Source of the DNA: Dehalococcoidia bacterium
GTDB taxonomy: Bacteria; Chloroflexota; Dehalococcoidia; UBA2979
Reading direction: 5' to 3'
NCBI GenBank assembly: GCA_963692775.1
Contig: OY839116.1
Coordinates: forward strand, 3,016,161 to 3,080,160
Length of the DNA: 64,000 bases
The notes beneath the pieces are model-generated. The model searched no databases. It was not told the origin of the DNA and saw only the letters and a list, made by a program, of their open reading frames with translations. This document shows positions 1 through 64,000 of the stretch, one piece after another (within the stretch, counting starts at the first letter, position 1; every line of letters starts with the position of its first letter). Made by a program: the position numbers and the translations under genes.

Positions 1-923
1 TGGCGGTTCCCGCTGGTGTAGAGCCTGAGGACCAGCGGCAGAACGCCCACGGAGTTGAAGATGCGTGGTGTCGTCAACGTCCGCATCGTGATGTGTCGGA
101 GGTCCGAGAACTCCTGGTTCAGCAAGAAGTCGGCACTCTCTCCATATTGCTCCCTCAGTCGCCACGACGCCCACAGATAGTGGCGCCCATCGATGCGCCC
201 GTCCGGGATGAACCGCTCGTCCGGTTGCCTGTGATCGAACGCGCCGCTGACAACTCGCGCCGTTTCCGCGAAGTAGAACATCCCCAGCCACGACCACACG
301 CCTGCGTGCTGGCCGACAAGGCGAGTGATCGGCTCCAGGCGGGGCGCAAGGTACTCGGCGGCGTCGCGGCGTGTGCGAAAGGGGCGGCGCTCGACCTCGA
401 CATCGCCGGGGAACGGCTGCGCGTAGCGCTCGTCGTAGAGGAGTTCTCGCGGCGGCTCGCGGTCGCCGTCCGGTTGGGCGCGCAGTCGCTCCAGGAAGGC
501 GCGGGCGAACTCGACGCCGTCGGGCGTGAGGCGGCGCAAGCGCTGGCGCTCGACGGAGTGGCGCCGCCCCGGCGTCTCGTCCGTGAGCCGCTCGAGTTCG
601 CGCGCGGTGGCGAGCGCCTCCTCCGTGAGCGTCGCGGGGGCCTCCACAGGCGGCGCTGCCGCGGGAACGAGCGGCTCCACGCCCATCAACTGCGAGGTCA
701 ACGCGTCGATCGCCTGGTTGATCCGCGCCAGCATCGTGCCCCGCCGCACCTTGTAGCCCGGTGGGCGGGATGCCTCCACGAACGCATCCCACGCTGGCGA
801 TCCGGGCTCCGCGTAGTCGCGCAGGTTGATGCGGCGGGGCGCGTCATCGCGCCCGAGCGCGTCGCGGATCTCGCGCAACCGGGCGAGCGCCTCCGCCCTC
901 GTGTCGTTCGCGCGCTCGTTCAT
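1..923 (-). CDS. hypothetical protein, third gene of the GHKL-ATPase operon. The 5' end is complete and the 3' end runs off the window edge (>=307 aa).
   Basis: Own translation of the minus strand from ATG at 921-923 (MNERANDTRAEALARLREIRDALGRDD...) is open to position 1 with high GC3 codon usage. Its start overlaps the upstream stop as ATGA (920-923). It is not in the ORF track because it is open-ended. The plus-strand ORF 93..953 is its antisense artefact. Confidence 0.55.
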   Translation of the reverse strand, partial: MNERANDTRAEALARLREIRDALGRDDAPRRINLRDYAEPGSPAWDAFVEASRPPGYKVRRGTMLARINQAIDALTSQLMGVEPLVPAAAPPVEAPATLTEEALATARELERLTDETPGRRHSVERQRLRRLTPDGVEFARAFLERLRAQPDGDREPPRELLYDERYAQPFPGDVEVERRPFRTRRDAAEYLAPRLEPITRLVGQHAGVWSWLGMFYFAETARVVSGAFDHRQPDERFIPDGRIDGRHYLWASWRLREQYGESADFLLNQEFSDLRHITMRTLTTPRIFNSVGVLPLVLRLYTSGNR

Positions 924-1696
924 GCCCGCCGCCCCTGCACGGCCTGGTTATAGGACTCGGCGGCATCGACGGCGTCGTCGGCGAACGCCTCCACGACCTT
1001 GTCGATCCAGCGGCTCGCGGCGGCGACCTCGCTCGCATCCGCGTCGCGGCTGAGGCGCGGCGGCTCCGCCTCCCGCAGCCGCGCCCGCGCCTGCTCGAAC
1101 CAGCCGCCCCACGGTCCCTCGCCGTCGTCGGGGTCCGCCCGTTCAACGAGCACGATGTGGCCCAGGATGGTGCGCAGCACGTCCGGCATGACGAGCGATC
1201 GGAACGCCGCGTCGCCGCGCACGATTTCGCTGATGCCGTCCACCTTCGGGTTGATCAGCAACTCGGGCAGGTCCATCCCGTCGCCGAAGTCCACGCGCCA
1301 CACCTCGTCGCCGAGATCCTCGCTCTCGCGCACCGCCAGCAGCGAGCGGCGCGGGAGCACCGGGCGGATGTTCGGCGCGTGCGCCAGCAGCAGGCCCGAT
1401 CCGTCGCCGGCTACGACGATCACGCGGAACTGCGCCGATTCGGGCACGTCCGTCAGCCGCCGCTCCTCGTCAGGCGGGGGCTCCGGCACGCCGGTCGTGC
1501 CGTAGTCCCAGCGCTGGACGGCGTTGCCGCGCCATGCCTCGACGCGGATGCGGGCGTCGGGCGGGAGGTCGTACGCCGACAGGTCGAGGTCGAGGTCGAA
1601 GACGGGCGCCTCGTCGCCGTCGGCCGGGCGCAGCGCGACCTGTGCATGGTCGCGCCGGATGCTCCTCCGTCCGGTGCGATTGAGATGCCGCCTCAC
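920..1696 (-). CDS. hypothetical protein (258 aa), middle gene of the GHKL-ATPase operon
   Basis: Listed ORF with coding-like composition. There are 4-nt overlaps with both neighbours (1693-1696 and 920-923). I recognise no motif. Confidence 0.6.
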   Translation of the reverse strand: MRRHLNRTGRRSIRRDHAQVALRPADGDEAPVFDLDLDLSAYDLPPDARIRVEAWRGNAVQRWDYGTTGVPEPPPDEERRLTDVPESAQFRVIVVAGDGSGLLLAHAPNIRPVLPRRSLLAVRESEDLGDEVWRVDFGDGMDLPELLINPKVDGISEIVRGDAAFRSLVMPDVLRTILGHIVLVERADPDDGEGPWGGWFEQARARLREAEPPRLSRDADASEVAAASRWIDKVVEAFADDAVDAAESYNQAVQGRRA

Positions 1697-3678
1697 GATG
1701 CCTCGTCCTCGCTTCCGCCGTCATCAGCGGCGACGATGGGCCGCACGTCGACGACGACGTCGCGGTCGTCGAGGCCGGTCACGTCGAGGCGGAAGTCGCT
1801 GCCTTCGACCCGGAAGCGCAGCTCATTCCCGGCCGGGGGCTCGACGCGGGCTGAGCGTTCGCGTATCTCCACCCCGCCATCGCCGATCACGAAGTCGGGC
1901 ACGCCCTGACGCGCTCCCCGCTCGAAGAGGTTGAAGGCGTTGCCACGGACGACGTCGTAGGCGAAGCGGAGCGTCCAGTCCGTACCGGCGAGGGTGTTCC
2001 CGCGCGGCGCTCGCAGCGAGAATCCTCCGGCGCTGCGGCTGACGTCGAACGGGCTGGGCGCCGTTCGCGGCGGGGGGTCGCTGACGCGTGATCGCCCAGG
2101 GCCGACGCGCGTGCTTGGCGTACGTCCCTTGATGGCGGTCGCGTCTGCGGGGAACAGGTCGGCGAGCGCGTCGAACTGCTGCTCGTCGGGCCGCTCGGCG
2201 AGGCGCTGGAGGAGCAGCACCGCGGCGCGGCGTACCTCCTGCACGCGAGCGTAACCGCCGACCCACCGATCCTTCAGGCGCTGCTCGTGCGGATCCCAGA
2301 CGACGTGCGCCGGGCCCTCCGCATCGCGCAGGAGGTGACCCAACTCGGACTCGCCGTCCACCAGCACGAGCGCGCGCGCCTTGTAGCGTTCGACGTGATC
2401 CATGCGCGGGATGCTGAGGTGGCCACGGATGAAGTAGTCGTGGCCCTTGCTGAGGTTCTCGGCCCGTTCGAAGTAGAGCCGGAAGCTGCCGGGCGTGCGC
2501 ACTGCCGCCCCGCGCCGCTGCACGCCGATCTCCAGATTGAACGCCAGCCGTTCACCGTTCTCGTAGCGCTCGCGCAGATCCTCTAGGTCCAGGCTCGCGA
2601 GCGCGTCACTAGTGCGCCTGGGGACCGGGAGGCGGATGTGCTCGCCGTCGCCGCGTCCGATTGCCCACTGGGCGAGCCTGATGGCGCCTGCCAGCGACTC
2701 GGGCGTCTCTTCGTCGTGCGCGTCCTGGCTGTCCAGCTGGGGGATGTCGACCACCTCGCGGTTGATGGTCTCAGCGTTGATGTAGCGCCGTCGCTCGCCC
2801 GGCGCGCTGATCTCGATGCTGAGGTCACCGCGCACGATCGGCAGGAAGTACTGCGCGATGACGGCGCGGGCGATCGCCGCCGAAGTGATGTCCTCGTGCG
2901 GATAGGGCACGACGACGGAGAGGCCGGGCTCGTCGAGCCGCCCGAGTCCGAAGTCCTCTATCGCCGTCAGCACGAACTCGGTGTCGTCGTCGGAGTCGAG
3001 GGGAAGCGGCAGCCACTGGTCGTCGCCGTGGTCGTCCGCGACCGCGAACTGACCGTAGGGCGGGTGCTTCACGCCGTCCACGGTGTGCGTCCTGAGCACG
3101 GCCATCCCCATCACCAGCACGTTGTCCTCGCCAGCGCGGCGCGTCGCGCCGACGTAGGCGTTGATCATCGAAGCGTCGGGGAAGACCCACTTGCCGAGGC
3201 CCCACGAGCCGCCGGCGTCCTCGTTCTTGGGGGAGATGCCGATGCTGCGGAAGAAGCCCCAGAAATGGTTCCCGGCTTCCTTCTCCTCGTTGGCCCGGAT
3301 GTCGCCCGCCAGACCGGTGGTCCCGAAGTCCTCGATGGCAAGCCATGTCATCGGCCGTCGCAGGCAGGCCCGCGCGGCGGCGATTGCCTCCCGCTCTGCC
3401 GCGTCAGCGTCCCGGTCCGCCTGGATGTGCGGCTCGAGGCCCTCGAGGTAGCGCGTGGCGGCGCTGGCCGGGAGCGCGCCGTCGTCGCCGCTGAACGTGA
3501 AGCGGACCAGCACGGTCTCGCCGTCCCGCCGGGCGTCGAGCGAGTTCTGCAGCGCCTCGCGCACGAGCCGCTCGGGCAGGTCGGCGGCGGTCGTGAAGAA
3601 CTCGCCCTGCACCGGGTTCTGATTGATTTCCCAAGGCTGCATGCGCCCGAACCGCCAGTGCGGTCGTCTCGATGCCAT
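1693..3678 (-). CDS. MORC/HATPase_c_3-like GHKL (Bergerat-fold) ATPase, 661 aa
   Basis: N-box LVREALQNSLDA, G1 box AIEDFGTTGLAGD and G2 box GGSWGLGKWVF all lie in the N-terminal 180 aa. The C-terminal ~450 aa is unassigned. The RBS is GGGGG 5 nt upstream of the ATG. Confidence 0.7.
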   Translation of the reverse strand: MASRRPHWRFGRMQPWEINQNPVQGEFFTTAADLPERLVREALQNSLDARRDGETVLVRFTFSGDDGALPASAATRYLEGLEPHIQADRDADAAEREAIAAARACLRRPMTWLAIEDFGTTGLAGDIRANEEKEAGNHFWGFFRSIGISPKNEDAGGSWGLGKWVFPDASMINAYVGATRRAGEDNVLVMGMAVLRTHTVDGVKHPPYGQFAVADDHGDDQWLPLPLDSDDDTEFVLTAIEDFGLGRLDEPGLSVVVPYPHEDITSAAIARAVIAQYFLPIVRGDLSIEISAPGERRRYINAETINREVVDIPQLDSQDAHDEETPESLAGAIRLAQWAIGRGDGEHIRLPVPRRTSDALASLDLEDLRERYENGERLAFNLEIGVQRRGAAVRTPGSFRLYFERAENLSKGHDYFIRGHLSIPRMDHVERYKARALVLVDGESELGHLLRDAEGPAHVVWDPHEQRLKDRWVGGYARVQEVRRAAVLLLQRLAERPDEQQFDALADLFPADATAIKGRTPSTRVGPGRSRVSDPPPRTAPSPFDVSRSAGGFSLRAPRGNTLAGTDWTLRFAYDVVRGNAFNLFERGARQGVPDFVIGDGGVEIRERSARVEPPAGNELRFRVEGSDFRLDVTGLDDRDVVVDVRPIVAADDGGSEDEAS

Positions 3679-3730
3679 CGCGCCCCCCAGCGGGGCAGTG
3701 TAGCGCTTCCTTTAGCCGCGTACGCCGCGC

Positions 3731-5128
3731 CTACGGGTGCGTCATCTCCTCCGGGCGCACCCACTCGTCGAACTCGGCGTCCGTGACGTAGCCGAGGGAC
3801 AGCGCGGCCTCGCGCAGCGTCGAGCCCGCGACGTGGGCGTGGTGGGCCACCTCGGCGGCGCGGTCGTAGCCGATGTGCGGGCTGAGCGCCGTCACCAGCA
3901 TCAGCGACGACTCCATCAACTCGCGGATGCGCGCGTGGTTCGGCTCGATGCCGGCGACGCAGTTGTCGGTGAAGGAGACGGCGGCGTCGCCCAGCAGGCG
4001 GATCGATTGCAGCGTGTTGTAGACGATCACCGGCTTGAAGACGTTGAGCTCGAAGTGGCCCGTCGCGCCGCCGACGTTGACCGCCACGTCGTTGCCGATC
4101 ACCTGCGCGCAGACCATCGTCAGCGCCTCGGACTGCGTCGGGTTCACCTTGCCCGGCATGATCGAGGAGCCCGGCTCGTTGGCGGGCAGCATCAGCTCGG
4201 CGACGCCGGCGCGCGGCCCGGAGCCGAGCAGCCGCACGTCGTTCGCGATCTTCATCAGCGAGGCGGCGACGGTCTTGAGCTGGCCCGACAGCTCGACCTG
4301 CGCGTCGTGCGCGGCGAGCGACTCGAACTTGTTGGGCGCGGTCACGAAGGGCAGCCCCGTCATGCGCGCGATCTCCGCGGCGACGCGCTCGCCGTACTCG
4401 GGGTGCGCGTTGAGGCCGGTGCCGACCGCAGTGCCGCCGAGGGCGAGCTCGCAGACGCGCGGCAGCGCGCTCTCGACGCGCAGGATCGCGTTCTCGACCT
4501 GCTTGACGTAACCGGAGAACTCCTGGCCGAGCGTCAGCGGCGTCGCGTCCATCAAGTGCGTGCGGCCGATCTTCACGATGTCCTCGAAGGCGGCCTGCTT
4601 CGCGGCGAGCGCCTCGTGCAGATGCTTGAGGCCGGGCGCGAGGCGGTGCGTGACCTCCTCGGCGGTCGCGATCGACATCGCGCCGGGGAAGACGTCGTTC
4701 GAGGACTGCGACATGTTGACGTGGTCGTTGGGGTGCACCGGGTCCTTGGAGCCGCGCACGCCGCCGAGCAGCTCGATCGCGCGGTTGGAGATCACCTCGT
4801 TGGCGTTCATGTTGGACTGGGTGCCGGAGCCGGTCTGCCAGACGACGAGCGGGAAGTGGTCGTCGAGGTCGCCGTCGATCACCTCCTGCGCGGCGGAGCG
4901 GATCGCCTCGGCGAGCCCGCCGTCGAGCCTGCCGAGGCTCTCGTTCGCGCTCGCCGAGGCGTGCTTGACGATGCCGAGAGCGCGGATGATCGAGCGCGGC
5001 ATGCGCTCGTCCCCGATCTTGAAGTTCTCCAGCGAGCGCTGCGTCTGCGCCCCCCAGTACCTGTCATCGGCCACCTCGATGGCGCCCATGCTGTCGGTCT
5101 CGATGCGGGTGGGTGTGGTGGTTGTCAT
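3731..5128 (-). CDS. fumC: class II fumarate hydratase
   Basis: [17 protein letters not shown] signature. Start refined to [19 protein letters not shown] (GAGGAG RBS); the listed ORF extends further 5'. Confidence 0.9.
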
Positions 5129-5237
5129 CGTGTGCTCCTCGGTGCCGGGAGCAGGGTAGCGGGAGTGGGGGTTGTGGGCAGCAGCGCGCGTCGTTCGGCA
5201 GGCGGACATGAACGTGCGTTCGGGAGCCTCGGCGGGT

Positions 5238-6137
5238 ATGGTGAGGGCCATGACGCCGCGCGAAGCGTTTCTGCGAGAACTGGCCGAGCGGGCGGGCGAG
5301 CCGAGGAGGCTTGGCCGCAGCCGCTCGCTGTTCGAGATCGGGGATGGGCAGGCGTTCGTCTACATCCGCTACTCGCGCGTCCACGGGCCGGGCAACACGT
5401 TCTTCGGCCTCCGGGACCAGGACGTGCGCGAGCTCGAGGGGCGGACGGCGTTCATCGCGCTGCTGTGGGACGGTCAGGCGGAGCCGCTGCTGCTCCCGTT
5501 CGCTGAGTTCGCCCCGCTGTTCGAGGAGTCCGAACCCGCCGCAGACGGCCAGTTCAAGGCGCAGGTCTACCTGCGCGAGGACCAGCCCGCCGAGCTCTAC
5601 GTCACGCGCGCCGGACGCCACAACGTCGAAACCTACTTCGGTTGGGAGCTGCTGCTGAGCGCCCTCGCCGACGTGCGCGAGGAGACGCCGAAGCTCGAGC
5701 ACTCGCAGGTGCAGACGCTGCTCGGGGCGATCGGCGATATGCAAGGACTGGACGTCTGGATACCGCCGAACGACCGATCGAAGATGGACTGGACGCTGGC
5801 TCCCAGGTTCCAGTTCCGCACGGCGCTCCCGCCGGGCCTCGACGCCGTGATGCGCGAGATCGACGTGGTCTGGCTGGCGCGCGGCGGCAGCACGCCGGTC
5901 AGCCTTTACGAGGTCGAGCACACGACGGCGATCTACTCGGGGCTGCTGCGCTTCAACGACATGCACCTGACCGTCAACCGGCCGCCGAAGTTCACGATCG
6001 TCGCGCCGGAGGATCGGCGGGGCAAGTTCGTGCGGGAGGTGCGCCGCCCGACGTTCCGGGCGAGCGGCCTCAACGACATCTGCCGCTTCATGACCTACGG
6101 CGAGGTGTACCGCTCGGCGCCGGCGCTCGGCGCGTAG
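5238..6137 (+). CDS. hypothetical protein (~300 aa); start uncertain (TTG 5172, ATG 5238 or ATG 5250)
   Basis: Long ORF with good codon usage, divergent from fumC. The segment [10 protein letters not shown]...SLYEVEHT is weakly reminiscent of a PD-(D/E)xK-type core, but this is not secure. Confidence 0.5.
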
Positions 6138-6153
6138 CGAGAGGGAGGACGGC

Positions 6154-6393
6154 ATGACCAGCGAGGCGAACGGGACGAACGGCGCGGGCGAGCGCCACTA
6201 CCTGCTCTACGTCTGGGCCGGCGTCGAGCCGGAGCTGCACGGCCCCTACCCCACGGACGACGAGCGCCTCGAGGCCGCCCGCGCCCTCGCCGCCGACGGC
6301 GGCTCCGACGAGCACGGCATCTTCTGGCTCGACGCCCCGGGGGCTGTGGAGGTGGGGACGTTCGGGGCGGCGGAGGTTGGAGGCCAAGGGTGA
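6154..6393 (+). CDS. small acidic hypothetical protein (79 aa)
   Basis: Strong RBS GAGGGAGGA 5 nt upstream of the ATG, 16 nt after the upstream stop. D/E-rich. Confidence 0.5.
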   Translation: MTSEANGTNGAGERHYLLYVWAGVEPELHGPYPTDDERLEAARALAADGGSDEHGIFWLDAPGAVEVGTFGAAEVGGQG

Positions 6394-6395
6394 CA

Positions 6396-6932
6396 TTACC
6401 GCCTGCCGTCGACTTCTTTGTCGCCCGGACCGCCCGAGTCCTTCTGTGACGCGTACAGAGCCCTGATTAGACCGCGCCGAGCGACGAGGCGGACTAGAGC
6501 CAGCATGTTGAACAGGGTCCACACAAACAGGAACGTGGAGAGCCCGATGCCGATGCGCATTGTTAGCTCGTCGTTCTGCGGTGTGAGAATCAGGAACATT
6601 AGACTGGCGGAGGAGGTCAGTACGGCGACTACAGCAGTGAAGGAGAATGGGAAGAAGTCTTCGATCACACCCCTACCGATGCTGTTGGACACCCTGAGCA
6701 GCTCGTCGTTCATGAGCGTAACGATGAGCGATAGGCCCGCCAGTACCACACCGAGCAAGCCAACCGACACCGTAGCCTCTGTGCGGAGTATCAAAGTGTA
6801 GCGTTCCTGAAGATTGCTATCTGTGACCAAGACTGCTGGTGCTATGCCGAGCACGAGGGACAACACGAAGTACCAGTGGAGGAAGATGTGCCTCCAATGG
6901 GCGAGCAGCAGTGACCAGAACCCGGGAACCAT
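6396..6932 (-). CDS. 4-TM membrane protein (178 aa) in a low-GC islet
   Basis: Four hydrophobic helices can be read from the translation. Local GC is ~55% against ~70% for the genome. It sits 2 nt downstream of the partner gene. Confidence 0.6.
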   Translation of the reverse strand: MVPGFWSLLLAHWRHIFLHWYFVLSLVLGIAPAVLVTDSNLQERYTLILRTEATVSVGLLGVVLAGLSLIVTLMNDELLRVSNSIGRGVIEDFFPFSFTAVVAVLTSSASLMFLILTPQNDELTMRIGIGLSTFLFVWTLFNMLALVRLVARRGLIRALYASQKDSGGPGDKEVDGRR

Positions 6933-6934
6933 GT

Positions 6935-7771
6935 TCAGAGCAGCGATCTGAGCGATCTCAGCAGGCGGCGGAGGTACGTCTCCTCCGTCTCGTTCTCGAC
7001 TGTCTCGATGTCGGTGCTGGCGACATTCCGGCCTGAGTCGAAGAATCTCCGGTTCCGATCTACTACACCGGTGGCCCGCACGACGCCGAAAGTCTCTCGT
7101 GTGTAGTCAACGAAGTCCTGTAGGCCAGTGCCAGTAATCTGGAGACCGGGACCGTCCTGTGGGGGCTTGGCCTCGAGGTTGACCTGCGCTGCGTTCGAAT
7201 CTTCCAGGAGCCGCCGGACGATGGCGTCTCCATGTTCGTCCCAGTCCGGGTTTGGTTGTCGGACCGAAACGAAGAATCGGGTCACCCGGTCTGTGCGGGT
7301 GAGCCAATTGCTGAACTCTTCCATGTCAGCGACGAATTCGGCGTCGAATGCGACTTCAGGATTCGGTGCTTGGCGCAGGATCATTCTCAGGGCGGTAGCG
7401 AAAGCGGTTCGCCTGACATCTCTCCGCTCCTCGAAGATCAGGTAGCGGGTATCTAGGTCGAGCACGAGGTACGAGAACTGGCCATGTCCCCTGCTGCCGG
7501 GAATGGTGATAAAGTCCTCGGCCTCTTCGTCGTACCGCACAGCGGGCTCATCCGTGCGGATGCTCTCGAAGCCGAGCTTCCCGAAGAGGACGGGCTCGTC
7601 GCCGAGTCGCTGAGGGCGTGCGAGACGCCAATTGCGCCCGTAGCGCGCCACGACCTGCTGCGGATCAAGCGCCTCCATAATGTCTGGCTCGAACGGCCGG
7701 TCACGCTGGGTAAGCAGGGGCAGGTCAGCGCTTCGGTTGATCCGCATCAGCCAGAGACGGCGTCGGGCCAT
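6935..7771 (-). CDS. hypothetical cytoplasmic protein (278 aa), upstream partner of the 4-TM protein
   Basis: RBS GGGAAGGGAG before the ATG. Low GC. No recognisable motif. Confidence 0.6.
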   Translation of the reverse strand: MARRRLWLMRINRSADLPLLTQRDRPFEPDIMEALDPQQVVARYGRNWRLARPQRLGDEPVLFGKLGFESIRTDEPAVRYDEEAEDFITIPGSRGHGQFSYLVLDLDTRYLIFEERRDVRRTAFATALRMILRQAPNPEVAFDAEFVADMEEFSNWLTRTDRVTRFFVSVRQPNPDWDEHGDAIVRRLLEDSNAAQVNLEAKPPQDGPGLQITGTGLQDFVDYTRETFGVVRATGVVDRNRRFFDSGRNVASTDIETVENETEETYLRRLLRSLRSLL

Positions 7772-7821
7772 GCTCGCGCTCCCTTCCCGCCGAATCTAGC
7801 AGGTCCGCGCACCGCGTAGCC

Positions 7822-8754
7822 CTACCCCGCGGGCGTAGCCGCCACCAGCTCCAGCACTGCCTCGCCGGCGGCCTGGATGGCGGCGACCTCGGAGGCGGCG
7901 AGGGGGGGCTCGTAGACCTCGAGGATGCCGCCGGCGCCGAGCAGGACCGGGGCGCCGACGTAGGCGTGCTCGATGCCCCACTGGCTGTCCAGCAGCGCGC
8001 AGCAGGGGAGGATGCGGCGCTCGTCGCGCAGGATCGCGTCGACCATCTCGATCGTCGCGGCGGCGGGGGCGGTGAAGGCGGAGCCCGTCTTGAGCAGGCC
8101 GACGATCTCGGCGCCGCCCTTCATCGTGCGGTCCACGACGGCCTCGATGCGGTCGGGGGCCAGCAGCGCGGTCAGCGGGACGCCGCCGACCGTGGCCGTC
8201 GAGACGACCGGGACCATCGTCGCCTCGGTGTGGCCGCCGAGGACCCAGGCCGAGACGTCGCGCACGGAGACGCCGAGCTCCATCGCGATGAAGGTGCGGT
8301 AGCGCGTGCTGTCCAGCATCCCGCCCTGGCCGACGACGCGCGCGGCGGGCAGCCCGCTCGCCTCGAGGGCGACGTGGCACATCGCGTCCATCGGGTTGGC
8401 GAAGATGACCAGCACCGCGTCCGGCGAGTGCTCGACCGCCTGGCCGACGACGCTGCGCACGATGCCGGCGTTGGTGCCGAGCAGGTCCTCGCGCGTCATG
8501 CCCGGCCTGCGCGCCACGCCCGAGGTGACGACGACGACGTCGGAGCCGGCGGTGTCCGCCCAGTCGTTCGTGCCGCCGACGGAGCTGCTGAAGCCGACCC
8601 AGGGGGCGCCCTCGGCGATGTCGAGCGCCTTGCCCTGCGGCAGGCCCTCGACGATGTCGATCAGCATGACGTCGGCGTAGCCGCGCGAGGCGAGGATCTG
8701 CGCCATGGTGGCGCCGGTGTTGCCCGCGCCGACAATCGTCACCTTGCTCCGCAC
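7822..8754 (-). CDS. mdh: malate dehydrogenase (LDH-like, NAD-dependent)
   Basis: N-terminal KVTIVGAGNTG Rossmann motif. Full-length similarity to MDH/LDH. Confidence 0.9.
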   Translation of the reverse strand: MRSKVTIVGAGNTGATMAQILASRGYADVMLIDIVEGLPQGKALDIAEGAPWVGFSSSVGGTNDWADTAGSDVVVVTSGVARRPGMTREDLLGTNAGIVRSVVGQAVEHSPDAVLVIFANPMDAMCHVALEASGLPAARVVGQGGMLDSTRYRTFIAMELGVSVRDVSAWVLGGHTEATMVPVVSTATVGGVPLTALLAPDRIEAVVDRTMKGGAEIVGLLKTGSAFTAPAAATIEMVDAILRDERRILPCCALLDSQWGIEHAYVGAPVLLGAGGILEVYEPPLAASEVAAIQAAGEAVLELVAATPAG

Positions 8755-8879
8755 GCTCTGTCTCCCCTCGGCGTTGCGGGCCGCGCGTCGCGCGCCGACG
8801 CCCGTCTGGTCTGCGTTGATCCCGGTCTGCGGCCCTCGCTGCTGCTATGCGCCGCTGTGGACGCGGTCGCGGCGGCCGG

Positions 8880-10097
8880 TCAGGAGCCCATCTCTGCTTG
8901 CAGGCGCTCCTCGATGCTGTCGAAGAAGGCGCCGGTGTTCAGGAACGGCACGTCCGGCCCGATGTGCATCGCCAGGTCCTTGGTCATGTTGCCGGCCTCG
9001 ACGGTCTCGATGCAGGCGCGCTCGACGACCTCGGCGAACTGCTCGACCTCGGGCGTGTCGTCCATGCGGCCGCGGTACTGCAGGCCGCGCGTCCACGCGA
9101 AGATCGAGGCGATCGGGTTGGTCGAGGTCTCGTTGCCGAGCAGGTGCTCGCGGTAGTGGCGCGTGACGGTGCCGTGCGCCGCCTCGGCCTCGACGGTGTT
9201 GCCGTCGGGTGTGAGCAGCACCGAGGTCATCAGGCCGAGCGAGCCGTAGCCCTGCGCGACCACGTCCGACTGCACGTCGCCGTCGTAGTTCTTGCAGGCC
9301 CAGACGAAGCCGCCGTTCCACTTCATCGCCTGCGCGACCATGTCGTCGATCAGGCGGTGCTCGTAGGTCAGTCCGGCCTCGGCGAACTTGTCGGCGAACT
9401 CGTCGTCGAAGACCTGCTGGAAGAGGTCGCGGAAGCGCCCGTCGTAGCGCTTGAGGATCGTGTTCTTCGTCGCGAAGTAGAGCGGGTACTGGCGCTGCAG
9501 CGAGTAGTTCATGCAGGCGCGCGCGAAGCCGCGGATCGAGTCGTCGAGGTTGTACATGCCCATCGCGGTCCCGCCGCCGGGGAAGTCCATCACCTCGTAC
9601 TCGGTGGGTTCGCCGCCGTCGGCGGGGGTGAAGGTCATCGTCAGCTTGCCGGCGCCGGGGACGACGAAGTCGGTGGCGCGGTACTGGTCGCCGTGGGCGT
9701 GGCGGCCGATCACCATCGGCTGCGTCCAGCCGGGCACGAGCCTCGGCACGTTCGAGATCACGATCGGCTCGCGGAAGACGGTGCCGCCGAGGATGTTGCG
9801 GATCGTGCCGTTGGGCGAGGGCCACATCTCCTTGAGGTCGAACTCCTCGACGCGGTCCTCGTCGGCGGTGATCGTCGCGCACTTCACGCCGACGCCGTAC
9901 TGCTGGATCGCCTTCGCGCAGTCGACGGTGATCTGGTCGTTGGTTGCGTCGCGCGACTGGATGCTGAGGTCGTAGTACTTCAGGTCGATGTCGAGGTAGG
10001 GGAGGATCAGGCGTTCGCGGATCCAGGCCCAGATGATGCGCGTCATCTCGTCGCCGTCGAGCTCGACGATCGGGTTGGCTACGGGGATTTTCGCCAT
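8880..10097 (-). CDS. icd: NADP-dependent isocitrate dehydrogenase (IDH1/2-like subfamily)
   Basis: [23 protein letters not shown]... is typical of ~405-aa IDH. Start refined to MAKIP with a GGAGGAG RBS. Confidence 0.9.
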
Positions 10098-10185
10098 GGG
10101 GAGGCTCCTCCGGTTGCGCGTTCGCACGCCTCGTTGTTGCCGCTGCCTGGCGTCGCCGTGACCGCTCGCGCGGCCTCGGGCGGCG

Positions 10186-11730
10186 CTACAGCGGGATGTT
10201 CCCGTGCTTCTTCGCCAGCGGCGATTCGGCCTTGCTCCGCAGCATCCGCAACGCCGTCGCGATGCGGCGGCGCGTCTCGCGCGGGTCGATCACGTCGTCG
10301 ACGTAGCCCTTCGCGGCGGCGATGTAGGGATGCTCGAAGCGGGTCTGGTAGTCGGAGACGAGTTCGGCGCGGACGGCGTCCTCGTCCTCGGCGCCCTGCA
10401 GCTCGCGGCGGTTGATGATGTTGACCGCCTGGTGTCCGCCCATCACGGCGATCGCGCCGCCCGGCCAGACGAAGTTGACATCGGCCCCGAGGTGCTTCGA
10501 GCCCATCGCGACGTAGGCGCCGCCGAAGGCCTTGCGCGTGATCACGGTGATCTTCGGCACGCTCGCCTCGGCGTAGGCGTAGAGCAGCTTCGCGCCGTGC
10601 GAGATGATGCCGCCGTACTCCTGCGAGACGCCCGGCAGGTAGCCGGGCACGTCGACCAGCGTGATGATCGGGATGTTGAAGGCGTCGCAGATGCGCACGA
10701 AGCGCGCCGCCTTGCGCGAGGAGTCGATGTCCAGCACGCCGCCGAGGTACATCGGCTGGTTCGCGACCACGCCGACGCTGCTGCCGCCGATCCGCCCGAA
10801 GCCGACGACGAGGTTCTGCGCGAAGTACTCGTGCACCTCCATGAACTCGCCGTTGTCGACGAGCCGCTCGATCAGGTCGCGCACGTCGTAGGGCAGCGCG
10901 TCGTCGTCCGGGACGACGCTCAGGATGTCGTCGAGCAGGCGGTTGGGGTCGTCGCCTTGGTCGAGCGCCGGGGGGTTCTCGACGTTGTTGGCGGGGAGGA
11001 AGGAGAGCAGGCGGCGCACCTCGTCGAGGCAGGTCTGCTCGTCGGCGTAGGCGAAGTGGGCGACGCCGGATTTGGCGGCGTGCGACATCGCGCCGCCGAG
11101 CTCCTCGAAGGTGGTCTGCTCGCCGGTGACGCTCTGGATGACGTCGGGGCCGGTGATGTACATCTGCGAGGTGCCCTCGACCATGAAGACGAAGTCGGTG
11201 ATCGCTGGCGAGTAGACGGCGCCGCCGGCGCAGGGGCCCATGATCACGCTGATCTGCGGGATCACGCCGGAGCCGCGCACGTTGCGGTAGAAGATGTCGC
11301 CGTAGCCGGCGAGCGAGGCGACGCCCTCCTGGATGCGCGCGCCGCCCGAGTCGTTGAGGCCGATCATCGGGACACCGGTCTTGATGGCGAGGTCCATCGC
11401 CTTGCTCATCTTCTCGCCGACCACGGTGGAGAGCGATCCGCCGTAGACCGTGAAGTCCTGCGCGAAGAGGCAGACGTAGCGGCCGTCGATCTGGCCCCAG
11501 CCGGTGACGACGGCGTCACCGTAGAAGCGCTCGCCCGTCCCGTTCTCGCTCCAGTCGAACCCGAGGGTGTCGAGTTCCTCGAAGCTGCCGGGGTCGATGA
11601 GCGCGTCGATCCGTTCGCGCGCGGTGAGCTTGTCGCGGGCGTGCTGCGCGTCGATGCGGTCCTGCCCGCCCCCGAGGGCGGCGCTGGACTTCATCTCCGC
11701 GAGCTGGTCGAGGTGCTGTTCGTGGCTCAT
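10186..11730 (-). CDS. acyl-CoA carboxylase carboxyltransferase beta subunit (PccB/AccD5-like)
   Basis: Full-length match to the propionyl-/methylmalonyl-CoA carboxyltransferase family ([17 protein letters not shown]). Start refined to [15 protein letters not shown]. Confidence 0.85.
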
Positions 11731-11848
11731 GGCCGCTTGAAGATACCCTCCGGGGCGCGTGCTGACGCCGGGCGGCGCGCCGCCCGGCTCTCGATTCGTA
11801 GTATCGGCTGCTTTGGCCCGCAGCGCCACTGCGCGGCGGGCGCCGGGG

Positions 11849-12694
11849 CTACTCGCTCGAGCCGGGGATGTTCAGCACCTGCCCGATCAGCAGGTTGCCG
11901 AGCTCCTCGACGGTCATGTCGTTGGCCCCCGCCAGCGCCTCCAGCGTCACGCCGAACGCCTCCGCGATCCCGGTGGCGGTGTCGCCGTCGGTGACGGTGT
12001 AGGTGGCCGGGCCGCCGCCGCTCTCGCTCGTCGCCTCGGGTGTGGGCGTGGGCGTGGGCGTGGGCTGCGGCGCCGGGGCCGCAGCCGGGATGTCCAGCAC
12101 CTGGCCGATGAAGACCAGCGAGGCGTCCTCGATGCCGTTCGCCTCCATGATCGCCTCGATGGCGACGCCGTACTGATCGGCGATGCCGGTGAGCGTGTCG
12201 CCCTCCACGACGGTGTGCGTGCGCCCGCCAGTGTCCGAGCCGCCACTGCTTGCCGCAGCGGCGGGGATGGTCAGCTCCTGGCCGACGAAGATCAGCGAGG
12301 CGTCCTCGATGCCGTTCGCCTCCATGATCGCCTCGAGGGTCACCCCGTACTCATCGGCGATCGCGGAGAGCGTGTCGCCCTCCACCACGACGTGGGTGCG
12401 ATCGGCCGTTGCCGCCGGGGTGGCGGCGGGGGTTGCTGCTCCGCTGCCGCTTCCCGTCGTGGCGGTTGCCGTTGCCGCCGGCGTCGCCTCGTCGCTCACG
12501 ATGGTGGGCGTGGGGCGGGTCGCGAACGGCGTCGCGGTCGGGATCAGGTCGCCGCTCTTCGCCGTGGGTTGTGCGGTCGGGGTCTCCGTCGCGGCGTCGA
12601 CGGCGTCCTCGTCGCCGCCGCCACAGGCGGCGAGCAGGATCGCGCCGGTCAGAAGGACGCCGAGGGCCGTGACCGGGGAAGTGATCAGACGCAT
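11849..12694 (-). CDS. lipoprotein with three LysM domains
   Basis: Signal peptide and LLAAC lipobox. Three repeats of the form HVVEGDTLSAIAD...IEAIMEANGI. Confidence 0.8.
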   Translation of the reverse strand: MRLITSPVTALGVLLTGAILLAACGGGDEDAVDAATETPTAQPTAKSGDLIPTATPFATRPTPTIVSDEATPAATATATTGSGSGAATPAATPAATADRTHVVVEGDTLSAIADEYGVTLEAIMEANGIEDASLIFVGQELTIPAAAASSGGSDTGGRTHTVVEGDTLTGIADQYGVAIEAIMEANGIEDASLVFIGQVLDIPAAAPAPQPTPTPTPTPEATSESGGGPATYTVTDGDTATGIAEAFGVTLEALAGANDMTVEELGNLLIGQVLNIPGSSE

Positions 12695-12772
12695 ACGCAG
12701 GCAACCTGTCTCCCCGCCATATGTATCGTACGTCAGCGCGGGCCGCGCGACAAGCGCTGACCCGCCCTGCTA

Positions 12773-14128
12773 CTACTGCAGCCGCTCCGCCACCAGCCGC
12801 TCCAGCAGGGCGATCGAGACATCGAGCAGCACCGCGAGGGCCTCGACGGAGACGGTGTCGATGGTGTCCCGTGGCGTGTGGAGGTACTCGGCGCCCCCGC
12901 TGTGCACGGTGATGGCGGGCACGCCGGCCTCGGCGAAGCTTGCGTGGTCCGAGGATGCGTTCCGCGGGAACGAGCCGCGAGGGATGTCGTAGCCCAGCTC
13001 GCCGGCGACCGCGGCGGCCAGATCGGCGAGCGCCACGTCGCCGGCGATGAAGCGTGGTCCGTCGCCCGTGCGCTGCCCGATCCGCGCGACCATGTCGAAG
13101 TTGAGCATGAAGGCCGCCCCCCGGACGTCATGCCGTTCGACGAAGGCCCGCGATCCGAACAGCCCGACCTCCTCCGCGCCGAAGGCGATGAAGCACAGAC
13201 CGTCGCCGATCTCCCCGGCCCGTACGGTGCGCGCGAGCTCGATCAGCAGGGCGGTTCCGGAGGCGTTGTCGTTGGCGCCCGGACTCTCCGGCACGGAGTC
13301 GTAGTGCGCGCCGAGGTAGGCGCGGCATTCGCCGTCCCCGGGGCGCGCGACAACGTTCTGCGACGTGCGGACGTCCGACCCGATGTTGCTCCGGACGGTG
13401 ACGTCCGCGCCGTCCTCGGCGAGGACGCGCAGCGGCGATCCGAGGCGGCCCGCGACGCCGATCACCGGGATCGCGACCCCGGCGCCGCGGCCGAGCGTGC
13501 CGTAGAGCTCGCCGGGCTCGTTGTTGACGACGATCACGGCGGACGCGCCCGCCTCCTCGGCGTTGACGGCCTTGAGCGCGAAGGTCAGCACGCCCCTGTC
13601 GAGCAGCACGATCGCTCCCTCGAGGTCGACGCCCTCGAAGTCGGCGAACTCGCCGAGGCCGGCGAAGACCAGCCGGCCGCTGGCCTCGCCGCTCGGGCTC
13701 TCGGCAAGCGGGAAGGCGCGAATCGGTCCGCCTTCACCCTCGACCTCGATCGTGGCCTCGTTGATCCGGATCCGCGCCTCGAACTCCTCGATTGCGACGC
13801 CGTAGCCGGCGGCCTCGAACTGCGCGGCGACGTACGCCGCCGCGTCGCGCTCGGCGCCGGTCCCCGCGAAGCGCTCGCCGATCTCGACGGACAGCACGCG
13901 CAGGTGCGCAAAGGCGCGTTCCGCACTGTGCATGACTTCCGGCGCCGGGGTCGCGGACGCCCCGGACGTCGCGAACGCCTCGGGCGTCGCGGGCGGCGCG
14001 GTCGCCGTCGGCGTTGCCTCGCTGGTCGCCGGTTCGCCGTCCCCGTCAGCGCAGGCGACAAGCAGCACCGACGCGAGCGCGACGCCCGCGACGAGCGCCC
14101 GGGCGCAGACGCCGATTGTCATTGACAC
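12773..14128 (-). CDS. M28-family aminopeptidase with PA domain (lipoprotein)
   Basis: LLVAC lipobox. Zn-binding segments HYDSV...DNASG...AEEVGLFGS...HTPRD. Confidence 0.8.
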   Translation of the reverse strand: MSMTIGVCARALVAGVALASVLLVACADGDGEPATSEATPTATAPPATPEAFATSGASATPAPEVMHSAERAFAHLRVLSVEIGERFAGTGAERDAAAYVAAQFEAAGYGVAIEEFEARIRINEATIEVEGEGGPIRAFPLAESPSGEASGRLVFAGLGEFADFEGVDLEGAIVLLDRGVLTFALKAVNAEEAGASAVIVVNNEPGELYGTLGRGAGVAIPVIGVAGRLGSPLRVLAEDGADVTVRSNIGSDVRTSQNVVARPGDGECRAYLGAHYDSVPESPGANDNASGTALLIELARTVRAGEIGDGLCFIAFGAEEVGLFGSRAFVERHDVRGAAFMLNFDMVARIGQRTGDGPRFIAGDVALADLAAAVAGELGYDIPRGSFPRNASSDHASFAEAGVPAITVHSGGAEYLHTPRDTIDTVSVEALAVLLDVSIALLERLVAERLQ

Positions 14129-14168
14129 GCCACGGGGCGGTCGTGGGGCAGGGGCCGATCGGGGGGCG

Positions 14169-14597
14169 TCAGCGGCGCGATCGATTGCTGAACCAGCGCC
14201 GGATGCGCTGCGCGAGGCCGTCGCGGTTGTAGGAGATCGTGCGCCCTCGCCACTGCTGCGTGCGCGCCCGCCCGCTCCCGCCGCCGAAGATCATCAGCGC
14301 CAGCGAGGCGACGAGCAGCACGATGCCGGCGATCATCAGCCAGGCGCCCAGTGGACCGAGGCCGCGGATCAGGAAGGCCCCGAGGATCAGCAGGAAGCTC
14401 AACAGCACCAGCTGGGAGAGCGAGATCCTCGAGAGCTCCTGCACGACGGTGCGCTGCCAGGCCGAGACGCCATCGCCGATGCGGCGCAGCGACCGCTGGA
14501 GCCCGCTGGCGCGCCGCCGCCTCGGGGCGGGCAACTCCTCGATCTTGTCGAGGATCTCCTGGATTTCGCGTTCGAGGCGGTCCGGTTCGTCCGGCAT
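14169..14597 (-). CDS. small membrane protein (2 TM)
   Basis: Charged N-terminus followed by two hydrophobic helices. Weak RBS. Confidence 0.45.
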   Translation of the reverse strand: MPDEPDRLEREIQEILDKIEELPAPRRRRASGLQRSLRRIGDGVSAWQRTVVQELSRISLSQLVLLSFLLILGAFLIRGLGPLGAWLMIAGIVLLVASLALMIFGGGSGRARTQQWRGRTISYNRDGLAQRIRRWFSNRSRR

Positions 14598-14784
14598 GTG
14601 GGCTGCTCCGTCCAGTCGCCTCCGTCCCGCCGGTCATTGTAGCGTGCGACGCCGTAGCGGCGGAGCGCTTGACCATGCGGCAAGGGCGGGGCTAGCGTGA
14701 TCAGTCGCGCGCGGCGCCGCGATTCGCGGGGCGCGCTCCGCTCGATACGGCCTCGACGCCGGAGACGATCAGGGAGCCAGGCGA

Positions 14785-15459
14785 ATGCCGGAACGCTACT
14801 CGGTCACGCCCCGCACCGTGCTGGGGAAGCGCTCGAAGCGGCTGCGGCGCGCTGGCGTCCTGCCCGGCAACATCTATGGCCGCGGCCTCGATTCCGTCGC
14901 GGTGCAGCTGCCGCGCCGCGAGGCCGAGACACTGCTCTCGGAGCATGGCCTGAACTCGCTGATCGAGCTGTCCGTGGAAGGCGAGTCCGGCGAGCGGCCG
15001 GTGATCGTGCGGCAGGTGCAGCGTCATCCGCTCTCGCGTGAAGTCCTGCACCTCGACTTCTACCAGGTGGATCTGGCGCGCCCGATCCAGGCGAACGTGC
15101 CCGTCACGCTCGTCGGGGAGGCGCCCGCCGTCCACACCTACCAGGGCATCCTCATCACCGGCCTCGACCACGTGCTCGTCGAGGCGCTGCCCGCCGACAT
15201 CCCATCGCACATCGAACTCTCCGTCGACTCCCTCGAGGAGCTCGACGTGCAGCTCACGGTCGCCGACCTCGTCGCTGCCGAGGGCGTGCGGATCATGAGC
15301 GAGCCGGAGATCATGCTCGCCCGCATCGCGCGCCCCCGCGTCGTCGCGGAGGACGAGGAAGAGGACGAGCTGCTCGAGGGCGAGGAAGGCGAGCTGGAGG
15401 AAGGCGCCGAGGGCGAGGAGGCTCCTGCCGCCGGGGACGGCGGGCAGGCCTCGGAATAG
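14785..15459 (+). CDS. rplY: 50S ribosomal protein L25 / general stress protein Ctc
   Basis: N-terminal TPRTVLGKRSKRLRRAGVLPGNIYG and an acidic C-terminal tail. Confidence 0.9.
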   Translation: MPERYSVTPRTVLGKRSKRLRRAGVLPGNIYGRGLDSVAVQLPRREAETLLSEHGLNSLIELSVEGESGERPVIVRQVQRHPLSREVLHLDFYQVDLARPIQANVPVTLVGEAPAVHTYQGILITGLDHVLVEALPADIPSHIELSVDSLEELDVQLTVADLVAAEGVRIMSEPEIMLARIARPRVVAEDEEEDELLEGEEGELEEGAEGEEAPAAGDGGQASE

Positions 15460-15529
15460 TCCGGCTCTCCTGCACGCTCCTCACGCCGTCCTCGCCAACG
15501 AATGCGCTTTCCCGAAGCAAGGTGGCGTC

Positions 15530-15763
15530 ATGCTTGAGTCGAGGATCACTTCGAGGGGGCGGACGACATTGCCCAAGGCTGTGCGTGAAGCGCTCTCGCT
15601 ACAGCCCGGCGATCGGGTGCGCTGCATCGTTGAGAGCGGCGCTGTGCGAATCGTTCCGGTGAGGCCCCTGAGTCGCCTGTTCGGAGTTCTCCAGCACGAC
15701 GGCCCGGCCGTGACCCTGGATGAGATGGACCGCGCAATCGCCGAGGGTGCGGGCGGACCCTGA
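15530..15763 (+). CDS. AbrB/MazE/SpoVT-type DNA-binding protein (antitoxin-like), orphan
   Basis: RGRTTLPKAVREALSLQPGDRV swapped-hairpin motif. No toxin gene is adjacent. Confidence 0.6.
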   Translation: MLESRITSRGRTTLPKAVREALSLQPGDRVRCIVESGAVRIVPVRPLSRLFGVLQHDGPAVTLDEMDRAIAEGAGGP

Positions 15764-15802
15764 ACGCCTGCGGCGTGAGGCGGTCCCAGCGCCTCGTACC
15801 CC

Positions 15803-16870
15803 TCAGCGCGCGGATGCCGACAGGTGGTCCGTGCGCAGTTGGCCGCAGGCGGCGGCGATCTCCATGCCGCGCTCGATGCGCACCGTGGCGTTGACGCCCG
15901 CTGCCTGCAGCTCGCGCTGGAAGGCGCGCACCCGGCGCAGCGAGGGGCGGCGCAGGCCCTCGCCCGCCGTCGGGTTGTACGGGATCAGGTTGACGTGGCA
16001 GCGCATGCCGCGGATGCGGTCGGCCAGGCGGCGCGCCTGCTCCGGCTCGTCGTTGAGGCGCTCGAGCAGGGCGTAGGCGTAGGTCACGCGGCGGCCGGTG
16101 CGCTCGACGTAGTCGTTCGAGGCCTCGACCAGCTCGTCGAGGGTGACGCCGCCCGCTGTGGGGATGAGTTGACGGCGCAGCTCGTCGTCCGGCGCGTGCA
16201 GCGAGACGGTGAGGCCGATCTGCAGGCGCTCGCCCGCCAGCCTTCGGATCGCGCCGGGCAGGCCCACCGTCGAGATCGTGACGCCTCGGGCGCGCAGGTC
16301 GAGGCCGTCGCGATCGATCAGCCAGCGCACGGCGGCGAGCGTGGGATCGTAGTTGGCGAGCGGCTCGCCCATGCCCATGAAGACCACGTTGGAGACCGGG
16401 CGCTGGCGCTGGAAGTGCAGCACCTGCGCGAGGATCTCGCCAGCCGTCAGGTTGCGCGTGAAGCCCTGCTGCCCGGTCGCGCAGAAGACGCAGGCCATCG
16501 CGCACCCTGCCTGCGTCGAGACGCAGACGGTGCTGCGGGCGCGCGACCCCTGCGCGTGCTCCGGGCGGTCCGGGTCGTAGTCCATGCGCACCGCCTCGAT
16601 GGCGGCCCCGCCGCCGAGGTCGAGCAGCACCTTCGAGGTCGCCCCGTCGTCGGCGCGCGTCTCCGCGAGCACGGGCGGCGGCGCGAGCGCCCACTCCCCG
16701 GCGAGCCGGGGGCGCAAAGCGGCGGGCAGGTCCGTCATCTCCTCGAACGAGGTCGCGCAGCGCCGCAGCGCCCAACGCGCGACCTGCCGCGCGCGGTACG
16801 CCGGCTCGCCCCATTCGGCGAGTCGCGCCTCGAGGTCGGCGAGCGAGTGGTCGAGCAGGTGCGGCGGCAT
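15803..16870 (-). CDS. rlmN: 23S rRNA (adenine2503-C2)-methyltransferase, radical SAM
   Basis: CAMACVFCATG radical-SAM cysteine motif. Full-length RlmN-like. Confidence 0.9.
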   Translation of the reverse strand: MPPHLLDHSLADLEARLAEWGEPAYRARQVARWALRRCATSFEEMTDLPAALRPRLAGEWALAPPPVLAETRADDGATSKVLLDLGGGAAIEAVRMDYDPDRPEHAQGSRARSTVCVSTQAGCAMACVFCATGQQGFTRNLTAGEILAQVLHFQRQRPVSNVVFMGMGEPLANYDPTLAAVRWLIDRDGLDLRARGVTISTVGLPGAIRRLAGERLQIGLTVSLHAPDDELRRQLIPTAGGVTLDELVEASNDYVERTGRRVTYAYALLERLNDEPEQARRLADRIRGMRCHVNLIPYNPTAGEGLRRPSLRRVRAFQRELQAAGVNATVRIERGMEIAAACGQLRTDHLSASAR

Positions 16871-16892
16871 CGGCGGCGTCTCCGTCGGCCCG

Positions 16893-17858
16893 TTACTCGC
16901 CGAGGCGCGTGCCGACGAGCGCGCGGTCCCCGTTGAGGTAGTCCTCGATGTCCAGCGCGCGCCGGCCCTCGCGCTGCACGCGCAGCAGCGCGAGCGACCC
17001 GCTGCCGCAGGCGACGGTTGCGAGGGCGCGGCGGCCCGGCAGCAACTCGCCGAGCGCCTTACCGTCCCCCGCGAGCACGCAGCCGGGCTCGGCCTCGATC
17101 GTGGCGGCGAGGGGCCAGGCGGCGTGGATCGTCAGTCGCTCGCCGTCGCGCAGGGTGGTGGCGCGCGGCCACGGCGCGTAGGCGCGCACGGCGCGCGCGA
17201 TCTCCTCGGCGGAGCGGGTCCAGTCGATGACGCCAGCGTCCTTCTCGATGCGTCCGGCGTACGTGGCGAGCGCCTCCTCCTGCGGGAGGGCCTCGACGCT
17301 GCCCTCGACCCAGCCGGGCAGCAGCTCCATCAGCCGCTCCGCGCCCAGCTCGGCGATGCGCGCGGTCAGCGTCCCGGTCGTGTCGAGGGGCTCGATTGGC
17401 GTCGCGACCGTGCCGAGCACCGGCCCGGCGTCCAGCTCGCGCACGATCAGCATCACCGAGGCGCCGCTCGCCTCGTCGCCCGCGAGGATCGCGGCGGCGA
17501 CGGGCGAGGCGCCGCGGTGGCGCGGCAGCAGCGAGGCGTGGACGTTGAGGATGCCGTGCGGGATCGCCTCGATCAGGTGCGAGGACAGGATGTGCGCCGA
17601 GGCCGCGAGCACGCCCACGTCCGGCTTGAGGGCGGCGATCCGCTCGGTCGTCTCGCGGCGGATGCGCTCGGGCGTGAGCACGGGCGCGCCCGCCTCGCGG
17701 GCGAGCCGGGCGACGGGCGTGGGGACGCCGCGGCCGGAACGCCCTCGCGGCCGGTCGGGCTGCGTGACGACCGCCGCGAGGTCGACGGCGGGCGACGCGA
17801 TCAGCCGCCGCAGGGTGGGCAGGGCGTAGTCGGGAGAGCCGAAGAAGACGACGCGCAC
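16893..17858 (-). CDS. fmt: methionyl-tRNA formyltransferase
   Basis: MRVVFFGSPDYALPTLRRL...HASLLPRHRGASP. Confidence 0.9.
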   Translation of the reverse strand: MRVVFFGSPDYALPTLRRLIASPAVDLAAVVTQPDRPRGRSGRGVPTPVARLAREAGAPVLTPERIRRETTERIAALKPDVGVLAASAHILSSHLIEAIPHGILNVHASLLPRHRGASPVAAAILAGDEASGASVMLIVRELDAGPVLGTVATPIEPLDTTGTLTARIAELGAERLMELLPGWVEGSVEALPQEEALATYAGRIEKDAGVIDWTRSAEEIARAVRAYAPWPRATTLRDGERLTIHAAWPLAATIEAEPGCVLAGDGKALGELLPGRRALATVACGSGSLALLRVQREGRRALDIEDYLNGDRALVGTRLGE

Positions 17859-17908
17859 GGCCTCGATGGTAGCAGGCGTCCGTCCCGCCGCCTCCGGGGC
17901 GGCGGATC

Positions 17909-18133
17909 TCAGGAGGTGGTGACGCTCCAGAGGGAGAAGCCGATGAAGACGACGATCAGCAGGATCGTCAGGCGGTGCAGGGAGCGCTGGATGCCCCGGC
18001 GGGTGCGGAAGCTCTGATCGGCCCCGCCGAGCGCCGCGCCGAAGCCGGTCCCCTTGACCTGCATCAGCACGACCACGATCAGCGTGACCGAGACGAGGAT
18101 CTGCGCGATGTGGAGGAAGTCGGTGAGTTGCAT
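17909..18133 (-). CDS. secG: preprotein translocase subunit SecG
   Basis: 74-aa protein MQLTDFLHIAQILVSVTLIVVVLMQVKGTGFG... at the 3' end of the long listed ORF. The upstream Arg-rich part is an artefact. Confidence 0.8.
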   Translation of the reverse strand: MQLTDFLHIAQILVSVTLIVVVLMQVKGTGFGAALGGADQSFRTRRGIQRSLHRLTILLIVVFIGFSLWSVTTS

Positions 18134-18195
18134 GACGGGATCGAGGCTAGCCCGCGCCCGCCGTTGCGGGCAAGCGCGCGGCGCTGGCAGCGGCG

Positions 18196-19524
18196 CTACG
18201 AGTCCGCTTGGACGGGGAGCGCCGCCGCGCCCTGCTGCACGCGCAGGTCGCGCTCGTAGTACTGGCGCATCACGGCGGCGGCCAGCCGTTCCGAGTCGTG
18301 CCGGTAGCGCAGCTCGCGGTCGACGAGGTCGGCGAGCACGAGGCGCGCCCCGGCGTAGTCGGCGTCGCCCGGCGCGGGCACGGGCTGCGATCGCCACTCG
18401 GCGGGGAACGGCTCGGCGGGCAGGTTGCTGTTCGCGAGGACGACGTGCGCGACGTCGTCGCGTCCCAGGTGGCGGCGGATCGCGGCGTAGTGAGCGGCGG
18501 CGTCGTAGCCCTCGGTCTCCCCCTGCTGGGTGGCGACGTTCGAGACGTAGACGCGGTGCGCGCGCGATTGCAGCAACGCCTCGCCGAGGCCGGAGACCAG
18601 CAGGTTCGGCAGCACCGAGGTGTAGAGCGAGCCGGGCCCGATCACGATCAGGTCCGCCTCGAGCAGCGCCGCCGCCGCCTCGGCGTTGGCCTGCACGTTC
18701 GCCGGCTCGACGAAGACCTGCTCGACGGCCGACCCGCCCTCCGCCAGCACGGACTCGCCGCGCACGGTCGAGCCGTCGGCGAGGCGGGCGGCGAGGGTGA
18801 TGTCGGCGAGCGTGGAGGGGAGGATGCGGCCGCGCACCGCGAGGACGCGCGAGGTCTCGCGGATCGCCTCCTCCATGTTCCCGGTCACGTCGGACATGGC
18901 GACGATGAAGAGGTTGCCGAACGAGTGACCGGCGATGCCCTCGCCGGCGTCGTCGCCGAAGCGGTACTGGAAGAGGCGCGTGACCAGCGGCTCGGCGTCG
19001 GCGAGAGCGGCGATGCAGTTGCGGATGTCGCCCGGCGGGATCACGTTGAGGTCGCGCCGCAGCCGCCCGCTGGAGCCGCCGTCGTCGGCGACGGTGACGA
19101 TGGCGGTGAGGTTCGCGTTGTAGCCCTTGAGCCCGCGCAGCAGCGTCGAGAGCCCGGTGCCGCCGCCGATCGCGACGATGCGCGGCCCCCGGCCCTGCGT
19201 GCGCTGCGCCCAGATGCGGTCGATCAACTCGTCCTGGCGCTCGATCGGGACCACGGCGCTGACGATCGACTGGTTGAGCCTCCAGGCGCCGATCACGGTG
19301 GCGCCTGTGGCGACGCCGATGAAGAGCACGCCGCGCACCCAGCGCGGCAGGAACTGCAGCGTCGCGTCGCCGACCCAGGCGGGGAAGGTGTAGGAGAAGT
19401 AGGCCTCGCGCAGCAGGTAGCCGATGCCGAGGCCCATCAGCACGACGCCGATGAGGATGAGGAGCAGCCAGCGCTTGATGTGCAGGCCGAGGTACAGCCA
19501 CTTGGCGAGGGTCGTGCGGCTCAC
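18196..19524 (-). CDS. YvcK/UPF0052 (CofD-like) gluconeogenesis-factor family protein with an N-terminal TM extension
   Basis: IVAIGGGTGLSTLLRGLK...VTVADDGGSSGRLR motifs. The listed 1228-aa ORF is trimmed to the GTG at 19522-19524 (VSRTTLAKW), so the start is uncertain. Confidence 0.7.
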   Translation of the reverse strand: MSRTTLAKWLYLGLHIKRWLLLILIGVVLMGLGIGYLLREAYFSYTFPAWVGDATLQFLPRWVRGVLFIGVATGATVIGAWRLNQSIVSAVVPIERQDELIDRIWAQRTQGRGPRIVAIGGGTGLSTLLRGLKGYNANLTAIVTVADDGGSSGRLRRDLNVIPPGDIRNCIAALADAEPLVTRLFQYRFGDDAGEGIAGHSFGNLFIVAMSDVTGNMEEAIRETSRVLAVRGRILPSTLADITLAARLADGSTVRGESVLAEGGSAVEQVFVEPANVQANAEAAAALLEADLIVIGPGSLYTSVLPNLLVSGLGEALLQSRAHRVYVSNVATQQGETEGYDAAAHYAAIRRHLGRDDVAHVVLANSNLPAEPFPAEWRSQPVPAPGDADYAGARLVLADLVDRELRYRHDSERLAAAVMRQYYERDLRVQQGAAALPVQADS

Positions 19525-19707
19525 GGACGCTCTTCCGTCTTTGATCGAGCCCACCCCCGTGGACACGATCGTGACCCGACAACCCCGCGAGGTCAAGCCG
19601 TACCGCGATCGCTTCACAGGCCGCCCCCGCGCGCTGTATCGTCGGGCGGCGATGCCGAAGCGGCTCAGGGCGGCTATCCTGAGGCTGCGATCAGGGAGGG
19701 ACAGGCC

Positions 19708-19869
19708 ATGGATTGCCTCGTATGCGGCGCAGCCGTCTCCGATGACGACCAGCAGAACTACCGCTGGTTCCACAGCGACGGCAACTGGTACCGCTTCGAA
19801 GACATCGGTTGCCGCAACAAGTTCATCGGCAACCCCGACAAGTACCTCAACCCCGAGGGCGACGCGTAG
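19708..19869 (+). CDS. small YHS-domain protein (53 aa)
   Basis: MDCLVCGAAV...YRFEDIGCRNKFIGNPDKYL fits the YHS/TRASH pattern. RBS GGGAGGGA before the ATG. Confidence 0.6.
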   Translation: MDCLVCGAAVSDDDQQNYRWFHSDGNWYRFEDIGCRNKFIGNPDKYLNPEGDA

Positions 19870-19977
19870 CGCCGACGCTCCGCTCATCCTCGGTACGGCG
19901 CGGCGCGGCAAGGAGCCGGGCCGCGTCGCCGCGTACCGCAGGCCGCGCCTGACGCGACCCCGGATCGAAGGCCGCGC

Positions 19978-21459
19978 GTGACCACTGCGACCGCTCCCGG
20001 CGCCACCGGCTACGAGGTCGTGATCGGCCTCGAGGTCCACGCGCAGCTCAACACCCGCTCGAAGATGTTTTGCGGCTGCGCGAGCGACTACTTCGCGGCC
20101 CCGCCGAACACGCGCGTCTGCGCGGTCTGCCTCGGCATGCCGGGCGTGCTGCCGGTGATCAACCGCAGCGCCGTGGACCTCACGATCCTCACCGGCCTCG
20201 CCCTCGGCTGCTCGATCCCGCCGCATTCCAAGTTCGACCGCAAGAACTACCCCTACCCCGACCTGATGAAGGGCTACCAGATCTCGCAGTACGACGAGCC
20301 GCTCTGCTTGGGTGGCGCGGTCTCGATCGAGCTGGACGGCGAGCGGCGTGAGGTCGGCCTGGAGCGGATCCACCTCGAGGAGGACACGGCGCGCCTGCTC
20401 CACCGCGAGGGGGGACCGGCCGACGACGGTTACTCGCTGCTCGACGTCAACCGCTCGGGCGTGCCGCTGATGGAGATCGTCTCCGCGCCGGACATGCGCT
20501 CGCCCGAGGAGGCCGTCGCCTACCTGCGCGAGCTGCGCCGCACGCTCCGCTACCTCGACGTCTCCGACGCCGACATGGAGAAGGGCTCGTTCCGCTGCGA
20601 CGCCAACATCTCGCTGCGCCGCCCCGGCGATCCGCTCGGCTCGAAGGTGGAGATCAAGAACATGAACTCCTTCCGCGCGGTGCAGCGCGCGATCGAGTCC
20701 GAGATCCGCCGCCAGGCCGCCGTCCTCGCCGGCGGCGGGAGCGTCGAGCAGGAGACGCGCGGCTACATCGAGGAGACCGGCGGCACGGCGAGCCAGCGCT
20801 CCAAGGAGGAGGCGCACGACTACCGCTACTTCCCCGAGCCGGACCTGCCCCCGCTGGAGATCGGCGAGGCGCGCCTCGCGGAGATTCGCGCGCTCCTGCC
20901 GGAGCTGCCCGACGCCAGGCGCGAGCGCTTCGAGGGCGAGTACGGCCTCGCCGCCGCCGAGGCGGGGCTGCTCGCCGAGACGCGCGCCCGCGCCGACGCC
21001 TTCGAGGCCGCCGTCGCCGCCTCGAAGCCCGGCCGCGCGCAGGCGGTCGCGCGCTGGCTGATCGGCGACGTGGCGGCGCTGCTCAACCAGGCGGGCGGCG
21101 ACGCGGAGCTGGCGGACACGCCGCTCACGCCCGGGCACGTCGCCGAGCTGGTCGGGCTCGTCGAGGACGGCGTGATCACCGCTGCCAGCGCCAAGCAGGT
21201 GCTCGCGGCTGCCTTCGAGAGCGGCGACGCGCCCTCGGCGATCGTCGAGGAGCGCGGCCTCGCCCAGCTGCGCGACGACGCCGGGCTTGCGAAGGTCGTC
21301 GGCGAGGTGATCGAGGCCAACCCGCAGGCGGTCGAGGACTACCGCGGCGGCAAGGAGAACGCGATCAAGTTCCTCGTGGGCCAGGTGATGCGCGCCACGC
21401 GCGGGCGCGCCAACCCCAACGAGGCGCAGTCCGCGCTCCGCTCCGCGCTCGACGGGTAG
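19978..21459 (+). CDS. gatB: Asp-tRNA(Asn)/Glu-tRNA(Gln) amidotransferase subunit B
   Basis: [13 protein letters not shown]...CGCASDYF...[12 protein letters not shown]; full length. Confidence 0.9.
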
Positions 21460-21477
21460 GGGACGAGGAGGGCGCGC

Positions 21478-22035
21478 ATGACGGCGGCGAAAGGGTTCCG
21501 AAGCGGCACGATCCACCAGCTCAGCGCCTCCAACGGCGGCGTTCCCAAGCGCGCGCTCGAAGAGGCCCGCGCCTTCATCGGCGGCCTCGAGGGCGACGCG
21601 CAGGCCGACCTCAAGCACCACGGCGGACCGGAGCGCGCGCTCTGCCTGTTCTCGCTCGAGCGGATCGAGGAGATGGCCGCCGAGGGCCACCCGATTGCGC
21701 CCGGCCTGGCCGGCGAGAACGTGACGATCTCCGGCCTCGACTGGTCGTTGGTGGTGCCGGGGTCGCGGCTGCGGCTCGGCGCCGGGGTGCTGGTGGAGAT
21801 CACGAGCTACACGGCGCCCTGCTTCAAGAACGCGGCCTGGTTCGCCGACGGCGACTTCAACCGCATGAACCAGAAGACGCACCCCGGCTGCAGCCGCGTC
21901 TACGCGCGCGTCCTCGAGGAGGGCCTGCTGCGCAGCGGCGACGCCGTCGATCTGCTCGACGAGTCCGCCGCGACTCGCGTCGCCCGCCAGCAGCCGCCGA
22001 CGATCCGCTGGCGGCCTCCAGGCCAGCGCGGGTAG
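21478..22035 (+). CDS. MOSC domain-containing protein
   Basis: Typical YiiM-like MOSC layout (GDAQADLKHHGGPERALCLFS...). Confidence 0.7.
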   Translation: MTAAKGFRSGTIHQLSASNGGVPKRALEEARAFIGGLEGDAQADLKHHGGPERALCLFSLERIEEMAAEGHPIAPGLAGENVTISGLDWSLVVPGSRLRLGAGVLVEITSYTAPCFKNAAWFADGDFNRMNQKTHPGCSRVYARVLEEGLLRSGDAVDLLDESAATRVARQQPPTIRWRPPGQRG

Positions 22036-22048
22036 CGGGCGCGCTCCC

Positions 22049-23380
22049 TCAGCCTCGCGCCGTCGCGGGCGAGGTGACGGCGATGCGCGGCGGCGGGCCG
22101 GGCCGGCGCACGGCGAGAATCAGCACGGCGGCGAGCAACCAGTTGACCCCGATCGTGAGAAAGACACCGTTGTAGTCGCCGACGGCGTCGAAGTAGAGGG
22201 CCGTGATCAGCGGCCCCGCCGCGCCCATTCCGAGTGAGACGGGCAGCACCACGCTGCGCACCTCGCCGAGGTAGCGCCGCCCGAAGTACTGCGCCCAGAT
22301 CACCTCCTGCGTCGGGAACAGCGCACCGACGCCCGTGCCCCAGAGCAGGTAGCCGAGGCCGACAAGCGCCGCGCTGCCGGACGCCGCCGCGAAGACGATG
22401 AGGACCATCGACGATCCAGACAGGACGAAGCCCAGCGCCGCGACATAACGGGAATCGTAGCGCTCGGTGAGCCAGCCCCAGAACGCCTTCGAGAACCCGG
22501 CTGCGAACCCGAGGATGACGACGATCCGCGCGGCCGTGGCGCGGCTGTAGTCCTGGTCCGTGAGGAAGGGAATGGCGTTCAGGATCACGCCCCCGATGCC
22601 AATCACCGCGAGCCCGAAGGCGAACGTGATCAGGTAGAGGGCCGGGGTGCGCAGCGCCTCGCGCCGGGTGTAGGAGTTGAGGTAGTCGGCCTCGATCCTC
22701 GAGGCGGCGCCGCTGCGCAGCTCCTCGGCGCTTCGCCCGTCGGGGTTGAGCCCGTGGTCCTCGGGCTGACGGCGAAAGAGCAACGCGATGGGGAAGATGA
22801 TCGCGGCCGTGACGACCGCGAGCACCTGCCAGCCGGCCCGCCAACCGAAGTCGTCGACGAAGGCGGTGAGCGGCGGGGCGATCACGATCCCCCCGATCGA
22901 GAAGCCGATCGCGCCGATGCCGATGGCGCGCCCTCGCAGGTCCACGAACCACTTGGAGAGCGTGACGTTGACGACGAGACTGCCGATCATCGCGGAGCCG
23001 CCCATGAAGAACAGGCCGCGCAGCACCATCCACTGCCACCACTCCTCGATGTAGCTGATCGAGAACAGCGTCACGGCGATCAGCGCGCCTCCGATCAGCA
23101 TCACGCGCCGCCCGCCCCGGCGGTCGACGTGCGCGCCGATGAAGAAGCCGATCGCGCCCGTCACCAGCTGCCCGAGGGTCTGGGCGAGCGTGAACTCGGT
23201 GCGCGACCAGTCGAGGTCCTCGGTCATCGGGACCAGGAAGACGCCGCCGGCGTAGACGCTGAGGCCGGCCTGCAACATCTGCGCGAGGAACGCGCCCGCG
23301 ACGATGTACCAGCCGAAGTAGACCCGAGGGCGCTTCGCGCTGTCGGCGGAGGGAGCCGGTGCCTCGGCGGGTGCGGCCAT
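22049..23380 (-). CDS. MFS transporter
   Basis: Twelve hydrophobic segments. Start trimmed to MAAPAEAP within the longer listed ORF. Confidence 0.75.
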   Translation of the reverse strand: MAAPAEAPAPSADSAKRPRVYFGWYIVAGAFLAQMLQAGLSVYAGGVFLVPMTEDLDWSRTEFTLAQTLGQLVTGAIGFFIGAHVDRRGGRRVMLIGGALIAVTLFSISYIEEWWQWMVLRGLFFMGGSAMIGSLVVNVTLSKWFVDLRGRAIGIGAIGFSIGGIVIAPPLTAFVDDFGWRAGWQVLAVVTAAIIFPIALLFRRQPEDHGLNPDGRSAEELRSGAASRIEADYLNSYTRREALRTPALYLITFAFGLAVIGIGGVILNAIPFLTDQDYSRATAARIVVILGFAAGFSKAFWGWLTERYDSRYVAALGFVLSGSSMVLIVFAAASGSAALVGLGYLLWGTGVGALFPTQEVIWAQYFGRRYLGEVRSVVLPVSLGMGAAGPLITALYFDAVGDYNGVFLTIGVNWLLAAVLILAVRRPGPPPRIAVTSPATARG

Positions 23381-23421
23381 CGGGCGCAGTATAGGCGCGG
23401 GCCGGGCGGATGACGCGCGGC

Positions 23422-24852
23422 TCAGCCGCCCGCTCGCGCCGCCTCGCGGGGCTCGATCGGCGTGATCACGCCGAGCCGGTCCTCGATCGCCTGCGCGGCG
23501 GCGAGGCACAGATCCTCGCGATAGCGCGGGCCGATCAGCTGCACGCCCCGCGGCAGTCCGCCGTCGGCTCCGGCGGGCAGCGCCACCGAGGGCAGCCCGA
23601 GCAGGTTCGCGGCGAGCGTGAGCCTCAGCCCGCGCCGCACGCCGAGCGCCCGCTCGCCGTCCGCGACGTCGTGGCCGACCTCGAAGGGCTGCGCCGTCGA
23701 GACCGGCCCCAGCAGCAGCCGCGAGCCGCCGGACCACTCCGACCAGGCGCGGGCGCAGCGGACGCGCTCCATGTGCGCCTCGAGGTAGGCCAGCAGGTCC
23801 GGCTCCGGCGCCGCCCCGGTCGTCAGCTCGATGAAGCGCAGCGCCTCCCCGCCGAGCTGCGAGAACAGCCCGGCGGCGAGGGCGGCTCGCAACTCGGCGT
23901 CGGCCAGCCGCCCCCAGGCCGCGGCGGCCTCGCGCAGCAGCGGCGGCTCGCCCTCCTCGACGCGGTAGCCGGCGTCGGCGAGCGCCTCGGCGGCGCGGCG
24001 CACGCCCGCGGCGACGCGATCGTCGACGCCGAGGCCCCCCGGATCGGCGGCGACGGCCACGGGCGGCGGCTCGCCGGGCGGCCCCTCGAGCGGAGCGGGC
24101 GCGAGCCGCGGGTCGCGCGGATCGGGCGCGGCGAGGACGCCGAAGGCGAGCCGCAGATCGGCGACGTGGCGCGCCATCGGGCCGGTCACGGTGAAGAGCT
24201 CGCCGCTGGGCGGCGGATCCGGCGCGCCCGCGCGCGGCGGCGTCGCGACGCGCCCGTAGCCGGGCTTGAGGGCGGCGGTCCCGCAGCACTGCGAGGGGTA
24301 ACGCAGCGAGCCGCCGTAGTCGTTGCCGAGGCCCAGCGGCGTCATGCCGCTCGCGAGGGCGGACGCCTCGCCGCCGCTGGAGCCGCCCGCCGTGCGGCCC
24401 GCGTCCCAAGGGTTGAGCGTCACGCCGCGCAGGCTGCTCGCGCTGTGCCAGCGCATGCCGTGGTCCGGCATGTTCGTGCGCCCGATCACGATCGCGCCCG
24501 CCTCGCGCAGCCGCTCGACCGCCGGGGCGTCGCGCTCCGCGCGGTCCCCGGCGAGGGCGGCGGCGCCGCTCGTCGTCGCGCTCCCGGCGACGTCGATGTT
24601 CTCCTTCACCGTGCAGGGCACGCCGTGCAGCGGGCCCGGCGCCTCGCCACGCGCGAGCGCCGCGTCGGCGCGGGCGGCGTGGTCGCGCGCTTGCTCGGCG
24701 AGCACGACCGTGACGGCGTTGAGCCGAGGGTTGACCGCCTCGATGCGTGCGACATGCGCCTCGACGGCCTCGCGCGCGGAGACCTCGCGCGCGCGGATCG
24801 CCGCAGCGAGTTGCGCGGCGCCCGCGCGCCAGAGGTCCGAGGGCAGCGTCAC
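23422..24852 (-). CDS. amidase (amidase-signature family)
   Basis: GGSSGGEASALASG signature. Confidence 0.85.
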   Translation of the reverse strand: MTLPSDLWRAGAAQLAAAIRAREVSAREAVEAHVARIEAVNPRLNAVTVVLAEQARDHAARADAALARGEAPGPLHGVPCTVKENIDVAGSATTSGAAALAGDRAERDAPAVERLREAGAIVIGRTNMPDHGMRWHSASSLRGVTLNPWDAGRTAGGSSGGEASALASGMTPLGLGNDYGGSLRYPSQCCGTAALKPGYGRVATPPRAGAPDPPPSGELFTVTGPMARHVADLRLAFGVLAAPDPRDPRLAPAPLEGPPGEPPPVAVAADPGGLGVDDRVAAGVRRAAEALADAGYRVEEGEPPLLREAAAAWGRLADAELRAALAAGLFSQLGGEALRFIELTTGAAPEPDLLAYLEAHMERVRCARAWSEWSGGSRLLLGPVSTAQPFEVGHDVADGERALGVRRGLRLTLAANLLGLPSVALPAGADGGLPRGVQLIGPRYREDLCLAAAQAIEDRLGVITPIEPREAARAGG

Positions 24853-24882
24853 GCCGCGAGGGCCGCAGGCCGGCTCGAGGCG

Positions 24883-25938
24883 CTACGCGGCCTCGTCGCC
24901 GTCGCGCTCATCGGCCTCGATCAGCGTTGCCGACGCCTCCGATCCGAGGAAGGCGAGCAGCACGAGCGCGGCGACCATCGCGACCGGCAGGCCGAACGAG
25001 ACGTCGGCCAGCGCGAGCGTCCCCGCCTCAGTGAAGTCGACGAGGTTGACGAACGCAAGCAGTCCGCCGAGGGCGGCGGCGGCGAAGACCCAGAGGTGGC
25101 CGAGCCGCGCGCTGATCTCGCGGCGGTGCAGCAGCCACGCGCCGAGGGCCGCCGCGAGGCCGGCGACCAGCACGACCTGCCCGGCCGCGGAAGCGATCCC
25201 CACGTCGCCCGACTGCCAGGGCATGAAGGCGGCAGCCGCCAGGGCGAGCCCCGCGACGACGGCCGCGCGCCCCAGGTAGAGCGCGCTCGGGGCGCTCTCG
25301 CCGCGCAGCGCCTGCTCCGGGCCGAACTCGAAGGCGCGCACCGCCAGCCAGCCCGCCGGCACGAGCGAGGCGGCGAGCAGCAGCTTCGCGAGGTCGCCGG
25401 GGATGAACGGCGTCAGGCCCCATTGCATCACGAGCCCCGCGCTCGCCTCGATGCCGAGCGTGGCCTCGTTGACGTACATCCAGTTGGCGAGCCAGGGCAG
25501 GCCGAAGACGTAGATGATCACGTTGCCCACCAGCATCGCGAGAGCGAGCGTGACCGGGCGGCGATCCCAGCCGAGGCGCGCGAGGAAGCCGACGGCGAAG
25601 GCGGCGAACGGGTAGGAGAGCAGGTAGCCGCCGGAGGAGCCGGTGATCACGCTCCAGCCGTGCGCGCCGCTCGCGTAGACCGGCAGATTGGCGATGCCCT
25701 CGAGGACGTAGAGCGTGGCGGCCATGGTCCCGAGCCGCGGTCCGAGCACCGCGCCGAGTAGGAGCACGGCGAAGGTCTGGCCGGTGATCGGGACGGGCCC
25801 GATCGGGAGGTGAATCGTGACCTGGGCGCAGAGCGCGAGCAGCGCCGACCCCGCGACGATCAGCACGACGTCGCGTACCAGTGTCTCGCGCGGCAGCAGC
25901 GCGTCGAGGCGCGTCCTGCGGAATGGCGTGGTGTGCAT
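24883..25938 (-). CDS. bioY: BioY-family biotin transporter with a C-terminal multi-TM extension
   Basis: N-terminal ~190 aa is BioY-like (PITGQTFAVLLLGAVLG). About 160 extra residues carrying further TM helices follow. Confidence 0.7.
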   Translation of the reverse strand: MHTTPFRRTRLDALLPRETLVRDVVLIVAGSALLALCAQVTIHLPIGPVPITGQTFAVLLLGAVLGPRLGTMAATLYVLEGIANLPVYASGAHGWSVITGSSGGYLLSYPFAAFAVGFLARLGWDRRPVTLALAMLVGNVIIYVFGLPWLANWMYVNEATLGIEASAGLVMQWGLTPFIPGDLAKLLLAASLVPAGWLAVRAFEFGPEQALRGESAPSALYLGRAAVVAGLALAAAAFMPWQSGDVGIASAAGQVVLVAGLAAALGAWLLHRREISARLGHLWVFAAAALGGLLAFVNLVDFTEAGTLALADVSFGLPVAMVAALVLLAFLGSEASATLIEADERDGDEAA

Positions 25939-26063
25939 GGCGTCTCCCGGCCCGGTGCGGCGGCCCCGCGCCGCCGCGCGCGCATGGTACCGGAACGCCC
26001 GCGCTGCGCGCGACGGGAGCGCGGAGCGCGGCCTGTCAGACAGTGGCGCGTGTAACTTCGGCG

Positions 26064-26315
26064 CTACGAGACGCTCGCGAGGCTCCCGAGTGAGTTGAGC
26101 GCCTCACCGATCTCGCGCTGCTGCGGAAGCCCGGCGAGCGTGAAGCCGCGGCTGGCCCAGAGGATCTCGACGCCGAGCACCTCGTCGGCCTCCCCGATGT
26201 CGACCCGCCGCTGCTCATCGAGTTCGCGCGTGTGGCTCACCTCGCCATGCCCGGATTCCGCCCTGCTCAGGCGGATGTAGAGTGCGTCGGCCTCGGGGTC
26301 ATACTCGATCAGCAT
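26064..26315 (-). CDS. DUF2283 family protein, orphan
   Basis: MLIEYDPEADALYIRL is the hallmark N-terminus. The usual DUF4258 partner is absent. Confidence 0.7.
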   Translation of the reverse strand: MLIEYDPEADALYIRLSRAESGHGEVSHTRELDEQRRVDIGEADEVLGVEILWASRGFTLAGLPQQREIGEALNSLGSLASVS

Positions 26316-26395
26316 TGTTGCATCTTCCCTGATTCCATCCCTGCCCGCATGGCTGACTACGTCCGGGCGTTTCCGCGAGCGCTACCCTGCGTGCC

Positions 26396-26926
26396 ATGCC
26401 GTCCCTTCCGAAGATCGCTTGTGCCGCCCTCGCAACGTGCGCCCTCGCGGCGCTGGCAGCCGCCTGTGCCTCGGAGAAGACGTGCAGCGAGGTTCCGCTG
26501 TCACCGCGGGCCGCCGAGGCACTCGACGCAATCGAGCAGCGGGTCGACTTTGCGCTGACGCGCCCCTGCGCCTTCGAGTCAGGCCTCGAGGTGACGGGCG
26601 TCTCGGAGGATTCGCTGCCCGATCAGGGCGTGCGGCATCCGCGGGTCAGCTTCGTCGTCGGCCGCGACGGGAGGCACGCCTTCACCCTGAGCCAGACGAG
26701 GGCGGTCGTTTCGTTCAGGGCGATCCCGACCGGGAGCCACTGGCTTCGCGTCTCCGCCGCCGGAGTCACCGCCGAGGGCTTCGCCGGGCCGACCGGCGCG
26801 GGTGTGGACCTCGCCTACCTCCGCTGGCGCAGGGACGGCGTCACGTTCGAGCTCCAGGCGACGCTGGGCCGGAGGCTGACCGAGCGGGACGTCCATGACA
26901 TTGCCGCGGAGTTGATGCGGCGTTGA
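26396..26926 (+). CDS. hypothetical lipoprotein
   Basis: Signal peptide and AAACAS lipobox. Confidence 0.55.
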   Translation: MPSLPKIACAALATCALAALAAACASEKTCSEVPLSPRAAEALDAIEQRVDFALTRPCAFESGLEVTGVSEDSLPDQGVRHPRVSFVVGRDGRHAFTLSQTRAVVSFRAIPTGSHWLRVSAAGVTAEGFAGPTGAGVDLAYLRWRRDGVTFELQATLGRRLTERDVHDIAAELMRR

Positions 26927-26938
26927 GTGCCTTCGAGG

Positions 26939-27376
26939 TCAGTAGAGGCCAGCCTCCTGTTGCTGGGCCCGGACGTACGCGATGATCGCCTCGACCTGCT
27001 GTTCGCTCAGCCCTTCGATCTTCGGCATGTTGCCGAACGGCCAGTGGTGGGCGATCACGCCGCGCTGCACGGCGAGGCGGAACGAGGCGTCGGAGTGGTG
27101 GTTCGGGTGGTAGATGCGGTCGAGGAAGGGCGGGCCTTGCGCGGTGCCCTGCAGATCGACGCCGTGGCAGACCGCGCAGGTCTGCCGGAAGAGCGTCTCG
27201 CCGTCCAGGATCGGGACCGCCGTCGCCGCCGGCGTCTCCGCCGGCGAGGCCGCCGGGGGCGGGGCGGGCGGGTCGTCCGCCTCGCCCTCGCACGCGGCGA
27301 CGAGGGCGAGCGACACGACGAGCGCCGCTACGCCGAGCGGGGCGAGGTTCGCGAGCCTGCGCAGTGACGTTCGCAT
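26939..27376 (-). CDS. c-type cytochrome (lipoprotein, single CxxCH)
   Basis: CAVCHG heme-binding motif and VAAC lipobox. The start is trimmed to MRTSLRRL because the listed ORF 5' extension overlaps tRNA-Leu. Confidence 0.75.
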   Translation of the reverse strand: MRTSLRRLANLAPLGVAALVVSLALVAACEGEADDPPAPPPAASPAETPAATAVPILDGETLFRQTCAVCHGVDLQGTAQGPPFLDRIYHPNHHSDASFRLAVQRGVIAHHWPFGNMPKIEGLSEQQVEAIIAYVRAQQQEAGLY

Positions 27377-27428
27377 GCGGTTATTGTCCCACGCCTCGCC
27401 GCTCCCAGGCTGGTATCGTCGCGTGGAG

Positions 27429-27513
27429 GCCGGGGTGGCGGAACTGGCAGACGCAGCGGGCTTAAAACCCGCGGCCCTCGGGCGTGGGGGTTCGAATCCC
27501 TCCCCCGGCACCA
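27429..27513 (+). tRNA. tRNA-Leu (anticodon UAA), class II with long variable arm
   Basis: 85-nt cloverleaf read by hand: acceptor GCCGGGG/CCCCGGC, anticodon stem GCGGG/CCCGC, loop CUUAAAA, T-loop TTCGAAT, 3' CCA encoded. Confidence 0.85.
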
Positions 27514-27540
27514 CCAACGCTCACGAAGGGAGGCGCCACG

Positions 27541-28458
27541 ATGGCGGAGACAGCCACGATGGCGGAAACAATCGGCTTCATCGGGCTCGGCAACATCGGC
27601 TCGCCGATGGCGCGCAACGTGCTCGGCGCGGGCTTCGGCCTCGTCGCCTGCGACATCCAGCCGGACGCCCTCGCGCGCCTCGCCGAGGCGGGCGCGCAGC
27701 CGGCGGACTCGCCGCGCGCGGTCGCGAGCGCGGCGCGCACGATCTGCCTCTCGCTCCCGACCTCGAACGAGGTCGAGACGGTCTGCTTCGGGCCGGACGG
27801 GATCGTCGAGGGCGCCTCGGACGGCGCGATCATCGTCGACCTGACCAGCGGCAACCCGCCGCAGACGGCCGCGATCGGCGAGCGCCTGCGCGAGTCCGGC
27901 ATCGAGCTCGTCGACGCGGGCGTGAGCGGCGGCGTGCCCGGCGCCGAGGCGGGCACGCTCGGCATCATGTGCGGCGGCTCGATCGAGGCCTACGAGGCGT
28001 GCCTGCCGGTCCTCGAGGCGATCGGGGCGCAGATCTTCCACCTCGGTGAGCCGGGCGCCGGGCACCTGACGAAGGCGCTCAACAACTTCTGCTCGGCCGC
28101 CAACTACCTCGCGCTCTCGGAGGCGATGACCGTGGCGACGAAGGCCGGGCTCGACCCGCTCAAGGTGCTGGGCGCGATCAACGCCAGCTCCGGGCGCAGC
28201 TGGACGAGCGAGAACCGCTTCCCCCGGTTCGTCCTCGCCGGCGACTTCTCCTCGCGCGGCGGGATGGCGACCGAGCTGATGGTCAAGGACCTGGCGAACG
28301 CCGTCGCAGGCGGCAAGGAGCACGGCGTGCCGATGCCCGTCGCCGGCCTGATCTCGCAGCTGTTCCTGCTCTCGCAGGCGTTGCACGGCAAGCAGGCCCC
28401 GAACCAGGTCGCCGTGCGCATGTACGAGGGCTGGGCGCGGGCGGAGAGCCGCGCCTGA
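27541..28458 (+). CDS. NAD(P)-dependent oxidoreductase (3-hydroxyisobutyrate / 6-phosphogluconate dehydrogenase family)
   Basis: IGFIGLGNIGSPMA Rossmann motif. Start refined to MAETATMAE with a GGGAGG RBS. Confidence 0.8.
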   Translation: MAETATMAETIGFIGLGNIGSPMARNVLGAGFGLVACDIQPDALARLAEAGAQPADSPRAVASAARTICLSLPTSNEVETVCFGPDGIVEGASDGAIIVDLTSGNPPQTAAIGERLRESGIELVDAGVSGGVPGAEAGTLGIMCGGSIEAYEACLPVLEAIGAQIFHLGEPGAGHLTKALNNFCSAANYLALSEAMTVATKAGLDPLKVLGAINASSGRSWTSENRFPRFVLAGDFSSRGGMATELMVKDLANAVAGGKEHGVPMPVAGLISQLFLLSQALHGKQAPNQVAVRMYEGWARAESRA

Positions 28459-28468
28459 GGCGGATCGC

Positions 28469-29956
28469 TCAAGCGCCCTCGGAGGGCGCTGCTGCGGCGG
28501 CGCGGCCGGCCCAGCGGCCGAAGAAGGTGCAGTCGCCCAGCGAGAGGCCGCTGCTGTAGCCCCGCCCTTGTAGCCCCGCCGTCGCTCGCCCCGCCGCGTA
28601 GAGCCCGCCGATTGCGCTGCCGTCCGCGCGCAGTACCTCGCCCGTCATCGCCGTCGTGAGGCCGCCGATCGGGAAGCCCGACCAGACCGAGGCCGTGATC
28701 GAGAAGTCGAGCGCGGCGTAGGGCGGGCTGTCGAGCGGCTCGAGCCACTCCGGCGCCTTGTGGAACTCGGGGTCCTCGCCGCGCGCGGCGTGCTCGTTGT
28801 AGGAGGCCATCGTGCGCTGGAGACTGCCCTCCGGCATCCCCAGCTCGCGCTCGAGCTCCTCGTATGTCTCGCCGATGGCGACGATCTCCGCCTGCGCGAG
28901 CACCGGGCGGCGGTAGGTCTCGTCGTCGACGATCATCAGGACCTCGCCGCCGTGGTCGTAGAGGGCGGTCGGGCCGAGCTGATCGCGGTACTGGTCCTCG
29001 TTCACGAAGCGGCGGCCCTCGCGATCGACGAGCACGCCCTTCACGAGCCGCCTCGGCGGGCTCGTCGTCAGGTTCACCATGCCCCACTCCATGCGATCGA
29101 GGGCGGCCCCTAGGCCGAGGCCAAGACGGATCGCGATGCCATCGCTCGCGTCGGCGCCGAGCCGGTTGCGCAACTGCAGCAGCTCAGGCGCGTACTGCCG
29201 CAGCATTGTCTCGTTCATCACGAAGCCGCCCGTGCAGAGGACGACGCCGCAGCTCGCGCGCACGTGGCGCGTCTCGCCCTCGATGCGCGCTCGGAGGCCG
29301 ACCACGCGGGGCTCCTCCGGCGGTCCGCCCACCACGAGGCGCTCGACGCGTGCGCCGGTGACGATCGTCGCGCCGGCGGCCGCGGCTGCGGCGCTCAGCG
29401 CCTCCATCAGCACCAGTCCGCCGCCCTCGCCGGGGTGCTGCGGGTGGTGGCCGCGAGGCGCGGGCGCGGCGAGGGCGCTGAAGGGGTGCGCCAGCTCGCT
29501 GCCCGTGTAGGACAGCCCGTGCTCGGAGCCCCACGGGTAGGTACCGCGTTCGGGCGGCAGGAACTCCGCCTTGAACGGCACGCCGCGGGCGACGAGCCAC
29601 TCGTAGAGCTCGACGCTGCCCTCGCAGTAGGCGCGCAGCCACTCGTCGTCCGGTCCCGGCTGCACCGAGGCGCGCAGGTAGCGATACATCTCCCCGGGCG
29701 TGTCGTCGAAGCCGCAGGCGCGTTGCAGCGGCGTGCCTCCCCCGAGGTAGATCGAGCCGCCGGAGAGCGCGCTCGTCCCGCCGCCGGAGAACTCGCGCTC
29801 CAGCAGCAGCACGTCGGCTCCGGCCTCGGCGGCCTCGATCGCCGCGGATGCGCCCGCCGCGCCGAGGCCGACGACGACCACGTCGGCCTCGAGGTCCCAT
29901 CGGGGAACCTCGCTGGCCGCGAGCGGCGTGATCGGGCCGGCCTCGTTGTCGCTCAT
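28469..29956 (-). CDS. FAD-dependent oxidoreductase (fumarate reductase / KstD-like flavoprotein)
   Basis: VVVVGLGAAGASAAIEAAEAGADVLLLE FAD-binding motif. Start refined to MSDNEAGPI. Confidence 0.8.
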   Translation of the reverse strand: MSDNEAGPITPLAASEVPRWDLEADVVVVGLGAAGASAAIEAAEAGADVLLLEREFSGGGTSALSGGSIYLGGGTPLQRACGFDDTPGEMYRYLRASVQPGPDDEWLRAYCEGSVELYEWLVARGVPFKAEFLPPERGTYPWGSEHGLSYTGSELAHPFSALAAPAPRGHHPQHPGEGGGLVLMEALSAAAAAAGATIVTGARVERLVVGGPPEEPRVVGLRARIEGETRHVRASCGVVLCTGGFVMNETMLRQYAPELLQLRNRLGADASDGIAIRLGLGLGAALDRMEWGMVNLTTSPPRRLVKGVLVDREGRRFVNEDQYRDQLGPTALYDHGGEVLMIVDDETYRRPVLAQAEIVAIGETYEELERELGMPEGSLQRTMASYNEHAARGEDPEFHKAPEWLEPLDSPPYAALDFSITASVWSGFPIGGLTTAMTGEVLRADGSAIGGLYAAGRATAGLQGRGYSSGLSLGDCTFFGRWAGRAAAAAPSEGA

Positions 29957-30245
29957 CGCGGCGCCCGCAAGCGCTCCTCCTTCAGATCCTCGACGCTGTC
30001 GAGGTCCGGGTGCTGTTCCTGCAAGTAGGCGGGGATGACGAGGCCGATTGCCAGTTGCGGCTGAGGCTCTCGCCGCCAGAGACGACCTCGCCGAGTGCCT
30101 GGGTCTCCTCCCAGGCCTCGATCTGGTTGGGCAGCCAGATCTCCAGCGTAATGTGGCTGTCGCCACGCCGCAGCCCCTGCAGCAGCGGCAGCGCGTGCCC
30201 GAACACCAGCCCCCGAGCCTCCGCAGCCGCGAGGCGACGGCTCAA
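29956..30245 (-). pseudogene. frameshifted internal fragment (~85 codons) of a ProX-like substrate-binding protein gene; duplicate of 33043..33287
   Basis: Two overlapping listed ORFs (29953..30420 and 29982..30245) in different frames together reproduce VFGH.LPLLQGLRRGDSHIT.EIWLPNQIEAW...YLQEQHPDLDSVEDLKEER of the intact gene at 32459..33523. DNA identity is about 90%. Confidence 0.75.
29962..30211. repeat. direct repeat copy A (~250 bp) flanking the LRR lipoprotein insertion
   Basis: Aligns by eye with 33043..33287 with scattered mismatches (about 90% identity). Confidence 0.8.
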
Positions 30246-32200
30246 TCAGGCGGTCCGCACGCCCTGAACGCCGCCTCGCTGAACGGGTCCACCAGGTGCA
30301 AGTTGTTTTCGATGAGACACGAATCCCGTGCGCCCAAGTACTTGTTCTGCGCGCTCCTGATGACCTGGCCGGGGCCGTTCTCGAGGAACAGGATCCCCGC
30401 TTCCAGCATGCGGCTGGCAATCTCGATGCCCTCTCCGGCGAAGAGCGCCCAGCCGATTACGTTGCTGGCGCCTCCCGCAACCTTCACGCCCCTGATGACC
30501 CATTTGGCTGCGTGGCGATATCTGCCGTTGATTGCCAGATGCTGGACCGCGCGGATCTCTATCTTTTCGAGACCTTCCTTCTCGGCGTACTTTCTAATGC
30601 TATCGCTGCGCAACTGCGGATAGTTCGAGAATTGATCGTACGCCAGGACGGACAGGTCCACGAACCCGCGGAGCATGTCGGCCTGGAATTCATTCCAGTA
30701 GTTCCGGGTGTCTGCGGGTTCTTCCTCGGACCACGGGTTGTTCCTGAGGTCCACCGCGATCGTGGCTTCCGCGTTTTCGGCAAACCCATTGTCCAGCAAG
30801 AACTTCGCGCCACTGGTCAACTCGTTGCCGGACAGGTTCAGGACGGCCAGATTCGGGAGGTCGTTCAGCGCCTCCGGAATCGACCCGCTCAGGCCGTGCC
30901 GGCAGATCAGCGTGCAGCCGCGATCACGCTTGTTCCAGGACAGATCCAGCTCGACCAGGTTTTGCAGGTTCTCCCAGTCGATGCCGCGGTCGTGGCCCGG
31001 GTTCTGCTCCTCGATGTCCCCCCGGAACATGTTGCCGGAGAGGTTCAGGTGGGTAAGCGCGGTGAGCTGGTCCAGTTCGGGTGGCAGGGCCCCGCCGAGG
31101 TTGTTGCCGGAGAGGTCCAGGTGGGTGAGGGCGGTCAGGTCGCCCAGCATGTCCAGCCTGTTGTGCCCTCCGAAGAACCCGCCGCTGTCGTTGTCCAGGC
31201 TGACGCCCGGCAGCTCGAGCCCGATGACGCGTCCGCTCTCTTCGTCGACGGTCACCCCATACCAGTCCGCGACATCCCGGTCCTCACTCCACCTCACTCT
31301 ATAGCGGTTGAACTCATCGTCCAGATTCCACCACTCCCACGAATCGCCGTGGGTAGCGTCGTAGAAGCGAATGAGTGCGTCCCGGTCGCTTTCCGCCGAA
31401 CCCGGCGGCCCGGGGGGCTCCGGGTCCGGCGTGGATGTCGGCGTGGATGTCGGCGTGGACGTCGGCGTGGATGTCGGCGTGGATGTCGGCGTGGACGTCG
31501 GCGTGGACGTCGGCGTGGACGTCGGCGTGGACGTCGGCGTGGATGTTGGGGTGGCCGTCGGCGTGGATGTTGGGGTGGCCGTCGGCGTGGATGTTGGCGT
31601 GGATGTTGGCGTGGCCGTTGGCGTGGCCGTTGGCGTGGCCGTGGCCGTTGGCGTTGCTACCGCCGTGAGCGTGGGCGGGCAGGCTTGGTCCCACATCTCA
31701 TCCACCCGCTCCTCCGCAGCCTCGACGGCCGAAGCAGCCCGCAGGAGGGGATCCGAAGCCTCCAGGTTCGCCAGGGAGCGGAGGGCGACACGCGCGAACT
31801 CCCGTACCGCTTCCGCCGAGGCGACAACGGCTCTGTGCAGGGCCTCCAGCCCGTCGGGGACCCGCAGGCCCCGGAGCCGGGTGATGAGATCGCCGAGACG
31901 CGAGACGTGTGCGCTGTGGGGTCCCTCATCGATGATTTCGTCCAGAATGTCTTCTATCTCGTCCGCGAACGGCTCCAGGCTTTCCTCGTAGGCTGCGCAT
32001 GTGGCGGCCGTGGGCCCTCCACGCGCGGCCGCCGCGTCTCCGGTTTGGCCGGCCGTCTGCCCGCGATCCCGCGATTCCCACGGGTTCTCGCCGGATCCTG
32101 AGCCGCCATCGCAGGCGGCCGCCAGCGTGAGAAGCAGGCAGGCCTGAATCAGCGCCAACACGAACGCGTCGCGGAACAGCCGCCTGGGGAACGGAATCAT
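30242..32200 (-). CDS. lipoprotein with PT-repeat linker, leucine-rich repeats and a low-GC C-terminal domain of unknown function
   Basis: LAAAC lipobox; about 90 aa of (T/S/A)PT repeats; LRRs of the form LTALTHLDLSGNNLGGALPPELDQLTALTHLNLSGN. The last ~170 aa lie in ~55% GC DNA. Confidence 0.75.
   Translation of the reverse strand: MIPFPRRLFRDAFVLALIQACLLLTLAAACDGGSGSGENPWESRDRGQTAGQTGDAAAARGGPTAATCAAYEESLEPFADEIEDILDEIIDEGPHSAHVSRLGDLITRLRGLRVPDGLEALHRAVVASAEAVREFARVALRSLANLEASDPLLRAASAVEAAEERVDEMWDQACPPTLTAVATPTATATPTATPTATPTSTPTSTPTATPTSTPTATPTSTPTSTPTSTPTSTPTSTPTSTPTSTPTSTPTSTPTSTPDPEPPGPPGSAESDRDALIRFYDATHGDSWEWWNLDDEFNRYRVRWSEDRDVADWYGVTVDEESGRVIGLELPGVSLDNDSGGFFGGHNRLDMLGDLTALTHLDLSGNNLGGALPPELDQLTALTHLNLSGNMFRGDIEEQNPGHDRGIDWENLQNLVELDLSWNKRDRGCTLICRHGLSGSIPEALNDLPNLAVLNLSGNELTSGAKFLLDNGFAENAEATIAVDLRNNPWSEEEPADTRNYWNEFQADMLRGFVDLSVLAYDQFSNYPQLRSDSIRKYAEKEGLEKIEIRAVQHLAINGRYRHAAKWVIRGVKVAGGASNVIGWALFAGEGIEIASRMLEAGILFLENGPGQVIRSAQNKYLGARDSCLIENNLHLVDPFSEAAFRACGPPD
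31395..31680. repeat. tandem 12-bp repeat (~24 units) encoding the PT linker
   Basis: gtcggcgtggatgtcggcgtggac... units. The antisense listed ORF 31314..31694 shows HADV/HADI repeats. Confidence 0.85.
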
Positions 32201-32458
32201 GCTTTGGGAACTCCTCTAAGGGACATCATAGAGGCCGCGTTAAACCCGCAGACCCGCCGTCGCATAAGTCTTGCTAATGGACCAATGACAGTTTCATAGG
32301 ATGACTGTTACGAAATAACTCCCGGCGGACGTTCGACGACAGTCCTATGGGAGACCATTACGCAAAAGGAGTATGGCAAGCTTCTACATCGGGGGAGCGG
32401 ACGCCGCAAGGGTCACCCCGAAAACGCGGAGTGATGACTCTCACTCGCCGCCGGGCGG

Positions 32459-33523
32459 CTAGCCGGAGGGCCAGCCGGCGGCGGGCTTGCCCTCGGCCAG
32501 CGCCTCGCGGATCGCCTCGGCGGCTTCGGGGGTGACCCAGGCGGTCCAGATCCGCTCGTTGCTGCTCAGCCACCAGCGGGCGGCGTCCTCGGGGCTCGCG
32601 TCGCGCTCGAAGCTCCAGACGGCGAGCGCGCGGTAGACGTCGACGTTGAAGTCCCAGGCGCGCAGCATCGCGACCACGTCCGGCGCCTCGGTCAGCAGCG
32701 AGGGGTGAACCGCGATCAGGATCGTGGTCAACTCGTAGCCGCAGGCCTTCGTGCTGAACCAGCACTCGTCGCTGTACGGCGGCTCATCGAGCCGCACGAG
32801 GTCGAGCACGAGCGCCGGGTCCGCCGTGCCGTCCTGGTAGCCGAGCCACGGCTCGCCCTTCTCGTAGGAGCCGTAGAGGTCGGCGTTGAGCGCGGCGGCA
32901 TCGCCGGGGGCGACGATCGCGATGTGCCCGGAGAGGCCGTAGCCGGCGATCTGGGCGGCGTTGACCTCCTCGCAGGCCCAGCCGATCACGCACGTCACGA
33001 GGCGCGCCTTGCCGCCCGTCTCGGTCGTCGCGAAGAGCGCCCGGAAGCGCTCCTCCTTGAGGTCCTCGACGCTGTCGAGGTCCGGGTGCTGCTCCTGCAG
33101 GTAGCGGGGGATGACGAAGGCCGATTGCCAGTTGCGGCTCAGGCTCTCGCCGACGGAGACGACCTCGCCGAGCGCCTGGGCCTCGTCCCAGGCCTCGATC
33201 TGGTTGGGCAGCCAGATCTCCATGGTGATGTGGCTGTCGCCGCGCCGCAGCCCCTGCAGCAGCGGCAGCGTGTGGCCGAACACCAGCTCCGTCGGGTAGC
33301 CGTAGCCGTGCTCGACGATGTACTGGGCGATGCGGTTCTGGACCTGCGAGCTGGTCCAGGTGAGGTCGTTGAAGACCAGCGTCGGCTTGTCCTCGTCCCC
33401 CGAGCCTGCGCAGCCCGCGGCCAGCAGCGGGACCGCGATCAGCGCCGCGACCAGCGCGCCGGGGAAGGCCGCCCGCGCGCGCCCGTTCGCCGTCCGGACA
33501 GGCTTCATCCGCGTGATGGCCAT
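32459..33523 (-). CDS. glycine betaine/proline ABC transporter substrate-binding lipoprotein (ProX/OpuAC-like)
   Basis: Lipoprotein signal LLAAGC. The listed ORF start is trimmed to MAITRMKPV. Confidence 0.7.
   Translation of the reverse strand: MAITRMKPVRTANGRARAAFPGALVAALIAVPLLAAGCAGSGDEDKPTLVFNDLTWTSSQVQNRIAQYIVEHGYGYPTELVFGHTLPLLQGLRRGDSHITMEIWLPNQIEAWDEAQALGEVVSVGESLSRNWQSAFVIPRYLQEQHPDLDSVEDLKEERFRALFATTETGGKARLVTCVIGWACEEVNAAQIAGYGLSGHIAIVAPGDAAALNADLYGSYEKGEPWLGYQDGTADPALVLDLVRLDEPPYSDECWFSTKACGYELTTILIAVHPSLLTEAPDVVAMLRAWDFNVDVYRALAVWSFERDASPEDAARWWLSSNERIWTAWVTPEAAEAIREALAEGKPAAGWPSG
33043..33287. repeat. direct repeat copy B (inside the intact ProX-like gene)
   Basis: See copy A. 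Confidence 0.8.
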
Positions 33524-33641
33524 CCCGCGCTCCCGTCGCCGCCGCGCCCGTGCGCCGGGTATGGTACACGCGCGCGCCGCGGCGGACGCCTCCGCCGCGC
33601 GGGATCGCGGGCCGCGGAGCGGCCCGGAGGGAGGCAGCGCG

Positions 33642-34118
33642 ATGAGTGAGACGCGGGCCGTCCTCGGCAGCCGGGTGATGACGCAGGTCGCCTTCGTCGT
33701 CCCCGACATCGAGGCCGCCGTCGCGACGTACGCGGAGCTGCTGGGCATGGAACCGGCCGAGATCTACGTACCCCCGCTGCGCGAGGGCCGCGAGTACCGG
33801 GGCAAGCCGCTCCCACCCGAGGTCAACCTCAAGGTCGCGATGATCGAGCTGGACAACATCGTCCTCGAACTGATCGAGCCGATCGGCGGGCCGAGCGTCT
33901 GGAAGGACGTCCTCGACGAACAGGGCGGCGGCCCCGTCTTCCATCACGTCGCCTTCGAGGTCGACGACGGCGCGGCGGTCACCGACGACCTCGAGGGCCG
34001 TGGGTACCCCGCGCTGCACTCGCAGATCCGCGCCAACGGCGGGCGCATGGCCTACGTCGACGCGCGAGCGGAGTTGGGCACGCTGATCGAGGTGCTCGGC
34101 GGCGAGCCCGCGGGCTAG
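33642..34118 (+). CDS. VOC/glyoxalase-family protein
   Basis: Start refined to MSETRAVLG with a GGAGGGAGG RBS. HHVAFEVDD motif. Confidence 0.7.
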   Translation: MSETRAVLGSRVMTQVAFVVPDIEAAVATYAELLGMEPAEIYVPPLREGREYRGKPLPPEVNLKVAMIELDNIVLELIEPIGGPSVWKDVLDEQGGGPVFHHVAFEVDDGAAVTDDLEGRGYPALHSQIRANGGRMAYVDARAELGTLIEVLGGEPAG

Positions 34119-34120
34119 CG

Positions 34121-34963
34121 ATGACTGCCGACGGCGCCGGGCAGCTCGCCGGCCGCGTCGCGGTCATCACCGGGGCGGCGCGCGGCATCGGCTACGCGAT
34201 CGCCGCACGGCTGGGCAGCGAGGGCATGCGCGTCGTCATCGCCGACATCGACGGCGCGAAGCTCGCGCAGGCGGAGCGCGACCTGCACGCGGAGGGCGTC
34301 GAGGCGGTCGCCGTCCCGGTGGACGTGAGCGACTTCGCGGACATCGACCGGCTGCCGCGCGTGGCGCTCTCGGCCTTCGGCGCGATCGACGTGGTTTGCC
34401 TCAACGCCGGGGTGAACGCCGCGCACATCCCGAGCTGGGAGATCGGCCTCGACGACTGGGACTGGATCATCGGGCCGAACGTCTGGGGCGTGCTCAACGG
34501 CATCCAGGCCTTCGTGCCGCGTATGCTCGCGCTGGAGCGCGCGGGCGCCGAGGGCGGCCACATCGTGATCACTGCCTCGAACGGCGCGCTCGCCAGTCGC
34601 GCCGCGAGCGGGCCGTACCCGGTGACGAAGCGGCTCGTGCTCTCGGCCGCCCAGTCCCTCCATCACGACCTCAAGGCGGCGGGGTCCGAGCTGCGCGCCT
34701 CGGTGCTGCTGCCCGGCGCGATCCGCACGCACGAGGCGATGGCCCGCCGCGGCGAGCCGCGCGTCGCGCGGACGGACGACCAGCAGGACGCCGAGCAGCG
34801 CCGCATGCCGCCGGAGCAGGTCGCCGAGATCGTGCTCGGCGCAATCCTCGAGCCGCGCTTCTACATCCTCACCCACCCCGAGCGCTCGCACGCCCTCGTC
34901 CGCGCCCGCACCGGGTACATCCTCGAGGACCGCGACCCCGACTTCGGCGACCTCACGCCGTAG
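34121..34963 (+). CDS. SDR-family oxidoreductase
   Basis: VAVITGAARGIGYAIA Rossmann motif and NAG motif. Confidence 0.8.
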   Translation: MTADGAGQLAGRVAVITGAARGIGYAIAARLGSEGMRVVIADIDGAKLAQAERDLHAEGVEAVAVPVDVSDFADIDRLPRVALSAFGAIDVVCLNAGVNAAHIPSWEIGLDDWDWIIGPNVWGVLNGIQAFVPRMLALERAGAEGGHIVITASNGALASRAASGPYPVTKRLVLSAAQSLHHDLKAAGSELRASVLLPGAIRTHEAMARRGEPRVARTDDQQDAEQRRMPPEQVAEIVLGAILEPRFYILTHPERSHALVRARTGYILEDRDPDFGDLTP

Positions 34964-35024
34964 CAGCGCTTGGCCGCTCCGCCCGCCCCCCTGCTCCACG
35001 CCCTGCGCGTGCGAACATGGAGGC

Positions 35025-36287
35025 ATGAGCGAGACACCTCCGACGGTGATGATCGAGGACGTGCACGCGGCGCGGGAGCGCATCGCGGGGGCGGTGCGCG
35101 TGACGCCGCTCTGGCCGATCGGGTCGCTGTCCGCGATCGCGGGCGTGCCCGTGCTGCTCAAGTGCGAGCAGTTGCAGCGCGGTGGCTCCTTCAAGTTCCG
35201 CGGCGCCTCGAACATGCTCGCGGCCCTCGAGGAGCGGCCGGACGGCGTGGTCGCGGCCAGCGCGGGCAATCACGCGCAGGGCGTCGCGCTCGCCGCCGCG
35301 GAGCGCGGCATCCCCTCGACCGTGGTGATGCCGGCCAACGCGCCGCTCGCCAAGCAGGCCGCGACGCGCGCCTACGGCGCGGAGGTGGTGCTGCTCGACG
35401 GCGGGCTCGAGGCCTGCATCGCGCGCGCCCGCGAGCTCGCCGCCGAGTTCGGGCTGCTCTTCGTGCCGCCCTTCGACAACCCGGCGGTCGTCGCCGGGCA
35501 GGGCACGCTTGGCCTCGAGGTGCTCGAACAGGCGCCCGAGGCGGAGACGGTGCTCGTGCCGGCGGGCGGCGGCGGGCTGCTGGCCGGGGTCGCGCTCGCC
35601 ATCAAGTCGCTGCGGCCCGAGGTGCGCGTCATCGGTGTGCAGGCGCAGGCGATGCCGGGCATCGCCGCCTCGCTCGACGCGGGCTCGCCGCTGGCCGTGC
35701 CGCTCGTGCAGACCCTCGCCGACGGCGCGGCCGTCGCCGGCCCCTCGGATCTCACGTTCGAGCTGATCCGGCGCCATGTCGACGAGGTGGTCACGGTCGC
35801 CGAGCCGGACATCGAGCACGCGATGGTGCTGCTGATCGAGCGCGCCAAGTTCGTTGTCGAGGGCGCCGGAGCGCTCGGCGTCGCGGCCTTGCTCGCGGGC
35901 GCGGTCGAGTTGGGCGGGCCGGTGGCGGTGGTGCTGTCCGGCGGCAACGCCGACATCAACCTGCTCGGCCGCATCGTCGAGCGCGGCCTGACGGGCGCGG
36001 GGCGGCGTCGGCTGGTGACGTTCGCCGCCGCGCACGCGCCGGGCGAGCTGGCGCGGATCAGCGCGATCATCGCGGGCTCGCGCGCCAACGTGATCCAGGT
36101 CGAGCACCGGCTGACCGGCGACAACCAGCCGATCGGCGTCGTGCTGATCACCTTCCACCTCGATGTCGCGGGCGAAGAGGGCTTCGAGGAGCTGAGCGCC
36201 GCGCTGCAGGAGGCCGGGATGCGGGCCGGCGCCCCCGGCAGCGGCGCCGACTTCGTGACACCGAACGCGCAGGCGCTGCCCTGGTAG
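35025..36287 (+). CDS. ilvA: threonine ammonia-lyase (PLP-dependent, one C-terminal ACT-like domain)
   Basis: SFKFRGA around the PLP lysine. 420 aa, like short-form IlvA. Confidence 0.75.
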   Translation: MSETPPTVMIEDVHAARERIAGAVRVTPLWPIGSLSAIAGVPVLLKCEQLQRGGSFKFRGASNMLAALEERPDGVVAASAGNHAQGVALAAAERGIPSTVVMPANAPLAKQAATRAYGAEVVLLDGGLEACIARARELAAEFGLLFVPPFDNPAVVAGQGTLGLEVLEQAPEAETVLVPAGGGGLLAGVALAIKSLRPEVRVIGVQAQAMPGIAASLDAGSPLAVPLVQTLADGAAVAGPSDLTFELIRRHVDEVVTVAEPDIEHAMVLLIERAKFVVEGAGALGVAALLAGAVELGGPVAVVLSGGNADINLLGRIVERGLTGAGRRRLVTFAAAHAPGELARISAIIAGSRANVIQVEHRLTGDNQPIGVVLITFHLDVAGEEGFEELSAALQEAGMRAGAPGSGADFVTPNAQALPW

Positions 36288-36309
36288 TCAGTTTCCTCGG
36301 AACGGGAGC

Positions 36310-37347
36310 TCAGCCCAGCGTGATCTCGTCGATCTCCGCCAGCTCGGCGGCGTCGAGGCGCCAGTCCGAGGCGGCGATGTTCTGGTCGATCTGCGCCGGC
36401 CGGCTCGCGCCCGCGATGATGCTGCCGATGTGCGGCTGCGAGGCGAGCCAGCCAATCGCCAGATCGACGAGCGGGCGCCCTCGCTCGCTCGCGAACGCAT
36501 CGAGGCGTTCGAGCCGGTCCCAGGCGTCGTCGGAGACGAAGCGGCTCGGCAGGTGCGGCGACATCTCGAAGCGCGTGCCCTCGGGCGCGGCCTCGCCGCG
36601 GCGGTACTTGCCGGTGAGGAAGCCGCTCGCGAGCGGGAAGTAGGGCAGCACGCTCACGCCGGCCGCGTTGCAGGCGGGCACGAGGTCCGCCTCGATGCGG
36701 CGGTCCAGCATGTGATACTCGGCCTGCGTCGAGATGAACGGCGTGATGTGCGCCGAACCGGCGATGCCGGCCGCCTCGGCGACCCGCCAGCCCTCGAAGT
36801 TCGAGCAGCCGATGTAGCGCACCTTGCCGTCGCGCACGAGATCGTCGAGGGCGCGCAGCGTCTCGTCGAGCGGCGTCGCCGGGTCCGGCCCATGCAGCTG
36901 GTAGAGGTCGATGTAGTCCGTGCCCAGCCGCCGCAGCGAGCCTTCGAGGGCGTGAATGATGTGCCGCCGCGAGCCGCCCTGGCGCAGCAATCGCGGGGCG
37001 ACGTTCGCGGCCTCGCCCGCGTCGTGCCCGGCGCGCTCGAGGACGCCCGCGCGGTAGAGCGCCGCGCCCTCGCCGGTCGGGCGCGAGAACTTGGTGGCGA
37101 TGATCGCCTCGTGGCGGCGGCCGCGCAGCACCTCGCCGAGGTACTCCTCGGAGCGTCCGGGCGGCCCCTCGCCGCCCGCGGGCGAGGGGTAGACGTCCGA
37201 GGTGTCGAAGAGGTTCACGCCGGCGTCGAGCGCGTGCGTGATCACCTCGCGCGAGCGTTCGAGATCCCAGCGTCCGCCGAAGTCGTTGCAGCCCAGCCCG
37301 ACGATCGAGACCTTGAGGCCGGAGCGGCCGAGCCTGCGGTACTCCAT
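36310..37347 (-). CDS. aldo/keto reductase
   Basis: MEYRRLGRSGLKVSIVGLGCNDFG N-terminus. Start trimmed from the listed ORF; GGAGG RBS. Confidence 0.8.
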   Translation of the reverse strand: MEYRRLGRSGLKVSIVGLGCNDFGGRWDLERSREVITHALDAGVNLFDTSDVYPSPAGGEGPPGRSEEYLGEVLRGRRHEAIIATKFSRPTGEGAALYRAGVLERAGHDAGEAANVAPRLLRQGGSRRHIIHALEGSLRRLGTDYIDLYQLHGPDPATPLDETLRALDDLVRDGKVRYIGCSNFEGWRVAEAAGIAGSAHITPFISTQAEYHMLDRRIEADLVPACNAAGVSVLPYFPLASGFLTGKYRRGEAAPEGTRFEMSPHLPSRFVSDDAWDRLERLDAFASERGRPLVDLAIGWLASQPHIGSIIAGASRPAQIDQNIAASDWRLDAAELAEIDEITLG

Positions 37348-37360
37348 CGCGCCTCCGCGC

Positions 37361-39031
37361 TCAGCGCCGCGCCGCGATCGGCACGGTGACCGGGCGGCTG
37401 AGGCGGCCCCAGGACGGGAACCACGCCGAGTGCTTCCCCGCGCCGCCCGCGACCACGACCTGGATGTCCTCGGGCGCCTCCGCGATCGGCAGTAGCACAT
37501 CGTCGTCGAAGCGCTCCTGCGCGCTCTCCGGCACGTCGCCCTCGGGGACACGTCGCACGGCGATGGCGCGCCGCAGCTCCGGCGAGAGCTGCCCGGCCGG
37601 GTAGCGCGCGTGCTCGAACAGCCACTCGCGGATGCTCGCGCGCGTCCAGCCGTCGCTGGCGAGGAGCGCCGCGTGCTCCGGGCAGAGCGCAAGCAGCGGG
37701 TTGCCGCGGTTGAGGATGTTGTTGCTGCCGGGCTGGCTCATCGCCCCGGCGATCGTGCGCAGCAGGCCCTCGCCGGTGTTGCTGTCGCCGTCGCGGATGT
37801 TGTGCGGGCCCTCGCTGCCGAAGACCGTGACCGCGCTCTCGGCCGCCTCGAGGCCGCGCGCGACGTGGAAGGGCTCCCACGGGTTCGCCTCGGCGTTCTC
37901 GGCGAAGCAGGAGGCGAACTTGGCCGGCGTGCCCTGCGTCGCCTGGTCGCCGCGCCCCGGCTGCGCGCCGCCGATGTTGAGCAGCACGAGGCGGACCGCG
38001 CGGCCGATCGAGGCGTTCGCCGGGAAGGCCGGCCCGAAGCAGCCGCTGCCCGAGTGGATGCCAAGCTCCTCCGCGATCGGTCCGCTGACCACGATCGTCT
38101 CGGCCACAGGGTGCGTCGTCGCGTTCATCCCGGCGACGTTGTGCGACTCGTCGAGGATCGCCCGCACCGCCGCCAGCACGACGGGGAAGGCGCGCGGCTC
38201 GCAGCCGGCCATCGCCGCGTTCGCGGCGACGCCCTCGACGGTCACGAGGCCGTGACCCGGCGGCAGCACGCCCAGCACGTCGAGGGCGTCCCGGTCGCCG
38301 CACGCGATCAGCGCCTCCACCAGCCCCGGCGTCGGCGGGATGATCGGCAGGCCGTCCGACCAGCCCCGGGCGAGCGCCGCCTCGTGCAGCTCGCGCGGGT
38401 CCGAGGGCAGCGCGAGCCGCTCGGCGGGCTCGCCGCGGGAGGCCTCTCCTCGGGCGAGCGGAGCGGCCGGTGCGACGCCCTCGTTGGCCGCGCCGTCGCC
38501 GTTGGTCGCCGTCAGCAGGCGCTCGACCTCGGGCGTGGCGGGCGTGGCGAGGCCGCCGACGGCGGAGGGCGGGATGCCGCCGAGCGGGTGCGGCACGGTG
38601 ACGTAGGGCAGGGCGGGCAGGCCGCGCCGCTCGGCCTCGTACTCGATCAGGCCGCTGAAGGCGTCGGTGCCGATCGTGACGGTCGGGACTCCGCGGGCTT
38701 CGAGGGCGATCGAGGCGTGGACACTCCACGTCGTGCAACTGCCTCAGTCGCAGCTCCCGACGAGCACGAAGTCCGCCTCCTGCGAGAACGCCTCCAGCAC
38801 GGAGCCGGGCGCGGGCGCCGAGGCGTTCTTCGACCTCAGCGCCGTCGGCCCGAGGTCGTGCCGCTCGCGCAGGCCCTCGACGAGCCGTTCGAGCAGCAAC
38901 TTGGCGTTCGCCTTGCGGTTCTCGAGGATGCCGGGCCGCAGCCCGTCGAGGCTAGCGGGCCGCGGCGCGAGGGGGATGGCGGCCTGGTGCAGTCGCCCGC
39001 GCGGGTTGAGTACCTCGATCGTCCCGGCCAT
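37361..39031 (-). CDS. candidate selenoprotein of the UGSC-motif type, fused to an unassigned ~400-aa C-terminal domain. The in-frame TGA at 38744..38746 is read as Sec.
   Basis: Listed ORFs 38744..39100 and 37361..38596 are one frame interrupted only by TGA. The sequence reads ...VLVGSCD-[TGA]-GSCTTW..., i.e. a U-G-S-C motif. Strong RBS GAGGAGGG before MAGTIEVL. There is a hairpin about 15 nt 3' of the TGA. Confidence 0.5.
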
Positions 39032-39136
39032 CTCACCCTCCTCTCGCGTTCGTGCGGATGCTACACCGCGGGGGAAAGGGCGACCGGCCTGTAGTAGCAC
39101 TTTGCGCTAATAGTGTGATGTACTATTATTTGCCAA

Positions 39137-39418
39137 GTGATCAGGAGCTACCGGGACAGGGATACCCGGGCGGTCGCCGAAAGGCGACACGTCAGGAAGT
39201 TCCCGCAGGACATCCAGCGCCGCGCGCAGCGTAAGCTCCTGATCCTGAACAACGCGGTGGACTTGAACGACCTCAGGGTGCCCCCGGGGAACCGGTTGGA
39301 AGCCCTGTCAGGAGATCGAGACGGGCAATACAGCATCCGCATCAACAGTCAGTGGCGGATCTGTTTCGTATGGAGCGACGGGAACGCTTGGCAGGTCGAA
39401 ATCGTGGACTACCACTGA
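39137..39418 (+). CDS. higB: HigB-like toxin (RelE/ParE superfamily)
   Basis: IRSYRDRDTRAVAERRHVRKFPQDIQRRA... is HigB-like. GTG start. Low-GC islet. Confidence 0.75.
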   Translation: MIRSYRDRDTRAVAERRHVRKFPQDIQRRAQRKLLILNNAVDLNDLRVPPGNRLEALSGDRDGQYSIRINSQWRICFVWSDGNAWQVEIVDYH

Positions 39419-39439
39419 GCGGCCGAGGGAGAGATCGCC

Positions 39440-39757
39440 ATGACTACTAGCACGGCCCCTGACCCACAGCTCCTGTCCCCGATCCACCCGGGCGAGATCC
39501 TCAACGAGGAGTTCCTGCTACCGATGGGGATTACGCAGTACCGGCTGGCCAAGTCGATCGGCGTCGACGCGCGCCGGATCCACTCCATCGTCCACGGGCA
39601 GCGATCCATCACCGCCGAGACGGCCCTGCTGTTGTCGCGCTTCTTCGGAAACTCGGCGGCCTTCTGGATGGGCCTCCAGAGCCAGTACGACCTCGAGACC
39701 GCCGAGGACCGCCTCGCCGGCCGGCTTGAGGCGGTGACGGCCCACCCGCGGGGGTAG
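39440..39757 (+). CDS. higA: HigA antitoxin (XRE-family HTH)
   Basis: IHPGEILNEEFLLPMGITQYRLAKSIGVDARRIHSIV HTH. Confidence 0.8.
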   Translation: MTTSTAPDPQLLSPIHPGEILNEEFLLPMGITQYRLAKSIGVDARRIHSIVHGQRSITAETALLLSRFFGNSAAFWMGLQSQYDLETAEDRLAGRLEAVTAHPRG

Positions 39758-39763
39758 CCTTCC

Positions 39764-40435
39764 TCAGCTGTTCGTGAAGCGCGGCTCGCGTCGCTTGATG
39801 AAGGCGGCGACGGCTTCCTTGTGGTCGGCGGTCATCATCGACATGCCCTCGGCGGCCAGCGAGTAGTGCATCACGTCGTTCGACATCGCGAGCAGCACGC
39901 GGTTGATCGAGCGCTTCGTCGAACGCACGGCGTAGGGCGCGCCCGCCGCCAGCTTCGAGGCGATCGCCAGCGCCTCGTCGAGCAGCTCGTCGTCCTCGAC
40001 GACCTTGAAGACGAGGCCGATCCGCTCGGCCGTCTCGGCGTCGAGGCGCTCGCCGGTCATCAGGTAGTACTTGGCGTGTTGCGGCCCGGCGAGCAGCGGC
40101 CACAGCAGCGCCCCGCCATCGCCGGCGGTGAGGCCGACCGAGACGTGCGGGTCCGCGAAGACGGCGCTGCGTCCGGCGATCACGATGTCGCCGAGCAGCG
40201 CCGTCGTGCAGCCGAAGCCGAGCGCGTAGCCCTTGACGGCGGTGATCACCGGCTTGTCGTTGTTGAGGAAGCCCTCGACGATCTCGCGCGGCTCGCCGAG
40301 CACGTCGAGCGGGCTCATCCCCTCGCCCCCGCCGCCGAGCCGCTGCTGCACGTCGGCGCCGGAGCAGAAGGAGCGCCCCGCGCCGGTAATCACGGCGGCG
40401 CGCGCTGGCGGGGCGTCTATGATGCGTGGCTGCAT
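39764..40435 (-). pseudogene. N-terminally truncated duplicate of the enoyl-CoA hydratase gene at 41724..42542
   Basis: About 97% DNA identity to 41724..~42347 over ~620 bp. It lacks the first ~60 codons and has no RBS. Confidence 0.6.
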
Positions 40436-40469
40436 CGCGACGTGCCGCGCATACCGAAGGAGGCCCGAG

Positions 40470-41318
40470 GTGGGCGACTACGAGAACATCCTCTACGAGA
40501 CCGACGACGACCAGATCGCAACCATCACCCTCAACCGTCCGAACCAGATGAACGCGATCTCCCCGGACCTCGAGCGCGAGCTCCATGAGGCCCTCGACGA
40601 GGCGGCCGCTGACGACTCGGTGCGCACGATCATCCTCACCGGCGCGGGCCGTGCGTTCTCCGCGGGCTACGACATCGGCCGCGAGCGCGAGGCACCCAGC
40701 ACGCGCAGCGCGACGCTGGCGCAGTGGATGCCGAAGGACATGAACCACACCGACCACGTGATGCACATCATGGAGCTGGACAAGCCCGTGATCGCCGCCG
40801 TCAACGGCTGGGCGCTCGGCGGTGGGTTCTGGTACACCCTCGCCTGCGACATCACCATCGCGTCCGAGCAGGCCGCGTTCGGCCAGCCCGAGGTGCGCAT
40901 GGTGTCGAACACCTCGTTCCTCTTCCCTGCCCTCGTCGGCTGGAAGGTGGCGGCCCGCTACGCGCTCACCGGTGACCACTTCGGCCCCGAGGAAGCCGTG
41001 CGCATCGGCGCCATCAACGAGGTCGTCCCGCACGACGAGCTGATGTCGCGCGCACGCGAGATGGCGAAGCGGCTGGCGATGGTGCCGTCCGACTCCGTGC
41101 GGCTCAACAAGAAGCTCACCACGCTCGGCTTCCACGCGATGGGCCTGCGCAACGCCGTCCAGACCGGCGGACTGATCTCCATCCTCGCGCACGCCTCGAC
41201 AGACGCCGAGGAAGTCGCCGACATGTACGAGGTGCAGCGCAACGAGGGCCTCGGCGCCTTCCTGAAGATGCGCGACGCCAAGTTCATCCCCGAGCCGGGC
41301 GGCCCGCGCTCGCGGTAA
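40470..41318 (+). CDS. enoyl-CoA hydratase/isomerase family protein
   Basis: Crotonase fold (ILTGAGRAFSAGYD). GTG start with a GAAGGAGG RBS. Confidence 0.8.
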   Translation: MGDYENILYETDDDQIATITLNRPNQMNAISPDLERELHEALDEAAADDSVRTIILTGAGRAFSAGYDIGREREAPSTRSATLAQWMPKDMNHTDHVMHIMELDKPVIAAVNGWALGGGFWYTLACDITIASEQAAFGQPEVRMVSNTSFLFPALVGWKVAARYALTGDHFGPEEAVRIGAINEVVPHDELMSRAREMAKRLAMVPSDSVRLNKKLTTLGFHAMGLRNAVQTGGLISILAHASTDAEEVADMYEVQRNEGLGAFLKMRDAKFIPEPGGPRSR

Positions 41319-41336
41319 GCCAAGGGCACGGGCTCC

Positions 41337-41480
41337 GTGACGGAGCAAGACACGACGGCGGCGCTGCCGGACCTCGACGCGATCCGGCGCGCCACCGACG
41401 TGCTCGGCGAGCACCTCTCGCTGCCCACGCCGCTCGTCTACTCACCCGCGCTGTCGGAAGCTGGAATCCAGTTGGCCCGC
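41337..41480 (+). pseudogene. 5' remnant (~47 codons) of a gene, possibly a fold-type II PLP enzyme, cut off by the rearrangement
   Basis: MTEQDTTAALPDLDAIRRATDVLGEHLSLPTPLVYSPALSEAGIQLA has good codon usage, which then collapses into non-coding sequence. Confidence 0.35.
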
Positions 41481-41723
41481 CGGCCTGGCTGCCGCCTCGA
41501 TGGATCGTCGCGCCCTCGTGGGTTCGTGCCCGCCGGGCGTCGGAGAGCGAGCGCTGCGCGCCGCTCAGCCCACCCACCCGCCCTCGGAGTTTCTTTGTGT
41601 GTGGGGGCGGAGCCCCCACGCCCCCGCCGGATCAGGCTCGGGCGGTGCAACCCTCGCACGCGTACGGAGGTTCTGATGGCGTCCGCTCCCGTCTCCCCGG
41701 GGGAAGGGTGGGGGAGGGCGCTC

Positions 41724-42542
41724 CTAGCTGTTCGTGAAGCGCGGCTCGCGTCGCTCAATGAACGCTGCGACGGCTTCCTTGTGGTCGGCGGTCATCATCG
41801 ACATGCCCTCGGCGGCGAGCGAGTAGTGCATCACGTCGTTCGACATCGCGAGCAGCACGCGGTTGATCGAGCGCTTCGTCGAGCGCACGGCGTAGGGTGC
41901 GCCGGCCGCGAGCTTCGAGGCGATCGCCAACGCCTCGTCGAGCAGGTCGTCGTCCTCGACGACCTTGAAGACGAGGCCGATCCGCTCGGCGGTCTCGGCG
42001 TCGAGGCGCTCGCCGGTCATCAGGTAGTACTTGGCGTGCTGCGGCCCCGCGAGGAGCGGCCAGAGCAGCGCGCCGCCGTCGCCGGCGGTGAGGCCGACCG
42101 AGACGTGCGGGTCGGCGAAGACGGCGCTGCGCCCGGCGATCACGATGTCGCCGAGCAGCGCGGTGGTGCAACCGAAGCCGAGCGCGTAGCCCTTGACGGC
42201 GGTGATCACCGGCTTGTCGTTGTTGAGGAAGCCCTCGACGATCTCGCGCGGCTCGCCGAGCACGTCGAGCGGGCTCATCCCCTCGCCCCCGCCACCGAGC
42301 CGCTGCTGCACATCGGCGCCGGAGCAGAAGGAGCGACCGGCGCCCGTGATCACGGCGGCCAGCACGTCCGGATCCTCCTGGATATCGCCTGGCAGCTGTG
42401 CGAACTCCGCGTGCATCACGGCGGTCGAGGCGTTGTGCCGCTCCGGCCGGTTGAGCGTGATCAGCGCGACCCCATCGTCGCGCTTCTCGATCAACATCTC
42501 CGCATAGTTCGCCTGGTCGAGCGTCCTGGCCTCACGCGGCAT
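41724..42542 (-). CDS. enoyl-CoA hydratase/isomerase family protein (intact copy)
   Basis: Start refined to MPREARTLDQ with a GAGGAGG RBS. AVITGAGRSFCSGAD motif. Confidence 0.8.
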   Translation of the reverse strand: MPREARTLDQANYAEMLIEKRDDGVALITLNRPERHNASTAVMHAEFAQLPGDIQEDPDVLAAVITGAGRSFCSGADVQQRLGGGGEGMSPLDVLGEPREIVEGFLNNDKPVITAVKGYALGFGCTTALLGDIVIAGRSAVFADPHVSVGLTAGDGGALLWPLLAGPQHAKYYLMTGERLDAETAERIGLVFKVVEDDDLLDEALAIASKLAAGAPYAVRSTKRSINRVLLAMSNDVMHYSLAAEGMSMMTADHKEAVAAFIERREPRFTNS

Positions 42543-42676
42543 GTTGGTCCTCCTCGGTCGCGCGGGGGAGGGTAGCACTGGGGTGGGGGTGGGGCTGGAG
42601 CGCGCCGGCAGCCCGGAACCGATTCGTGCGGCAGAGGCTGGTTCTGTGGCGTACTACACCACTTCTACACACTATT

Positions 42677-42706
42677 GACAGAATAGACCGGAGGCTGCTA
42701 CATAGA
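42677..42706 (+). promoter_or_regulatory. putative sigma-70-like promoter for the island operon
   Basis: TTGACA-N18-TACATA about 25 nt upstream of the 42732 ATG. Adjacent CTACAC direct repeats. Confidence 0.4.
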
Positions 42707-42731
42707 AGGTCGCAATGAGAGGGAGAGCGGG

Positions 42732-43220
42732 ATGTCGGACCGAAATGGCGTGGGTGAGGACGGATTCCGCGCGGCCTTGGTTGGCCGCCGCGAGGCTCTT
42801 GCAGCGGAGCGCGAGGCGGTGAGCGCGCAGATCAGCAAGCGGGAGCGGAGGCGCTCCGAGATTGAGGAGCAGATCGGACACATCGACGCCCTGCTCGGCA
42901 ATGACGCGGCCGCCGACTCCGCTGCCACACCCCCGACTCCCGAGGCCCGCGACTCCGCTTCCGGCAACGAGACGGCCGATCTGGTGGTTGACCTGCTGCG
43001 CGAAGTCGGGGAGCCCCTCCACTACCGCGAGATCGAGCGGGAACTGCGCGAGCGTGGCGTCCTGAGGGTTGAGGGCAAGAACCCCGCCAACACGCTGCTG
43101 TCCCGATTCTTCAACGACCCACGGCTGTACAGGCCCCGCCGCGGCACCTACGCGCTGCGCAACGGGAGCGCCGCGCGATCGGTCGGTACGAGGCGTAGGC
43201 GCGCGCGCCGGGGGAAGTAG
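42732..43220 (+). CDS. coiled-coil protein with a C-terminal HARE-HTH/Mrr_N-like winged-helix domain (162 aa)
   Basis: N-terminal heptad-like charged helix. C-terminal EPLHYREIERELRERGVL...NPANTLLSRFFNDPRLYRPRRGTYALR pattern. RBS GAGGGAG. Confidence 0.6.
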   Translation: MSDRNGVGEDGFRAALVGRREALAAEREAVSAQISKRERRRSEIEEQIGHIDALLGNDAAADSAATPPTPEARDSASGNETADLVVDLLREVGEPLHYREIERELRERGVLRVEGKNPANTLLSRFFNDPRLYRPRRGTYALRNGSAARSVGTRRRRARRGK

Positions 43221-43222
43221 TC

Positions 43223-45505
43223 ATGGTACAGGCTCAGTGGCCGCTTCCCGGCACGGATCGCGCTACCCGTGAACTCCTTGAGGCGCTCTTGGAGGCAGAG
43301 ACAGAGGCTGACGTGCATGCATGTCTCGATCAGGCGGGCATGCTTGATGACTCGTACTGGCAGCCGTATGGAGGCGTGCAGAACAACAGCGGCACCTTCT
43401 TCAACCAACAGGCGAGCCCGCGAGGCGCGCTTGTCGAGAAGATTGTCAATAGCATCGACGCTGTCCTGATGGCCAAGGCTTTCGAGCACGCTGATTTGCT
43501 GAGTGGTTCCCCGCCAGATTCGATGTTTGGGGCTGCGGACCGCTATTTCGACATCCGCGACGGCCGCCTCTCCGAGGTTCCGGCGGGAGAACGGAGGGCG
43601 ATCGCTCGGCAAGCGGTCCAAGTCGTGCTCTCCGGCAACCGGAGCCCGGGTCGCCCGACCATCACGATCGCCGATCAGGGTGAGGGCCAGAACCCCGAGT
43701 CGTTCCCGGGCACCTTCCTGTCGCTGTCAGCCACGAACAAGATGAAGATCCCGTTCGTCCAAGGGAAGTTCAACATGGGTTCTGCGGGAGCAGTGCCGTT
43801 CTGTGGAGTGCAGCAGAACTACCAGTTGATCCTCTCTCGCAGGCACCCTGCGATACCGGACTCGAACGGACGTTGGGGATTCACGGTCGTGCGCCGTCGT
43901 CCCCCTAAGCCGGATGAGCGAGCTTCTCAGTTCGAGTATCTCGCTCCAGATGGTGCGGTGCTCAGTATCGGCGCAGACACCGTGCCGCTATGGAAGAACG
44001 GTGACGGAAGCACTTCGGAAGTAGGACACGGCAGCCTCGTACGACTGTACGAGTACGATATCCAAGAACGGACTGCCGCGAACTTTGACTTTTCCCGGAT
44101 GCTGAATCGCCGACTGTACCGGCTACCACTACCGATCCAGGTCATCGAGACCCGAGGCTTTAGGCGGGCCAACAACGAGGAAGTCGTCCCCGGCTTGGCT
44201 ACGCGACTCGATGAGGATACGTCCAATGATGTGGAACACGGCTTTCCCGTGTCCGACCGCATAAGGGTTGAGGGTGTCGGGTGGGTGCGCGTCTCACTGA
44301 TCCCGTTCCGTGAAGACGTGAACATCAGCCACTGGGTGACCGCATCTGAGAGCGTGATATTCACGGTGAATGGTCAAGCGCACGCATTCGAGGCACGGGA
44401 CTTCTTGCGGCGCGACACGCGAAGCGGGGCAAACTACCGTTATCTGGCGCAGAGCTTGCTAGTTGAGGTTGACTGCTCCGAACTAGGCAGCATCGAGCAG
44501 TTGTTCATGGGCTCTCGCGACCGAATGCGGGACGGCGAACAACGCACTGCGCTTCTGCGTGCACTTGCGGGGCACCTTCGTCGGCATAAGGGGCTCCGCG
44601 AGCTGAATCACAAGCGACGCGAGGCAGCGATACAGCGCTCAGTCAAGAGCAACGTCAAGACCAGTGAGATGTTTGAGAAAATGATCGCTGCGTCGCCCAC
44701 GATAGCGGCTTTGCTCAGCGGCGGAGCTATCCCAGCGCCCGTCGCCCCAACGCCGCCACCGGTTGTCGTTCCATTTGAGGGGCAGCGGTTCCCGACTTTC
44801 CTCAAGTGGGCCAAGGGCGGTCCTGTACGCGAGAAGCGCTGTCACCTTGGGTCGTACTGCCTGCTCGAGCTTGAGACGGATGCTTCCAACGACTTCCTCT
44901 CGCGATCGATCGAGCCCGGGATTCTTGATGTCGCCCCATCAGGCTGGTCAGTGAGCGAGAAGCTATGGGACGGGAGCCTTCAGATTCGGTTGGAACCACC
45001 GGTTGGCATCCAGTCGGGGCAGAAAATCCCGCTTAGGGTCACGCTCATGTCTGATGCTCCACCGGAAGTTCCAGATGTGCTCGAAGTCGAAGGTCGACTT
45101 GTGGTCGATCCACCTGTCGAGAGTCCGCCGCCGCCGCCGCCTCCTCCTCCCCGGCCGAAGGTTGCTCCACCAGAGATTCTGGAGGTGAGGAGGGATGCTT
45201 GGTCAGCTCACGACTTTGACGAGCATTCGATTGCTCGCGTGGACAAGGCGGATGGTAAGACCATCGTGTTCGTCAACATGGATAGTCAGGGGTTGGTCGC
45301 CTACGTACGCACCGAGCGGCAGCGAAGAAGCGAGCTTGAGGAGATGTACAAGCTTGCGGTGGCTCCCACCGCCATCTCACTGGAGCGGGCTGTTGCGGAC
45401 GAGGAAATCACGAGCGCGCAGGCGGACAAGGCTCTAGCCGCCGTAGGCGCTGTATTGCTCCCCGCCGTCGACTTCGCGGCGAAGGTCGCGCAAGAGGCGG
45501 AGTAG
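43223..45505 (+). CDS. MORC/HATPase_c_3-like GHKL ATPase, 760 aa, with long unassigned C-terminal region and a poly-Pro tract
   Basis: N-box ALVEKIVNSIDAV, G1 ITIADQGEGQN, G2 QGKFNMGSAGAV. Starts 2 nt after the upstream stop. GC is about 58%. Confidence 0.7.
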   Translation: MVQAQWPLPGTDRATRELLEALLEAETEADVHACLDQAGMLDDSYWQPYGGVQNNSGTFFNQQASPRGALVEKIVNSIDAVLMAKAFEHADLLSGSPPDSMFGAADRYFDIRDGRLSEVPAGERRAIARQAVQVVLSGNRSPGRPTITIADQGEGQNPESFPGTFLSLSATNKMKIPFVQGKFNMGSAGAVPFCGVQQNYQLILSRRHPAIPDSNGRWGFTVVRRRPPKPDERASQFEYLAPDGAVLSIGADTVPLWKNGDGSTSEVGHGSLVRLYEYDIQERTAANFDFSRMLNRRLYRLPLPIQVIETRGFRRANNEEVVPGLATRLDEDTSNDVEHGFPVSDRIRVEGVGWVRVSLIPFREDVNISHWVTASESVIFTVNGQAHAFEARDFLRRDTRSGANYRYLAQSLLVEVDCSELGSIEQLFMGSRDRMRDGEQRTALLRALAGHLRRHKGLRELNHKRREAAIQRSVKSNVKTSEMFEKMIAASPTIAALLSGGAIPAPVAPTPPPVVVPFEGQRFPTFLKWAKGGPVREKRCHLGSYCLLELETDASNDFLSRSIEPGILDVAPSGWSVSEKLWDGSLQIRLEPPVGIQSGQKIPLRVTLMSDAPPEVPDVLEVEGRLVVDPPVESPPPPPPPPPRPKVAPPEILEVRRDAWSAHDFDEHSIARVDKADGKTIVFVNMDSQGLVAYVRTERQRRSELEEMYKLAVAPTAISLERAVADEEITSAQADKALAAVGAVLLPAVDFAAKVAQEAE

Positions 45506-45508
45506 CCC

Positions 45509-46702
45509 CTACAACTCCCGCGGCACCCGCTTCGAGGGCAGGCGGACGGTGGCGAGGCCGGGGAGGGTGAGGCGGCCGCGCTGGTTTTCGCCGCGGATCT
45601 CGATGTCCACCAGCGTCTCGTCGTTTTCGAGGTAGGTGCGGGTCACGGTGCCGCGCAGCCAGGTGGTGTCGCCCATCAGGTTGAAGCCGCGCAGCTCGCC
45701 GCGCAGGCGCTTGAGGAAGCCGTCGTCGCCCATCCAGTTCTCGATCAGCGTGCCCGCCCACGAGATGCGCTGCGGGCCGAAGTCGTAGGCGCCGGGCACG
45801 CCCACCTGCGCCGCGACCTCGCGCAGCTGGTGGCCCATGCCCGTGTACTCGAGGCCCTGTCCGGCCTCGGGGTTGCGGAAGTAGTGGCCGGGGTGGCGGC
45901 GCGCCTCCTTGAGCGCGGCGCCGTGGGCGCGCCCTCGCCCGGTGCCGACCAGCCAGGCGGTGACGTCCGAGGTGGTGAGCGGCCCGCGCGCGATCGGGTC
46001 CAGCTCGTCGCCGGCCTGCACGTCCTCCCAGTAGCGGGTCTCGCCGCCGCGGATGCGCTCGTCCTCGCTGTATTGCGCCTGCTCGATCTCGTACAGCTCC
46101 TCGGCGCCGTAGTCATGGGCGCGTCCGCCGCCGGTGACGGAGTCGTCGCGCGTCTCCTTGCCGCGCTCGCGGGCGGCGGCGCGCTCGTGGCGCGTGTTCC
46201 AGCCGCGCACCCTGGCGATCCGCTCGCCGCGCTGGTTGGTGAAGGTGGTCTCGACGTGGATGATGACGAGCTTGCCGGAGAAGCGACTCTCCTTCTCCTC
46301 GAAGCCGAGCATGCGCTCCACGCTGTCGATACGGTCGCCGAGCCGGATCTCACGTTCGAAACGGAAGTCGTTGCCGGCGTGGAAGCCGTGGACGCCGGGC
46401 AGGCCGAAGCGGGTGCGGCCGGGCCAGGTGCGCGCGTAGAGGAAGCAGCCGGGCGCGATCAGGCCGCCCCAGCGGGTCCACTTCGCGTACTCCTCGTCGC
46501 GGTGCAGCGGGTTGAGGTCGCCGATGCCGTTGCAGAAGTTGGTGACGGTGTCGATCGTCGCCTCGCGGATGTAGCGCTCGGGGCGCATCTGCAGGCCGGT
46601 GATGCGGCGCAGGTCGTCGAGCGCCTCGGGGGTGATGCGGCCCTCGGGCAGGTCGAGGCCGGAGGGCGGTCCGGAGGCCGCTGCGGAGTCGGTCGTGGTC
46701 AT
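45509..46702 (-). CDS. MaoC-like (double hot-dog) dehydratase/hydratase
   Basis: N-terminal hot-dog half plus C-terminal MaoC half read from the translation. Confidence 0.65.
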   Translation of the reverse strand: MTTTDSAAASGPPSGLDLPEGRITPEALDDLRRITGLQMRPERYIREATIDTVTNFCNGIGDLNPLHRDEEYAKWTRWGGLIAPGCFLYARTWPGRTRFGLPGVHGFHAGNDFRFEREIRLGDRIDSVERMLGFEEKESRFSGKLVIIHVETTFTNQRGERIARVRGWNTRHERAAARERGKETRDDSVTGGGRAHDYGAEELYEIEQAQYSEDERIRGGETRYWEDVQAGDELDPIARGPLTTSDVTAWLVGTGRGRAHGAALKEARRHPGHYFRNPEAGQGLEYTGMGHQLREVAAQVGVPGAYDFGPQRISWAGTLIENWMGDDGFLKRLRGELRGFNLMGDTTWLRGTVTRTYLENDETLVDIEIRGENQRGRLTLPGLATVRLPSKRVPREL

Positions 46703-46945
46703 CGTTCGCGCCCTTCGCTGCTGCGGGATCGCGCGCCGCGCGCGACATGCGGAGCGTCTGTCGCCGCTCGATGCGTGTCAAGGCGCGGGCGGGGGCCGTC
46801 AGGCCGGCGGGGCGGCGCGGATGAGGCGAATGGGCTTCCGGTGCGTGTCAGGCGCGGGGAGCGCCGATCGTGCGGTCGGCAGGAGTCGATGAAGGCTGCC
46901 CTGTACAGTTGCCCGTACGCTGCGCTGTTGACGGGTGGGCGGCCG

Positions 46946-47560
46946 ATGACCCTCTCCGAAGCCCGTGCTCGTGTTGTCGAGGCGATTCGCCGCTCTCTCG
47001 CGTCCGGCGCCGAGCCTCTCGTGGTGAGTCTCGACGGCCGCAGCGGCGCCGGGAAGTCCACGCTGGCGTCGCGGGTGGCCGGGGAGACGGGCGCCGCAGT
47101 CGTCCCGCTGGACGACTTCTTCGCGGCGTCGATCCCCGATGCCGAGTGGGACCGGATGACCGTCGAGGAGCGCGCGGCGAACGTCTTCGACTGGGCGCGG
47201 TTCCGCTCGGAGGCCCTTGAAGCGTTGATCGCGGGGCGAACCGCCCGCTGGCGCGGGTTTGACTTCGACGCCGGGCCGCGCGCCGACGGAACCTACGAAA
47301 CGAAGACCGCGGCGATCGAGCTTGAACCGGCCTCCGTCATCATCATCGACGGCGCCTACTCGTCCGGGCCGCAACTCGCCGACCTCGTTGGTCTGGCGGT
47401 GCTGGTGGAGGCTCCGGCCGGGGAGCGGCGAGCGCGGCTGGCCGGACGCGAGGAGGCGCGGTTCCTCGCCCGCTGGCACGCCCGTTGGGACGCGGTCGAG
47501 GATTACTACTTCTCCGAGGTCAGGCCTCGCAGCTCGTTCGACCTCACGGTCACCTGCTAG
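46946..47560 (+). CDS. P-loop kinase (uridine-kinase/AAA-like)
   Basis: LDGRSGAGKSTLA Walker A. The start could be 46889 or 46946. Confidence 0.6.
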   Translation: MTLSEARARVVEAIRRSLASGAEPLVVSLDGRSGAGKSTLASRVAGETGAAVVPLDDFFAASIPDAEWDRMTVEERAANVFDWARFRSEALEALIAGRTARWRGFDFDAGPRADGTYETKTAAIELEPASVIIIDGAYSSGPQLADLVGLAVLVEAPAGERRARLAGREEARFLARWHARWDAVEDYYFSEVRPRSSFDLTVTC

Positions 47561-47890
47561 CGGTGTCCGCGGGCGGGGCAAGGGGAAGCAAAGGGCCGGG
47601 CTTGACGCCCGGCCCATGCGTTGCGAGTCCGACGAAACGGGCTCACTGGCCTGCGCACCCAAACGGATCGTCGCTCCCGGGAGGCGCGTTGTCAAAGGGG
47701 GCAGCGCGCCTCCGCTCCAGTCCCTCTCCCGGTCCCCCGTCATTCCGGCGAAAGCCGGAATCCAGGTACGCCAACCCACCGCGCTGGGGGGAGACCATCT
47801 GCCATCGGGGCCTTCGGGGGCGGGGGGAGTCCTCCCCCTCACCCCGGCCCTCTCCCCAGGGAGAGGGGGGCGGAGGGGAGGCGGCCCGGC

Positions 47891-49057
47891 TCAATACAGC
47901 ACCTGCTCCGCCGTGAGGCGATCGAGATCCTCGCGAGGGCGGCCGAGCAGGTCGCAGACGACGTACTCGTTGTGCTCGCCCATGAGCGGGGCGCGGTCGT
48001 TGACGAGCGGGACCTCGTCCGGCCAGATCCAGGGCGCGCGGTAGACCAGCTCCCAGCCGATTGAGGGGTGCTCCGTCTCGACGTAGGTCCCGCGCGCGCG
48101 GTAGTGCGGATCCTCGAAGCGGTCCTTCGCCGTCGTGACCGCGCCCGCCGGGACGCCCGCGCCTTGCAGCGCCTCCATCGCGCCTCGCGGGTCGCGCTGC
48201 GCGCACCATGCTTCGAGGGCGTCGCGCACCGCCGCCGGGTCGTCCGGGGGCGCGCCGGTGAGGGCGGCGACGGCGGCGAGCTGCGCCTCGTCCTCGGCGG
48301 CGACGGCGATCCACTCGTCGTCGCCGCCGCAGCGGAAGCAGTCGTGCAGCGGCTCCTCGTTGGGCGGGAGGTTGCCGAGCGGGCCGGGAACCTCGCCGAA
48401 GAGGTCGAGCCAGGCCATCGCCTCGGCGGAGGTCTGCATGCCGGCTGCCAGCTGCGAGAGGTCGATATGGTCCCCGCAGCCCGTGCGCTTGCGGCGGATC
48501 AGCGCCGCGAGGATGGCGACCGCGCCGTGCAGGCTGGCGTTGGGGTCCGGGTAGGACTGCTGCACGCCCAGCGGCTCCTCGCCGGGGTAGCCGCAGAGCG
48601 AGTCGAGCCCGCTGAAGGCGGCGATCGTCGAGGCGTAGCTGCGCAGCTCGCGCAGCGGCCCCTGCTGGCCGCCGCCCGACAGCGAGAGCATCACGAGGTC
48701 CGGCCGGCGCTCGCGCAGCGCCTCGTAGCCGAGGCCGTAGCGGTCGAGCACGCCGGGCGCGAAGTTCTGGATCGCCACGTCGCAGTGCGCGGCGAGGTCG
48801 AGCAGCAGTTCGCGGCTGGCCTCGGCGGTGAAGTCGATGCTGAGGCTGAGCTTGCCGCGGTTGATGTTGTGGAACATCGGCTGCTGCTCGGTGTCCGGCG
48901 CGTCCTTGACGATCGCGCGGCCCTGCCGCATGTAGTCGAGGCGCTTGCGCGTCTCCACCTTGATCACCTCGGCGCCGAGGAAGGCGAGCATCTGGCCGGG
49001 GACGGCCCCCGCCCAGACCCAGCCGAAGTCGAGCACCCGCACACCCTGCAGCAGCAT
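47891..49057 (-). CDS. family III CoA-transferase (CaiB/BaiF-like)
   Basis: MLLQGVRVLDFGWVWAGA N-terminus. ATGA overlap with the upstream gene. Confidence 0.8.
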   Translation of the reverse strand: MLLQGVRVLDFGWVWAGAVPGQMLAFLGAEVIKVETRKRLDYMRQGRAIVKDAPDTEQQPMFHNINRGKLSLSIDFTAEASRELLLDLAAHCDVAIQNFAPGVLDRYGLGYEALRERRPDLVMLSLSGGGQQGPLRELRSYASTIAAFSGLDSLCGYPGEEPLGVQQSYPDPNASLHGAVAILAALIRRKRTGCGDHIDLSQLAAGMQTSAEAMAWLDLFGEVPGPLGNLPPNEEPLHDCFRCGGDDEWIAVAAEDEAQLAAVAALTGAPPDDPAAVRDALEAWCAQRDPRGAMEALQGAGVPAGAVTTAKDRFEDPHYRARGTYVETEHPSIGWELVYRAPWIWPDEVPLVNDRAPLMGEHNEYVVCDLLGRPREDLDRLTAEQVLY

Positions 49058-50202
49058 CAGGGGGCCTCCGGCGGCGGCGGGACCGGGCCCGGCGGAGCAA
49101 GCTCCGCCTCGGCGAAGCGGAAGGGCGGCGCGGGCAGCGTCAGCTCCACGCCCGAGGCGCCCTCGAAGCGCTCGAAGGCGCCCGCGGCTTGCAGGTCGGC
49201 GTCGGCGCGCACGTCGGCGACGGTGCGGACGGGGGCGGCGGGGATGTTGCGGGCGCGGCATTCCTCGAAGACCTGCTGGCGGGTGCGCGCCTCGAACCAG
49301 GGGGCGAGCAGCGCGTCGACCTCGTCGGCGTGGCGGTCGTTCATGTCGAGGCGGCTGCCGAAGCGCCGCTCGGCGGCCCACTCGGGCGAGCCGACCATCT
49401 CGATGAAGAGCTGGTGCTGGTGGCGCTCGGATGCCTGGATCGCGATCCAGCCGTCGGAGCAGCGGAAGAGCTGGTGCGGGTAGGGCTGGCCGAGCACGCG
49501 GCGGCCCTGGCGGCTGCGCAGCCGGTTGGAGAAGAGGTAACTGACCACCGTCGTGCCCGTGTGCACCGTCGCCCAGACGTCGCTCTCGGCGATGTCGACG
49601 ACGCGCGCGCCCTCGGCGGCCTCGCGCTCCTCGCCCTCGTACGCATCACCGAGGGCTGCGATGGCGGCGACGAGGCCCGCCTGGATCGCGGTCTGCGAGA
49701 GCGGCATGCGCAGCGGCGGGCGGCCGGGCGCGCCGATGCCGACGCTGGATCCGCCGAACGCCGAGGTGACGATCTCCGGCCCTCGATAGTCGCGGTAGGG
49801 GCCGCTGAGGCCGAACGGCGTGATCGCGCAGACGACGCCGCAGCCGAGTCCGGCGAGCGCGTCGGCATCGAGGCCCCACGCCTCGTAGCGGCGCGGCTCG
49901 AGGTCGAGGATGAAGGCGTCGGCGCCCGCGACCAGCTCGCGCAGCCGCGCGGGGTCGGAGACGGCCTCGCTGGTCTTGCCCTCATTGAAGAAGTCGAAGG
50001 CGGCGGTGGTCGTGCGACCGTCCGCCTCGTGGCGGCGCGATCCGTCGCGGCGCAGCGGGTCGCCCTCGGGCGGCTCGACCTTCACGAGGTCCGCGCCGAG
50101 CCGGCGCAGCAGCTTGCCGGCGTAGGCGGCGGCCCCACGCTCGCTCAGCTCGACGGCGCGCAGGCCGCCAATCGGGAGGTCGAGGCCGGGCAGGTCGGCC
50201 AT
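49057..50202 (-). CDS. family III CoA-transferase (CaiB/BaiF-like)
   Basis: MADLPGLDLPIGGLRAVELS. ATGA overlaps at both ends. Confidence 0.8.
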   Translation of the reverse strand: MADLPGLDLPIGGLRAVELSERGAAAYAGKLLRRLGADLVKVEPPEGDPLRRDGSRRHEADGRTTTAAFDFFNEGKTSEAVSDPARLRELVAGADAFILDLEPRRYEAWGLDADALAGLGCGVVCAITPFGLSGPYRDYRGPEIVTSAFGGSSVGIGAPGRPPLRMPLSQTAIQAGLVAAIAALGDAYEGEEREAAEGARVVDIAESDVWATVHTGTTVVSYLFSNRLRSRQGRRVLGQPYPHQLFRCSDGWIAIQASERHQHQLFIEMVGSPEWAAERRFGSRLDMNDRHADEVDALLAPWFEARTRQQVFEECRARNIPAAPVRTVADVRADADLQAAGAFERFEGASGVELTLPAPPFRFAEAELAPPGPVPPPPEAP

Positions 50203-52508
50203 CAGTAGACGGCCTGCTCCGCGATCCAGCGCTCGAGGTCCTCGCGGCTGTGGGCGAGCAGGCCGCAGATCACCTCCTCGTTGTGCTCGCCAAGGTCGGG
50301 CGACCACGCGTCGTAGCGCACGCCCGAGGCCGTCTCGAAGCGCCAGGGCGCGCCGACGGTGGCGCGCTCGCCATGGCGCTCGTGCCGGAGCTCGACGATC
50401 GCGCCGCGCTCGCGCAGGTGCTGGTCGGCGACGAGATCCTCGCCGGTCATCGAGACCTCGGCCGCGATGCCGGCGGCCTGGAGGCGGGCGGCGAGCTCGT
50501 GCGCGTCCTGGTTGGCCGTCCAGTAGCGCAGCGCGGCGTCGAGCGCCCCGCTGTCGGCGCGGCGGCGGCCCGCGCTCACGTACTGCGGGCGGTCGAACGA
50601 CTGGTGCCCGGACAGCTCGACGAAGCGCTCCCACTCCTCGTCGGAGCGGATCGCGATGGCGATCCAGCCGTCCTCGCCGGCGGCGGGGTAGACGCCGTGC
50701 GGCGCCCACTGCTCGTGGCCGGTCCCCACGCGCGGAGCGTCGCCGTCGGCGATCGTCTGCACGATCGACTCGCCGACGAGCATCGCCGCCACCTCGCGGG
50801 CCGCGAGGTCGGCGAAGGCGCCCTCGCCGGTGCGGTCGCGCTGCTCGAGCATCGCGAGGGAGAGCAGGGCGGCGATCAGGCCGGCCTCGTGGTCCATCTG
50901 GTTGCGGATCTCACCGGGGGCGCCGTCGGGGTAGCCGCTCATGTAGCCGAGGCCGCCCTCGGCGGCGAAGATCGGCGCGTAGCCGGGGCGGTGGCTGTCC
51001 GGGCCGTGCTGGCCGTAGGCGGAGAGCGAGACCATCACGAGGCGCGGATTGACCGCCTTCAAGTCCTCCCAGCCGAGGCCAAGCCGCCCCATCACGCCGG
51101 GCCGGAAATTCTCGATCGCCACGTCGCAGGCAGCCACCAGCTCGCGTGCAAGCTGCGCGGCGCGCTCCTCCTTGAGGTTGAGCGTGATCGAGCGCTTGTG
51201 GCCTGCGAGGTGGTCGAAGTTCGGCACGTCGAAGCGCCCGTAGAGCGGGTGCGGACGCCGCCCGATGTCGAGCCGCGCCTGCGACTCGACCTTGATCACG
51301 TCCGCGCCGAGCAGGCTGAGCATCAGCGTGGCGTAGGGCCCCGCGGCCATGTTCGTGAAGTCGGCGACGCGCACGCCCTCGAGGGGTTTCGCGCCGCCCG
51401 AGGCGGGCGCGGCGGGGGTGCCCGGAGCCTCGCCGTCGCTCTCCGCGCTCGCGAGCTGCCAGGCGACGCCGGGCGCGGGTTCGCCGTTGGCGCGTTCGCG
51501 GAAGAAGCCGCGGTGCTGGAACTGCTGGTCCTCGGGGAGCTGCTTCGGCGCGAGGTAGGGGCCGCAGGGCAGGCCGGTCTCGGCGGCGCGCGCGACGACC
51601 TCCTCGACGCTGCGCTCGGCGGCCCAGGCCCGCAGGCGCTCGTTGATGAAGGGGCCGCGCCGTCCGCGCTCGACCGTGTCCTCGAGGTCCGGGTCGCGCG
51701 CCCACTCCGGGTCGCCCATCAGCTCGCGCAGCGCCACCCAGTGGTGCTGCTCGATCGGCACGATCTCGACATAACCATCAGCGCAACGAACGATGCCGCC
51801 GTAGCTGAAGCTGCGGTTCGAGCGCCGCTCGAGGTGCCCGTCCACGTAGCGGCTGACCGACAGGTAGTTGAGCGAGAGCTGCGAGTCCTGCACGGAGAGA
51901 TCGGCGCGCTCGGTGCGCCCGGACGCCCTCGATGAGCGCAGCCCCGCCAGCGCGGCAAAGGCTGCGTTCGTGCCCGCCTGATAGCTGCCGAGATAGCGGC
52001 CAACGCCGATCGGGGGCCGGTCCGGGAACTCCTCGTAGCCAAGTCCCGAGGGCTGGAGGAAGCCCTCGCCGCCGCCCTGGAACAGCGTCAACTCGCACCC
52101 CTGCCATCCGGACTTGGGTCCGCTGACGCCGTAGGGCGTCAGCGCCACGATGGCGCGCCCCCGCTCGGGCAGCGGGGCCGCCTCGACGATCGGGTTCCAG
52201 CCGAAGGGCAGCGCCGGGCGCTCGTGCACGATGGTCTCGACCTTCGCGACCTGGCTGACGTCGGGGCGGGCGGGGAGCTCGCGCGTCTCCAGCCCGTCTA
52301 CGAGGTAGCGGAAGACCGCGCTCTCGCCGCTCTCGAGGAACGGCGGGCAACGGCGCAGCGGGCTGCCGCCGGGCGGTTCGAGCAGCTCGACGCGCGCGCC
52401 AAGCTCGCGCAGCAGCCGGCCGGCGAAGCCGCCGGCGGGCGTATCGGCGATCAGCCACGCGCGGAAGCCATCGAGCGGAAGCATGGGCAGCCCTTCGTCG
52501 TCGATCAT
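50202..52508 (-). CDS. tandem fusion of two family III CoA-transferase domains (768 aa)
   Basis: Two complete CaiB-like halves; the second begins around LEGVRVADFTNMAAGP. The start could be M1 or M9. Confidence 0.75.
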   Translation of the reverse strand: MIDDEGLPMLPLDGFRAWLIADTPAGGFAGRLLRELGARVELLEPPGGSPLRRCPPFLESGESAVFRYLVDGLETRELPARPDVSQVAKVETIVHERPALPFGWNPIVEAAPLPERGRAIVALTPYGVSGPKSGWQGCELTLFQGGGEGFLQPSGLGYEEFPDRPPIGVGRYLGSYQAGTNAAFAALAGLRSSRASGRTERADLSVQDSQLSLNYLSVSRYVDGHLERRSNRSFSYGGIVRCADGYVEIVPIEQHHWVALRELMGDPEWARDPDLEDTVERGRRGPFINERLRAWAAERSVEEVVARAAETGLPCGPYLAPKQLPEDQQFQHRGFFRERANGEPAPGVAWQLASAESDGEAPGTPAAPASGGAKPLEGVRVADFTNMAAGPYATLMLSLLGADVIKVESQARLDIGRRPHPLYGRFDVPNFDHLAGHKRSITLNLKEERAAQLARELVAACDVAIENFRPGVMGRLGLGWEDLKAVNPRLVMVSLSAYGQHGPDSHRPGYAPIFAAEGGLGYMSGYPDGAPGEIRNQMDHEAGLIAALLSLAMLEQRDRTGEGAFADLAAREVAAMLVGESIVQTIADGDAPRVGTGHEQWAPHGVYPAAGEDGWIAIAIRSDEEWERFVELSGHQSFDRPQYVSAGRRRADSGALDAALRYWTANQDAHELAARLQAAGIAAEVSMTGEDLVADQHLRERGAIVELRHERHGERATVGAPWRFETASGVRYDAWSPDLGEHNEEVICGLLAHSREDLERWIAEQAVY

Positions 52509-52518
52509 CGCGAAGATG

Positions 52519-53805
52519 CTATGGGATGGCCCCCGCCGCGCGATAGGCGTCGAGGTCGGCGTCGGAGCAGCCCGCCTCGCGCAGCACCGCCTCGGTGTCC
52601 GCGCCGAGCAGCGGCGCGGGGCCTCGGATGGCCGTCGGGGTCTCAGAGAGCTCGACGATCGGCCCGACGACGCGCTGCGGGCCGGTCAGCGGGTGCTCGA
52701 GGTCGGTCATCATGCCGGCAGCGTTGACCTGCAGATCGTCGGCCAGTTCCTCGGGGAAGTGCACGGGGCCGACGGGCACGCCCTCCGCCTCGAACGCCTC
52801 GACCCACTCGGCCACGGGGCGAGTGCGGATCAGCGCACGGATCCGCTCGAGCAGCGCCGTGGCGTGCGCGATGTTCGCGGGGTCGCCGCTGTCGAAGTCC
52901 GGCGTGTCGCTCGGGTCGTCCTCGATGCCGAGCACGCGGCGCGCGCCGTCACGCGTCCGCGGCGTGAGCGCGCCGAGGGCGATCACGCCGTCGCTGGCCT
53001 CGAAGCCGCCGTAGTAGATGCGGAACGCCCAGCGCCGGGCGCGGATCGCGTGGCGCGCGTCCAGCTGCTCGCGGTAGGAGGCGCCCGCCGCGCGCAGCTC
53101 GCGGACCGCCTCCATCATCGGCTCGACCGTCGAGGCGTCGCTGACCGGCTCGCGCATGATGTAGCTGTCCTGGATCGCCATCGCCGAGCGCAGCAGCGAG
53201 GTCTCGACGAACTGCCCGCGGCCCGTCAGCTCGCGCCGGTAGAGCGCCGAGCAGATGCCGATCACCGCCGCGAGCCCCGAGGTGTAATCGGAAACCGGTC
53301 CGGAGCCGATGTGCTCGGGCGCGCCCGCGTCGTCGGTCTTCGCGTCGCCGACCGTGAGGCCGGAGTAGGCGGACATCGTCGCGTCGGTGCCCGCGCGGTC
53401 GGCGAGCGGCCCGCGCGATCCGAAGGCGGAGATGCGGCAGTAGACGAGGCCCGGATGCAGCGAGGACAGCGTCTCGTAGTCGACCTCCAGCCGCTCCAGC
53501 ACACGCTGGCGGAAGTTGATCGTGAGCACGTCGAAGCGGGGCAGGATGCGGTGGATCAGCTCGCGCCCCGCCCCGGTCTGGAGGTCGACGAGGATGCTGC
53601 GCTTGCCGCGGTTCACGGCCTGGAAGCGCTTGCCCTCGTGCGGGATCACCGCGCCGAAGTTGCGGTGCGGGTCGCCGCCGGGCGGACGCTCGACCTTGAT
53701 CACCTCGGCCCCGAGGTCGGAGAGCACGCAGCCGGAGAACGGCCCGGCGACGAGCTGGGAGAACTCCAGCACCCGGATGCCCTCGAGCGGTCCGCCAACC
53801 GTCAT
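52519..53805 (-). CDS. family III CoA-transferase (CaiB/BaiF-like)
   Basis: LEGIRVLEFSQLVAGP N-terminus. Confidence 0.8.
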   Translation of the reverse strand: MTVGGPLEGIRVLEFSQLVAGPFSGCVLSDLGAEVIKVERPPGGDPHRNFGAVIPHEGKRFQAVNRGKRSILVDLQTGAGRELIHRILPRFDVLTINFRQRVLERLEVDYETLSSLHPGLVYCRISAFGSRGPLADRAGTDATMSAYSGLTVGDAKTDDAGAPEHIGSGPVSDYTSGLAAVIGICSALYRRELTGRGQFVETSLLRSAMAIQDSYIMREPVSDASTVEPMMEAVRELRAAGASYREQLDARHAIRARRWAFRIYYGGFEASDGVIALGALTPRTRDGARRVLGIEDDPSDTPDFDSGDPANIAHATALLERIRALIRTRPVAEWVEAFEAEGVPVGPVHFPEELADDLQVNAAGMMTDLEHPLTGPQRVVGPIVELSETPTAIRGPAPLLGADTEAVLREAGCSDADLDAYRAAGAIP

Positions 53806-53924
53806 CGTCGCGCTCCGTTCGCGTTCCGCCTGCTCCGCTGCGGGACGGGACGCGGGCGATGATAAGCTGCCCGCCCGTGGCAGGCACGCCGCCTGCCGTA
53901 TGCCGACGCTCGGAGGTGACAGCC

Positions 53925-54707
53925 ATGCCCACGCTCGACCGCGACGGCGTCGCGATCCACTACGAGGACCACGGGCCGAGGGACGCCGAGACGCTGCCCG
54001 TGCTGCTCACGCACGGCTACGCCGCGACCTGCCTGATGTGGCGACCGCAGATCGCGGCCTTTGCCGTCCGCTACCGGCTGATCAGCTGGGATATGCGCGG
54101 CCACGGCCAGAGCGACAGCCCTCCCGATGACGCCCTCTACAGCCGCGAGCTGACCGTCGAGGACATGCGCGCGATCCTCGATGAGCTCGGTATCGAGCAG
54201 GCGGTGATCGCGGGGCACTCGCTCGGCGGCTACATGTCGCTCGCCTTCCAGGCGACGCACCCGGAGCGCACGGGCGCCCTGATCCTGCAGGGCACCGGTC
54301 CCGGCTACCGCAACCCCGTCGCGCGCGAGGCGTGGAACGAGGACCGCCTCGAGCGTGCGCGTCGCCTCGAAACCATCGGCATGAGCACCCACGACGGCGG
54401 CTCCGAGGTGGACATGAGCGAGCACAGCTCCGCCGAGGGCCTCGCCCGCTCGGCGCGCGGGATGCTCACGCAGCACGACTCGCTGGTGATCGACGGCATC
54501 GCCTCGATCGCGTTGCCGACCCTGCTGCTGGTCGGCGAGAACGATACGCCGTTCCGCAACGGCATGAGCTACATGGAGAACCGCATCGAGGGCAGCGAGT
54601 TGCACGTCTTCGACGGCGCGGGCCACGGCGTGAACATCGAGGCGCCCGAGGGCGTGAACGCGGCGATCGAGGGCTTCCTCGCGCGCCTCGCGGGAGGCGC
54701 CTCGTGA
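53925..54707 (+). CDS. alpha/beta hydrolase
   Basis: GHSLGG nucleophile elbow. Start refined to MPTLDRDG with a GGAGG RBS. Confidence 0.75.
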   Translation: MPTLDRDGVAIHYEDHGPRDAETLPVLLTHGYAATCLMWRPQIAAFAVRYRLISWDMRGHGQSDSPPDDALYSRELTVEDMRAILDELGIEQAVIAGHSLGGYMSLAFQATHPERTGALILQGTGPGYRNPVAREAWNEDRLERARRLETIGMSTHDGGSEVDMSEHSSAEGLARSARGMLTQHDSLVIDGIASIALPTLLLVGENDTPFRNGMSYMENRIEGSELHVFDGAGHGVNIEAPEGVNAAIEGFLARLAGGAS

Positions 54708-55678
54708 GCATCACGATTCTCTTCTGGCCGCCGTGGCGCCGCGGCCAGGAGGACTGGGCGCGCCGCGTCGACGAGGCGCTGCCCGACGTCCGCACGCTCT
54801 CGCCCGAGGACACCGAGTCCGCCCTCGACGTGATCGGGGATGCGGACGCGATCTTCGCGGAAAGCCGCATCTCCGAGGAGGCGCTCGCCGCGGCGACCAA
54901 GGTGCGCTGGATCCACTCGGCGATGGTCGCGCCGCCCCCTGGCTGGTACCACGACGCGCTGATCGAGCACCCGGCGACCGTCACGAACCCGCGAGGCGTC
55001 TACAACGACCACATCAGCGTGCACATCATGTCCTTCGTCCTCTACTTCGCGCGCCAGCTGCACCGCTACGTGCCCCGCATCGCCGAGGCCCGCTGGGAGC
55101 CAGACCTGTCGCGCGGCGGCGTCACCTACCTCGAGGAGTCGACCGTGCTGCTGATCGGCGTCGGCGAGATCGGCGCGGAGACGGCGCGCCTGCTCGCCGC
55201 CTTCGGCGCGACCGTCGTCGGCGTCGACGCGCGCCGCAGCGAGCTGACCGAGGGGCTGGCGGAGCTGCACCCGCCCGAGGCGCTGGACGAGCTGTTGCCG
55301 CGCGCCGACTTCGTGATCCTCACGGCGCCGCACACGCCGGAGACCGAGGGGATGATGAACGCCGCCCGCTTCGAGGCGATGAAGGACACTGCCTACCTCG
55401 TGAACATCGGGCGCGGTCCGACGGTGCGCCTCGACGATCTCAACGAGGCGCTGCGCGAGGGCCGGATCGGCGGGGCGGGCCTCGACGTGTACGAGATCGA
55501 GCCGCTGCCGCCGGAGCACCCGCTGTGGAGCGCGCCGAACGTGCTGCTCACGCCGCACGTCGCGGCGCACGGCCCGTACGTCGAGGAGCGGCGCTTCCAG
55601 GTGCTGCTCGAGAACTGCCGCCGCTTCGCGGCCGGCGAAGCGCTGGAGAACATCGTCGACAAGGCGCGCTGGTTCTGA
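54704..55678 (+). CDS. D-isomer-specific 2-hydroxyacid dehydrogenase family protein
   Basis: GVGEIGAETARLLAAFGATVVGVD NAD-binding site. GTGA overlap with the upstream stop. Confidence 0.75.
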   Translation: MSITILFWPPWRRGQEDWARRVDEALPDVRTLSPEDTESALDVIGDADAIFAESRISEEALAAATKVRWIHSAMVAPPPGWYHDALIEHPATVTNPRGVYNDHISVHIMSFVLYFARQLHRYVPRIAEARWEPDLSRGGVTYLEESTVLLIGVGEIGAETARLLAAFGATVVGVDARRSELTEGLAELHPPEALDELLPRADFVILTAPHTPETEGMMNAARFEAMKDTAYLVNIGRGPTVRLDDLNEALREGRIGGAGLDVYEIEPLPPEHPLWSAPNVLLTPHVAAHGPYVEERRFQVLLENCRRFAAGEALENIVDKARWF

Positions 55679-55692
55679 CGAGGGGGATCGAC

Positions 55693-56505
55693 ATGGCCGA
55701 CGCGGGCGAACCAGGAGTCTACGAGGTGTACGCCACGAAGTACGCGTGGCGCCCCGTCCGGCGCGGCGACCTCTTCCCCGCGGGCGGCGGCGATCGCAGC
55801 GAGCAGATCGGGATGGACTACTTCGTCTGGGCCGCGATCAGCCCCGAGCGCACCTTCGTCATCGACACCGGCTTCACCGCCGAGGAGGCCGAGCGGCGCG
55901 GTCGTACGCCGCTGCGACGACCCGCGGAGGCGCTCGCGCTCGTCGGCGTGGACGCCGAGACCGTCGAGGACGTGATCCTCACCCACTGCCACTACGACCA
56001 CATCGGCACCGTCGACGACTTCCCGAACGCGCGGCTGCACATCCAGGAGAGCGAGCTGCAGTTCGCGAGTGGGCGCTACATGCAGAACGCGAGCATCGGC
56101 CACTCGTTCAACGTCGAGGAGGTGACCGGCCTCGTGCGCGACGTGTTCAGCGGGCGCACCGTGCTGCACGACGGCGACGTGGAGCTCGCCGACGGCCTGA
56201 GCCTCCACCTGCTCGGCGGCCACACCGGCGGCAACCAGGTGGTGCGCGTGCGGACCGCGCGCGGCTGGGTCGTGCTCGCCTCGGACGCCGCGCACTACTA
56301 CGACCAGCTCGAGGACGGGGCGCTGTTCGCGATCGTCTTCGACGTCGGCAGGCTCGTGCGCGGCTACCAGCGGATGCACGAGCTGGGCGACTCGCCGCAG
56401 CACCTCGTGCCGGGCCACGACCCGCGCGTGCTCCAGCGCTACCCCGCGCCCTCCCCGGACCTCGATGGCATCGTCGCGCGCCTCGATGTGCCGCCGCGGG
56501 CGTAG
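55693..56505 (+). CDS. MBL-fold metallo-hydrolase (N-acyl homoserine lactonase-like)
   Basis: HCHYDH metal-binding motif. Start refined to MADAGEPGVYEVY. Confidence 0.75.
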   Translation: MADAGEPGVYEVYATKYAWRPVRRGDLFPAGGGDRSEQIGMDYFVWAAISPERTFVIDTGFTAEEAERRGRTPLRRPAEALALVGVDAETVEDVILTHCHYDHIGTVDDFPNARLHIQESELQFASGRYMQNASIGHSFNVEEVTGLVRDVFSGRTVLHDGDVELADGLSLHLLGGHTGGNQVVRVRTARGWVVLASDAAHYYDQLEDGALFAIVFDVGRLVRGYQRMHELGDSPQHLVPGHDPRVLQRYPAPSPDLDGIVARLDVPPRA

Positions 56506-56728
56506 CCTCTGGGGGCCAGCGGGTCCGGGCTGGCGCAAATCGCCGGCGATGTGCGTACACTGGATCGGCGCCCACCGCTCTTCGGGCGCATCACGAGGAG
56601 GCGCTCCGCGGCGGGGGGAGCGCCTCCGTCGCTATCCCCGGTCGGCCGCTCCGAGGCTTGACAGCCGCTTCGCGCCCTGCCGAGCATGGGCCGCGGCCTC
56701 ACCGCGACGAGGCTGACCGGAGACGCCG

Positions 56729-58183
56729 ATGACCACGACCGCGCCTCGCTCCACGGAGTCGCCCGCCGTCACGCCGGGCATCGACGGCCTGCTCGACTGG
56801 GCCGTCGGCTATCGCCCGGACGAGGCTGGCGAGGCGGCGGCGCAGGTGCGCTACCTGCTGCTCGACCACGCCGCGAACGCGCTCGGCGGCCTGACGGCGG
56901 AGTCATCGCGCCTCGTGCGGCGCTACGCGGCGGGCCGCGCGGGCGGCGTGCCCGCGCCGGGCGGCCACGCGCTGCTGGAGGAGTACGCGGCGTTCGTCGC
57001 CGGGGTCAGCGCGCACGCCCTCGAAAGCGACGACACGCACCAGGCCTCGTCCTCGCACCCCGGCTCGGCGGTCTTCCCCGCCGTGCTGGCGCTCGCCACC
57101 GCGGAGGGCGCGAGCTTCGAGGATGTCGTGGCGGCGAGCGTCGTGGGCTACGAGGTCATGGCCCGCATCGGTATGACCGCGACCGTGCAGGGCCAGTACG
57201 ACCGCGGCTTCCACCCCACCGGCACGGCGGGCGTCTTCGGCGCCGCCGCCGCAGCCTCGCGGCTGCTTGGCCTCGACGCCGCCGCGATGCGCTCGGCGCT
57301 TGGCATCTCGCTCAGCCTCGCGGCCGGCTCGATGGCGTTCCTCGCCGACGGCGCGTGGACGAAGCGGCTGCACCCCGGCTGGGCGGCGCACGGCGGGCTC
57401 CTCGCCGCGCGGCTTGCCGCCGAAGGCTTCGAGGGCCCGCGAGACCCGATCTGCGGCCCCGACGGCTACCTGCACTCCTACAGCGACACCCCGGTCGCCG
57501 CCGACGCGGCCGAGCGGCTCACCGACGGCCTCGGCTCCGCGCCGCTGGCGATCGACCGCACGAGCATCAAGGCGCACGCCTGCTGCCGCTACAAGCAGGC
57601 GCCAATCGACGCCGTCCTCGATCTGGTCGCGTCGCACGACATCGCGCCGGAGCAGGTCGCGCGCATCCGCGTCGGCGTGCTGGAGGCGGGCTGGAACATC
57701 ATCGCCGCCCCCGAGGCGGACAAGCGCCGCCCGGTCTCGATCGTCGATGCGCAGTTCTCGATGCCCTTTGGCGCGGCCGTCGCAGCGCTGCACCGCTCGG
57801 CTGGGACGCGCCAGTACACGCCGGGGGTGATCGCATCGCCCGAGGTGGCGGCGCTCATGGACCGCGTCGAGTGCTACCGCTCGGACGACCTCGACGCGGT
57901 GTTCCCGGAGCGTTGGCCGGCGGAGGTGGTGATCGAGCTGCGCGACGGCGGCAGCGTCTCGCGCCGCGTCGACTACCCCAAGGGCGACCCCGAAAACCCG
58001 CTGAGCCTGCCCGAGCTGCAGGCGAAGTTCCGCGACCTCACCACGGACGTCGTGACCGCCTCCGGACAGTCGCAGGCGATCGAAGCGGCCGCCGCCCTCG
58101 GTGAGGGCGTCACGCCGTCGGCGTTCGCGGCGCTCCTGGGCAGCGGGGCGATCCTCGAGGCCGCCGCGGCGGAGATCGGCTAG
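56729..58183 (+). CDS. MmgE/PrpD-family protein
   Basis: Full-length 2-methylcitrate dehydratase-like fold. Confidence 0.8.
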   Translation: MTTTAPRSTESPAVTPGIDGLLDWAVGYRPDEAGEAAAQVRYLLLDHAANALGGLTAESSRLVRRYAAGRAGGVPAPGGHALLEEYAAFVAGVSAHALESDDTHQASSSHPGSAVFPAVLALATAEGASFEDVVAASVVGYEVMARIGMTATVQGQYDRGFHPTGTAGVFGAAAAASRLLGLDAAAMRSALGISLSLAAGSMAFLADGAWTKRLHPGWAAHGGLLAARLAAEGFEGPRDPICGPDGYLHSYSDTPVAADAAERLTDGLGSAPLAIDRTSIKAHACCRYKQAPIDAVLDLVASHDIAPEQVARIRVGVLEAGWNIIAAPEADKRRPVSIVDAQFSMPFGAAVAALHRSAGTRQYTPGVIASPEVAALMDRVECYRSDDLDAVFPERWPAEVVIELRDGGSVSRRVDYPKGDPENPLSLPELQAKFRDLTTDVVTASGQSQAIEAAAALGEGVTPSAFAALLGSGAILEAAAAEIG

Positions 58184-58190
58184 CGCGGCA

Positions 58191-58970
58191 GTGCCCCGAC
58201 CCGAGCACTACGACTCGGCCGCGTCCGCCGTCGCCGACATCCCGGACGGCGCCTCGATTCTCGTCGCCGGCTTCCACGCGGGCGTTCCCTGGAACCTGAT
58301 GCAAGCGTTCTGGGAGCAAGGCGCCAGGGATCTCGTCATGATCTCGACGACGGTGAACCGCCCGCTGCGCGACGAGGACGGCCGCGTGACGATCGCCGAC
58401 CTCGTGCTCGCGGGGCGCGTGCGCAAGGTGATCGCCTCGTTCACCGCCGCCCCGCACCCCTCGCAGCCGAACGCGGCGGAGGACGTCTTCCGGGCGGGCG
58501 GGGCGGAGGCGGAGCTGGTCCCGCAGGGCACGGTCGCCGAGCGCATCCGCGCGGGCGGCGCGGGCATCCCGGCCTTCTTCACCCCCGCCGGCGTCGGCAG
58601 CGCCTACGCCGAGGGCCGCGAGCAGCGCGAGTTCGACGGGCGGACGTACATCCTCGAGCGCGGCATCACCGCCGACTACGCTTTCGTGCGCGCGCAGCGC
58701 GCGGACGAGGCGGGGAACCTCGTCTACCGCCGCGCCGCGCGCAACTTCAACCCGATCATGGCCACCGCCGGCCGCTGCACGATCGCCGAGGTGGACGAGC
58801 CGATCCTGCCCGCGGGCTCGTTCGACCCCGACCAGGTGCACACGCCCGGCGTCTACGTTGCGCGCCTCGTGCACATCGCCGAGGGCCGCATCGAGGCGCC
58901 GCGCCGCACTCGCCGCAGCGGGCGCGAGCTGGACCTCGACGCGGACGACGAGACGGGAGACGCCTCGTGA
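58191..58970 (+). CDS. CoA-transferase subunit A (3-oxoacid / glutaconate CoA-transferase family I)
   Basis: Subunit-A-like sequence. GTG start; the listed ORF 5' extension overlaps prpD. Confidence 0.7.
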   Translation: MPRPEHYDSAASAVADIPDGASILVAGFHAGVPWNLMQAFWEQGARDLVMISTTVNRPLRDEDGRVTIADLVLAGRVRKVIASFTAAPHPSQPNAAEDVFRAGGAEAELVPQGTVAERIRAGGAGIPAFFTPAGVGSAYAEGREQREFDGRTYILERGITADYAFVRAQRADEAGNLVYRRAARNFNPIMATAGRCTIAEVDEPILPAGSFDPDQVHTPGVYVARLVHIAEGRIEAPRRTRRSGRELDLDADDETGDAS

Positions 58971-59650
58971 GTGGCGAGGTGAGGGAGCCGCTCAACCGCG
59001 AGCAGATCGCCGCCGTGCTCGCGGGTCGCCTCGAGCGCGACTGGATCGTGAACCTCGGCGTCGGCATCCCCGTGCTTGCCTGCGACTTCGTCGACCCCGA
59101 CGCGGGGATCGTGCTGTCCTCGGAGAACGGACTGATCGGCTACGGCTGGCACGCTCCGCGCGGGCACGAGGACCTCGACATCGTCTCGCCGGGCATGCAG
59201 TACGTCGTGCTGCAGCCGGGCGCGGCGATCGTCCACCACGCCGATGCCTTCGGCCTGATCCGCAGCGGGCGCGTCGATTGCTCCGTGCTCGGCGCCTACG
59301 AGGTCGCGGCGGACGGCTCGTTCGCGAACTGGACGCCGCACGCCGACGGGCGGACCGACCTCGGCGGCGTCGGCGGGGCGATGGACCTGACGCAGGGCGC
59401 GAAGCGCGTCTGGCTGGCGATGTTCCATACCACGCCCGAGGGCGCTCCGCGGCTCGTCGAGCGCTGCACGCTGCCGGTCACGGGCGGCCGTCCCGCCTCG
59501 CTGGTGGTGACGGACCTCGCCGTCATCGAGGTCGGCGAGCGCGGCTTCGAGCTGCTGGAGCACGCGCCCGGCTACAGCGTCGAGGACGTCCAGGCGGTGA
59601 CCGCCGCCCCGCTGTCCGTCTCGCCCTCGCTGCGTCCGATGCCGGTGTAG
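58967..59650 (+). CDS. CoA-transferase subunit B
   Basis: GTGA overlap with the subunit A gene. SENGLIGYG motif. Confidence 0.75.
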   Translation: MSGEVREPLNREQIAAVLAGRLERDWIVNLGVGIPVLACDFVDPDAGIVLSSENGLIGYGWHAPRGHEDLDIVSPGMQYVVLQPGAAIVHHADAFGLIRSGRVDCSVLGAYEVAADGSFANWTPHADGRTDLGGVGGAMDLTQGAKRVWLAMFHTTPEGAPRLVERCTLPVTGGRPASLVVTDLAVIEVGERGFELLEHAPGYSVEDVQAVTAAPLSVSPSLRPMPV

Positions 59651-59729
59651 GGGAGCGGGAACTCAGGGGATCCTTGCTTGACCGATGCTCCTTACAAAGA
59701 TAGGATACGCGTAAGGAAAAGGGTACGTC

Positions 59730-59978
59730 ATGTCCATGCTCGTACGCGTCACTTCGAAGCGCCAAGTTACCTTCCCAGCGCGTGTGCTGGATACGCTCGG
59801 TGTCAAACCGGGTGACCGACTGGAGATCAGGGAAGGCCCTGACGGGTTCACGATCCACCCCCGCCGGGTCGATCTCTCCAAGCTTGGCACGCTTCGCGAT
59901 CGCATAGACCCCGACCACCCGCCGCTCGATCTCGAGCAGGTGCGGAGCCAGCCCTATGACCCGGCGCTACGGGATTGA
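59730..59978 (+). CDS. vapB: AbrB/MazE-type antitoxin VapB
   Basis: SKRQVTFPARVLDTLGVKPGDRL. The promoter carries a CCTTAC...GTAAGG palindrome. Confidence 0.75.
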   Translation: MSMLVRVTSKRQVTFPARVLDTLGVKPGDRLEIREGPDGFTIHPRRVDLSKLGTLRDRIDPDHPPLDLEQVRSQPYDPALRD

Positions 59979-60354
59979 TACTTCAGTACTGATCCGCCTC
60001 ATCACGGGGCAGCCTGATGATGCCTTCGCTCATTGCGTTGAAAGAATGAGAGTCCTTATCGAGGAGGACGGCGCGGAGATCTTCGCCTCCAATCAGGTGG
60101 TGGGCGAGGCATACGTCACGACGCAACATCACTACGGACTGTCCGGCAACGAAGTCCGAGCCGCCCTCCTCGTGACATTTCAGAGTGGGTTGGTGGCCCC
60201 ACTACAGGGGCGGTCCGTTCTCGATGCGCTCGAGGCGTCCGGGAATCCTGGCCTGATGGACCGCCTGATAGCGGGCGACTACGCGAGTTCCGACCTCGAG
60301 GTGCTGACGCTGGATCGCAAGATGGCCAGGCTACCGGGCTCTACGAGGCTGTAG
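59956..60354 (+). CDS. vapC: PIN-domain toxin VapC
   Basis: GIDTSVLIRL PIN N-terminus. 23-nt overlap with vapB. Confidence 0.75.
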   Translation: MTRRYGIDTSVLIRLITGQPDDAFAHCVERMRVLIEEDGAEIFASNQVVGEAYVTTQHHYGLSGNEVRAALLVTFQSGLVAPLQGRSVLDALEASGNPGLMDRLIAGDYASSDLEVLTLDRKMARLPGSTRL

Positions 60355-60416
60355 TCCCCGTACTCCGGCCGCAGCCGACAAACCGGACTACGCTGGCCGC
60401 GAACGGGAGGCTGCCA

Positions 60417-60842
60417 ATGACCGACACCGAGGCGAACAAGGCGCTCGTGCGGCGCTTCTTCGAAGAGGTGATGAACGAGGGCCGCCTCGATCTCGTCGAT
60501 GAGATCTTCGCGCCGGAGTACGTGAACCGGCACGCCCATCCCGGCCAGCAGCCGGGGCCCGATGGCGTGCGCCAGTTGGTCACGAACGTGCGCCGCGCCT
60601 TCCCCGACCTCGTCGAGACCGTCGACGACCTCGTGGCCGAGGGCGACCGCGTCGGCCTGCGCCTGACGCTGCGCGGCACGCACCTGGGCGCGTTCCGCGG
60701 CGCCGAGGCGACCGGCAAGCGCGTCGAGGTGATGGGCATGGCGATCGTGCGCATCGAGGGCGAGCGGATCGCCGAGGGCTGGTTCTTCTTCGACCGCGAG
60801 GCGATGTGGGAACAGCTGGGCATCGACCCGCCGGCGCGGTAG
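60417..60842 (+). CDS. SnoaL-like / NTF2-fold (ester-cyclase-like) protein
   Basis: ANKALVRRFFEEVMNEGRLDLVDEIFAPEY. Confidence 0.7.
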   Translation: MTDTEANKALVRRFFEEVMNEGRLDLVDEIFAPEYVNRHAHPGQQPGPDGVRQLVTNVRRAFPDLVETVDDLVAEGDRVGLRLTLRGTHLGAFRGAEATGKRVEVMGMAIVRIEGERIAEGWFFFDREAMWEQLGIDPPAR

Positions 60843-60848
60843 GGGTGC

Positions 60849-60922
<74 letters not shown>

Positions 60923-61062
60923 GCGCCGCGCAACGCCCGCCGAGGCGGGCGCGTCACCTCGATCCTACCATCGGGCGACGCGGCAAGTGCATCGCCCGTT
61001 CGATCCTCTCGCCGTCCCGGCGGGGTATCCTCGCCGCGGGGCAGCGCCCGAGGGGAGACGCC

Positions 61063-61509
61063 ATGAGCGCGGACGACCGCCTGGAGATCATGGAAGTGGT
61101 CGCGCGCTACGCCTACGCGTGGGACGCGAAGGACGCGTCCGCCTACGCCGCCTGCTTCACCGAGGACGCCGAACTCGCGGTCCATACCCGCGGCCGCGAG
61201 GCGCCCGCCATCAGCGAGCGAGGCCGCGACGCGATCGAGACATGGGCGAGGCGCTCGCACAGCGGGGAGCTGGAAGGCATGCGCGAGCCCGATGCGGAGG
61301 AGCGTACGCGCCACGCACCGGGCGGCGTGGTCTTCGACGCCCTCGATGGCGACACGGCGCGGACGCGCGCAATGCTCTTCGAGACGCGGGTCAGCGGGGG
61401 CAGGTCCACGGCGGTCCCGCAGATCTCCGGCGTCTACACGGACGAATGGCGGCGCACGCCCGATGGCTGGCGGCTCTCGCGGCGCGTGCTGCACATGGAC
61501 CGCCAGTAG
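61063..61509 (+). CDS. NTF2-like (SnoaL/DUF4440-type) protein
   Basis: DRLEIMEVVARYAYAWDAKDASAYAACFTEDA. Confidence 0.65.
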   Translation: MSADDRLEIMEVVARYAYAWDAKDASAYAACFTEDAELAVHTRGREAPAISERGRDAIETWARRSHSGELEGMREPDAEERTRHAPGGVVFDALDGDTARTRAMLFETRVSGGRSTAVPQISGVYTDEWRRTPDGWRLSRRVLHMDRQ

Positions 61510-61543
61510 CGGCTGCGGGCGACGGCCGGGAGGGACGGGCACG

Positions 61544-62734
61544 ATGGGCTACCGACCGCGCCGGATGAAGTTCGGCATCTTCCTCGCGCCCTTCCACGAG
61601 CCCGGCGAGAACCCCACGCTCGCCATCGAGCGCGACGCGGCGCTGATCGAGGAGCTCGACCGCCTCGGCTACGACGAGGCGTGGATCGGCGAGCACCACA
61701 GCGTGGGCTGGGAGTTCATCCCGGACCCGGCGCTGTTCGCCGCCCACATGGCCGCGCGCACGAAGCAGATCAAGCTCGGCACCGGCGTCGTCAGCCTGCC
61801 GTACCACAACCCGCTGATGGTCGCCGACCGGATGATGTTCCTCGACCACCTCACGCGAGGGCGCGCGCTGTTCGGCGTGGGGCCGGGCGCGCTTGCCTCG
61901 GACGCCTACATGATGGGCATCGATCCCGCGACGCAGCGCACGCGCATGGTCGAGTCGCTGGACGCGATCCTGCCGCTGCTGCGCGGCGAGCACGTCACGA
62001 TGGAGACGGACTGGTTCAACCTGCGCGACGCGCACCTCCAGCTCGCGCCCTACCGCGAGGAGCACCTCCCGGTCTCCGTCGCGCACAGCCTCTCGCCCTC
62101 GGGGCCGCAGACGGCGGGGCGCTTCGGCATCGGGATGCTCTCGGTGGCCACGGCCGCGCCGGGCGGCATCGGCTCGCTGCAGGGCGCGTGGCAGTGGGCG
62201 CAGGAGGCGGCCGGGGAGCACGGCCAGGAGATCAGCCGCGACGACTGGCGCGTCACGATGTACTTCCACCTCGCCGACTCGAAGGAGGAGGCGCTGGCCC
62301 AGACCGCCGAGGCCTGCATCGCCTACAACCAGGGCTACACCGGCGCGCTCGGCGTGCGCTTCGCCGAGGGCGAGGACACGATCGAGGCGATGGTCGAGCG
62401 CGGCGGCGCGATCGTCGGCACGCCGGACGACGCGATCGAGGGCATCGAGCGGCTGCTCGAGCTCTCGGGCGGCTTCGGCGCGCTGCTCTGCTCGATGCGG
62501 GAGTTCGCGACGACCGAGCAGACGAAGCGCAGCTTCGAGCTGTTCGCGCGCCATGTGATGCCGCGCTTCCAGGGCCAGATCGAGCCGATCGAGGGCTCGC
62601 TCTCCTGGGCGCAGGAGAACATGCGCGAGCTGTTCGCCCCGCAGGCGGCAGCCCAGCGCAAGGCCTTCGAGGACGCCGGCATGGAGGCCCCCGCCCGCTC
62701 CCGCCGCCGCCCCGCCACCCCCTCGCAGCAGTAG
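61544..62734 (+). CDS. LLM-class flavin-dependent (luciferase-like) oxidoreductase
   Basis: MKFGIFLAPFH...GEHH. Start at the first ATG, which has a GGGAGGGA RBS. Confidence 0.8.
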   Translation: MGYRPRRMKFGIFLAPFHEPGENPTLAIERDAALIEELDRLGYDEAWIGEHHSVGWEFIPDPALFAAHMAARTKQIKLGTGVVSLPYHNPLMVADRMMFLDHLTRGRALFGVGPGALASDAYMMGIDPATQRTRMVESLDAILPLLRGEHVTMETDWFNLRDAHLQLAPYREEHLPVSVAHSLSPSGPQTAGRFGIGMLSVATAAPGGIGSLQGAWQWAQEAAGEHGQEISRDDWRVTMYFHLADSKEEALAQTAEACIAYNQGYTGALGVRFAEGEDTIEAMVERGGAIVGTPDDAIEGIERLLELSGGFGALLCSMREFATTEQTKRSFELFARHVMPRFQGQIEPIEGSLSWAQENMRELFAPQAAAQRKAFEDAGMEAPARSRRRPATPSQQ

Positions 62735-62932
62735 GGCTAGGCTCCGACACGCACGCGCGGCCTCATAGGCGGTAAGGCGGGGATGTTGTACTCGGCGTCG
62801 TCCCAGCAGACGACCGCTCTGTCGAGCGCGAAGATGGCTCAGGTGGCCCCGACCCGAGATTCGTCCCAGGATGTTACGTGGTAGAGTCGGCGCGGGGGTT
62901 GAGTAATCGGGCGAAGGGCAACCCTCGGATCG

Positions 62933-64000
62933 ATGCAGCGTTTCCTTCTCGACGCCAACGTCCTGATCCCGCTTGAGCCGACCAGCCCGGCAGACCTTGA
63001 GCCCGATACTCCGCTCGCGGTGGAGATCGTTCAGCGCGCCACCGAACTCGGCTTCCACCTTCTGGTCCATCCGGAGACGGTTCGGGAACTCGCCACCGAT
63101 CCGAATCCCGATCGCCGGATCACCCGGCAGGCTCTGTTGCTCAAGTATCGGGAACTCGAGGATCCGCCCGGCATCGAGAGGGTGGAGGGCGTTCTCGGGG
63201 CAGTGGATCGCCAGAGCAACGACTGGGTCGATCACCTCCTCCTCGCGGCCCTGCACGCGGACGCGGCCCACTACCTCGTCACCAACGACGATCAGATGCA
63301 TCGCAAGGCGCGTCGGCTGGACTTGCCCTCCGACCGCGTACTGACGATCGCCGATGCCCGGGCATTGCTCGGCACGCTGGTCAGCCGCCCTCAACCCCCG
63401 CCCCCGCAAGTCACTGCGCGGCCGCTCCACTCGCTGCGCGGCGCTGACCCCATCTTCCGTAGCTTGCGCGATGACTACCCCGACTTCGACGGTTGGTTCG
63501 CGAACGTCAGCCAGCAGGGTCGGCGAGCCTGGGTGATTGAGTCGCCAGAGGGCGGGTACGCAGGGATTTGCATCTGGAAAGCAGAAGACGATGAGTACCG
63601 GCTCGGCGGCAAGGTGATGAAGCTCTCCACCTTCAAGGTCTCGGAGGAACACCGGGGGCGACGCTATGGTGAACTGCTGCTCAAGACGGCCTTCAACGAA
63701 CTGCACGCCAACGGCTACAACCACGTCTGGCTGACGGTGTTCGAGCGCCACGCAGCGCTCATCACGATGCTTGAGGACTTCGGCTTCGAGCGGCGCCGGG
63801 ACGAGACGGATCTCGGCGAACTCGTGATGGTCAAGGGGCTGGCACCAACTGGTGGAGCGTCGCGCGACCACTTCGCTTACCACCGCGACTTTGGTCCTCC
63901 CGCCGTTGACCCTTCCCTGGGTGCGGGCGTGTACGTGATCCCCATCCAGCCTCGGTATCACGGTCGCCTGTTCCCTGACCACCCTCGCGAGCAGGCTCGC
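62933..64000 (+). CDS. PIN-domain / GNAT acetyltransferase fusion protein, 3'-truncated by the window edge
   Basis: Own translation MQRFLLDANVLIPLEP...YLVTNDD gives the PIN acidic residues, followed by a GNAT motif A RGRRYGELLLKTAF. The ORF is open to the window end, so it is absent from the track. The alternative-frame listed ORFs 62973..63344 and 63031..63219 are artefacts. Confidence 0.55.
   Translation, partial: MQRFLLDANVLIPLEPTSPADLEPDTPLAVEIVQRATELGFHLLVHPETVRELATDPNPDRRITRQALLLKYRELEDPPGIERVEGVLGAVDRQSNDWVDHLLLAALHADAAHYLVTNDDQMHRKARRLDLPSDRVLTIADARALLGTLVSRPQPPPPQVTARPLHSLRGADPIFRSLRDDYPDFDGWFANVSQQGRRAWVIESPEGGYAGICIWKAEDDEYRLGGKVMKLSTFKVSEEHRGRRYGELLLKTAFNELHANGYNHVWLTVFERHAALITMLEDFGFERRRDETDLGELVMVKGLAPTGGASRDHFAYHRDFGPPAVDPSLGAGVYVIPIQPRYHGRLFPDHPREQAR

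What the first reader, a model, noticed from the sequence alone, without database searches (positions are those of the whole stretch)
6396..7771. Low-GC islet encoding a cytosolic 278-aa protein plus a 4-TM membrane protein
This segment has about 55% GC against about 70% around it. The two minus-strand genes are separated by 2 nt. The upstream product has no recognisable domain; the downstream product is a compact 4-helix membrane protein.

A soluble sensor paired with a small multi-TM effector is the recurrent architecture of abortive-infection modules (CBASS/Pycsar/Thoeris-like membrane effectors, Rst-type two-gene systems). The islet starts 50 bp downstream of mdh and converges on the 5238-6393 pair.
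Basis: partly seen in the sequence, partly recalled or inferred. Interest (0 to 1): 0.55.

Follow-up and report, generated by a model that had tools for sequence, protein, structure and literature searches.

The report
Chromosomal RexAB-like phage-exclusion gene pair
The low-GC islet is a horizontally acquired two-gene module, a soluble protein with the fold of phage lambda RexA plus a four-helix membrane partner, so it is most likely a Rex/CarolAnn-type abortive-infection system: a new member of a known kind that standard defence finders miss.

Summary
Two minus-strand genes, 6935-7771 (278 aa) and 6396-6932 (178 aa, four hydrophobic helices), lie 2 nt apart and 50 bp after mdh. Their GC is 60% (GC3 about 74%) against 71% (GC3 89-99%) around them.

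All nine family loci I examined have a homologous 168-211-aa membrane gene (3-4 hydrophobic helices by the same scan) directly downstream. One of these loci is in a phage.

In three close relatives the pair sits in the same mdh-fumC slot. There it is 50-68% identical, while mdh and fumC are 88-94% identical. A fourth relative carries it elsewhere, as a sharply bounded low-GC islet.

The best explanation is a Rex-like sensor plus membrane-effector exclusion module of the "DUF4747/CarolAnn" type. It is chromosomal and not in a prophage. Function is inferred, not shown. It is a new member of a known kind, of modest interest.

The parts
6935..7771 (-). rexA-like gene: 278-aa soluble DUF4747-family protein with a RexA/RdgC-type two-domain fold (putative sensor/activator)
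6396..6932 (-). rexB-like gene: 178-aa four-helix membrane protein (putative effector). A basic C-terminal tail predicts N-in/C-in topology. A conserved G-x-x-E-D-x-F-P-F motif lies in the central loop (residues 86-97).
   Evidence: ORF. Four Kyte-Doolittle segments. Four long helices in a low-confidence model. Colinear alignment with the partners from 8 other loci. Loop charge count: C-terminal tail has 8 K+R.
6930..6937 (-). gene junction TGA-AC-ATG (2-nt spacer), suggesting translational coupling of the two genes
   Evidence: Sequence. Relatives have overlapping stop/start codons at the same junction: ATGA in L001 and L002, GTGA in L008.
7772..7821 (-). 50-bp spacer between the mdh stop and the rexA-like start, with a GGGAG ribosome-binding site at 7779-7783. 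No consensus promoter was detected.
   Evidence: Sequence. Alignment with three syntenic relatives shows a conserved mdh 3' end, a divergent spacer and a conserved GGAG-ATG. Promoter/terminator scan found nothing.

Best explanation
The islet is a horizontally acquired, chromosomal (non-prophage) two-gene phage-exclusion or abortive-infection module. It is of the RexAB / 'DUF4747-CarolAnn-Sbash' type.

Proposed mechanism:
1. The 278-aa cytoplasmic protein has the RexA/RdgC-like two-domain fold. It probably acts as a dimer and as the sensor. By analogy with RexA, Sbash gp30, CarolAnn gp44 and P. putida RexA, it probably binds DNA or a phage DNA-protein intermediate.
2. On phage infection it activates the co-translated four-helix inner-membrane partner, probably through that partner's conserved central cytoplasmic loop.
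3. The membrane protein then compromises the membrane (depolarisation or permeabilisation). Growth of the infected cell stops and phage replication is aborted.

Shown here: gene anatomy, foreign composition, fold, family membership, strict pairing with a homologous membrane partner, mobility, and rapid divergence.

Inferred: DNA binding, dimerisation, the A-B interaction, membrane damage, and phage defence itself.
For: 1. Fold.
- The model is good (pLDDT 83.7, pTM 0.83).
- Foldseek against 350,542 chains also puts 8twq_B first (probability 0.99), followed by RdgC.

2. Architecture matches lambda rexA-rexB.
- 278 aa against 279 aa for RexA.
- The soluble gene comes first, and a four-helix membrane gene follows immediately.

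3. Family.
- Precomputed DUF4747 hits on all homologues.
- The local PF15931.10 model hits 10 of 114 family members.
- DUF4747 is the motif the literature uses to link RexA, Sbash gp30, CarolAnn gp44 and Butters gp30. Each of these has a four-TM partner and demonstrated defence (PMC6426596, PMC6426606, PMC7542560).
- 'DUF4747/CarolAnn' is already listed as an immune operon type downstream of capK/capS (PMC13373217).

4. Pairing.
- 9 of 9 loci examined, spanning the family and including members only about 20-25% identical to the window protein, have a 168-211-aa membrane gene directly downstream, with 3-4 helices by the same scan.
- These partners align colinearly.

5. Mobility and arms-race signature.
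- GC3 of about 0.74 against 0.89-0.99 in neighbours.
- The pair is lower in GC than its surroundings in 8 of 9 loci.
- L008 carries it in a different context as a sharp islet, 51-58% GC against 75-79%.
- L015 is in a phage, with a tape-measure gene and an HTH_17 gene.
- Four phage proteins in BFVD match the model at E 1e-12 to 7e-15.
- In the shared mdh-fumC slot the pair is 50-68% identical while fumC is 91-94% and mdh 88% identical.

6. Neighbourhood.
- The slot also holds a restriction-endonuclease-like gene (PADLOC REase_II 9e-9; NmeDI_C in L007).
- A PDC-M33A-like gene lies beyond fumC.
Against: - No sequence-level link to any experimentally characterised Rex protein.
  - The RexA and RexB HMMs of Pfam and PADLOC do not hit, although they hit lambda strongly.
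  - tblastn against 50,697 phage records finds nothing.
  - hhalign of the family profile against the lambda RexA family and against CarolAnn/Sbash/Sejanus gives probabilities below 1%.
  - However, the positive control (lambda RexA family against CarolAnn/Sbash family) fails equally, so this test is uninformative here.
- The membrane partner has no detectable similarity to RexB or CarolAnn gp43 beyond size and topology. Its model is poor (pLDDT 56).
- There is no repressor or prophage context as in lambda, and no integrase, tRNA or flanking repeats.
- No promoter was recognised.
- No experiment exists on any close relative.
Confidence: 0.7

Rival explanations
1. A non-defence, lineage-specific pair: an RdgC/RexA-fold DNA-binding protein tethered to or regulated by a membrane protein. 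It would serve host physiology, for example recombination or replication control, or some function linked to the adjacent TCA-cycle genes.
For: The pair occupies the same mdh-fumC slot in four related genomes: the window, L001, L002 and L007. The fold is shared with RdgC, a housekeeping recombination modulator. No defence HMM hits.
Against: - Codon usage is foreign.
- The pair is 50-68% identical where the flanking genes are 88-94% identical.
- The same pair lies in an unrelated context in L008 and in a phage in L015.
- RdgC has no membrane partner (my own knowledge).
Confidence: 0.12
2. A selfish addiction or toxin-antitoxin-like cassette. The membrane protein would be a toxin held in check by the soluble protein, and the pair would be maintained by post-segregational killing rather than by phage defence.
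For: A compact, translationally coupled two-gene unit. It is mobile and compositionally foreign. Small membrane toxins are common in type I/II-like modules (my own knowledge). In P. putida, RexB is growth-suppressing (PMC12894663).
Against: In the characterised Rex-type systems the soluble protein activates the membrane protein rather than neutralising it (PMC12894663; PMC6426596). No plasmid or integrative element surrounds the pair. Many TA modules are also defence systems, so this rival overlaps the main explanation.
Confidence: 0.1
3. An inactive leftover: the remnant of a decayed prophage immunity region or of an old transfer, no longer functional.
For: No phage genes, repressor or recognisable promoter nearby. 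In L002 the membrane gene is split by a frameshift.
Against: Both ORFs are intact in the window, L001, L007, L008 and L006. Motifs are conserved across 114 family members. Coupling at the gene junction is conserved. L002 is a 4x-coverage contig, so the frameshift may be an assembly error.
Confidence: 0.08

Closest known systems
Bacteriophage lambda RexA/RexB exclusion system (PDB 8TWQ; Pfam PF15969/PF15968)
   Same: - Gene order is soluble then membrane.
- Sizes are similar: 278 against 279 aa for the soluble protein, and both partners have four TM helices.
- The two-domain RexA/RdgC-like fold is the best PDB match by two methods.
- Predicted N-in/C-in topology with a central cytoplasmic loop.
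   Different: - No sequence similarity; the RexA/RexB HMMs do not hit.
- The partner is longer (178 against 144 aa).
- The protein is acidic (pI 5.2 against 8.6).
- It is not next to a cI-type repressor and not in a prophage.
Actinobacteriophage Rex-like pairs: Gordonia phage CarolAnn gp44/gp43, Mycobacteriophage Sbash gp30/gp31, Butters gp30/gp31 (the 'DUF4747/CarolAnn' system)
   Same: - High-GC, probably actinobacterial setting (relatives are Solirubrobacteraceae and Conexibacter).
- DUF4747 link.
- A soluble acidic protein followed by a four-TM protein. CarolAnn gp43 is also exactly 178 aa.
- Overlapping or closely spaced genes.
- Defence has been shown experimentally for these phage pairs (PMC6426606, PMC6426596, PMC7542560).
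   Different: - The phage soluble proteins are about 90 aa longer (356-372 aa).
- There is no detectable sequence or profile similarity to the window family.
- They are prophage-encoded and lysogenically expressed, whereas this pair sits between chromosomal mdh and fumC.
Pseudomonas putida prophage P1 RexABpp (PP_5643/PP_5644)
   Different: - It is prophage-borne and downstream of a CI-like repressor.
- It had an HHpred link to RexA (98%), which I could not reproduce for this family with the tools available.
RdgC (recombination-associated DNA-binding protein) and kinetochore Iml3/Chl4/CENP-N/L
   Different: Scores are lower than for RexA. They have no membrane partner and no mobility. The Pfam scan of the window protein returned no family, so no RdgC-family match.

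Membership tests
Lambda RexAB (Pfam RexA PF15969 / RexB PF15968; PADLOC RexA/RexB) | Soluble component matches the RexA sequence model | tested here: not met
   No RexA hit in Pfam or PADLOC at E<=1. The same models hit lambda RexA at 1e-97 and 9e-110.
Lambda RexAB (Pfam RexA PF15969 / RexB PF15968; PADLOC RexA/RexB) | Membrane component matches the RexB sequence model | tested here: not met
   No RexB hit. hhalign of the partner alignment against RexB gives probability 0.2%.
Lambda RexAB (Pfam RexA PF15969 / RexB PF15968; PADLOC RexA/RexB) | RexA two-domain fold: split globular domain plus alpha/beta dimerisation domain, RdgC-like | tested here: met
Lambda RexAB (Pfam RexA PF15969 / RexB PF15968; PADLOC RexA/RexB) | Four-TM partner encoded immediately downstream in the same operon | tested here: met
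   2-nt spacer and four hydrophobic helices.
Lambda RexAB (Pfam RexA PF15969 / RexB PF15968; PADLOC RexA/RexB) | Located in a prophage immunity region next to a cI-type repressor | tested here: not met
   The neighbours are mdh, icd, fumC and a restriction-endonuclease-like gene. There is no repressor, integrase or phage gene.
Lambda RexAB (Pfam RexA PF15969 / RexB PF15968; PADLOC RexA/RexB) | Phage exclusion with membrane depolarisation on activation | not testable with these tools
   Needs plaque assays and membrane-potential or dye-uptake assays.
DUF4747 / CarolAnn-Sbash-type two-gene defence system | Soluble component belongs to Pfam DUF4747 (PF15931) | tested here: inconclusive
   Precomputed PF15931.11 hits, unmarked (E<=1e-5), on the homologues. 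The local PF15931.10 model does not hit the window protein. It hits only 10 of 114 family members, best E 4e-7. The cause is probably a difference between model versions.
DUF4747 / CarolAnn-Sbash-type two-gene defence system | Sequence or profile similarity to CarolAnn gp44 / Sbash gp30 | tested here: not met
   tblastn against phages finds nothing. hhalign gives probability below 1%. The control comparing lambda RexA with CarolAnn/Sbash is equally negative, so the test has little power.
DUF4747 / CarolAnn-Sbash-type two-gene defence system | Four-TM partner of about 165-180 aa adjacent to the soluble gene, conserved as a pair | tested here: met
   9 of 9 loci have a 168-211-aa multi-TM gene directly downstream, and these partners are homologous to each other. 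CarolAnn gp43 is 178 aa and Sbash gp31 is 165 aa, each with four TM helices.
DUF4747 / CarolAnn-Sbash-type two-gene defence system | Confers defence against heterotypic phages | not testable with these tools
   Experimental only.
   PADLOC and Pfam show no such domain. The only line is SAVED_TM at E 0.77, which is insignificant.
RdgC family | RdgC sequence family and a stand-alone gene | tested here: not met

The most novel reading that the evidence does not exclude
This would be a distinct, chromosomally resident branch of Rex-like systems. It is stably parked in a variable mdh-fumC slot across a clade of high-GC bacteria.

Its GC content is persistently 6-21 points below that of the host in 8 of 9 loci examined (the exception is higher). 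That holds even between alleles only about 50% identical. The low GC would then be functionally maintained rather than a transient trace of transfer. For example, it could allow xenogeneic silencing by an Lsr2-like protein, which would keep a toxic pair off until infection.

The acidic sensor might also recognise something other than DNA.
Probability: 0.1. Interest if true: 0.6.

Novelty: new member of a known kind. Interest (0 to 1): 0.3.

Why it matters
Rex is the oldest known phage-exclusion system, yet its mechanism is still unresolved. Only a handful of Rex-like pairs have been tested, and all of them are prophage-borne.

This locus shows three things:
- A sizeable family of DUF4747-4TM pairs (628 clusters at 50% identity) shares the RexA fold.
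- Such pairs also occur as bare two-gene islets in chromosomal hotspots of high-GC bacteria.
- The PADLOC HMM library does not hit them; it also misses the validated CarolAnn pair.

The result is useful for improving defence-system annotation. It also offers a compact, divergent Rex-like pair for mechanistic comparison. It does not change any concept.

Tried and rejected
- Local HMM libraries (Pfam, NCBIfam, PHROGs, PADLOC) on both proteins gave nothing significant. The JetC, DnaJ, SAVED_TM and MAG0130 lines are noise at E>=0.002 with tiny scores.
- phmmer and a family profile against PDB sequences gave nothing meaningful.
- tblastn of both proteins against 50,697 phage genomes found no relative.
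- hhalign of the family profiles (A1, A2, A3) against lambda RexA (single sequence and a 25-sequence family) and against CarolAnn/Sbash/Sejanus gave no signal. The positive control was also negative, so I rejected this as a discriminating test.
- hhalign or BLAST of the membrane partner against RexB and CarolAnn gp43 gave no signal.
- The search for related loci with the broad alignments failed because no stretch was conserved enough. With the narrow alignment it returned one genome locus (L006) and no viral contig.
- The source genome could not be identified.
- I looked for mobility signatures. There are no convincing flanking repeats: the 16-nt repeat at 6244-6259 and 7820-7835 is 88% identical and probably chance. 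No consensus promoter or terminator was found.
- I considered acidic pI as evidence against DNA binding and rejected it. The DNA-binding proteins CarolAnn gp44 and Sbash gp30 are also acidic, at 5.6 and 6.1 (PMC11077077).

Full report
**1. Observation**

The ORF list and the sequence confirm two minus-strand genes.
- 6935-7771 encodes 278 aa and 6396-6932 encodes 178 aa.
- They are separated by TGA-AC-ATG, a 2-nt spacer.
- The 278-aa ATG lies 50 bp after the mdh stop (7822) and is preceded by GGGAG.
- The stop of the 178-aa gene lies 2 nt from the end of a convergent plus-strand pair (about 5172-6137 and 6154-6393).

Composition:
- The islet is 60.0% GC, against a window mean of 71.1% (SD 3.4% for windows of equal size).
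- Only one other region of the window is as low.
- Third-position GC is about 0.74, against 0.89-0.99 in seven neighbouring genes. The anomaly is therefore in codon usage and is not explained by membrane-protein composition. The soluble gene shows it equally.

The 178-aa product has four hydrophobic segments: 18-36, 55-73, 98-116 and 129-147. Its lysine/arginine-rich C-terminal tail has 8 K+R, which predicts an N-in/C-in topology with a central cytoplasmic loop.

**2. What the soluble protein is**

Local scans of Pfam, NCBIfam, PHROGs and PADLOC are empty. A search of 5.8 billion proteins found only eight homologues at 34-68% identity. All carry a precomputed PF15931.11 (DUF4747) hit.

An exhaustive profile search found 628 cluster representatives at E<=1e-3. 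The older local model PF15931.10 hits 10 of 114 of them. The discrepancy is therefore most likely a model-version effect, and the window protein belongs to a divergent wing of DUF4747.

The literature uses DUF4747 as the weak HHpred link between lambda RexA, Sbash gp30, CarolAnn gp44 and Butters gp30.
- Each of these is the cytoplasmic half of a two-gene prophage defence system whose other half is a four-TM protein (PMC6426596, PMC6426606, PMC7542560).
- A 2026 paper lists 'DUF4747/CarolAnn prophage system' among known immune operons found downstream of capK/capS (PMC13373217).

**3. Structure**

An AlphaFold model from the nine-sequence alignment is confident (pLDDT 83.7, pTM 0.83).
- Foldseek against the PDB ranks lambda RexA 8twq_B first (probability 0.99, E 1e-3). 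RdgC follows.
- This is the same fold neighbourhood that the RexA structure paper reports for RexA itself: RdgC, IML3 and CHL4 (PMC11077077).
- The order of secondary-structure elements fits RexA's split globular domain plus dimerisation domain: a beta-rich N-terminal domain, a middle alpha/beta domain and a returning C-terminal helix.
- The low global TM-scores (0.35) fit a different inter-domain angle. RexA is known to open and close.
- In the viral structure set, four uncharacterised phage proteins of 277-314 aa match at E 1e-12 to 7e-15.

**4. No sequence-level link**

- tblastn against 50,697 phage genomes finds nothing.
- Profile-profile comparisons with the lambda RexA family and with CarolAnn/Sbash/Sejanus are negative.
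- The control comparison of the lambda RexA family with the CarolAnn/Sbash family is just as negative, although those two are accepted relatives. The test therefore lacks power here.
- PADLOC's RexA/RexB models hit lambda (9e-110 and 9e-61). They miss CarolAnn gp44/gp43 and this family alike.

**5. The pair is a conserved unit**

In the window and eight other loci, the DUF4747 gene is followed at once by a 168-211-aa gene. These loci include family members only about 20-25% identical to the window protein.
- The downstream gene overlaps the first gene or lies at most 36 nt away.
- It has three to four strong hydrophobic helices.
- The partners align colinearly. They share a motif G-x-x-[ED]-x-[FW]-P-[FY] in the central loop before helix 3.
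[quoted passage not shown] This loop is therefore a candidate interface.
- The size and topology of the partner resemble RexB (144 aa), Sbash gp31 (165 aa) and CarolAnn gp43 (178 aa).
- No sequence similarity to these is detectable. My model of the partner is low-confidence: pLDDT 56, with four long helices.

**6. Context and evolution**

Three metagenomic relatives (L001, L002, L007) carry the pair in the same place, directly after a conserved mdh 3' end.
- In L001 the pair runs straight into fumC.
- In L007 and the window, a convergent pair lies between it and fumC: a restriction-endonuclease-like gene plus a 78-79-aa gene.
- The content of the slot is therefore variable.
- Across these genomes fumC is 91-94% and mdh 88% identical. 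The soluble protein is 53-68% and the membrane protein 50-68% identical.

L008 carries a pair 50% and 47% identical in an unrelated context. There it forms a sharply bounded islet of 51-58% GC in DNA of 75-79% GC. L015 lies in a phage, with a tape-measure gene and an HTH_17 gene. L006 is from a Solirubrobacteraceae genome.

The pair is lower in GC than its surroundings in 8 of 9 loci.

No integrase, tRNA, convincing flanking repeat, consensus promoter or terminator accompanies the window islet. Together these points mean horizontal mobility of a bare two-gene unit plus rapid diversification. That is the usual signature of defence genes. It is not the signature of a housekeeping function tied to the TCA genes.

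**7. Mechanism (inferred)**

By analogy with lambda RexAB, Sbash, CarolAnn and P. putida RexAB, I propose the following.
- The 278-aa protein is a cytoplasmic sensor. It is probably dimeric and probably binds DNA or a phage replication or recombination intermediate.
- On infection it activates the co-translated membrane partner.
- The partner depolarises or permeabilises the membrane and aborts the infection.

The family's acidic pI (median 5.1; the window protein 5.2) does not argue against this. CarolAnn gp44 (5.6) and Sbash gp30 (6.1) bind DNA in vitro (PMC11077077).

None of these steps is shown for this family.

**8. Rivals**

- A host-physiology role for an RdgC-like protein. Synteny in four genomes supports it. 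Foreign codon usage, fast divergence and occurrences elsewhere and in a phage argue against it.
- A TA-like addiction cassette. This overlaps with the defence reading.
- A decayed remnant. The intact ORFs and conserved motifs argue against it.

**9. Comparison and novelty**

The locus works like RexAB and like the CarolAnn/Sbash pairs. It meets the fold, architecture and pairing criteria. It fails the sequence-model criteria for RexA/RexB and the prophage-immunity context. Its DUF4747 membership depends on the model version.

It is best filed as a new member of a known kind: a Rex-like DUF4747-4TM module that is chromosomal, not prophage-borne, and invisible to the PADLOC HMM library.

The analogues it named (CBASS, Pycsar, Thoeris, Rst) were not. 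Interest is modest (0.3).

Noticed in passing
window 5172-6137 (+) and 6154-6393 (+): A convergent pair sits in the same mdh-fumC slot. The first gene encodes a 321-aa protein (as listed) whose C-terminus hits PADLOC REase_II (9e-9). Its L007 homologue (76% identical) carries Pfam NmeDI_C. The second gene, 16 nt downstream, encodes a 79-aa acidic protein (pI 4.2; 61% identical in L007). No methyltransferase is adjacent. The pair is absent from L001. Its GC is host-like (69-75%), unlike the Rex-like pair.
   Followed up: partly
window 1693-3678 (-) and 920-1696 (-): Just beyond fumC lies a 661-aa protein that hits the PADLOC candidate PDC-M33A (2e-16, N-terminal 130 residues). To my eye its LVREALQNSLDA motif looks GHKL-ATPase-like, which I did not test. 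A 258-aa ORF with no hits follows, overlapping it by 4 nt. L002 has a different 619-aa gene in the same position (31% identical over 119 aa). fumC is therefore flanked on both sides by variable, defence-like genes.
   Followed up: partly
window about 42732-45505 (+): A second low-GC islet (58-62% GC) is the only other region of the window as low as the finding. It holds a 162-aa HARE-HTH / Rok-like winged-helix protein (42732-43220) and a 760-aa protein (43223-45505) with no Pfam or PADLOC hit.
   Followed up: partly
window 5128-5251: The mechanical fumC ORF (3731-5251, 506 aa) is probably too long. Relatives start at MTT(S/T)TPTR..., which corresponds to about position 5128. The TTG start of the 321-aa ORF at 5172 is likewise doubtful, because the L007 homologue is 257 aa. 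The apparent overlap of these divergent genes is probably an artefact of start-codon choice.
   Followed up: no
L002 1003-1540: The membrane partner in this syntenic relative is split into 75-aa and 105-aa pieces by a frameshift. The contig has about 4x coverage, so the cause may be an assembly error or a genuine pseudogene.
   Followed up: no
Pfam PF15931, versions .10 and .11: The local Pfam copy (PF15931.10) misses the window protein and most of its family. The precomputed annotations (PF15931.11) hit all homologues. Annotation of this family therefore depends on the Pfam release.
   Followed up: yes
L008 3026-4398; L001, L007, L011 pairs: The Rex-like pairs keep a GC content 6-21 points below that of their hosts in 8 of 9 loci. 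This holds even between alleles only about 50% identical. Simple recent transfer followed by amelioration would not obviously predict it.
   Followed up: partly

What the first reader, a model, noticed from the sequence alone, without database searches (positions are those of the whole stretch)
29962..33287. LRR lipoprotein gene bracketed by ~250-bp direct repeats from a partial duplication of a ProX-like gene
A frameshifted internal fragment of the ProX-like substrate-binding protein gene (29956-30245) abuts the start codon of the FAD-oxidoreductase gene and is about 90% identical to 33043-33287 inside the intact ProX-like gene. Both copies are in the same orientation.

Between them lie the lipoprotein gene carrying a PT repeat, LRRs and a low-GC tail, and a 258-bp low-GC intergenic region. 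This is the footprint of an insertion or recombination event that delivered a foreign surface-protein gene. No transposase or integrase is visible.
Basis: seen in the sequence. Interest (0 to 1): 0.65.

Follow-up and report, generated by a model that had tools for sequence, protein, structure and literature searches.

The report
Strain-specific gene insertion with leftover duplicate
One lineage of likely sponge-associated Dehalococcoidia bacteria gained two surface-lipoprotein genes between a housekeeping gene and its promoter, and the "direct repeat" is a decaying leftover of a later local duplication, so this is an ordinary though unusually legible example of genome evolution.

Summary
The repeat is real. 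A frameshifted piece of the ProX/OpuAC-type binding-protein gene lies between the LRR lipoprotein gene and the FAD-oxidoreductase start codon, 92% identical to the intact gene 3.1 kb away, in the same orientation.

The interpretation needs correcting. Ten related Dehalococcoidia genomes have an empty site, but it lacks the whole ~3.57 kb (intact ProX gene, 258-bp spacer, LRR gene and fragment), not only the LRR gene. In them the glyoxalase and FAD genes are divergent neighbours 52-142 nt apart (the eight spacers read out fully). The window nests inside this clade, so the segment is a single gain.

Base-level junctions suggest a clean 3,294-nt insertion (ProX ribosome-binding site to 2 nt past the LRR stop) at the centre of a native palindrome. 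Eleven nt of native leader follow, then the pseudo-ProX copy. That copy is longer than reported: codons 37-43 plus 80-162, joined across a 110-nt deletion. All junctions show 3-5 nt microhomology.

The best fit is a later tandem duplication, or template switching, that included the LRR gene and was then mostly deleted. No transposase, integrase, terminal repeat or plasmid/phage similarity was found. ProX is compositionally host-like and the LRR gene is atypical. Interest is modest.

The parts
33534..33640 (-). Native divergent leader, part 1 (glyoxalase side), ending in ...GCGGCGGCGACG
   Evidence: It aligns with the glyoxalase/FAD intergenic region of the relatives, including the TAC..TACCCGG motif. 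Its last 12 nt are an exact match to L001.
30240..33533 (-). Block 1: a 3,294-nt insertion that is absent from all ten relatives. It runs from GGAGCGCGGG (the RBS, 10 nt before the ProX ATG) to 2 nt past the LRR stop codon.
   Evidence: The two native flanks are directly adjacent (gap 0) in L001.
32459..33523 (-). Intact ProX/OpuAC-family substrate-binding lipoprotein gene (354 aa, lipobox LLAAGC). It is an orphan, with no permease or ATPase gene beside it.
   Evidence: Pfam OpuAC, E=1.2e-36, covering profile positions 2-256 of 257. It is identical to a public gene call, P0001. The best other homologue is 73% identical. Homologues sit in ABC_tran-BPD_transp_1-OpuAC operons. GC3 is 0.98, which is host-like.
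33037..33286 (-). Repeat copy B (ProX codons 80-162), the source of pseudogene segment 2
33397..33415 (-). ProX codons 37-43 (lipobox region), the source of pseudogene segment 1
32201..32458 (-). 258-bp spacer with GC 0.56 upstream of the LRR gene
   Evidence: It has no similarity to the upstream regions of LRR homologues, no Rfam match, no sigma-70-like promoter and no minus-strand terminator, and no similarity elsewhere in the window or loci.
30242..32200 (-). 652-aa modular lipoprotein: signal peptide and lipobox, an orphan helical N-domain, a (T-P-T-[A/S])n linker, an LRR domain, and a rare conserved C-terminal domain (the 'low-GC tail')
   Evidence: Pfam LRR families. The LRR + C-domain module is about 50% identical to P0121/P0122. 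The C-domain has only 14 representative clusters in 1.84 billion. The N-domain has no homologue. GC3 is 0.80-0.86. In the AF2 model the LRR part has pLDDT 80-94 and the C-domain is helical but below 50.
31427..31642 (-). 12-nt tandem array (18 copies) encoding the PT linker
30229..30239 (-). 11-nt remnant of native leader (CGTCGCCTCGC), the second half of the palindrome GGCGACG^CGTCGCC
   Evidence: It is an exact match to L001, immediately after L001's copy of part 1. The positional Monte Carlo gives P=1.8e-3.
30210..30228 (-). Pseudo-ProX segment 1 (copy of codons 37-43), 18/19 identical
29961..30209 (-). Pseudo-ProX segment 2 = repeat copy A (copy of codons 80-162), with a 1-nt deletion and replacements at family-invariant residues
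28469..29966 (-). Native leader part 3 (GGCGCCGCG, overlapping the pseudogene end by GGCGC) and the FAD_binding_2 oxidoreductase gene (ATG at 29956)
   Evidence: GGCGCCGCGATG is identical to L004. Pfam. The gene is 87-91% aa identical to the relatives.

Best explanation
This is a lineage-specific gain followed by local duplication and decay. It is not a mobile element flanked by its own repeats.

Step 1 (shown by comparison). The ancestor had the glyoxalase and FAD-oxidoreductase genes as divergent neighbours, sharing a leader of roughly 50-140 nt.

Step 2 (shown, junction position moderately supported). A 3,294-nt piece was inserted cleanly, with no target duplication or loss, at the centre of a 14-nt palindrome (GGCGACG^CGTCGCC) in that leader, between the FAD gene and its upstream promoter region. 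The piece carries an orphan ProX/OpuAC-type binding lipoprotein gene, an AT-richer spacer and an LRR surface-lipoprotein gene.

Step 3 (inferred). A 3,187-nt unit running from ProX codon 37 to 11 nt past the insertion was later duplicated in tandem, or copied by equivalent replication template switching. The unit therefore included the LRR gene.

Step 4 (inferred). Microhomology-mediated deletions then removed about 2.8 kb of the second unit, including its LRR copy and 24 nt of native leader, plus a further 110 nt and 1 nt. What remains is a 268-nt dead ProX remnant abutting the FAD start codon.

The remnant has since diverged by about 8%, with replacements at residues that are invariant in the family.

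Functional consequence (inferred). ProX, LRR and FAD are now co-oriented behind the old FAD promoter region, with no recognisable terminator between them. The cargo adds a solute-binding protein and a eukaryotic-like LRR surface protein to a probable sponge symbiont.
For: Empty site. Ten relatives (L001-5, L007-9, L023, L024) join window ~33,6xx directly to ~29,96x. The eight spacers read out fully are 52-142 nt.

Gain rather than loss. In the FAD-gene tree the window is sister to L005 (95.5% bootstrap) inside a clade with L007/L008 (100%), and L001-4/9 lie outside it. A loss scenario would need three or more precise deletions.

Timing. dS between the repeat copies is 0.22, below dS between window and L005 of 0.31.

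Junctions. 12-nt and 11-nt exact matches that are directly adjacent in L001 are separated by block 1 in the window (P=1.8e-3). GGCGCCGCGATG is identical to L004.

The pseudogene is a copy of this ProX. It is 86-87% aa identical to it, against 75% or less to the other family members compared. Two colinear segments match.

Decay. There is a frameshift. Five of seven replacements are derived in the fragment, at positions that are strongly conserved (T85 and A115 in 119/119; M101 in 112/119; V124 and F160 conservatively substituted).

Microhomology. CGC(G), CGG(G/A)G and GGCGC occur at the three novel junctions.

No mobile-element signature. The only genes in the island are ProX and LRR. No terminal inverted repeats, no Rfam match, no phage match, and only a trivial 5% plasmid match within the PT-repeat part of the LRR gene.

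Composite composition. GC3 is 0.98 for ProX and 0.80-0.86 for LRR, against 0.93-0.98 for host genes. LRR homologues live in genomes of 61-64% GC.
Against: - The order and number of rearrangements cannot be read from one end state. A single multi-switch replication event gives the same product.
- The 11-nt native remnant was noticed post hoc. It matches L001/L003/L004-type leaders, whereas the window's closest relatives (L005, L023, L024, L007, L008) have shorter leaders without it.
- Pairwise dN/dS of 0.20, and an excess of synonymous G:C>A:T transitions in the fragment (my rough binomial, p about 0.02-0.04), are lower than expected for a copy that was dead from birth. This hints at a period of constraint or at a diverged template.
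- No donor and no intermediate genome was found.
- Only one assembly carries the island.
Confidence: 0.6

Rival explanations
1. The fragment is the eroded remnant of a second, once-functional ProX gene. This could be a tandem paralogue, or an allele from the donor that arrived with or before the LRR gene. It was then trimmed on both sides and internally by deletions.
For: dN/dS between the copies is 0.20, with codon-position differences of 5/2/12. This suggests that part of the divergence accrued under protein-level constraint. The copy has at least two colinear segments with an internal deletion, which is typical of progressive pseudogene erosion.
Against: The 11-nt native remnant upstream and the native leader downstream flank the fragment directly. 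A full gene would therefore have had to lose its 5' and 3' parts exactly up to the native sequence. No protein closer than 73% to this ProX exists in 5.8 billion sequences. The sample is only 19 substitutions.
Confidence: 0.2
2. The LRR gene and its spacer were delivered into or next to a resident ProX gene, and the 250-bp direct repeats are the footprint (a target or junction duplication) of that delivery.
For: The LRR gene and its spacer are compositionally distinct from ProX and from the host. LRR homologues lie in unrelated contexts, one of them next to an IS element.
Against: ProX itself is absent from all ten relatives. Copy B is followed by the rest of ProX, not by the insert, so the topology is a-R-b-LRR-R and not a-R-insert-R-b. 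The native remnant lies between the LRR gene and copy A. Another lipoprotein insertion 1.3 kb away in the relatives has no flanking duplication.
Confidence: 0.1
3. The island is ancestral and was precisely deleted in the other lineages.
For: Bacterial genomes are deletion-biased. A nearby slot shows presence/absence polymorphism among sister genomes.
Against: It requires at least three independent deletions, given the tree. Each deletion would have to restore a contiguous leader, and in L001 a perfect palindrome. No relative keeps any ProX or LRR remnant.
Confidence: 0.05
4. The arrangement is an assembly artefact or a chimeric join in a metagenome-assembled genome.
For: Only one assembly holds this ProX (cluster of 1 member on 1 contig). 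The exact LRR protein is not in the public protein collection.
Against: The copies are 92% identical, not 100%, and the fragment carries its own indels. Both flanks are colinear with ten genomes. The junctions fall inside one short (about 50-140 nt) leader with microhomology. ProX GC3 matches the host.
Confidence: 0.05

Closest known systems
Tandem (segmental) duplication followed by deletional decay, joined by microhomology-mediated illegitimate recombination or template switching (MMBIR/FoSTeS-type). See also reports that spontaneous tandem duplications form around horizontally transferred genes in bacteria (PMC6614815 and PMC11111574, abstracts only).
   Same: There is a same-orientation partial copy of a gene one 'unit' downstream. 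The novel junctions have 3-5 nt microhomology. The leftover copy is non-functional and decaying. No recombinase gene is present.
   Different: Only the end state is seen, and no intact duplicate unit survives. Whether it was one complex event or several sequential events is unknown. No selective driver has been demonstrated.
Eukaryotic-like repeat proteins (LRR, ankyrin, TPR) of sponge symbionts, including sponge Chloroflexi (PMC6306507)
   Same: It is an LRR-containing predicted surface protein in a Dehalococcoidia clade whose relatives include MAGs from the SB06xx sample series. That series also yields the sponge-specific Entoporibacteria. The gene is strain-variable.
   Different: The architecture is particular: lipobox + orphan helical domain + PT linker + LRR + a rare C-terminal domain (14 clusters in 1.84 billion representatives). 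No function has been tested. The habitat of the window genome itself is not documented here.
OpuAC/ProX glycine-betaine-type ABC substrate-binding proteins
   Same: It has a full-length Pfam OpuAC match and a lipoprotein signal. Family members in related genomes sit in ATPase-permease-SBP operons.
   Different: Here the gene is an orphan with no adjacent permease or ATPase. It is at most 73% identical to any known member. The ligand is unknown.
Classical genomic islands, IS/transposon insertions and integron cassettes
   Same: It is a discrete block of accessory genes with tight boundaries (RBS to stop + 2 nt), inserted in an intergenic region and absent from relatives.
   Different: There is no integrase or transposase, no terminal inverted repeats, no target-site duplication, no attC-like structure and no tRNA at the junction. 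The 250-bp repeats are not its ends.

Membership tests
Mobile element (IS/transposon/integrative island) | Encodes a transposase, integrase or recombinase | tested here: not met
   The only long ORFs with family support in 29957-33533 are OpuAC and LRR. The flanks are syntenic housekeeping genes in ten relatives.
Mobile element (IS/transposon/integrative island) | Terminal inverted repeats, or att direct repeats, at the boundaries of the inserted DNA, and a short target-site duplication | tested here: not met
   The native halves flanking block 1 are directly adjacent in L001, with no duplication. No inverted repeat pairs the island ends. Pair I8 is simply the two native start-codon contexts. 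The 250-bp repeat is internal to ProX on one side.
Mobile element (IS/transposon/integrative island) | Similarity to known plasmid or phage DNA | tested here: not met
   There is no phage match. The one plasmid match covers 5% of the query at 68% identity, within the PT-repeat part of the LRR gene.
Integron gene cassette | An attC imperfect palindrome at the 3' end, and a nearby IntI/attI | tested here: not met
   The region after the LRR stop folds no better than shuffles (z = -0.15). No integrase is present. This was not a dedicated attC model search.
Partial tandem duplication remnant | Same-orientation copy whose closest relative is the adjacent gene | tested here: met
   The fragment is 92.4% nt and 86-87% aa identical to the neighbouring ProX, against 75% or less to other family members.
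Partial tandem duplication remnant | Novel junctions at non-homologous sites with microhomology; colinear segments at constant offset | tested here: met
   The offsets are 3,187 and 3,077 nt, differing by the 110-nt deletion. The microhomologies are CGC(G), CGG(G/A)G and GGCGC.
Partial tandem duplication remnant | An intact second unit or an intermediate state observed in some genome | not testable with these tools
   No conspecific genome is available. The ProX cluster has a single member.
Pseudogene | Disrupted frame and loss of constraint | tested here: met
   It lacks a start and the 5' and 3' parts, and carries 110-nt and 1-nt deletions. Five of seven replacements are derived, at conserved positions. 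Pairwise dN/dS of 0.20 is lower than expected, so constraint during part of the history is not excluded.
OpuAC/ProX substrate-binding protein | Full-length OpuAC domain above the Pfam gathering score | tested here: met
   127 bits against a cutoff of 21.2, covering profile positions 2-256 of 257.
OpuAC/ProX substrate-binding protein | Encoded together with its cognate ABC permease and ATPase | tested here: not met
   No such genes are in the island. Homologues in L021 and L022 do have them.
LRR eukaryotic-like surface protein | LRR repeats above Pfam thresholds, and an export signal | tested here: met
   LRR_4 43.2 bits and LRR_8 40.1 bits (cutoff 27). The N-terminal hydrophobic segment ends in AAAC, and homologues have LLVAC. 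The AF2 LRR solenoid has pLDDT 80-94.
LRR eukaryotic-like surface protein | Interaction with a eukaryotic host | not testable with these tools
   This needs experiments.

The most novel reading that the evidence does not exclude
The locus may record a recombinase-independent route by which probable sponge-symbiont Dehalococcoidia acquire and reshuffle eukaryotic-like surface-lipoprotein genes. Foreign DNA would be captured cleanly at a short palindrome in a promoter-proximal leader, followed by microhomology-driven duplication and deletion.

The neighbourhood would then be a hotspot for this. A second slot 1.3 kb away holds highly divergent PT-linker/RCC1 lipoproteins in six relatives.

A further possibility is that the ProX remnant is retained because it now serves as the leader that couples FAD-oxidoreductase expression to the inserted genes. 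Its post-frameshift frame ends in a TGA that overlaps the FAD ATG.
Probability: 0.15. Interest if true: 0.5.

Novelty: new member of a known kind. Interest (0 to 1): 0.3.

Why it matters
This is a clean natural example of how accessory surface-protein genes enter a bacterial chromosome without any mobile-element machinery. It also shows how later duplication and deletion leave misleading "flanking repeats".

For sponge-symbiont biology, it shows that LRR and RCC1 eukaryotic-like lipoprotein genes are strain-variable single-gene insertions at intergenic slots. It also defines a rare LRR + C-terminal module that could be followed up.

For annotation, it flags a 268-nt pseudogene and an insertion that separates a conserved oxidoreductase gene from its ancestral promoter region.

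It does not reveal a new kind of system.

Tried and rejected
- Exact-protein look-ups of the LRR protein and of P0001 found no contig, so the source assembly could not be inspected directly.
blastx of the non-coding pieces found only the ProX fragment.
- There are no Rfam families, no sigma-70-like promoters and no minus-strand terminators in the island. The post-LRR spacer has no significant hairpin.
- The palindrome GGCGACGCGTCGCC is not a repeated element in the window.
- I first read the 19 nt before copy A as weakly homologous to the ProX sequence just upstream of copy B. I rejected this once an 18/19 match 110 nt further upstream was found.
- I considered that the GGAGCGCGGG-ATG upstream of ProX might be the native FAD leader and start, because it weakly resembles the L007, L002 and L024 leaders. 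This is not resolvable, so the left junction is uncertain by about 10-20 nt.
- The RCC1-lipoprotein insertion in the relatives was checked for analogous flanking duplications and has none.
- The structure prediction gave a low-confidence C-domain, so no fold search was run.
- The N-domain search found nothing.
- The P0072 'LRR-OpuAC fusion' lies on a 5x-coverage contig and was not pursued.
- The metagenome-contig scan was not used, because the 5.8-billion-protein search already showed no closer ProX or LRR relatives.


Full report
**Observation**

The window around 28.4-34.2 kb carries these genes:

| Coordinates | Strand | Gene | Evidence |
|---|---|---|---|
| 32459-33523 | - | OpuAC/ProX-type substrate-binding lipoprotein | Pfam OpuAC, E=1.2e-36 |
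| 32201-32458 | - | 258-bp spacer | GC 0.56 |
| 30242-32200 | - | 652-aa lipoprotein | Pfam LRR_4/LRR_8/LRR_1/LRR_6 |
| 28469-29956 | - | FAD_binding_2 oxidoreductase | Pfam FAD_binding_2 |
| ~33641-34118 | + | Glyoxalase-family gene | Pfam Glyoxalase_4 |
| 34121-34963 | + | Short-chain dehydrogenase | Pfam adh_short |

Between the LRR stop codon and the FAD start codon lies a same-orientation copy of an internal part of the ProX gene.

- The core repeat is 29961-30209 against 33037-33286. It is 249/250 nt, with 19 substitutions and one 1-nt deletion, or 92.4% identity.
- A 29-mer from it occurs exactly twice in the window, against none expected.

**Comparative test**

A scan of one genome per species with the FAD protein returned nine closely related Dehalococcoidia MAGs at 87-91% aa identity. 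Two more came from the 90% protein cluster of the FAD enzyme.

In all ten that include upstream sequence (L001-5, L007-9, L023, L024), the glyoxalase gene and the FAD gene are divergent neighbours. The eight spacers read out fully are 52-142 nt. Window ~33,6xx joins directly to window ~29,96x.

The missing ~3.57 kb contains the intact ProX gene as well as the spacer, the LRR gene and the fragment. tblastn finds no ProX or LRR remnant in any relative locus.

In a neighbour-joining tree of the FAD gene, the window is sister to L005 (95.5% bootstrap). That pair lies inside a clade with L007/L008 (100%), and L001-4/9 lie outside. One gain explains the distribution, whereas loss would need at least three precise deletions.

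Synonymous divergence between the two repeat copies (dS 0.22) is below that between the window and L005 for the FAD gene (dS 0.31). This is compatible with everything having happened after that split.

**Junction anatomy**

Read on the minus strand, the native leader survives in three pieces.

1. The glyoxalase-side piece ends in ...GCGGCGGCGACG (to 33534).
2. An 11-nt piece, CGTCGCCTCGC (30239-30229), lies 2 nt after the LRR stop codon.
3. GGCGCCGCG-ATG (from ~29966) precedes the FAD gene and is identical to L004.

In L001 the first two pieces are exact 12-nt and 11-nt matches that are directly adjacent. Together they form the perfect palindrome GGCGACG^CGTCGCC.

A random 32-mer from the window gives an 11-nt match at that position (within 3 nt) with P=1.8e-3. 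The probability of such a match anywhere in the leader is 0.0125.

So a 3,294-nt block (33533-30240) looks like a clean insertion with no target duplication or loss. It runs from GGAGCGCGGG, 10 nt before the ProX ATG, to 2 nt beyond the LRR stop.

There are two caveats. The match was noticed post hoc. The window's nearest relatives also have shorter leaders that lack this stretch.

**The fragment is longer than reported**

The 19 nt between the native remnant and the core repeat (30228-30210, GGCTGCGGAGGCTCGGGGG) match ProX codons 37-43 (33415-33397) at 18/19, on the same strand and in colinear order.

The pseudo-ProX copy is thus codons 37-43 plus codons 80-162. The intervening 110 nt are deleted, and about 24 nt of native leader (as in L001) are missing downstream.

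The three novel junctions carry short microhomologies:

- CGC(G) at native remnant / segment 1.
- CGG(G/A)G at the 110-nt deletion.
- GGCGC at segment 2 / native leader.

**The fragment is a decaying copy of this ProX**

The gene itself has no homologue above 73% among 5.8 billion proteins.

Five of the seven amino-acid differences are derived in the fragment, at conserved positions:

- T85 and A115 are invariant in 119/119 homologues.
- M101 occurs in 112/119.
- V124 and F160 are conservatively substituted.

Seven of the eleven synonymous differences are G/C in the gene and A/T in the fragment.

Pairwise dN/dS is 0.20. That is lower than I would expect for a copy dead from birth (my rough binomial, p about 0.04-0.1), so some history under constraint or a diverged template cannot be excluded.

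**Mechanism**

The most economical reading has three stages.

- (i) Block 1 was inserted cleanly at the palindrome centre.
- (ii) A 3,187-nt unit (33415-30229) was duplicated in tandem, running from ProX codon 37 through the LRR gene to the 11 nt of native leader. This explains why native sequence sits between the LRR gene and the fragment.
- (iii) Deletions removed about 2.8 kb of the second unit together with 24 nt of leader, and also 110 nt and 1 nt.

A single replication event with several template switches would give the same product.

No recombinase is involved, as far as the sequence shows:

- The island contains only the two genes.
- It has no terminal inverted repeats.
- It has no RNA family match.
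- It has no phage similarity, and only a trivial plasmid match within the PT-repeat part of the LRR gene.

Recombination between the two repeat copies is conceivable, since the longest identical run is 37 nt. However, it would delete the ProX 3' half and the LRR gene, and would not regenerate the empty site.

**Origin of the cargo**

| Feature | GC3 (or GC) |
|---|---|
| ProX | GC3 0.98 |
| Neighbouring host genes | GC3 0.93-0.98 |
| LRR gene | GC3 0.80-0.86 |
| LRR upstream spacer | GC 0.56 |

The nearest LRR homologues lie in loci of 61-64% GC. The block is therefore probably composite.

ProX relatives normally sit in ATPase-permease-SBP operons, so this copy is an orphan cut just upstream of its ribosome-binding site.

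The LRR protein is modular.

- Its N-terminal 183 residues have no detectable homologue.
- A (T-P-T-[A/S])n linker is encoded by an 18 x 12-nt array.
- The LRR domain plus the C-terminal 'low-GC tail' form a conserved module, about 50% identical to P0121/P0122. In other proteins this module follows RCC1 repeats, Gly-rich repeats or FN3/LRR domains.
- The C-terminal domain has only 14 representative clusters among 1.84 billion.
- AlphaFold2 models the LRR solenoid confidently. It models the C-domain only as low-confidence helices, so I ran no fold search.
- The homologues lie in unrelated genomic contexts, one of them next to an IS element.

**Context**

LRR, ankyrin and TPR 'eukaryotic-like' proteins are a recognised feature of sponge symbionts, including sponge Chloroflexi (PMC6306507). 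One relative (L006) is from the SB0662 sample series, which also yields the sponge-specific Entoporibacteria (PMC7883664). The habitat of the window genome itself is not documented here.

**Verdict**

The repeat is real, and an insertion is demonstrated. However, the repeats are a by-product of later local duplication and decay, not the footprint of delivery of the LRR gene. The inserted unit includes the ProX gene.

This is a well-resolved but ordinary case of recombinase-independent gene gain and pseudogene erosion. Interest is 0.3.

Noticed in passing
window 34963-35025 (61-nt spacer between the SDR and PALP genes); L001 6246-8486 and the same slot in L002, L003, L004, L007, L009: There is a second variable slot 1.3 kb from the island. 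Six relatives carry 2.2-3.8 kb here. In L001 it is a 746-aa lipoprotein with a PT-rich linker and RCC1-like repeats. The versions in L002, L003 and L007 are only 45-48% aa identical, although their flanks are 84-90% nt identical. L007 has the gene and its sister L008 lacks it. The insertion has no flanking gene-fragment duplication.
   Followed up: partly
window 30245-30793 (-), LRR protein residues 470-652: The 'low-GC tail' is a conserved but very rare C-terminal domain, with 14 representative clusters in 1.84 billion. It always follows an LRR domain at the C-terminus of large proteins whose N-terminal modules vary. It has invariant Trp, Gly and Cys positions. It is predicted helical at low confidence, and its function is unknown.
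   Followed up: partly
window 29982-30245 (-) and 29953-29956: An 87-codon ORF starts with a TTG that overlaps the LRR stop codon (aTTGA), and it reads through the native remnant and the ProX fragment. The post-frameshift frame of the fragment ends in a TGA that overlaps the FAD start codon (ATGA). This could matter for translational coupling of FAD after the insertion, or it could be coincidence in GC-rich DNA.
   Followed up: no
L020 926-2569 (protein P0072): A 547-aa ORF fuses an N-terminal LRR region to a full OpuAC/ProX domain that lacks its signal peptide. It lies on a 5x-coverage contig. It may be another LRR/ProX juxtaposition or a frameshifted gene call. Other family members (577-584 aa) carry long repetitive N-terminal extensions.
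   Followed up: no
window 27429-27513: A tRNA-Leu(TAA) gene lies about 2.4 kb from the island, beyond the FAD and 3-hydroxyisobutyrate-dehydrogenase-like genes. It is not at an island junction.
   Followed up: no
window 30242-32200 (-): The exact LRR protein is absent from the public protein collection, although the ProX and FAD proteins from the same 3.22-Mb contig are present. The source annotation may have called this gene differently or not at all.
   Followed up: partly
L018 and L019, about 7,600-8,000: The upstream regions of two LRR/RCC1 lipoprotein genes from one sample share a conserved GC-rich element (...CCTTCC..TTGACGGGGGAAGGTT.GGA.GGGGGTG...). This is possibly a repeat element or a regulatory motif, and it is not present in the window.
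   Followed up: no

Follow-up and report, generated by a model that had tools for sequence, protein, structure and literature searches.

Gene fragments left by illegitimate recombination are common, and the scar described here is of this ordinary kind of genome evolution, traceable in unusual detail. One of the closest described systems is template switching of the FoSTeS/MMBIR type. Microhomology and similar junction signatures have been listed for iterative template switching (PMC5120786). As in FoSTeS/MMBIR events, our locus combines a copy-number gain (~0.65-0.9 kb) with ~1.1 kb of DNA from another locus placed exactly at the duplication junction, and ~1-5 nt of microhomology are present at both junctions, one of which lies in a hairpin loop. 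Descriptions and tests of the model, however, come mainly from human and yeast genomes, whereas the present case concerns a bacterial chromosome and is read from sequence alone. A second relative, homology-facilitated illegitimate recombination (HFIR), is known from natural transformation (de Vries & Wackernagel 2002, as cited in PMC6382021). In HFIR, homology anchors the incoming DNA at one end, a role that the resident crotonase gene ECH-A would play here, and a microhomology of 3-10 bp serves for the join at the other. HFIR normally leaves the anchor unduplicated and adds the foreign DNA beside it, so that the original duplication at our locus needs an extra step.

The third comparison is with Campbell-type integration of a circle that carries an internal gene fragment, which yields a truncated copy, the insert and a complete copy, the direct repeats being the segment of homology. 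This is also the order found here, but the insert is without plasmid, replication or selection functions, the sequence of the truncated copy is not linked to the cassette, and a circular form has not been seen. Finally, the three genes ECH-A, ECH-B and ECH-C all belong to PF00378, as in the crotonase paralogue families of Chloroflexota. Expansions of catabolic-enzyme paralogues have been reported in two studies of marine SAR202 Chloroflexota (PMC6946804, PMC10444878). Unlike in those expansions, the paralogue at our locus was relocated or acquired rather than diverging in place, and membership in SAR202 is not assumed for the organism studied here.

We analysed a stretch of 64,000 nucleotides from a Dehalococcoidia bacterium (GCA_963692775.1, OY839116.1:3016161-3080160), hereafter the window, and compared it with related loci (L numbers). 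The features of the region are as follows.

39137-39757, plus strand: HigB/HigA toxin-antitoxin pair (PF05015 and PF01381), abutting the stop codon of copy 1
39766-40399, minus strand: copy 1, a 5'-truncated, very probable pseudogene covering codons 62-272 of ECH-A (3'-terminal 634 bp)
40393-40405, no strand: junction J1, joining ECH-A codon 62 to a point ~70-77 bp 5' of ECH-B, with a possible ~5-nt microhomology (GCGGC)
40400-40469, plus strand: imported region 5' of ECH-B, aligning to the native ECH-B upstream region and 93-99% identical among carriers
40470-41318, plus strand: ECH-B, an intact 282-aa crotonase-family gene (PF00378, E = 5.9e-49, 167.1 bits, profile positions 4-207)
41337-41458, plus strand: PALP 5' remnant of 41 codons, collinear with L012 8872-8993 and also with L016 and L021, non-functional
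41456-41462, no strand: junction J2, joining PALP codon 41 to the loop of a native intergenic hairpin, ATTCCGGC-GAAA-GCCGGAAT; microhomology of 1-3 nt
41459-41723, no strand: 265 bp of duplicated 3' flank native to ECH-A (intergenic region, IG), including a GGGGGCGGAGCCCCC hairpin at 41605-41619
41724-42542, minus strand: copy 2, full-length ECH-A (272 aa; PF00378 profile positions 3-250 of 251, 168.5 bits)

The region is likely to be a scar left by a single complex illegitimate rearrangement, which took place in an ancestor of some Dehalococcoidia/Chloroflexota lineages of the sponge-metagenome type and was later remodelled. A piece of ~1.06-1.2 kb would have been copied from a separate cluster of ECH-C, ECH-B and PALP and placed at the 3' terminus of the resident ECH-A, whose last 634 bp would have been copied a second time along with it; in the form seen in the window, 265 bp of the ECH-A 3' flank would have been duplicated too. 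The resulting order would be an ECH-A 3' fragment (copy 1), ECH-B, the PALP stub, the 3' flank and the complete ECH-A (copy 2). Copy 1 and the PALP stub would be dead by-products, and ECH-B, as a gain, and copy 2, as the resident, would both be working genes.

The two copies of ECH-A form a direct repeat. In a self-comparison of the window, 39766-40399 aligns with 41726-42359 without gaps over 634 bp, at an offset of 1960 bp and with 95.4% identity. A 634-bp match at 95% identity cannot have arisen by chance. The sequence-only reading of this DNA had rightly recognized a true duplication starting at the stop codon, and the duplicated segment is indeed the 3' two-thirds of one crotonase gene; its length of ~620 bp placed the inner end of a real repeat ~13 bp short, and its identity of ~97% was slightly too high. 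The copies differ by 29 mismatches and by their stop codons (TGA vs TAG), that is at 31 of 636 sites, with 27 synonymous and 2 non-synonymous coding differences (dS 0.19, dN/dS 0.02). A simple tandem segmental duplication would consist of two copies, head to tail, of a contiguous ancestral segment with a single novel junction; what is found is ~1.06 kb of DNA from another locus between the copies and two novel junctions, J1 and J2.

Copy 2 is preceded by a ribosome-binding site, GAGGAGGA, at 42547-42554 (plus-strand coordinates), upstream of the gene. Orthologues of ECH-A with 94-99% protein identity occur in 10 related genomes, in the same place between UGSC/HigBA and a MaoC-like gene, and dN/dS values for ECH-A lie between 0.03 and 0.09. 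We regard copy 2 as the working resident gene.

ECH-B, the different crotonase gene already noted between the copies, is only 31% identical to ECH-A. Its ribosome-binding site, GAAGGAGG at 40456-40463, was imported along with it. The reading frame is intact in the window and in the 10 other carrier loci compared, with dS of 0.015-0.07 and dN/dS of 0.02-0.16, a pattern which indicates that the insertion brought in a working gene, with ECH-B as its functional cargo. Downstream of native ECH-B lies a PALP gene of 330 aa (PF00291), which NCBIfam models place near threonine dehydratases, below the family cut-off. The ~47 well-formed codons previously described from 41337 onwards are a real coding-like stretch, of which 41 codons (41337-41458) are homologous to PALP. 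They had been attributed to a disrupted gene for a PLP-dependent enzyme. They do represent the 5' remnant of such a gene, codons 1-41 of the 330, but it was not disrupted in place: it was copied in with ECH-B. The stub in L017 is longer, keeping 80 codons including an ...AFKLRGG... segment; the window stub stops before that segment, and the PLP-lysine region is not retained in the window.

The native source architecture, the conserved cluster ECH-C(-)<>ECH-B(+)->PALP, is present in L012-L015 and L021 and in part in L016 and L026, all from related Chloroflexota. The window is collinear with this native locus from ~40395/40438 to 41458, at 87-89% nucleotide identity, and the piece extends from ~75 bp 5' of ECH-B through PALP codon 41 (codon 80 in L017), or ~1.06-1.2 kb. 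Its collinearity with these loci indicates that ECH-B and the PALP stub are one piece copied from a different locus. The nearest native ECH-B loci are 87-89% identical in nucleotides and 93-95% in amino acids (dS ~0.35-0.38), and the closest ECH-B proteins in native or other contexts (L016, L021, L026) likewise show 93-95% identity; those at ≥99% identity (P0001-P0008) are all found in the same duplicated context. No donor of the piece was found: an exact 29-mer scan of JGI metagenome contigs was empty, and a protein search with the 85-aa PALP stub of L017 returned short fragments only. Exact-protein look-ups of copy 2, ECH-B and P0001 gave no records, and look-ups based on homologues succeeded. 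The template, being 11-13% diverged from any sampled source, could equally well have come from the same genome or have been foreign, taken up by transformation.

The empty site is represented by eight related genomes, in which a single ECH-A lies directly between UGSC/HigBA and the MaoC-like gene, without ECH-B or insert. J1 and/or J2 are carried by 11 other assemblies (L002, L005, L017-L020, L022-L025), which include representatives of two GTDB species. At J1, homology between the repeats stops at 40399, and homology to native ECH-B loci begins at 40393-40395 (L016, L026) or at 40438 (L012-L015, L021). J2 was located by aligning the window with two sets of sequences, the native PALP loci and, from L019, L017 and L002, the intergenic region next to UGSC; the hairpin in whose loop it falls is a computed fold. 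With the nearest native sequence 12% diverged, the breakpoints of both junctions can be placed only to within ±~5 nt. Among the carriers, the right junction exists in two forms, the window type and the L017 type; of these, the L017 type, in which a longer PALP stub runs into a HigA-type flank, is probably the older.

The stretch from 41459 to 41723 had been described as non-coding DNA with a hairpin. The hairpin is there, at 41605-41619, but the DNA is the native 3' flank of ECH-A, duplicated with the gene fragment: the same sequence lies between UGSC and ECH-A or copy 1 in L019, L017, L002 and L003, and it is present as a single copy in the window. The first ~175 bp of the flank are near-identical among carriers, and identity falls sharply at ~41635 in L002, L005 and L019. 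We also considered the intergenic region as a repeat element or MITE and rejected this, as neither the window nor unrelated parts of the compared loci contain further copies. A search of the spacer for an RNA gene, promoter or terminator gave no Rfam match above noise and no promoter or terminator site fitting a consensus. Homeologous recombination between ECH-A and ECH-C was likewise rejected as a source of J1, which lies ~75 bp 5' of ECH-B, within the native intergenic region and not in ECH-C. The truncation of ECH-C seen in L016 is an independent deletion.

The locus does not qualify as a mobile element (IS, transposon, integron cassette or integrative island), the hallmarks of which would be a gene for a transposase, an integrase or a recombinase, inverted repeats at the ends, an attC or att site and a short target-site duplication; the 'target duplication' here has a length of 0.65-0.9 kb. 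Between 39.76 and 42.54 kb, the only genes are the crotonase copies and the PALP stub. In 38.9-42.8 kb, no transposase or integrase gene is present, the inverted repeats reflect crotonase paralogy only and none is terminal, and there are neither Rfam families nor tRNA-like sequences.

What is present is microhomology and a templated insertion at the breakpoint of a copy-number gain (~5 nt at J1 and 1-3 nt at J2, for breakpoints placed to ±~5 nt), as in FoSTeS/MMBIR junctions. The rearrangement may have come about by two template switches during replication or repair, that is by a FoSTeS/MMBIR-like duplication with templated insertion; HFIR of imported DNA would fit equally. The 1-5 nt of microhomology at both junctions, and the position of one junction in a hairpin loop, are consistent with template switching and equally with HFIR. 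HFIR would also explain how a window-type J2 could derive from an L017-type junction and how the cassette entered diverged genomes. We infer molecular mechanism and order of events from these end products, and template switching, HFIR and integration of a circle predict the same product, which sequence by itself does not separate; nor does sequence distinguish an origin in replication or break-induced replication from end-joining.

After its formation, the cassette would have spread by homologous recombination in the flanks, and the ECH-A copies would have continued to exchange sequence. In the same genome pairs that give a dS of 0.015-0.07 for ECH-B, the flanking genes (AKR, a 411-aa gene, UGSC, ECH-A and MaoC) have dS values of 0.12-0.26. 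ECH-B is thus far less diverged than its neighbours, which suggests that the cassette travelled between diverged lineages through homologous recombination in its flanks.

These data bear on a different view of the spread, in which the 1.96-kb unit would be a homology-armed mobile cassette free of any recombinase. Recombination between the repeats would excise a circle, and a single Campbell-type crossover would let it re-enter at ECH-A and recreate the duplication, making the duplication itself the vehicle of spread. The topology is exactly what a Campbell integration produces, an insert between two stretches of homology of which the left copy is truncated; a recombinase or transposase is neither needed nor present, and identity switches sharply within the duplicated flank. 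Across species-level lineages, the divergence of ECH-B is 3-15 times lower than that of the flanks, and if this view were true, the duplicated ECH-A arms would explain that difference. We nevertheless regard it as unlikely. Copy 1 should then travel near-identical up to J1; instead, it is 3-7% diverged and mosaic among carriers. The same data follow from ordinary double-crossover replacement of the whole locus, neither circular junctions nor multi-copy arrays have been seen, and two illegitimate junctions are still required at the origin.

The divergence between the copies was earlier taken as a clock. On that reading, ECH-A was recently duplicated in tandem at its own locus, an event that cut one copy short and broke a resident gene for a PLP-dependent enzyme, near-identity being a sign of youth. 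The repeat is indeed direct and 95.4% identical with copy 1 truncated, and the low dS of ECH-B among carriers suggests that the cassette is younger than the divergence of the host genomes. However, ECH-B and the PALP stub are missing from the eight single-copy relatives and are collinear with another locus, which argues for import, and the 11 other assemblies share the structure, with three deletion states of copy 1 and two forms of the right junction. Recency thus fails on the very point that had been named as decisive against it, namely relatives with the same structure and diverged copies. Between genomes, ECH-A orthologues differ at 27-50 of 636 sites (dS 0.16-0.26), and the divergence of copy 1 from copy 2 (31 of 636, dS 0.19) equals this. 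The 27:2 bias towards synonymous differences is also incompatible with neutral drift since duplication. Taken together, these observations make a recent tandem event quite improbable.

Gene conversion, which had been offered as an alternative to a recent event, fares better. In L019, copy 1 and copy 2 differ at only 1 of 174 sites, and beside the junction, copy 2 of the window carries the haplotype of copy 1 in L020 and L024. ECH-A sequences are mosaic in their relationships and there is no copy 1 clade; we therefore rejected any dating of the duplication by the divergence of its copies. The differences between the copies appear to reflect allelic and inter-copy exchange, not age. Although copy 1 seems dead, the copies differ by ~5%, and almost only synonymously, because sequence passes between them and is also exchanged with functional alleles from other strains.

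Copy 1 is very probably a decaying pseudogene, truncated and dead, as had been proposed from its loss of the first ~60 codons and of a ribosome-binding site. Relative to the 10 orthologues of 272 aa, it has lost codons 1-61, and its PF00378 match (133.9 bits) begins only at profile position 39, so that positions 1-38 of the crotonase fold are absent. The mechanical reading frame at 39764-40435 (223 aa) opens with 12 unrelated codons, its start codon sits within imported non-coding DNA, and its sole in-frame ATG is not preceded by a Shine-Dalgarno-like sequence, in contrast to copy 2. Copy 1 occurs as three structural alleles: full length, a 278-bp deletion (40140-40417 in window coordinates; L002, L022, L023) and a 419-bp deletion with a flanking GGCGC repeat (39941-40359 in window coordinates; L005, L017, L018, L019, L025). 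The two deletions are independent, neither length is divisible by 3, and together they affect 8 of the 11 other carrier loci.

Could copy 1 nevertheless be alive, with selection acting on a truncated 223-aa crotonase or on an antisense transcript through HigBA into ECH-B? The reading frame is intact in the window and has been called as a gene of 223 aa in L024 and of 219 aa in L020. The low dN/dS between the copies points the same way, as do the variants private to copy 1, which comprise 17 synonymous and 6 non-synonymous changes, vs 68 and 10 in functional copies. Relaxed constraint on copy 1 is shown by its deletions, not by its substitutions. However, the synonymous bias is accounted for by the demonstrated exchange with functional copies; we attribute the non-neutral pattern to such exchange, of which import from unsampled functional alleles would be a part. 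With frame-destroying deletions in most related carriers, no ribosome-binding site, a start codon in imported DNA and part of the profile missing, a living copy 1 is very improbable.

The chance of an assembly artefact from a collapsed or duplicated contig join, a caveat raised earlier to which only the general repeat risk of metagenome assemblies lends weight, is negligible, since the 11 other assemblies show the structure, identical junctions recur in different samples, both in short-read scaffolds assembled independently (L005, L017, L019, L025) and in contigs or chromosomes from long reads (L002, L018, L020, L022-L024; of these, L020 and L022-L024 have only 3-4x long-read coverage, where errors are possible), and 31 differing sites between the copies are not those of a duplicated read pile.

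The rearrangement thus provides a well-resolved natural case in uncultured bacteria, with both junctions, the source locus and the empty site at hand, and with the dead copy visible in three states of decay and the right junction in two forms. It offers evidence that a single 1-kb metabolic gene can move across diverged lineages through homologous recombination in its flanks, and suggests one concrete route by which crotonase-type paralogue families may be reshuffled. It also calls for caution: under frequent recombination, near-identity and synonymous-only differences neither date a duplication nor prove that a truncated copy functions.

Copy 2 and ECH-B give full-length PF00378 matches above the gathering score, which places both in the crotonase superfamily. 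No NCBIfam equivalog cut-off is reached (best scores of 231 bits vs 292 for ECH-A and 183 vs 253 for ECH-B). At what we take to be the catalytic Glu positions, read by eye from an alignment of the two proteins, ECH-A has T and H, and ECH-B retains the second Glu only. The name 'hydratase' is accordingly no more than a family-level label for both. The neighbouring 760-aa reading frame has no match in Pfam, NCBIfam, PADLOC or PDB sequences. The neighbourhoods of the crotonase genes are rich in CoA-transferases, MaoC-like dehydratases and acyl-CoA dehydrogenases. HigBA is present or absent in carriers and non-carriers alike, and is context, not part of the scar.

The resident crotonase gene ECH-A is partly duplicated, and its two copies enclose a second crotonase gene together with the 5′ remnant of a PALP gene (PF00291, threonine-dehydratase-like). 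The features are as follows, with the two junction positions accurate to about ±5 nt.

39766-40399, minus strand: copy 1, ECH-A codons 62-272 only
~40393-40405: left junction J1, ECH-A codon 62 joined to the upstream region of ECH-B
40470-41318, plus strand: ECH-B, a 282-aa PF00378 protein, 31% identical to ECH-A
from 41337, homology to 41458, plus strand: coding-like stretch between the copies, 3′ of ECH-B (PALP 5′ remnant)
41456-41462: right junction J2, PALP codon 41 joined to the loop of a native-flank hairpin
41605-41619: GGGGGCGGAGCCCCC hairpin inside a ~265-bp non-coding flank
41724-42542, minus strand: copy 2, complete ECH-A, a 272-aa crotonase (PF00378 profile positions 3-250 of 251)

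The repeat noticed in the sequence-only reading is real: 634 bp match without gaps at an offset of 1960 bp (39766-40399 versus 41726-42359). It begins at the stop codons as described, and these differ (TGA versus TAG); identity is 95.4% rather than ~97%, and the inner end required correction to 40399/42359. A GAGGAGGA ribosome-binding site precedes copy 2, and no Shine-Dalgarno sequence was found for the mechanical ORF 39764-40435, which consists of copy 1 and 12 unrelated codons, so that the reported lack of the first ~60 codons and of a ribosome-binding site in copy 1 holds. By eye, in a pairwise alignment of the two proteins, both canonical crotonase catalytic glutamates appear to be absent from ECH-A (…GFGCTTALL…, …FADPHV…), and only the second appears to be kept in ECH-B (…FGQPEV…). 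Judged from these residues, both proteins are unlikely to act as textbook enoyl-CoA hydratases, and no curated NCBIfam equivalog names either protein.

When one genome per GTDB species was searched with ECH-A, ten close loci were recovered (94-99% amino-acid identity), all from Dehalococcoidia/Chloroflexi MAGs, with taxonomic and sponge-habitat context as read from record titles and sample names only. In eight of these (L001, L003, L004, L006-L010) a single ECH-A is bordered directly by a UGSC-family gene (HigBA present or absent) on one side and a MaoC-like dehydratase gene on the other, and both ECH-B and the repeat are absent. This is the undisrupted arrangement that the sequence-only reading proposed to look for in relatives.

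ECH-B homologues (90-95% amino-acid identity) occupy another conserved cluster, in the order ECH-C (256 aa, minus), ECH-B (plus), PALP (330 aa, plus) and acyl-CoA dehydrogenase (minus), with ECH-C divergent from ECH-B. It is found in L012-L015 and L021, and in partial versions in L016 and L026. Window positions 40438-41458 are collinear with this cluster at 87-89% nucleotide identity, and against L016 and L026 collinearity holds already from 40393-40395; the donor locus itself was not found among the loci compared, the nearest being 87-89% identical. The imported piece (~1.06 kb) begins ~75 bp before the ECH-B start codon and ends at PALP codon 41. Because of this collinearity, 41337-41458 is the 5′ portion of a gene for a threonine-dehydratase-like PLP enzyme; a PLP-dependent enzyme had been suspected. 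NCBIfam threonine dehydratase models match the PALP gene below cut-off. However, the remnant has 41 codons rather than 47, and it was imported with ECH-B rather than disrupted in place: no complete PALP gene ever existed at this position. The source-type locus is itself unstable, with ECH-C in two fragments in L016 (5649-5877; residues 57-107 and 233-255) and ECH-B without a downstream PALP gene in L026 (1681-2883). Two database proteins of 80-83 aa, P0125 and P0126, are other short N-terminal PALP fragments annotated as genes on Mb-scale contigs, and may be comparable remnants at other sites. An intact 420-aa PALP gene (threonine-dehydratase-type) 5 kb upstream (35025-36287), kept in relatives, is a paralogue distinct from the remnant.

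The non-coding DNA with the hairpin, into which the sequence-only reading saw the codons dissolve, is native intergenic sequence from the 3′ side of ECH-A (41459-41723, ~265 bp). L019, L017, L002 and L003 also have it between UGSC and either ECH-A or copy 1, and the window has no further copies. The duplicated unit in the window form is therefore ~0.9 kb long, of which ~265 bp are flank and 634 bp are gene. Within this flank, the GGGGG-CGGAG-CCCCC hairpin has its loop flipped to CTCCG in most relatives, and a ~90-bp intergenic piece is inverted in L007 (10986-11074) and L010 (10985-11072), which suggests template-switch or inversion mutations at the palindrome.

The window structure recurs in eleven further assemblies (L002, L005, L017-L020, L022-L025), with L002 and L005 representing two GTDB species. 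The assemblies stem from separate samples, some built on short reads and others on long reads, which excludes an assembly artefact; some of the comparison contigs have just 3-4x coverage. Copy 1 comes in three states. The window, L020 and L024 have it whole; it has lost 40140-40417 (278 bp, including J1) in L002, L022 and L023, and has lost 39941-40359 (419 bp, GGCGC direct repeat at the ends) in L005, L017, L018, L019 and L025. The length of neither deletion is divisible by three, so copy 1 is dispensable and decaying, in keeping with its proposed pseudogene status. In L017 the right junction differs: 80 PALP codons are joined directly to the HigA-stop-type flank of copy 2, and the intergenic segment is absent. 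The extra PALP stretch is ~90% identical to native loci, as diverged as the rest of the insert. We infer that L017 has kept an older form, in which case the window-type J2 would stem from a second illegitimate event involving an allele that lacks HigBA.

Two illegitimate junctions are seen at this site, each with microhomology, along with an insertion templated on another locus and a copy-number gain next to it. At J1 ~5 nt of microhomology (GCGGC) are possible; at J2, in a perfect 8-bp hairpin (ATTCCGGC-GAAA-GCCGGAAT), 1-3 nt. Transposase and integrase genes, terminal inverted repeats and Rfam-type RNAs are all absent, and scans of the spacer found no consensus promoter or terminator sites. 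The junction signatures are those described for FoSTeS/MMBIR (PMC5120786), and we infer that two template switches during replication or repair are the most economical origin. In that case the nascent strand would depart from ECH-A at codon 62, take ~1.1-1.2 kb of the ECH-B/PALP locus as its template and return at a position behind the point where it left. Homology-facilitated illegitimate recombination of transformed DNA (PMC6382021) is an equally possible route, and the best candidate for how J2 was later remodelled and how diverged genomes were entered. The least ordinary reading, a cassette that carries its own homology arms and needs no recombinase, is unlikely. Campbell-type circle integration would yield the observed topology but, fitting the sequence relationships of copy 1 poorly, is poorly supported. 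All components are of known kinds (crotonase superfamily, PALP fragment, partial-duplication pseudogene, complex microhomology-mediated rearrangement); the process is ordinary, and the detail of its record here unusual.

Between the copies 29 codons differ, 27 synonymously (dS 0.19, dN/dS 0.02). A neutrally drifting fragment is expected to gain mostly non-synonymous changes. The divergence equals that of orthologues across genomes (27-50 differences per 636 sites), and no copy 1 clade formed among the ECH-A sequences compared. The pattern is mosaic: in L019 the copies differ at 1 of 174 sites, window copy 1 near J1 is closest to the single-copy L001 allele, and window copy 2 near the junction carries the copy 1 haplotype of L020 and L024. 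The differences therefore reflect imported allelic variation and exchange between copies, which lends support to the gene conversion alternative. They are neither a clock nor evidence of copy 1 function, and near-identity, in a structure shared by eleven other assemblies, does not mark a recent event. Variants private to copy 1 show a weak, non-significant non-synonymous excess (6/23 versus 10/78 in functional copies).

ECH-B is intact in all carriers of the structure, with dS of 0.015-0.07 and dN/dS of 0.02-0.16 between window and carriers, so the gene is functional and has been maintained. Flanking genes (aldo-keto reductase, 411-aa gene, UGSC, ECH-A copy 2, MaoC) give dS of 0.12-0.26 in the same genome pairs. 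Among carriers the non-coding PALP stub is 97-99% identical, as are the first ~175 bp of flank beyond J2, and flank identity collapses near 41635 in L002, L005 and L019. Since ECH-B, stub and proximal flank are less diverged than the flanking genes, the cassette is 3-15 times younger than its backgrounds. It has probably spread either by homologous recombination in the flanks between diverged lineages or by a sweep through a recombining population. Even so, it is old enough for synonymous divergence of up to 7% and several structural variants to have built up.

A HigB/HigA toxin-antitoxin pair (39137-39757) adjoins the copy 1 stop codon and is present or absent in carriers and non-carriers alike; the ECH-A stop codon tracks the flank, being TGA with the HigA type and TAG with the intergenic type. 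Segments 29960-33615 and 46790-47890 are missing from all ten related loci, with both sides kept at 84-94% identity, and are further variable islets. A low-GC islet (42584-45505; 0.60-0.64 versus ~0.72 around) separates the ECH-A start from the MaoC-like gene and contains genes for a HARE-HTH protein (42732-43220) and a 760-aa ORF (43223-45505). Searches of Pfam, NCBIfam, PADLOC and PDB sequences gave no match for this ORF, and by eye its ‘ITIADQGEGQ’ stretch resembles GHKL ATPases. Nothing occupies this site in L001, L004 and L005, while L019 has an SLFN_AlbA_2 gene there and L009 a ~75% related copy; this varying content marks the site as an insertion hot spot, perhaps one for defence genes.
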